Assembly (NCBI GenBank): GCA_044352465.1
Contig: JBILDU010000051.1
Location: forward strand, 1 to 20,990
DNA: 20,990 bases
DNA from: Bdellovibrionota bacterium
GTDB lineage: Bacteria; Bdellovibrionota_C; UBA2361
Direction of reading: 5' to 3'
Shown here: piece after piece, positions 1-20,990 of the stretch
Numbering within the stretch: the stretch's first letter is position 1
Layout of the letters: each line of letters starts with the position of its first letter
Notes under the pieces: model-generated
What the model was told of the DNA's origin: nothing
Seen by the model: only the letters and a program-made list of their open reading frames with translations
Databases searched by the model: none
Made by a program: the position numbers and the translations under genes

Positions 1-1
1 C

Positions 2-241
2 ATCTTCAAACGGGAGCTCGATGACGCGGCGAAGAAGGGAACCCTCAAGGAGACCCGCGCCGCGCTTATCGCCGATTATAAAGCCAAGTTTGCTAACCCT
101 TGGGAGGTTGCTGAACTGGGCTTTATCGACGGCGTTATCGAGCCGCGGATGACCCGAGGCAAGGTCGTTGAGGCGCTCGCGCTGCTGAAGAACAAGCGCC
201 AAACCAACCCGAAGAAGAAACACGGCAACATTCCGCTGTAA
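2..241 (+). CDS. pccB: Acyl-CoA (propionyl-/methylmalonyl-CoA-type) carboxylase, carboxyltransferase subunit, 3' end only (truncated by window edge)
   Basis: Manual translation of frame 2: IFKRELDDAAKKG...YKAKFANPWEVAELGFIDGVIEPRMTR...LKNKRQTNPKKKHGNIPL*. The KKHGNIPL C-terminus and GFIDxVIxP are typical of PccB/AccD/MmdA. Confidence 0.9.
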   Translation: MFKRELDDAAKKGTLKETRAALIADYKAKFANPWEVAELGFIDGVIEPRMTRGKVVEALALLKNKRQTNPKKKHGNIPL

Positions 242-249
242 GGTGAGCC

Positions 250-441
250 ATGAGCGATGAGATACCTTTTGTTCCGGCGTACGATCTCCTCGAGGCGGAG
301 GAACGAAAGCTTCAAGACTCCGAGGTTGCAGCGATAGCTCTCGCATTGAGGCTCCTGTGCTCGAAAGAGACTGAGACTTTTCCTGAAACCAAAGGATGGA
401 GCCGCGTGGCGCGGGTCGAAGGGATAGGACAAAGGCTGTAG
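250..441 (+). CDS. Small acyl-CoA carboxylase accessory subunit (epsilon / OadG-MmdD C-terminal-like), 63 aa
   Basis: Starts 8 nt after the carboxyltransferase stop, with AGGTGAG upstream. EVAAIALAL...GWSRVAR resembles the xxAAIxxA...W pattern of epsilon/delta subunits. Confidence 0.6.
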   Translation: MSDEIPFVPAYDLLEAEERKLQDSEVAAIALALRLLCSKETETFPETKGWSRVARVEGIGQRL

Positions 442-555
442 CGGTCGAAAGGTGCTTTCACGGCTGTGGGAGCTCACACCCGTAGCCGCGCTGAAGTGCC
501 ACTCAACCGCTCGATTTGAACGAGAAGCGAACTGCGAAGAAAGGACGTCAGGTCT

Positions 556-978
556 ATGAATAGATATACCGTCACCGTCAATGGGCGCACCCACGACGTC
601 GAGCTGATCGAACAACGGGGCACCTTTGTCCGCTTTGAGACCGGCGGTACCACCTATGAAGTTGAGATCGCCCCTCAATTAGTCTTCCGTGAGCAGGTCG
701 GCTTACCGGTGGGATCAGCAGTTCCCCGCCCCGTGGCCCAGCCGAAAGCCTCGAAAGCGGCGGGTGAGGTTACCGCACCGATGCCCGGAATCATCGTCTC
801 CATAGGAGTTACCGTTGGACAGACGGTTCAGACAGGGCAAAGCCTCCTCGTCATGGAGGCGATGAAGATGGAGAACAATATCTCCGCAGCTGGCTCAGGG
901 ACCGTGAAGGAGATTCTGGTTAAGCCGGGACAACAGGTTGAGAACGGTCAGCTCCTGATTAAACTCGGCGCAGCCTAG
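556..978 (+). CDS. Biotin carboxyl carrier protein (standalone biotinyl-domain subunit)
   Basis: EAMKMEN biotinylation motif, APMPG start of the biotinyl domain, Pro/Ala linker, N-terminal YTVTVNG strand; AAGGA upstream. Confidence 0.93.
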   Translation: MNRYTVTVNGRTHDVELIEQRGTFVRFETGGTTYEVEIAPQLVFREQVGLPVGSAVPRPVAQPKASKAAGEVTAPMPGIIVSIGVTVGQTVQTGQSLLVMEAMKMENNISAAGSGTVKEILVKPGQQVENGQLLIKLGAA

Positions 979-992
979 CGAGCACGGCCCGC

Positions 993-1973
993 ATGCCGCT
1001 CACGACCTCAACGTATCGACCGCCGAGGCTGTTCTCAAATCCTCACCTTCTCACGCTCTACAGCGGCGCGTTTCGTCCCGCAGCTACTCCGTTCTATCGT
1101 CGCGAGAGACTCCCCTACGCGGGCGACGATTTCATGGACCTCGATTGGCTCGAGCAAAACTCGAAGAAACTCGTCATCATTACCCACGGGCTGACCGGCT
1201 CATCGCGCGGACGGCACGTGTCACGGCTAGCGGTCGCTCTCGCACACCGGGGGCTGAGCGTCCTCGCCTGGAATCTGCGGGGTGCTAGTGAGGAGATCAA
1301 TCGTGGGCTGGGGTGGTATCATAGCGGGTCCTCCGAGCAACTCCGTGCGGTGGTGCGACATGCCCTAAGCTACCCACAATACGAATCGATGACACTGGTG
1401 GGCTTAAGCCTGGGAGGCAACATCACCTTAAAATACCTCGGTGAAGAGGGCGCCGCGGCACCCGCCAAACTCGCCGCGGCGATAACGCTCTCCGTGCCGT
1501 GCGATCTCAGAAGTTGCGCGCTTGCCCTCGCCGCTCCGCGAAATCGGATCTATATGAATCACTTCCTCAGATGCCTCGGCCGAAAGCTCCGCGAGAAGGC
1601 CCAGCTCTATCCAGAAGCTATCGATCTCCAGGGGTACGCCAAGATAAAAAACTTCCTCGAATACGATGAACGCTATACAGCTCCGCTGCATGGATTTAAA
1701 AATGCGGCTGAATATTGGCGTCTCTCCAGTTCGCGCCGATTTATCCCCGCAATCAAACTTCCGACGACTATCATCTCGGCGCGAGACGATCCCTTTCTCG
1801 CGCCGGAGTGTTTCCCGATAAAGGAGGCGCAGACAAATCGTTTTATTTCTCTCGAGATCCCCCCCCACGGAGGGCACCTCGGATTTGTGGAGTCATGGAG
1901 TACGCCGGAACTCTGGTCGGAGCAGAGAGCCGCTGCACTTATCGCCACCTCACCCGAGCCGGCCGCCGATTAG
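993..1973 (+). CDS. YheT/ABHD-family alpha/beta hydrolase (esterase/lipase)
   Basis: NPHLLT, HGLTGSS, GLSLGG nucleophile elbow, DDPF acid and GGHLGF histidine motifs. Confidence 0.88.
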   Translation: MPLTTSTYRPPRLFSNPHLLTLYSGAFRPAATPFYRRERLPYAGDDFMDLDWLEQNSKKLVIITHGLTGSSRGRHVSRLAVALAHRGLSVLAWNLRGASEEINRGLGWYHSGSSEQLRAVVRHALSYPQYESMTLVGLSLGGNITLKYLGEEGAAAPAKLAAAITLSVPCDLRSCALALAAPRNRIYMNHFLRCLGRKLREKAQLYPEAIDLQGYAKIKNFLEYDERYTAPLHGFKNAAEYWRLSSSRRFIPAIKLPTTIISARDDPFLAPECFPIKEAQTNRFISLEIPPHGGHLGFVESWSTPELWSEQRAAALIATSPEPAAD

Positions 1974-2049
1974 TGCCCCTCTGTACCGGGGCTACTCCGT
2001 TTGTCGCCCCACACTTGCTCTCATGTCAAAAAACTTTCCGGTCGGCTTG

Positions 2050-2565
2050 CTAGCGACCCCGCGGAAGCTGCCGATTCAACACCGCCGTTGCCCCCGCAGT
2101 GATTCCGTACTTCGCCGCTGTGCCGGCATGAAGCTCGATAACATATCGTCCTACCTGGTTGAGGGTGCGCGAGCTCTCGTTCATTATCGGAACATCGGCC
2201 AGCACACCTTGCACTTTCAGCGAGCTATCAAGAAAGAGCATGTCAAGCGAGGTCAGAGTGTTCTTCATCCAAAACGAAAGGAGCTGATCTTTCGGAAAAA
2301 CGAACATCATTCCCCCAAGCGGTGGGATAGTATCAGGCTTTCGAAACATGAGCCCCTTCGCTCGCGCCGGCTCGTCGAGCGCGAGTTCTAACGTAAACTC
2401 AGGCGAGGTTGAACCATCCGAATTCTTAAAGGTCACCCCGACCATCGAGGCAGAGATGCGCGCACGGTCTAGCAAAACAAACCCGACCACCAAAGCAATG
2501 GTGACAAGTCCAAGGACAATGATTTCCCGCGAGAGTCGCCGCCGCCGCCGTTCGTTCGTTCCCAT
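2050..2565 (-). CDS. DUF192 family protein with N-terminal membrane anchor
   Basis: ELA...RAKGLMFR, GMMFVF, FWMKNT and VIELHAG motifs; basic then hydrophobic N-terminus. Confidence 0.88.
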   Translation of the reverse strand: MGTNERRRRRLSREIIVLGLVTIALVVGFVLLDRARISASMVGVTFKNSDGSTSPEFTLELALDEPARAKGLMFRKPDTIPPLGGMMFVFPKDQLLSFWMKNTLTSLDMLFLDSSLKVQGVLADVPIMNESSRTLNQVGRYVIELHAGTAAKYGITAGATAVLNRQLPRGR

Positions 2566-2586
2566 CCGGCCCTCTTTTAAAACTGG

Positions 2587-3561
2587 TTATCCCGCCTTCG
2601 TCTTCTTGACCGCTTCGGTCAGCGCTGGGACCGCTTGATAGAGGTCCGCCACTAACCCGTAATCGGCAACCTCAAATATCGGCGCCTCGCCATCTTTGTT
2701 AATCGCCACAATCGTCTTCGAATCTTTCATACCGGCAAGATGCTGAATCGCTCCCGAGATACCGACAGCCACATACAGAGAGGGAGCCACAACCTTTCCG
2801 GTCTGACCAACCTGCCAATCGTTGGGCGCGTAACCTGAGTCAACCGCCGCACGAGAAGCCCCTACCGCCGCTCCAAAAGCGTCGGCGAGTGGGAAGATAT
2901 ACTGCTCAAAATTCTCCTTCGATTGCAGTGCCCGACCACCGCTGACCACGATCGCGGCGTCGCCGAGTTCGGGGCGATCCCCACCGGAGATCGAATATCC
3001 CACCACTTCACCGGCTACTGCCCGATCGAACGAAAAGGTGAGCTCTCTCACCGCGCCCCCACCACCAGCCGGCTCCGCCGGCGCAAACGCCGTCGCCCGG
3101 ACTGTGACAACTCTCTTCGGGGTCATCATCTCAACGTCGGCAAAAACGTTGCCGGCATACATGGGACGTCTGAGGCTCCCATCCCCATTGATCGCAGTGA
3201 TATCCGATGCCTGCCCCGCATCGATCAGCGCCGCAACACGCGGCAGGAGATCCTTGCCGGTCGTTGTCGCTGTCGCTACGATCGTATCGGCTCCTGATTG
3301 TTGAAAAGCCTCGACAATCGCCCCCGCATACGGCACAGCAAGATACTTGGCGACATCAGGCGACTCGCTGAAAAACACCTCTTGAAAGCCAAAAGAGAGC
3401 GCACTCTCCGCAGCGAGCTTCGATCTCTCACCGAGGCATACACCGATAAGCGCGCCTTTAGCCCAAACCTTTTGGAGCTCACGCGCCGCAGCGATCGCAA
3501 TGAGGCTCGCTTTAGGCAAGACACCATCAACCTGTTGCAGAAAAACTATCACGTTACCCAT
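2587..3561 (-). CDS. etfA: Electron transfer flavoprotein alpha subunit
   Basis: RPMYAGN, VVSGGR, GASRAAVD, QVGQTGK and GISGAIQHLAGM motifs. Start moved to ATG 3561 (MGNVIVF) so that it no longer overlaps etfB. Confidence 0.95.
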   Translation of the reverse strand: MGNVIVFLQQVDGVLPKASLIAIAAARELQKVWAKGALIGVCLGERSKLAAESALSFGFQEVFFSESPDVAKYLAVPYAGAIVEAFQQSGADTIVATATTTGKDLLPRVAALIDAGQASDITAINGDGSLRRPMYAGNVFADVEMMTPKRVVTVRATAFAPAEPAGGGGAVRELTFSFDRAVAGEVVGYSISGGDRPELGDAAIVVSGGRALQSKENFEQYIFPLADAFGAAVGASRAAVDSGYAPNDWQVGQTGKVVAPSLYVAVGISGAIQHLAGMKDSKTIVAINKDGEAPIFEVADYGLVADLYQAVPALTEAVKKTKAG

Positions 3562-3577
3562 TTCCAGCCCCAAAAAC

Positions 3578-4327
3578 TTATAAAACTTTAGCTTCGTGCT
3601 GTAGTACCCGGACAAGCTCCTCAACGCTCTCCACCTTCCGTCCCCCACTACGTTGGGCCGGAGGCGACATCTTCTTCAGACTCATCCGCGGAGCGAGATC
3701 GAGACCAAGCGATTCGATCGCGAGCTCCTCGAGCGGCTTTTTCTTCGCCTTCATGATTCCAGGAAGCGAAGCGTAGCGCGGCTCGTTGAGACGCAAGTCG
3801 CTCGAGATAACCGCTGGCACCGAAATTTTTATGGTCTCAAGGCCACCATCGACCTCTCGTGATACCGTGACTGCCCCGCCCTCCAGGACGAGTTTCGAGG
3901 CGAAACAAGCCTGCGGCAGACCAAGACGGGTCGCGAGCAGTTGGGGGGTCTGACTTGCATCCGAATCGATCGACTGCTTGCCCATGAGGATGAGACCGTA
4001 GTCGCCCCTCTTATAGACCGCGGCCAAGACCCGCGAGGCGAGGTCAGAATCGACCTCCCCAGAATACTTGACGAGAACCCCGCTGTCCGCTCCCATCGCC
4101 ATGGCGTAGCGAAGCTGCGTGGCCACATCATCGGGTCCGATACCGACGACGACCACCTCGGTTGCCTTGCCAGCTTCCTTGAGACGCAACGCCTCTTCGA
4201 CCGCGATCTCGTCGAATGGATTAACGATCCATTTTATCCCGTCGGTCTCTATGCCTGAGCCGTCACCTTTAACTTTTATCTTCGCCTGGTAGTCAGGCAC
4301 CCGCTTTACCGGAACAAATATCTTCAT
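3578..4327 (-). CDS. etfB: Electron transfer flavoprotein beta subunit
   Basis: VKRVPD, NPFDEIAVEEALRLKE, GKQSID, REVDGG and DLRLNEPRYASLPGIMKAKKKP motifs (canonical ETF type). Confidence 0.96.
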   Translation of the reverse strand: MKIFVPVKRVPDYQAKIKVKGDGSGIETDGIKWIVNPFDEIAVEEALRLKEAGKATEVVVVGIGPDDVATQLRYAMAMGADSGVLVKYSGEVDSDLASRVLAAVYKRGDYGLILMGKQSIDSDASQTPQLLATRLGLPQACFASKLVLEGGAVTVSREVDGGLETIKISVPAVISSDLRLNEPRYASLPGIMKAKKKPLEELAIESLGLDLAPRMSLKKMSPPAQRSGGRKVESVEELVRVLQHEAKVL

Positions 4328-4514
4328 GGAATTGAGATGTTACGTTAGCCTTCTTCGAGTTTAAGATGCCCGCTGGCGCGGTGCAAGTACCCGAAACTGC
4401 TTTCGATTCCCTCTAACCGACTCCGCCCCCCGTCACCCATCGATGCCGTCAGAAATATGAGGCGGAAGTCGTTATTAGCTCAGATCAGTCGGTCTAAAAA
4501 AGGACGGGCGGAAC

Positions 4515-4530
4515 AGGCACGATTTTTTCT
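4515..4530 (+). promoter_or_regulatory. Possible sigma54 (-24/-12)-like element
   Basis: AGGCACGATTTTTTCT versus consensus TGGCACGNNNNTTGCW; the -12 GC is replaced by TC, so support is weak. Confidence 0.25.
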
Positions 4531-4767
4531 TCACCCGACGATGATTGGGGCTTAGAGTCCACAATTTTCTAATCAAGCTGTTGCAACAACGACAGCGCCG
4601 CACCGATGACATGAGAGGTCATTCGTTAAAAATGCCCCCTCGGCCCGTCCGGAATGGTGAGACTCGGTGTCACCTGCTCACCAGCGACTGGCCAGCGATG
4701 CCTGCGGCGAGACTATCGAGCGGCGCGGGCCGCCATGGCAGAGCACGTCGAATGGAGAGATTCAAAA

Positions 4768-4832
4768 TAGGCGGAGGCCCACGTTTAAAATCACCTCCGG
4801 CCAAAGTCGGAGGTGGAACGAGCCTCCGGCTA
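4768..4832 (+). promoter_or_regulatory. Nested stem-loop in the leader of the TadE-like gene
   Basis: TAGGCGGAGGC(4768-78)/GCCTCCGGCTA(4822-32) pairs at 10 of 11 positions; CGTTT/GAACG; inner CACCTCCGGC-CAAA-GTCGGAGGTG (4792-4815). Confidence 0.45.
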
Positions 4833-4874
4833 GAGCACGGCATAAGAGATTACTATCTGAGAGGGACGCAGCCG

Positions 4875-7133
4875 ATGTTTGCAAAGACACGACGGAATTC
4901 GCGGCGGGGATTTTCAACTTTAGAGTTTGCTTTCGCCATCCCGATCGTCCTCGCCGTTCTCTTGGGCCTCACGGATATCACTGCGCTCATCCAGGGGCGT
5001 ACCGCTCTTCAAGAGGGGGTTCGCCAAGGGATCAGGTGCGTGGCTGCAGTCGACGGCAAATGTATCTCCACGCGGGGCGCGAGCTCTACGCCGCTCTTTC
5101 ACTGGTTTCAGGTAGCGCACACCCAATCTTTTATCACTGACCGACTCGATCACCGTGGGCACGGCTACTGGTTACAGCAGCCCACCTACCGCTACGCCAC
5201 AGCGCGCGTCCTCGATTCGGTGCATTATGCCGTTCCGACCACAGATTATGCGGCCACCCGCTGGGTGTATCCGGCCAGTCGAACCGTGCGCGCGACTCTT
5301 CGAGAGAGTGGGGGGGCTTTCATCACCGGCACCTCTCCGACCAATCCCTCGTTCGTATACCGGCACGCCCGTGAGGTACCGTATGCCTCGGAATTCACCC
5401 TCTCACACGAATTCAATGAGGAGCTCTCGCCTGCCCGGGCCTCCGTCTCCCTTATTGCACCGTTCGCTCTGCCGACGACGATGGCTCCGTGTTACCGCTC
5501 GAACCAGCTAGACCGGGGTCCCCTCGCAACGCACCTGCCCGGAAGCTCGCCATGCGACTCGAGCCGAATTCCAACGATCATCTTTGTGCGGGGTGCCGCT
5601 CGTGGGCACGGAGTGGGCCAACTCCGACTCTCAATCGCCGGTCGCCATCTCGATAACTCCGATTTTGGGGGACAACGTTTCTCCGTTGATAGCTCGAGTT
5701 GGCGGAGCCGAAATTTTATTCCGCGCGGTGTTACCCCCGGTTACGTGAGCAGCGCATTCGACATGGAGCCCGAGTACGCCCTCTATGCCGGAACAATCCT
5801 CCTCGAACCGGGGGAAAACGTGACGGTCACGGTATCGATCGCGCCAGGGGCGCTCAATTGGACCGACCCAGCGATGCGCTACCGGGTGACCGAGGTTCGC
5901 CTCATCCCCGCCATAACTCGCCAAATCGACACAGCTGTAGCGTGCCCACACGGCATCCCGCGAAGCGACTATCTCGCCGGAAATCTCACGTGTGCCCTTC
6001 CGTTCCCGGCCCCGGTGCTTGGTCCCACTGAGGTTAACACCGCCATCAATCTCGATAGCTCGTCCCCCCAGAGCTTGAGTGGGATCGTATCGCCCGCACA
6101 CGCCACCGAGGTACTCACCGAGCGGGGTCTACGGCCCCTTGATTATACGCTCCTCCCAACGAGTAGCAGCCTGGAACAACGCACCGCGCCGTGTGGTCCA
6201 AATTACGGGGTTTCGGCACCATCGAACGGGGCGGGGTTTATCACCACAGCCGAAGCCGCACCCCTCTGCCCCGTCGTCGATCCTCAACTGGGGCGCTTTG
6301 GTATCACGCCTCATTCACTTCGCTGGAGCGAAAAAACGGTAGCACTTCCAAGCGAAGCGCGCGTAACCTGGACGAAGGAAAGTTGCAGCCATATCGAGCC
6401 TCTCCCCTCCGCTTTGCTCGCCTACGCCAAAGCGATCCGGGAGACGACCCATCGTGATTTTTTTCCGCCACCGCCCCAAACTCCACTCGATACCGACTTT
6501 GCGTGTGCGGAGTTCCCCCTCGAGCACCAGGTTTACGATGACGAGGCCCAGGGCGGTACTGTCCAACTGCCCGAGCATTCTCTCTTTTTAGGTTTCCATC
6601 CCGAACAAACCGAGGGGTGCTTACGCGAAGCGTTACACCACGAGGCGTTAACTCTGGGCGGCCTGCCCCCGCAAGCCCATTTCACGGTTGAGACCCGCCG
6701 CGTCGATACCATTTATCTTCCCTCATCTCCCACCAACTCGTGCACCGTCTTTCGACCGGGTGGCGGTGCCGCGGGAGAGCGCGTTCGGCTCACGACGACT
6801 GGTCCGCTCCCCTCCGGAGAACGCCCTCCCGAGTGTGCAACTGCTCCGTGTGTGAGCGAGCTCGCTGGATTCGCGACGCCCCCGCCTGCCGCGCCGACCG
6901 CTGACACGATCCAGGCTGCCGCTTATTGGGGTTACCAAGAGGTGCGCTCCCTCTATCCCCGTGCTCAATGGGGTTGCAGCGGCACGGAGTGCGTCACGCT
7001 CGAGATCGAAGACGGTCCGGCTGAGGTTGTGGGTCACGGGACCCTCGCCGTGCCCCTGCGCACTCTCCTCGGGGGCGCGGTAACGCTGAAATACACCGAT
7101 GTCGGCATGAAAGAGGGAGGGAGTCTCAGATGA
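4875..7133 (+). CDS. Very large TadE/TadG-like pseudopilin (class III signal peptide), 752 aa, Cys-rich
   Basis: ATG 4875 preceded by GAGGG. RRNSRRG|FSTLEFAFAIPIVLAVLLGLTD...LQEGVRQGIR gives G-1, E+5 and a TadE-type helix. Confidence 0.75.
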   Translation: MFAKTRRNSRRGFSTLEFAFAIPIVLAVLLGLTDITALIQGRTALQEGVRQGIRCVAAVDGKCISTRGASSTPLFHWFQVAHTQSFITDRLDHRGHGYWLQQPTYRYATARVLDSVHYAVPTTDYAATRWVYPASRTVRATLRESGGAFITGTSPTNPSFVYRHAREVPYASEFTLSHEFNEELSPARASVSLIAPFALPTTMAPCYRSNQLDRGPLATHLPGSSPCDSSRIPTIIFVRGAARGHGVGQLRLSIAGRHLDNSDFGGQRFSVDSSSWRSRNFIPRGVTPGYVSSAFDMEPEYALYAGTILLEPGENVTVTVSIAPGALNWTDPAMRYRVTEVRLIPAITRQIDTAVACPHGIPRSDYLAGNLTCALPFPAPVLGPTEVNTAINLDSSSPQSLSGIVSPAHATEVLTERGLRPLDYTLLPTSSSLEQRTAPCGPNYGVSAPSNGAGFITTAEAAPLCPVVDPQLGRFGITPHSLRWSEKTVALPSEARVTWTKESCSHIEPLPSALLAYAKAIRETTHRDFFPPPPQTPLDTDFACAEFPLEHQVYDDEAQGGTVQLPEHSLFLGFHPEQTEGCLREALHHEALTLGGLPPQAHFTVETRRVDTIYLPSSPTNSCTVFRPGGGAAGERVRLTTTGPLPSGERPPECATAPCVSELAGFATPPPAAPTADTIQAAAYWGYQEVRSLYPRAQWGCSGTECVTLEIEDGPAEVVGHGTLAVPLRTLLGGAVTLKYTDVGMKEGGSLR

Positions 7134-7184
7134 GCGCGCCCGAAGATATTCGGGCGTGATTGGATCAATCGGTCTCCAACGCTC

Positions 7185-8600
7185 TTAGACTGCTGCCAAC
7201 GTCTCAGTCAGCGGCGGACGAAGCAGTCGCGCGCGCGCCTCTTCCGCGGCAGCGGCGAGCACAGGATGGGTCTCGGCAAGCCGCGAGATCTGGTTAAGGT
7301 GGTCCGCCGTTTGGCTCACCAACCGGGCCACGTCCCCCTCGGCGATACCGTTTAGTCGCAGGAGTCCGCCGAACGAGGGCCAGTCGGTAGCTTCCATCCA
7401 CGTCAAAACCGTTAACGCGGCATCGGGAAGGACTTTAGCCTCGGTGCTACTTCCCGGACCACGATAATTATCCCGCACCCGCGAGAGGATCTTCTCAAGA
7501 TGCACAAAATACTCGCGCTTCAGCGGATTTGCTTTCAATGAGAAGTAAGGTCGATGCGGGTCGCCGGCGATTGAGGCGACAAGCCCGGCGAGCTCCTCAA
7601 CGGTCAGATCATTAAAAAGGCCATCGTTAATTGCTTCGGCCAGCTCCAGGACGAGGCTCGTACACAGGTTTGCCGCCCACAGCCCCTTTGGGGTGAGCGT
7701 GCCGTTCTGGACATAGCCGAGCTTCTCAAGCCCCTCGAGCGAGGTATTCAAAAGGTGCTCTTGCCGCTGCTCGAGTACGTCCGCTTCCTTGATCTTGCGA
7801 CGTGCTCTTTTGATCGCTTTTTTCTTGCCTTCGCCTTGGAGAGCACCATTTGTCTCGGCTGAAAACTCCTCAGCAACGGCCTCCTCGCGAATCGCGTGGG
7901 CGGACTTCCGATCGAGATAGGCCGCGAGGCTCTTTGCTACCAGAAAACGGAGATCATCGACGGTGCGATACTTCAAGAGGTTTAACATCGTCGCCGGCGC
8001 AGCGTAGTACGCCGAACGAAGAGGCTCCGGTGGACGTTGCGAAACCTGATGAAATACCCGCGCATCGGAGAATCTACTCGGTGCGATAACGCAGATCCCC
8101 ACCGCATCTTTGCCCCGACGCCCCGCACGCCCCGCCATTTGCTGAAACTCGGAGGAGGTCAACACATCGAATCCCTCGGCCCCCCGCTTACTGTGAGCCG
8201 TCACCACGACCGTACGCGCCGGGAAATCGACCCCGGCCGCAACAGTACCGGTCGCGATCATGAGACGGAGAAGTCCGCGACTCATGAGCTCCTCGAGTAG
8301 CAGACGCCAGACGAGTAGCTGCCCCGCATGATGGGCGCCCACCCCGGTCGTGATGAGTGGGGTATAATGGGGATGTGTCTCAATAATGACCGGCTCGATG
8401 CGGTATTTCTCAATGACCCGCTGTGTTTCTTGACGCAACACCGCCTGCATCTCTGGCGGAAGCACTAATCGACGGGAGCGACCCACTTTTTCGACATCAG
8501 CGTCACACTGCTTGCGCGCCGTTCGAAAAAGGATCGCAGGGAGAAGATCATCTCGACCGAGCTCAGCCAGGATATGCGTAACCGGAAATTCGCCTAACAT
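7185..8600 (-). CDS. Ski2/HelY-like SF2 helicase, C-terminal half (RecA2 + DSHCT-like helical domain)
   Basis: LLPAILF..RKQCD (IV), GVGAHHAG, ATGTVAAGVDFPARTVV (V), QMAGRAGRRGKD (VI), EGDVAR...LNQI (DSHCT-like). Confidence 0.88.
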   Translation of the reverse strand: MLGEFPVTHILAELGRDDLLPAILFRTARKQCDADVEKVGRSRRLVLPPEMQAVLRQETQRVIEKYRIEPVIIETHPHYTPLITTGVGAHHAGQLLVWRLLLEELMSRGLLRLMIATGTVAAGVDFPARTVVVTAHSKRGAEGFDVLTSSEFQQMAGRAGRRGKDAVGICVIAPSRFSDARVFHQVSQRPPEPLRSAYYAAPATMLNLLKYRTVDDLRFLVAKSLAAYLDRKSAHAIREEAVAEEFSAETNGALQGEGKKKAIKRARRKIKEADVLEQRQEHLLNTSLEGLEKLGYVQNGTLTPKGLWAANLCTSLVLELAEAINDGLFNDLTVEELAGLVASIAGDPHRPYFSLKANPLKREYFVHLEKILSRVRDNYRGPGSSTEAKVLPDAALTVLTWMEATDWPSFGGLLRLNGIAEGDVARLVSQTADHLNQISRLAETHPVLAAAAEEARARLLRPPLTETLAAV

Positions 8601-8603
8601 CTA

Positions 8604-9431
8604 TCAACGCCCCCGCCCGCGGCCTTGACCACCCCGACCACGTCCCCCAAAGCGACGCCCGCCCCCTCCTTCACGACGATCAAAACGTCCTCCCCGCAAA
8701 CGCATCCCCGAATCATCGAGCCCCACTGAGCCGTAAAACTTGCGCACTTCCGAGAACACCCCACCGGCACCATCTTCAAGGGGAATAACCCCCAACTCGG
8801 GATGAAGGAAAGCGAAACGAAGCTCAACTGGTCGCTCCTTCTTGTAGACGATGCGACATTCTTTACCTCGCACGTCCTCGAGCCACCCCGCGATCTCACG
8901 GGCGTTTGATATCGACGCCGATAGCATCAGCAACGTCGTGGATGCGGGAGTCAGGATGATACTTTCCTCCCACACGGCCCCCCGCTGCGGATCGGCGATG
9001 AAGTGAACCTCATCCAGGATGACGAGCGAGAAACGCTCATAGGTCCGATACAATTCGTTACGATAGATCTCGGTCGTGGCAACGACGACATCCGCGTCAC
9101 CATCGATCTTACGATCCCCGGTCAAAAGCCCCACCTTAAACTGGGGCTCGAAGCGGTTCTTGAGCTCGGTAAACTTCGTGTTGCTGAGCGCCTTGAGCGG
9201 GGTCGTGTAGATGGCCCGGAGCTTTAACTCTAACGTCGCTCGAATAGACTCCATCGCGATGTAGGTTTTGCCCGCGCCAGTCGGAGCGACCACAAGGGTA
9301 TCGTGTCCATCGACCACCGAGGAGATCGCCTCCTGCTGAAACGGATCGACCACGAACGCCCCTTGGGGTGGCGTGCCGATCCCGTGAAAGAGGCGCTGCC
9401 GTGCCTCATCAAGATACCCTCGTTTGCTCAT
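8604..9431 (-). CDS. Ski2/HelY-like SF2 helicase, N-terminal half (RecA1) with RGG-rich tail
   Basis: DPFQQEAI (Q), APTGAGKT (I), TTPLKALSN (Ia), GLLTGD, TTEIYRN, DEVH (II), RGAVWEE, LSAS (III), ERPVEL. Confidence 0.9.
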   Translation of the reverse strand: MSKRGYLDEARQRLFHGIGTPPQGAFVVDPFQQEAISSVVDGHDTLVVAPTGAGKTYIAMESIRATLELKLRAIYTTPLKALSNTKFTELKNRFEPQFKVGLLTGDRKIDGDADVVVATTEIYRNELYRTYERFSLVILDEVHFIADPQRGAVWEESIILTPASTTLLMLSASISNAREIAGWLEDVRGKECRIVYKKERPVELRFAFLHPELGVIPLEDGAGGVFSEVRKFYGSVGLDDSGMRLRGGRFDRREGGGGRRFGGRGRGGQGRGRGR

Positions 9432-9594
9432 ACTTTTATCACCAATCCAACCGTGCCCCGCTCCCGACGCGTTGCGGCTACCTCAGACACACGCCCCCTT
9501 GCGGCGACACTGAATACTTCGGGGGAGCTCGGAGCCACCGCGTCGCACATCAGACATCCCCGCTCCCAAACCAAAAAAACTTCAGGAAAAACCA

Positions 9595-10428
9595 CTAACT
9601 TCCCGCACGTTCAGAGCTTCCATCGGTGACCGTCCGAGCCGTGCCCGAGGGGGTTCCCCCTTCACGGCTCATATCGTACCGACACGCCACAAAATGCCGC
9701 ACATCGGCGGGACCTTTCGAAACAAGCTCAGCTACCGAGCCATGAAAGGTGATCCGTCCATCAAAGAGCGCAAAGACCTCATTCACCACGGGCAGGAGTC
9801 GGCGCAGGTCCTGACTCACCATAAGCATCGTCGGCTTGTACTGCTCGTGCAATTTGACGATGAGCTCCATGATGATCCTACTTGCAATCGGATCAAGCCC
9901 CGAGGTCGGATCATCGAGGAGAACGAGCTTCGGCCGCGCGACCAACGCCCGAGCAAGCGAGACACGCCGGCGCATACCACCACTGAGCTGACCAGGCATT
10001 TTAGTGGAAGCTTTCGACAGACCTACAGCCGCCAAAATTTCCTCGACCTTTGCATGAACTTCACGTTGTTTCCGGTGGGAGAGAATCACGGTCGGCACGA
10101 AGCCATTGACGAGGGGAAACGCCACGTTGTCGAATACGTTAATCGAATCGAAGAGCGCCCCCTCTTGAAACATTAAACTGACATCGGCGGTATCTCCGAT
10201 ATTGATCGTGCCCCGGTCGATCACCCCAGCGTCGAAATCCGCAACGCCACTTAAAATCTTGAGGAGAACACTCTTCCCTCCTCCGCTCGGCCCGATGAGT
10301 CCTGCAAGCGCCCCGGGAGCCAGCTGGAGCGAGACGTCCTTTAAGACGAGTTTCTCGCCGAAGGCGCGTCGTACATGTGAAGCGGTAATCATCTTTAAAA
10401 TCTCTTCCGAACGGGGCGAGAGTATCAC
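9595..10428 (-). CDS. MlaF/Mkl-like ABC transporter ATP-binding protein with degenerate catalytic residues
   Basis: GPSGGGKS, FQEGALFDSINVFDNVAFPL, LSGGMRRRVSLARAL, LLDDPTSGLDP, MVSQDL. Start is either GTG 10428 (overlapping the dusB stop) or ATG 10392. Confidence 0.88.
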   Translation of the reverse strand: MILSPRSEEILKMITASHVRRAFGEKLVLKDVSLQLAPGALAGLIGPSGGGKSVLLKILSGVADFDAGVIDRGTINIGDTADVSLMFQEGALFDSINVFDNVAFPLVNGFVPTVILSHRKQREVHAKVEEILAAVGLSKASTKMPGQLSGGMRRRVSLARALVARPKLVLLDDPTSGLDPIASRIIMELIVKLHEQYKPTMLMVSQDLRRLLPVVNEVFALFDGRITFHGSVAELVSKGPADVRHFVACRYDMSREGGTPSGTARTVTDGSSERAGS

Positions 10429-11447
10429 GACGCAACATTTGGATTGAGGATAGCCTCGAGAGCTTTTCCGGGCACTGAACCGGCGGCCTCGTTTTCCGAT
10501 CGAACCCTTGCTAACAATTCTACCTGCTCATCGAGAGTTCGCGCTCGACAGATATCCTTGCGCCATTCTTGCCCACGACACATCTGGGACACAAGCTGCT
10601 TAATCTTGCCGATACACGCCTTCGGCGGGAATTCCTCCTGCAGTAACGCGATGTAGAGCTCGACAACATCCAGCATGAGGGCTGGATTCCCTCTGAGCCC
10701 CACCTTCTCCCCGGTATGAATCTCCCGAAAGACGAACGGATTCTCAATCGCGGCACGACCGATAAAAAGACCGGTAATACGGCCTTTCGAGCGCTCTAGC
10801 GCGCTCACGCGGTCGACGACGTCCCCACTTCCCATCACGGGGAGTTTCACCGCATCGGCTACTCCCGCGACGAATTCCCAGTCAGCCATACCACGGTAGA
10901 GCTGCGCGCGAGTTCGGCCGTGCACCGCGATCGCTTCAACCCCCTCGCCTTCGGCCATACGGGCGATTTCAACTCCATTTCGGGACTGCTCGTCCCACCC
11001 GGAACGCATCTTCATGGTGAGAGGAATCGAGACCGCTTTTCGAACCGCTTTAAAGATCTCCTTAAGGTGGTCGGGCTGGCGCATGAGCTCGCACCCGCCT
11101 CCTTTACGAACCACCTTCGGTGCTGGACAACCGCAGTTGATATCGACGAGATCAGCCCCGCAGTCTTGGACCATCTTCGCCGCGGTCGCCATCCGCTCAA
11201 TATCGTAACCGAATATCTGTATCCCGAAGGGGCGTTCCTCCGGCATGAAGCGAAGCATGCCGAGCGTTCGCCTCGATTGCCGGGTCATTCCCTCTACCGA
11301 GACGAACTCACTCACTAAAAGCCCCACCGAAGGCCCGTTCAGCTTCTTGATGAGCCGTCGAAACGCACAAGTCGTCACCCCACTCATGGGAGCCAACACC
11401 AGCCCCGGGTTTATCTGAACCCGCCCTACTGAATATCCGAGCGTCAT
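10425..11447 (-). CDS. dusB: tRNA-dihydrouridine synthase (DusB/NifR3 type)
   Basis: LAPMSGVT, DINCGCP, KGGGCELM, VHGRTRAQLY and IGRAAIENP motifs. ATG 11447 overlaps the kinase stop (ATGA) and has an AGGAG SD. Confidence 0.92.
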   Translation of the reverse strand: MTLGYSVGRVQINPGLVLAPMSGVTTCAFRRLIKKLNGPSVGLLVSEFVSVEGMTRQSRRTLGMLRFMPEERPFGIQIFGYDIERMATAAKMVQDCGADLVDINCGCPAPKVVRKGGGCELMRQPDHLKEIFKAVRKAVSIPLTMKMRSGWDEQSRNGVEIARMAEGEGVEAIAVHGRTRAQLYRGMADWEFVAGVADAVKLPVMGSGDVVDRVSALERSKGRITGLFIGRAAIENPFVFREIHTGEKVGLRGNPALMLDVVELYIALLQEEFPPKACIGKIKQLVSQMCRGQEWRKDICRARTLDEQVELLARVRSENEAAGSVPGKALEAILNPNVAS

Positions 11448-12919
11448 GCGAGTTGCTCCTCCTGGCGGAGACACTCCCGAACCTTGCGCGATAGCTCGTC
11501 AATGGTAAAAGGCTTCTGCAGAAAATCGCGCCCGCCGCTCTCCAAAATATGCTGCACCGACCGCTCCGACGAGTACCCACTGATGACGAGCACACCCAAA
11601 TTCGGATCGATCGATTTCAACTTGAAGAAGGTCTCCTCACCTGAAAGTTCGGGCATCAGCATATCGAGGACAACCAAATCGAAGGCTCCCGGACAGGCAT
11701 ATTTCTCCAACGCTTCGAGACCTGAAGACGCCACCTCCACTGAGTAACCCAAGTGCTGAAGGCTGAGACTCAAAACGTTCCGCACGGGATATTCATCATC
11801 AACGATCAGAATTCGCTCGGTGCCACGTTCAAGTTCGAGGGAAGTAGGCCTCTGGCTCACCGCCTCGACACGCTCATCCTCCAGGAGAGGGAGATAGACC
11901 GCGAACGTGCTCCCCCGCCCCTCTTCCGAGTCAACGACGATAGCACCACCGAATTCCCGCACGATCGCCGCCACGGTTGAGAGCCCAAGGCCGGTGCCCC
12001 GATCTTTTTTGGTGGAAAAATAGGGCTCGAATATCCGCTCCACCACCTGGGGAGACATCCCCGAGCCGTTATCGGTGACACTCAAGACGGCGAATCGACG
12101 CGCGGCGAGCTCACAACCGTGGAATGCCCGCGCAAGCTCCCCCGGGTCAGAGCTCTCCCCGACCGCGACGAGGATCTTTCCGTCGGACACGATCGCATCA
12201 CGAGCATTAATCGCTAGGTTAATGAGCACCTGCGCCATCTTGCCTTCGACACCGAGCACGGCGATCGGCTTTTCGGGGACCGCATACTCGAAATTGTATT
12301 CCGGAGATATCGCTCCTCGAAGCAAAACACACGTCTTAGCCACCAAGGTGTTCAGGTCAAGGCGAGTCGGTCGCTGACTCGTATCGAGCTTGGAGAATTT
12401 CAAAATCTGTTGGGTAATCGAGCTCGCCTTCTTGGCACCTTCCTCAATAGCTCCGAGCGATTCAACGTGTGGCCCGGTGGCAGGAAGGATCGTTTTTAAG
12501 TACGTCGTATGCCCAAGAATCCCGGTGAGCATGTTGTTAAAGTCGTGCGCGATCCCCCCCGAGAGTAAGCCGAGGGTCTCAAGACGCTGCGATTGGAAAG
12601 TTCGCGCATCGTCGTCTTTGGACGAGCTCGCTACAACCCGAACTAACAAAAGCCCGTCCCCGATATCCGCCTGTATCAACTTCACGGCGAAACGCTCGCC
12701 GCTTGGAGCGAGAAACTCTGTGGTAAGCTCAGCGAGTCGGGACTCCTTCGACGAAAAGCTCGGCCAAAAAGCGCTCCGTTCGACCGAGGCGGTCTTCTTG
12801 CCACCCACAAAAAGTCGGAGGGCCGCGTTTGCAAAAACACACCGACCGACGCTATCGATTATCGCAATCGGCTCTGGGAGGGCACTGATGACCGACTCGA
12901 GATGCTCAGAACTAACCAC
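11444..12919 (-). CDS. Cytoplasmic hybrid sensor histidine kinase (PAS-like + HisKA + HATPase + receiver; CckA-like architecture)
   Basis: AHDFNNML (H), NLAINARDA (N), DNGSGM (G1), FEPYFSTK (F), GTGLGL (G2); receiver ILIVDDE, DLVVLDMLMP, KPF. GTG start; no transmembrane segment seen. Confidence 0.92.
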   Translation of the reverse strand: MVSSEHLESVISALPEPIAIIDSVGRCVFANAALRLFVGGKKTASVERSAFWPSFSSKESRLAELTTEFLAPSGERFAVKLIQADIGDGLLLVRVVASSSKDDDARTFQSQRLETLGLLSGGIAHDFNNMLTGILGHTTYLKTILPATGPHVESLGAIEEGAKKASSITQQILKFSKLDTSQRPTRLDLNTLVAKTCVLLRGAISPEYNFEYAVPEKPIAVLGVEGKMAQVLINLAINARDAIVSDGKILVAVGESSDPGELARAFHGCELAARRFAVLSVTDNGSGMSPQVVERIFEPYFSTKKDRGTGLGLSTVAAIVREFGGAIVVDSEEGRGSTFAVYLPLLEDERVEAVSQRPTSLELERGTERILIVDDEYPVRNVLSLSLQHLGYSVEVASSGLEALEKYACPGAFDLVVLDMLMPELSGEETFFKLKSIDPNLGVLVISGYSSERSVQHILESGGRDFLQKPFTIDELSRKVRECLRQEEQLA

Positions 12920-13211
12920 ACCTAATCCTTACCTATCGCTCTCGCCGGGCTGCACTCAAAAGTCATTAGTTCGTGGAGACCTTCCCCCCGGCTTGAAGAG
13001 GGGCGCGGCAGCCAACCAACGTCACGGCGGTTCCCGCCATTACAGTTTCAACGAGCCCACTCGTAGAAAGAGAATTTATAAAGCTCTTCGATAGTTATAT
13101 AACTTTCCAGCCTATCACTCCAGGGCTAACCAGCAACCGCCGCCGTCGAGGCTGGGCCGCCGCTCGATAGGCGAACTTCACAGTAATGCCTCGGTATCAG
13201 TAGTTTTTTTC

Positions 13212-13240
13212 TAGACATTCCGATCCCTCGAGCCTAGACT
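13212..13240 (+). promoter_or_regulatory. sigma70-type promoter for the cold-shock gene
   Basis: TAGACA(13212-17)-17 nt-TAGACT(13235-40), preceded by a T7 tract resembling an UP element. Confidence 0.55.
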
Positions 13241-13246
13241 CGGCCT

Positions 13247-13494
13247 CGCTCAGTTCAGCTCGACGCGGGGAGCGGCCGGCCCCCTCCCCGCCGATCGGTG
13301 GTGCGAAAGATGGATCCATTGCCCGACGCGATGAATCTGAAAGCATGGAGTTTGGAGCGGCGATACCGTCACAAACTCCGGTTGCACAGCCGGTTTTAGC
13401 CGCGCTGAAATTAATTCCATCTGACCGCGCGTCAGCATCGCGAGAGTAGTTGTCGTGACGATACGCACGGGGGGAACGATTAAGGAGTAGATGT
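13247..13494 (+). promoter_or_regulatory. Long (~250 nt) structured 5' leader of the csp mRNA
   Basis: Several 5-8 bp helices (see findings); SD TAAGGAG at 13481-87. Confidence 0.5.
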
Positions 13495-13794
13495 ATGTCT
13501 GATACGTTGAAGGGCACGGTGAAGTGGTTCAATGACGCCAAAGGTTTTGGTTTCATCGAGCATACGAGTGGCAAAGATGTTTTCGTCCACTATTCGGTGA
13601 TCGAAGCTGAGGGCTTCAAAACACTGAAAGACGGCGAGGAAGTCGAATATGAGATAAAAGAGGGACCGAAAGGTTTCCATGCGATGCGGGTGCAACGCGC
13701 GGGCCAACAAGCTGCGGGCAGCGTGCTCTCGACAGAGCCGATTTCGTACGAGCCAAATCCCCCCGCAGCTGCGGCAGAGGAAGATCTCGACTAA
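13495..13794 (+). CDS. Cold-shock domain protein (CspA family) with acidic C-terminal extension
   Basis: GTVKWFN, KGFGFI (RNP1), DVFVHYS (RNP2), GFKTL; strong SD 7 nt upstream. Confidence 0.95.
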
Positions 13795-13804
13795 GTCGAG
13801 ATGT

Positions 13805-13935
13805 AGCGGTTGACGGAACCGCTTTCCGGTGACGTCTGACGGACCTTCTGTTGAGGGTTTGAGATTCTCGTCTCCGTGATACAAGACGCGGCACCGGTCC
13901 TGCCCTTGAGACCTGTAGGTGTGCGTTTCCGTCGA
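13805..13935 (+). ncRNA. Candidate structured RNA element in the csp 3' region (unassigned; strand uncertain)
   Basis: Four nested helices plus a competing local hairpin, paired by hand (see findings). Confidence 0.35.
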
Positions 13936-13945
13936 ATCAAGATAG

Positions 13946-13990
13946 ACCCCCGCCCCAGAGCTTCATCAGCGAACTGGGCGGGGGTTTTTT
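13946..13990 (+). terminator. Rho-independent terminator
   Basis: ACCCCCGCCC(C)AG...CTGGGCGGGGGT stem followed by a T run, between convergent csp and rlmN. Confidence 0.8.
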
Positions 13991-14048
13991 GTATCTGCCC
14001 CTGGAACCGAGCGGCCACGAGGGAGAAAAAAACTTTCCGAAAATGGCT

Positions 14049-15212
14049 CTAGACGAGAGCCGCACCACGATTTTCAGCCAGAGCATCAGCCGGAATCACC
14101 GGCAATGCCCTTTTCATCGGCTTCCGCTCTGCTGCTTTCACCGCGAGTTGGCCACATGCGGCGCTAATGTCAGCCCCCTTCGACCACCGCACCGTGGTGT
14201 TGAGACCTTTGGCAAGGAGCGCGCGGTGCCAGGCGTGTACCCTCTCCGCTGTCGGCGCCTTGAAGCCAAGACCAGCATTCTCATTGTACGGAATAAGGTT
14301 GATCTTCGACGGGATACCCCGAAGCAACTTCGGTAGCCGCTCGAGATCGGCCGGGGTGTCGTTGACTCCCGCAAGCATCACATACTCGATCGTGATCCGG
14401 CGCCGCGGCTTTAACGGATACGCCCGCAAGGTCGCCAGCAACCGCTCGATAGGAAAGGTCCGATTGACCGGCATAATCTCATCGCGCACCTCGTCGGTGG
14501 TCGCGTTGAGTGATACCGCGAGGTTTACATCGACCCCCGAGGACCCGAATCGCTCAATAGCCGGCACGAGACCGACCGTCGAGACCGTAATCTTGCGGGT
14601 CGACAGATTCAATCCATCCGGATCGGTTAAAATTCGGAGTGCGGTCGTGACCCCTTTAAAATTGTGCAGCGGCTCCCCCATCCCCATAAAGACGATATTT
14701 TGGAACATATCGTCGAAATTCGCGGCGTCTTTGATGACCGCGCGAACCTGCCGAATGATCTCGGAGGTAGAAAGGTGTCGCCGAAAACCCATCGTACCCG
14801 TGCGACAGAACGCACACGCCATACCACAACCGATCTGCGACGACACACAAAGGGTCATCCGTTGCGGTTGCTTAATCATGACCGATTCGACGTTGTCACC
14901 CGCAGACACCTCGAGGAGATACTTCCGGGTACCATCGGCACTGATCTGGCGATCGGATATTCCAGCCTCAGGAAAGATGAAAAGCTTTTGAAGCTCCTCA
15001 CGAAGCTCACGCTTGATGTTCGTCATCGCGGAGAGGTCGGTGACCCCCTGCCGATATATCCACTGGAACAGCTGTTTTGCCCGGTAAGCCGGCTCGCCGA
15101 AACGCTCATGCAGGAGCGCCGCGAGCTCATCCTGGGATAAGGCAAAAAAATCTACCTGCGGAGCAGGCGCCGCTCCGGTCGACTCGGGGAGAATCGGTAA
15201 CGACGCCGTCAT
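14049..15212 (-). CDS. rlmN: Radical-SAM 23S rRNA/tRNA m2A methyltransferase RlmN
   Basis: DGTRKYL, LCVSSQIGCGMACAFC (CxxxCxxC), MGMGEP, LAVSL, NLIPYN, AACGQL; adjacent to ndk. Confidence 0.95.
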   Translation of the reverse strand: MTASLPILPESTGAAPAPQVDFFALSQDELAALLHERFGEPAYRAKQLFQWIYRQGVTDLSAMTNIKRELREELQKLFIFPEAGISDRQISADGTRKYLLEVSAGDNVESVMIKQPQRMTLCVSSQIGCGMACAFCRTGTMGFRRHLSTSEIIRQVRAVIKDAANFDDMFQNIVFMGMGEPLHNFKGVTTALRILTDPDGLNLSTRKITVSTVGLVPAIERFGSSGVDVNLAVSLNATTDEVRDEIMPVNRTFPIERLLATLRAYPLKPRRRITIEYVMLAGVNDTPADLERLPKLLRGIPSKINLIPYNENAGLGFKAPTAERVHAWHRALLAKGLNTTVRWSKGADISAACGQLAVKAAERKPMKRALPVIPADALAENRGAALV

Positions 15213-15224
15213 CGGGTGAACCGC

Positions 15225-15635
15225 TTAGAGATCAGGGAAGAAAAAACGAACTTCGATCGCTGCATTCTCAAGGCTATCCGAGCCGTGCACGGCATTTGCA
15301 TTAATGCTGTCGGCGAAATCAGCCCGAATGGTGCCTTGATCGGCTTTCTTCGGGTCGGTTGCCCCCATGAGCTTCCGGTTGAGTGCCACCGCGCCCTCCC
15401 CCTCAAGCACCGATACAACCACGGCGCCGTTCGTCATGTACTCACAGAGCTCTCCGTAAAAGGGACGCTCCTTGTGAACCTTATAAAACTCCCCCGCCTG
15501 AGCCATGGTCAGCTTCATCATTCGACAGGCAACGATCTTCAGACCGGCATCTTCAAAGCGGGTTAAGATCTTACCGACAACGTTCTTCGCCGTTGCGTCG
15601 GGCTTGATAATAGAAAGGGTGCGCTCAATCGCCAT
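15225..15635 (-). CDS. ndk: Nucleoside diphosphate kinase
   Basis: [18 protein letters not shown] and NAVHGSDS active-site motifs; GGAG SD. Confidence 0.97.
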
Positions 15636-15779
15636 TTGTTATCTCCGTTTAAATCACTTCCCGCACCAGCGCCTCGAAGCGCGCGGGGCCCCTATGGTAC
15701 GAGCTTTTCGATATTTAGGGAATTCCCCGCGACGCCAACGAAAACTGGCAATACTTTCAGCTTATTAGACCAACCGACA

Positions 15780-16979
15780 CTACCGCACTAAGGTTTTTAT
15801 CGCCTGAACCAGTGCAGTCATCCCCGCCTCAACATTTGCATCCGCGGAGCTAATACTGACCCGAAACGCCCGGTCATCACCGAAAGCTTGGCCCGGCACG
15901 ACCGCTACCCCTCCCGCATCGAGGAGCGCCCCGGCGAGAGCTCCCGAACCTCCCAGTCGCACTCCCCCCGGAGTCTCCAGGAATTTTTCACACCGCACAA
16001 AAAGATAGAATGCCCCATCCGGTTCACCCGCAAGGGTCAAGAGCGGCTCGCTCACGAGGATCTCTTGAGCGAGCTTCATGCGCCGGCGGAAACTCGCCAC
16101 CATCGGAGCGATAAAATCGTGGCTCCCCTTCAGCGCGGCGAACGCGGCAGCCTGTGCAATCGTGCACACGTTCGACGTGGTCTGACTTTGATGCCGACCC
16201 ATCGCATCGAGGATCTCCTTCGGGCCGGCAGCGTACCCCACCCGCCACCCGGTCATTGAGTAGGTTTTGGAGAACGCATTGACCGTCACTGTCCGATCGA
16301 GAAGCTCGGGGCACACCGCACCGAACGAATGGAATTTGAAGGTGTCGAAACACAACTTTTCATACACCTCGTCCGAGATTATCCCCACGCGCGTCGGAGC
16401 AAGCACCTCTCCCAGCGCGCTCATCTCAGCCGCGGTATAACCGATTCCGGTGGGATTACTCGGGCTGTTGAGGACAACCCAGCGGGTGCGCGGAGAAAGG
16501 TGGGCTTGCAAAAGCTCGGGGGTGATTTTGAATCGATCCGACGGGCCGGTCGGCACGATCACAGGCTTGCCGCCTGCCAGCTCCACCATAGCCGGATAGC
16601 TTACCCAATACGGTGCCGGAATTATCACCTCATCACCCGGCTCAACCGTTACTTGAAACAACGCATACAGCGCTTGTTTCCCGCCGTTGGTAACGATTAC
16701 CTGCTCCGGCTTCGTGGGCAATCCGTTCTCACGGGTCAGTTTTTCCGCAAGCGCTTCGCGGAGCTCGGGGTTCCCGGAGACATTACCGTACTTCGTCTTG
16801 CCGAGACGAAGCGCCTCAACAGCTGCCGCTTTGATGTGTTCCGGAGTGTCGATATCGGGCTCCCCTGCGCTGAGATCAAAGATCGTGCGACCTTGCGCCT
16901 TCAATGCCGCCGCCTTCGCCTTAACCGCCAAGGTTTCAGAGGGCTGAAGCCGCCGAGCCCGCCCATTCGTGAGAACCAT
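15780..16979 (-). CDS. PLP-dependent class I/II aminotransferase (aspartate aminotransferase-like)
   Basis: GEPD, NSPSNPTG, SDEVYE, SKTYSMTGWRVGY (PLP lysine), GAFY, VVPG. Confidence 0.93.
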   Translation of the reverse strand: MVLTNGRARRLQPSETLAVKAKAAALKAQGRTIFDLSAGEPDIDTPEHIKAAAVEALRLGKTKYGNVSGNPELREALAEKLTRENGLPTKPEQVIVTNGGKQALYALFQVTVEPGDEVIIPAPYWVSYPAMVELAGGKPVIVPTGPSDRFKITPELLQAHLSPRTRWVVLNSPSNPTGIGYTAAEMSALGEVLAPTRVGIISDEVYEKLCFDTFKFHSFGAVCPELLDRTVTVNAFSKTYSMTGWRVGYAAGPKEILDAMGRHQSQTTSNVCTIAQAAAFAALKGSHDFIAPMVASFRRRMKLAQEILVSEPLLTLAGEPDGAFYLFVRCEKFLETPGGVRLGGSGALAGALLDAGGVAVVPGQAFGDDRAFRVSISSADANVEAGMTALVQAIKTLVR

Positions 16980-17028
16980 ATCCCCCCCCTCTCGAAATGC
17001 TTTTTAAACCTGCCTGAAATGCTTGCAG

Positions 17029-17526
17029 CTATCGTGTCGGAGTCGCCGTCGAAAATTTCCCGCGCAGCGCCACCGCCACCTCTTTGGGGACGAGCGCCTC
17101 GACCGAACCACCGAGTTGAGCAACCTGCTTGACGAGACTCGAGCTGATGTATGAGTTTTTCTCTCGGGCCATCAGGAACAATGTCTCGAGATCTTCGCAC
17201 AACGTCTTGTTCAAGAGCGCCATCTGGGCTTCATAGTCAAAGTCGCTGATCGCTCTGAGCCCCCGCACGACTACCCCACGTTCGAAACGCCGCGCAAAAT
17301 CTACCAAAAGTCCTGAAAAACTTTGAGCCGAGACCCGCTCGCCGCAATCAGCGAACTCACTGCGGATTAACGCCAACCGTTCCTCGACCGAAAAAAGAGT
17401 ATGCTTCGAAGGATTTTCCAGAACCCCGACGATGACCCGATCGAATATCTTCAAACAGCGCCGCACCACATCGGTATGACCGTTGGTCAAAGGGTCAAAT
17501 GAGCCAGGATATATCGCTATCGTCAC
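17029..17526 (-). CDS. coaD: Phosphopantetheine adenylyltransferase
   Basis: AIYPGSFDPLTNGH, RGLRAISDFDYE, ISSSLVK. Start placed at GTG 17526 (MTIAIYPG). Confidence 0.95.
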   Translation of the reverse strand: MTIAIYPGSFDPLTNGHTDVVRRCLKIFDRVIVGVLENPSKHTLFSVEERLALIRSEFADCGERVSAQSFSGLLVDFARRFERGVVVRGLRAISDFDYEAQMALLNKTLCEDLETLFLMAREKNSYISSSLVKQVAQLGGSVEALVPKEVAVALRGKFSTATPTR

Positions 17527-17739
17527 ACCAATGCCCCAATAGGTAAGCAGCCGTACCGTACCACAGCCGAGAAGAAAGGTCATGTCGTTTCCGTGCAGTG
17601 GTTTCCGGGAGACGCCGAGCGCAGCGGAACCTTGTTCGAGAAGCCCAGCACGGTGTAGACTGGGGCGATGAGGTGACAGCGCACGCGCGGCGAATCGTCA
17701 GCTCCCGTTTACTCAAAATGCGTCAGGATCAGTAAACCT

Positions 17740-18030
17740 ATGGATTTAGCGACTTTGGCCGCCAAGCAAAAAAGAGCAAAGGATTGGGCTGATTTTATCG
17801 CCGCGGGAGAGGTGCAGGATTCCGCCACAAAGCTCGCGATTGAGGAGCGCCTCGCCGCTTTTCGGGCGGCGCTCAAGCGGGTATGGGAATCTGAAACGGC
17901 ATCACCGGCTGACGAAGCCACAATTGAGGATCTCGAACGGCAACTTGTGCAGCTCAACGAAGAGGCACGGGTCCGGGTCGTTGGAAAGAGACTCCCAGGC
18001 TGTGGAACTTCCACATGTGGGTGCAAGTAG
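17740..18030 (+). CDS. Hypothetical helical protein with C-terminal CxxxxCxC tail, 96 aa
   Basis: Fills the gap between divergent coaD and the DsbD-like gene, ends 6 nt before the latter, amphipathic Glu/Ala/Leu/Arg-rich composition, ends PGCGTSTCGCK. Confidence 0.7.
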   Translation: MDLATLAAKQKRAKDWADFIAAGEVQDSATKLAIEERLAAFRAALKRVWESETASPADEATIEDLERQLVQLNEEARVRVVGKRLPGCGTSTCGCK

Positions 18031-18036
18031 CCCCCG

Positions 18037-19287
18037 ATGGAGCCCGCGGTTTCTGACCAATCGGCGGTCCTCCAGCTCCTCTCCGTCTTCGGTGCGGGGC
18101 TCGGAACGAGCCTTACGCCGTGTGTCTATCCGCTCATCCCCATAACTCTCGCACTGTTCGGCGCAACACCTGAAGCGGGTCGTTGGCGGGCATTTAGACT
18201 CGCGGTGACCTACGTGCTGGGTATCGCAACGACCTATACGGCGCTCGGTGTATTCTCGGCGAAAACCGGTGCGGTCTTCGGGTCGTTTTTGGGTAATCCA
18301 TTTGTCGTGGGGGCCCTCGCGTTCTTTCTAAGCCTCCTCGCGCTCTATTCCCTCGACCTTTTTCAGCTCCGGGGAGTGACGAAGCTTCAGGGGGTCGCAA
18401 GCTCGATCGGAGGTACGGGGTTTCGGGGAGCCTTTTTGATGGGCGCGGTCAGCGGCCTCGTAGCCGCGCCATGCGCTGGTCCGTGGCTCGTGGTGGTTCT
18501 CGGAATCGCTGCCGCTTCGCAAAGCACGACCTGGGGAGCGGTGCTTCTATTCACCTACGCCCTTGGTATGGGACTGCCGTTTATCGTGCTCGGCACCTTT
18601 CCGGCGCTCCTCCGCCGAGTCCCCCGCTCGGGAAACTGGCTTCTCGGAGCTAAGTTTTTGATGGCGAGCGCACTCCTTGGGGTGGCATTCATCCTCGTGC
18701 GGCCATTTCTCCCCGCTTTCTTAAGCGGCGAGCGTCTCCCCTTTTACCCCGTCGAGCACTTTGGGGCGTTTATCATAGGCCTGAGCGGTGCGTTCCTTGG
18801 CTGGTTTGGTTTTTGGCACAACAGAGGACTGCTCAAGTTTTCAGGTGCAGCTATCTTGGCGTGGGGGATATGCACCGCGTTCATCCCGCCGCCGACACAG
18901 ACAAGCCATCAGACGGCGGGTGCGGTCCAATGGTTTAGCCGGATCGAGGACGCCCTCAGCGCTGCGAAATCCCGCCAAGTCGTTGCCGTCGTCGATTTGT
19001 ACGCAGATTGGTGCAGTGCATGCAAAGAGCTCGAAAAGCTCACCTTCCCCGATCCGGCGGTGCAGCGTGCCCTCAGACAACTGGTGACTGCTCGTATCGA
19101 CTTCACCGTCGACTCTCCGGCGAACGGAGCGCTCGCTGAGCAATATAAGGTCGTAGGACTCCCCTGTATCTTGTTTCTGGACTCCGAGGGGCGGGAGCTA
19201 CCCGGATCTCGTATCACCGGATTTGTCAGTGCGTCGGAATTCGTAAATCATCTAAAGCGGGTGGTGCCCCAAGCTGTCGCCGATTAA
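18037..19287 (+). CDS. dsbD: DsbD/CcdA-type transmembrane disulfide reductase with C-terminal thioredoxin domain
   Basis: SLTPCVYPLIP and APCAGP transmembrane Cys motifs, multiple hydrophobic helices, DLYADWCSACKELE, RITGF. Confidence 0.88.
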   Translation: MEPAVSDQSAVLQLLSVFGAGLGTSLTPCVYPLIPITLALFGATPEAGRWRAFRLAVTYVLGIATTYTALGVFSAKTGAVFGSFLGNPFVVGALAFFLSLLALYSLDLFQLRGVTKLQGVASSIGGTGFRGAFLMGAVSGLVAAPCAGPWLVVVLGIAAASQSTTWGAVLLFTYALGMGLPFIVLGTFPALLRRVPRSGNWLLGAKFLMASALLGVAFILVRPFLPAFLSGERLPFYPVEHFGAFIIGLSGAFLGWFGFWHNRGLLKFSGAAILAWGICTAFIPPPTQTSHQTAGAVQWFSRIEDALSAAKSRQVVAVVDLYADWCSACKELEKLTFPDPAVQRALRQLVTARIDFTVDSPANGALAEQYKVVGLPCILFLDSEGRELPGSRITGFVSASEFVNHLKRVVPQAVAD

Positions 19288-19496
19288 CTCGGAGCGGGCG
19301 GGCGAATGAGGCGAGAGAACAGCCCCACGACTCTCCAGTACTCCAATCGAAATATTTTTCACCTAAGAGCCGCTCCGTTGGTGAGAATACCAGCAGCGAG
19401 GCGGCTGGGAGAGGGAAAAAAGTCTCCCGTCAGAGCACTCAAGCCTCCAGAGAGCACCGCCCCCGGTGTCCCGAAGCCTCAGCCGCACCACATCGA

Positions 19497-20141
19497 CTAC
19501 TGCTCTTGTAAGAGCTCTTGCAAGAGCTCATCCCGAGTCTTGGTACGGGCGTCGCTTTTAATCGCCGCAGCCTCGGACCCAGTCGATTCAGCGGTCACGG
19601 TCTCGGTCGGCCGCTCGGCCACCGCAGCGGCCGCATCAACCGACGCCGGTGGGGCACCCCCTTCAGTCGCAGCTACCGCCGCCTCGATCGCCCCACCCTG
19701 GGCTGGGGCCGGCTTAGCCGGAGTCTTCGAGGCCACCTTCGCATTCGCCTTGTCGACAAACTTTTTGGGCATCGCGTCATCACGAATAAGCAGCTCTTGA
19801 GGAATCTTGACGAGATCCCCGAGCCGCAACCGCCGCGGGTTGACCTCAGGATTGTGATCGAGGAGCGCCTCCCAGTTGCCGGACTGGCCGGTATACCACC
19901 GCGCGATGATCGCGAGCGTTTCCCCCGGATACATCACGGTATGGTAGGAGTACTCGGTGAGCGGCTCCTCAAATGTTCGCCGTTTCACCGGCGCGCAAGC
20001 TGCGCCGAGAAGGAATACAAGCACGACGCAGAAGTAACTCAAGCAGCTGCGACCGCCGTGCGTCTGTTCACCTCCGGTCCGTGCCACCCCACCCTTGCTG
20101 AGAGAGACAAGAAATCGATTCAAAAAGCGGCCGCGGCCCAT
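19497..20141 (-). CDS. LysM-domain putative lipoprotein (start uncertain)
   Basis: Hydrophobic VVLVFLLGAAC lipobox-like segment; YHTVMYPGETLAIIARWY...NPEVNPRRLRLGDLVKIP LysM domain; Ala-rich linker. Confidence 0.8.
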   Translation of the reverse strand: MGRGRFLNRFLVSLSKGGVARTGGEQTHGGRSCLSYFCVVLVFLLGAACAPVKRRTFEEPLTEYSYHTVMYPGETLAIIARWYTGQSGNWEALLDHNPEVNPRRLRLGDLVKIPQELLIRDDAMPKKFVDKANAKVASKTPAKPAPAQGGAIEAAVAATEGGAPPASVDAAAAVAERPTETVTAESTGSEAAAIKSDARTKTRDELLQELLQEQ

Positions 20142-20396
20142 TTTTGAAAGGGCTTCCGCAGCTACTCGAGTTCTGGAAATTCGACGCATGATGCGCTCTC
20201 CGAAGATAGAAACGGCGTGGGGAGGTCCCGGCCACCGGCACCTCTGCAAAGAATTAACATACAGCGCACCACCCCGCGAGCCCCCCTTGTGGTTCGAATC
20301 GAAGCGCCCCGACAAACTGCCCGGAGCTCCGAGCAGCGGCCCTCCCCACTACGGTGAGGCTATAGCCGAGCCCCGACCGTCACGGGCAGCAACCCA

Positions 20397-20990
20397 TCAC
20401 TGTGGAAACGGGATACCGGAGATCCGTGCGATCGCTCCTTTGATAGCCGCCCGCACCTCCGCCGAATCCTCAATCGACAGGCGCGCCGAAAGGTAGCTCA
20501 ACGCGCGACGGTCACCGAGCGCCTCAAGAGAGCGTGCGATTTGGATCCGCACAACCGGATCGTGATCATCGAGCACCAGCACAAGTCGGGGAACAACTCG
20601 CCGATCGCCGAGCTCGGCCAGCACTTTGGCAGCTTCAACCCGAACAAGGTAAGCATCGTTCCTCAGGGGCGACACCGCCGCATCGGCGAGCTGGGGGATT
20701 CGACGTTGGAGCCCGACCCTCAAGGCCTCGATAACGGTCCCCTCCGCGCTCGTTTGCCCGACGATAAGACCCAGGATCTGTTTATCGGAAAGCTCACGAA
20801 TCGGCGTCCCTGGCTCAGCTTTTTCCCAAGTCAATTTCTCGACGAGGAGAGGCACGAGCGGTGCATCCCCCGGAGACTCCACGTGCACCTGTGGTGCGAG
20901 CGCCGGCGGCCGACCGGTTGTGGCAAGCCGCTCTTCGATCTCCTCCGGTGACGGACCCACCTTGTCCGCCCCCGGCGTTCGAACGAGCTC
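20397..20990 (-). CDS. HEAT/PBS-lyase-repeat protein, C-terminal part (truncated by window edge)
   Basis: Repeats LRNDAYLVRVEAAKVLAELGD / LDDHDPVVRIQIARSLEALGD / EDSAEVRAAIKGAIARI; frame stays open to the window end. Confidence 0.85.
   Translation of the reverse strand, partial: ELVRTPGADKVGPSPEEIEERLATTGRPPALAPQVHVESPGDAPLVPLLVEKLTWEKAEPGTPIRELSDKQILGLIVGQTSAEGTVIEALRVGLQRRIPQLADAAVSPLRNDAYLVRVEAAKVLAELGDRRVVPRLVLVLDDHDPVVRIQIARSLEALGDRRALSYLSARLSIEDSAEVRAAIKGAIARISGIPFPQ

Follow-up and report, generated by a model that had tools for sequence, protein, structure and literature searches.

Two adjacent genes probably encode the subunits of one Ski2/Mtr4-like DExH helicase across a bacterial phylum

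RESULTS

Gene layout at the locus

The window, i.e., the whole stretch of 20,990 nucleotides analyzed here, carries on its minus strand two adjacent open reading frames, ORF1 and ORF2, that resemble the two halves of a superfamily 2 (SF2) helicase (Table 1). The minus strand at the junction reads ...GGG CGT TGA TAG ATG TTA GGC..., with CGT at 8609-8607, and the start codon of ORF2 is the codon right after TGA TAG. The initial annotation had described tandem stops at 8606-8601 followed by an ATG at 8600, lying between two intact genes; the letters read exactly so, and the listed products of 275 and 471 amino acids (aa) come from uninterrupted frames. Upstream of the ORF2 start, a G-rich run is a possible ribosome-binding stretch, as judged from its letters, and does not form a canonical GGAGG core. 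By the criteria applied to relatives, the window scores 0 for a Shine-Dalgarno (SD)-like core before ORF2, having the G-run only; an SD-like core of at least 4 nt is found at this site in 42 of 64 relatives, versus 13% of control windows.

TABLE 1 Features of the split helicase locus
Feature	Position	Strand	Description
ORF2, helicase subunit B, 471 aa	7185..8600	-	Remainder of RecA2 (about residues 1-230), helical region, DSHCT
Junction	8598..8606	-	TGA 8606-8604, TAG 8603-8601, ATG 8600-8598
ORF1, helicase subunit A, 275 aa	8604..9431	-	RecA1 core, then arm and basic tail; TGA stop 8606-8604
ORF1 residues 250-275, Arg/Gly-rich tail (...GGRFDRREGGGGRRFGGRGRGGQGRGRGR)	8607..8684	-	Predicted disordered
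G-rich run (GGGCGGGGG)	8610..8618	-	10-20 nt upstream of ORF2 ATG, within the last Arg/Gly codons of ORF1
ORF1 residues 200-249, arm	8685..8834	-	RPVELRFAFLHP strand, then further strands and helix; packs onto ORF2 in the model
Single-domain ABC ATPase gene	9595..10428	-	Directly upstream of ORF1, same strand, conserved throughout the phylum

The ABC ATPase gene precedes ORF1 in all 63 loci of the phylum whose flank reaches that far and in 13/13 in a second count. In other phyla, the search for the ABC ATPase gave only weak matches (27-33% identity) that were nonadjacent or lay on the other strand, and these were treated as unrelated. The conserved gene cluster of the phylum has the composition kinase-DusB-ABC ATPase-helicase.

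Helicase motifs are divided between the two ORFs

Pfam assigns a DEAD domain (PF00270, 90.6 bits, residues 30-178) to ORF1 and a DSHCT domain (PF08148, 64 bits against a cutoff of 22.7, residues 300-463, nucleotides 7212-7703) to ORF2, together with a weak Helicase_C match to ORF2 (22.5 bits, slightly below its cutoff of 23.5). An alignment of 64 sequences places motifs Q (F26, D29, F31, Q32), I (APTGAGKT, 49-56), Ia (TTPLKALSN), II (DEVH, 140-143), and III (SAS, 171-173) on ORF1 and motifs IV (LLPAILF, 19-25), HHAG (90-93), V (TGTVAAGVDFPAR, 117-129), and VI (QMAGRAGRRGKD, 154-165) on ORF2, the names Q to VI being our own assignment after the general SF2 helicase scheme. All of them are conserved, at least 90-98% in this alignment, so that the full motif set of an SF2 DExH helicase core is present, spread over two ORFs. 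This is the partition that the initial annotation had given, with Q to III including DEVH on the first gene and IV to VI plus a DSHCT-like domain on the second, and Pfam and the alignment agree with it.

The top solved-structure matches of both halves are Mtr4/Dob1, Ski2, and FRH, which share with them the motif set and the C-terminal DSHCT domain and are the best solved relatives of either half. Residues 25-213 of ORF1 match Mtr4/Dob1 (E value of 1e-41); ORF2 matches human MTR4 (E value of 2e-29), with residues 17-229 aligned to 315-524 and residues 263-441 aligned to 763-941. These eukaryotic proteins are single chains of ~1000-1290 aa, whereas the core here consists of two polypeptides: the window, like 65/65 informative loci of the phylum, has two ORFs in place of the usual Ski2-like arrangement of both RecA-like domains in one chain. 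A second difference is the arch of Mtr4/Ski2 proper. The winged helix of Mtr4 carries an arch insertion of 265 aa, according to an excerpt of the source (PMC3384339); in ORF2 the arch is absent, residues 229 to 263 spanning what is 524 to 763 in MTR4, and Pfam gives no arch-type domain. Assignment to the Hel308 equivalog (NCBIfam NF040935) was rejected (97.9 and 68.5 bits against a cutoff of 1200), and a search of the organism's own genome for a second copy of either half found none. Taken as a family resemblance, these matches suggest a 3'-to-5' RNA-dependent ATPase/helicase, with RNA as the putative substrate.

The split is conserved throughout the phylum

Homologs of ORF2 occur in 120/124 genomes of the phylum and in all 73 high-quality genomes, and the largest open frame around any ORF2 match is 552 aa. 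In 65/67 loci, the gene immediately upstream of ORF2 is a separate ORF1, the remaining 2 loci being cut off by contig ends. The initial annotation had proposed looking for the split in relatives and estimating selection on each half: all 65 informative loci are split with no fused gene in the phylum, and dN/dS indicates strong purifying selection on both halves, at 0.00-0.04 (ORF1 core, 0.00-0.027; ORF2, 0.012-0.037; eight close pairs). Among 1.84 billion representative proteins, all matches above 321 bits are at most 485 aa long, and the first long, fused protein appears at 209 bits with 35% identity. The two-gene arrangement has most likely been kept since the ancestor of the phylum.

Could the break be an artifact of sequencing or assembly, or else a recent lesion in which a nonsense mutation made a pseudogene? 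Two stops inside a normally continuous gene are the expected look of a lesion, but every informative genome of the phylum has the split, the stops and frames vary between relatives, and both halves are under the purifying selection described above. Among the 20 runs listed as containing the stretch, none is an RNA run; the junction was also compared on assembled contigs of four runs. Contigs of three of them, from three other studies (X6, X7, and X8), have the same junction letters without indels; one of these runs represents a strain ~1.5% diverged, in which third codon positions account for all 10 differences in ORF1 and for 17 of the 23 in ORF2. Contigs of the fourth (X5) stop short of bridging the junction, with pieces running up to 8581 and others starting at 8585. 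The exact 471-aa ORF2 protein is found on 5 contigs from four sources. The chance of an error or lesion is thus negligible, as the initial annotation had argued in dismissing both a sequencing error and a nonsense mutation.

The spacing between the two genes is narrow. The gap from the ORF1 stop to the ORF2 start is -13 to +9 nt in 61/65 loci, these sizes being approximate because the ORF2 starts of relatives were set by rule (the ATG, GTG, or TTG nearest the aligned N terminus). Both genes would be translated from one mRNA, and since ORF2 starts only a few bases from where ORF1 ends, its translation is probably coupled to that of ORF1. Tight coupling is not universal, because 4 loci have gaps of 45, 66, 96, and 438 nt.

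One fused protein might still be made by stop codon read-through or programmed frameshifting, and the two ORFs do share a frame in the window and at 16 other loci. However, read-through in the window would have to pass two stops in a row, TGA TAG, and 48/65 loci, whose stops are not uniform, could give a fusion only by a +1 or +2 shift; the offset is 0 in 17 loci, +1 in 6, and +2 in 42, and ORF1 ends in TAA, TAG, or TGA depending on the locus. No slippery or recoding context is common to the loci, and fusion is impossible in relatives with swapped gene order or unlinked halves. Because the frame offsets vary, we consider read-through fusion effectively ruled out, a very improbable explanation overall. 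Assembly through a split intein or trans-splicing was rejected as well, as neither ORF matches an intein family and the C terminus of ORF1 is a low-complexity Arg/Gly tail.

The cut falls in a variable basic loop

The initial annotation had placed the split exactly between RecA1 and RecA2, at the domain linker. This holds only approximately: ORF1 runs ~50 structured residues beyond the RecA1 core and then adds a disordered tail of ~26 residues, and the clean domain linker has to be replaced by a variable Arg/Gly-rich loop past the first strands after RecA1, following the RPVxL strand. In the predicted model, the arm of ORF1 forms strands at 207-210 and 214-217 and a helix at 227-234, and the RPVxL strand pairs with the RecA2 sheet of ORF2. 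The corresponding loop in fused relatives is continuous, 56-83 residues long, and often Arg/Gly rich, within the same RPVxL...LLPAI layout.

The tail has a pLDDT of <50 over residues 250-269. Across the phylum, its median length is 29 aa, with 33% R and 32% G, and its dN/dS is 0-0.24. A basic tail is kept in all families but one; it is not essential to the split, because the most divergent family (L049 and L050) is without it. It would likely serve as an auxiliary RNA-binding element.

A heterodimer model brings the motifs together

The complex prediction that the initial annotation had called for passes its controls. The ORF1-ORF2 heterodimer model has an ipSAE of 0.78 (runs of 0.77, 0.78, and 0.79) versus 0.00 for the best of 3 controls, a partner pLDDT of at least 77, and contacts that agree between runs in at least 78%. 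The mark used for ipSAE is met by 116/157 solved complexes and 2/215 mismatched pairs in a calibration that did not include the alignments used here. The high score may be owed to the solved single-chain structures of Mtr4, Ski2, and Hel308 and would then express likeness, not binding. The tightest contacts join ORF1 203-209 to ORF2 168-173, and motif VI of ORF2 is set against the P-loop of ORF1. As modeled, the subunits would associate as the RPVxL strand and arm of subunit A complete the RecA2 fold of subunit B, and the ATP site would form in trans, with A contributing motifs I and II and B contributing motif VI.

Linked, swapped, unlinked, and fused relatives outside the phylum

The same break is found in Acidobacteriota, where the halves are linked, unlinked, or fused, and in Nitrospira, where the order is swapped, with the RecA2 gene first and the RecA1 gene second, in 5/5 loci. 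A complete Pyrinomonadaceae chromosome has a single RecA1 match, which is ~44 kb away from the RecA2 gene and on the opposite strand. In five further Acidobacteriota genomes, the two halves sit on separate contigs; four of the five have one of each, and one metagenome-assembled genome (MAG) combines a single RecA1 gene with two RecA2-type genes. Locus L144 was rejected as a fused form because it is a Nitrospira locus with swapped gene order, where the two frames coincide by chance; neither it nor L114 (ambiguous) nor L143 (cut by a contig end) was counted as fused.

Might the halves instead work independently of each other, each by itself (RecA1 could be a free ATPase, for instance) or with some other partner? 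The unlinked genes of some Acidobacteriota and the MAG with unequal gene numbers would fit such separate action. However, RecA1 alone is without motif VI and RecA2 alone is without a P-loop, the genes are adjacent in every informative locus of the phylum, 4/5 other genomes checked have one of each, and the model sets motif VI against the P-loop. Separate action is therefore improbable.

In the tree, the sister Acidobacteriota clade has fused forms nested among split ones, suggesting that both states work. This tree comes from a quick search with a midpoint root, its sister relation to the Acidobacteriota clade has an SH-aLRT of only 88, and it excludes nine loci (L114, L119, L090, L134, L137, L085, L080, L143, and L096) and products of <400 aa. 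It is compatible both with one old fission followed by re-fusions and with several fissions.

DISCUSSION

ORF1 and ORF2 probably make up a single Ski2/Mtr4-like DExH helicase, each supplying one subunit, and the most likely reading is a motor assembled from both. A selected, translationally coupled two-subunit helicase, as proposed in the initial annotation, is the reading on which conservation, purifying selection, the junction letters, and the model agree.

Why would such a motor be kept in two pieces? Its origin was most likely a tolerated fission at a permissive site; in fused relatives, the loop at this point is long and variable and in many cases basic. Alternatively, the heterodimer is real and the split is itself functionally meaningful, with assembly, stoichiometry, or the free basic C terminus gating the helicase. 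No re-fusion is seen in 120 genomes, though at the 17 in-frame loci the removal of one or two stops would be enough to join the genes, and the basic tail is kept under some constraint in all families but one; against this, the nested fused forms of Acidobacteriota suggest that both states work, and we regard a meaningful split as unlikely. The fused, linked, swapped, and unlinked relatives fit permissive-site fission at least as well as regulatory assembly. A broader and still more doubtful proposal is that a whole bacterial family of Ski2/Mtr4-like helicases has a motor of two exchangeable polypeptides and that this phylum retains the split because it serves a function, with the free Arg/Gly tail and control of subunit supply or assembly gating the helicase, perhaps within the kinase-DusB-ABC ATPase-helicase cluster, in tRNA/rRNA quality control.

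In the accepted picture of SF2 helicases, two RecA-like domains are tethered in one chain and the ATP site closes between them. The nearest relatives beyond the split clades conform to this, being bacterial fused Ski2-like/DSHCT helicases of 660-1000 aa with 33-37% identity, in which the match to ORF2 begins at about residue 250-350; unlike the proteins here, each is one polypeptide. We take them to be HelY-type proteins, for which mycobacterial biochemistry exists. Natural division of an SF2 protein into two genes is known from the helicase-nuclease of type I CRISPR systems, Cas3'/Cas3''; there the helicase core stays whole and the HD nuclease is separated from it, whereas here the cut crosses the motor itself. 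In Nanoarchaeota, the "large helicase-related protein" NEQ003/NEQ409 and reverse gyrase are encoded in two pieces, according to an excerpt of the source (PMC3655853). These are SF2-type proteins in two genes, as here, but archaeal, of other families, unlinked, and from reduced symbiont genomes, as far as the excerpt describes them; our literature search turned up no biochemical work on them. Our literature search for a natural RecA1/RecA2 split, judged from titles and the beginnings of abstracts, found no published description.

The locus would offer a natural tether-free SF2 motor, conserved for the lifetime of a phylum, with close relatives that are fused, linked, order swapped, or unlinked. 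It would be a ready system for asking what a covalent link adds to the coupling of ATP hydrolysis with translocation and whether a helicase can be controlled through its assembly. For annotation, split helicase genes could be taken for pseudogenes. The genes described here are currently annotated as "hypothetical protein" or appear as truncated helicases.

Two adjacent genes probably carry the halves of one helicase

The minus-strand junction between ORF1 (subunit A) and ORF2 (subunit B) reads ...GGG CGT TGA TAG ATG TTA GGC..., so the tandem stop-stop-start reported in the initial annotation is present in the window, and both frames, claimed there to be intact, run without interruption. ORF1 holds a DEAD/RecA1 domain (90.6 bits, Pfam), and ORF2 holds DSHCT (64 bits) plus a Helicase_C match under threshold; NCBIfam returned only Hel308-type matches for the window's ORFs, all far below threshold. 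Across 64 aligned homologue pairs, the canonical helicase motifs are all kept and divided as that annotation had it: ORF1 has what we take to be SF2 helicase motifs Q, I (APTGAGKT), Ia, II (DEVH), and III (SAS), and ORF2 has IV (LLPAILF), HHAG, V (TGTVAAGVDFPAR), and VI (QMAGRAGRRGKD). Given the junction, the intact frames, and this division of domains and motifs, the original description is accurate.

Coordinates of the junction, the helicase genes, and neighboring genes
Feature	Position	Strand	Remark
Stop TGA	8606-8604	minus	sequence reading
Second stop TAG	8603-8601	minus	sequence reading
ORF2 start ATG	8600-8598	minus	sequence reading
ORF1	8604..9431	minus	275 aa, no interruption
ORF2	7185..8600	minus	471 aa, no interruption
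Single-domain ABC ATPase, no permease adjoining	9595-10428	minus	conserved cluster
DusB	10425-11474	minus	conserved cluster
Hybrid histidine kinase/response regulator, CckA-like	11444-12919	minus	conserved cluster
RlmN-like radical SAM methyltransferase	14049-15212	minus	housekeeping neighbor
ETF alpha and beta subunits	2587-4327	minus	housekeeping neighbors

ORF1 and ORF2 probably constitute an obligate two-subunit Ski2/Mtr4-like helicase expressed from one mRNA. Both subunits would be made from that single message, subunit B would have its RecA2 fold completed by an arm of subunit A (ORF1 residues 200-249, past the RecA1 core), and the two together would form the ATP site in trans, an arrangement of clear interest for helicase mechanism. 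By family likeness, the substrate is presumably RNA, and the Arg/Gly-rich ORF1 tail (residues 250-275) is a putative RNA binder. Earlier work reportedly exists on mycobacterial HelY.

The split is conserved throughout the phylum and is not an artifact

The window's genome has a single match to each half. The split is kept in related genomes, a point that the initial annotation had left to be checked: in a phylum sample of one class (124 species genomes), ORF2 homologues occur in 120 genomes, including all 73 that are at least 90% complete, and the four genomes with no match are 55 to 84% complete. Every full-length match in these genomes lies in an open frame of 452 to 552 aa, and none of them is surrounded by a frame of fusion size (700 aa or more). 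Of 67 distinct loci, 65 have an ORF1 homologue immediately upstream in the same orientation, the other two (L031 and L067) being truncated by contig ends. At 61 of the 65 junctions, ORF2 starts between -13 and +9 nt from the ORF1 stop (distances in relatives are approximate because start codons were chosen by rule), with TAATG, TGATG, and ATGA as typical overlaps; the outliers are 45, 66, 96, and 438 nt. The last, in locus L008, is due to a 219-bp tandem repeat (L008 1008-1628, G018:C4; 2.8 copies, 98% identity) duplicating the junction, which copies the ORF1 end, its stop, and roughly the first 50 to 60 ORF2 codons ahead of the full-length ORF2 start.

The initial annotation had argued against a single sequencing error or nonsense mutation, and the data agree. 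Positions 8595-8610 are identical in contigs that bridge them in sequencing runs of three other studies, and these contigs contain no indels in 7100-9600. One of these contigs (98 kb) comes from a strain with 38 differences; all 10 of those in ORF1 and 17 of the 23 in ORF2 affect third codon positions (our own arithmetic). A protein identical to ORF2 is recorded for 5 contigs from four sources, and a same-genus MAG has the pair annotated as two adjacent "hypothetical proteins." The dN/dS comparison proposed at the outset was made by the Nei-Gojobori method on eight close pairs: values are 0.00 to 0.027 for the ORF1 core and 0.012 to 0.037 for ORF2, with 0 to 0.24 for the ORF1 tail. As for a fusion made by read-through, ORF2 lies in frame 0 relative to ORF1 at 17 junctions, +1 at 6, and +2 at 42, and in a 46-locus subset ORF1 ends in TAA 20 times, in TAG 20 times, and in TGA 6 times; this variation leaves no common recoding signal. 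Taken together, these data in practice exclude an error at the junction, a recent nonsense mutation, and a read-through product. As a genomic fact, the split is well supported.

The cut falls within a flexible basic loop

The best solved relatives of both ORFs are Mtr4/Dob1, Ski2, and FRH (ORF1, E 1e-41 over residues 25-213). ORF2 aligns with human MTR4 at E 2e-29, residues 17-229 corresponding to 315-524 and 263-441 to 763-941, and lacks the arch insertion of ~240 residues found in Mtr4, whose domain plan is outlined in PMC3384339. Modeled alone, ORF1 shows a confident RecA1 core, then strands at 207-210 and 214-217 and a helix at 227-234, with pLDDT below 50 at residues 250-269. The stretch running from the strand with RPVxL to the one with LLPAI (motif IV) is 56 to 83 residues long in fused relatives and 94 in the window, counted across the cut. 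This segment in fused relatives contains a variable loop, often Arg/Gly-rich ("RFGGGRGGG" in locus L095, "NGRGGRFTRAW" in the fused protein P0073), indicating that a flexible basic loop already existed where the gene is now cut.

ORF1 retains the RPVxL strand together with a ~50-residue arm. The tail beyond this arm has a phylum-wide median of 29 residues (range, 0 to 53; 33% Arg, 32% Gly, 10% Ser); the most divergent family (L049 and L050) has no tail, and its ORFs overlap by 11 to 13 nt. The Arg/Gly codons of ORF1 also place purines in front of the ORF2 start. Of 64 loci, 42 have an SD-like core of at least 4 nt at -18 to -4, versus 13% of control windows, and 30 have one of at least 5 nt, versus 3%; the window itself has a G-run only.

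Co-folding of ORF1 and ORF2 (31-row alignment per chain) gave an ipSAE of 0.78 (runs 0.77, 0.78, and 0.79) against 0.00 for the best of three controls, with partner pLDDT of at least 77 and contact agreement between runs of at least 78%; 116 of 157 solved complexes reach the pass mark, as do 2 of 215 mismatched pairs. In the model, the lowest-error contacts join ORF1 203-209 to ORF2 168-173 in a strand-addition-like manner, and the ORF1 P-loop (50-52) and residues 143-149 lie opposite ORF2 156-163 (motif VI). Since this arrangement is the one expected from single-chain homologues, the pass may reflect memory of solved Mtr4/Ski2/Hel308 structures; the co-fold supports binding, short of demonstrating it.

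The same break occurs in other lineages

When ORF2 was searched exhaustively, without a profile, against 1.84 billion representatives, split-length proteins extended down to 321 bits. Scores then fell to 209 bits, a level at which most proteins are 660 to 1200 aa long and the ORF2 match begins at about residue 250 to 470. Certain matches start with Met immediately ahead of LLPAI, one such form being 621 aa long with eight cluster members of exactly that length. Among 80 genome loci retrieved with these matches, Acidobacteriota (Blastocatellia/Pyrinomonadaceae) have RecA1 upstream in ~33 loci (at -20 to about +1240 nt) and fused genes (852 to 996 aa) in 7, whereas 28 loci show no RecA1 within the fetched upstream flank (at most 2.5 kb, some flanks stopping where the contig does). 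In one complete Pyrinomonadaceae chromosome (4.27 Mb), the sole RecA1 match is ~44 kb away from the RecA2 gene and on the other strand, a second genome has ~185 kb between them, if on the same contig, and five more Acidobacteriota genomes have one RecA1 gene with RecA2 on another contig, one of them, a MAG, having two RecA2 genes. The RecA2-DSHCT subunit in these loci (L069-L137) is either long (~621 aa), with a ~190-aa insert that could be arch-like, or short (423 to 450 aa), the short form never being linked to RecA1 among the loci examined.

Desulfobacterota have fused genes (661 to 862 aa) in 5 loci. Nitrospira have the order swapped in 5 of 5 loci, RecA1 starting at or just past the RecA2-DSHCT stop. 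Nitrospira RecA1 (L138, L141, L144, L145, and L148) also has a conserved N-terminal extension of ~110 aa, …TTHELEQLL.QPVSLLHRLARGR…, missing from the window's ORF1.

In a quick maximum-likelihood tree (LG+G4, SH-aLRT, midpoint root) built from 119 rows of the RecA2-DSHCT part, the window's phylum forms a single clade (support, 100). Its sister, weakly supported (88), is a clade of Acidobacteriota (100) with fused forms nested among split forms; outside lie a clade of fused proteins (100) and a Nitrospira clade (100). This placement indicates more than one fission or fusion at the same loop and is neutral as to direction. The split may serve regulation or may simply be tolerated: the zero re-fusions in 120 genomes are a hint of selection, the fused members of the sister clade one of neutrality. 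A literature search, at the level of search results, found no relevant published description of a natural RecA1/RecA2 split. The nearest precedent found is a Nanoarchaeota split-gene table (PMC3655853) that includes reverse gyrase and a "large helicase-related protein," and the part of that article drawn on here gives neither domain mapping nor biochemistry for these split helicases.

Neighboring genes

The helicase genes close a phylum-conserved minus-strand cluster (window 7185-12919) of kinase, DusB, and ABC ATPase genes. The ABC gene is immediately upstream, in the same orientation, at all 63 loci with a flank that extends that far. Of 13 diverse genomes, all 13 contain it, 10 contain DusB, and 12 contain the kinase. 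Convergent with ORF2 is a long plus-strand ORF (window 4545-7133; 862 aa from the first TTG), whose sole family match, at 28 bits, is to a TadE-like N-terminal segment (residues 122-164), leaving the rest unassigned, and which is kept beside the helicase genes at only 4 of 67 loci.
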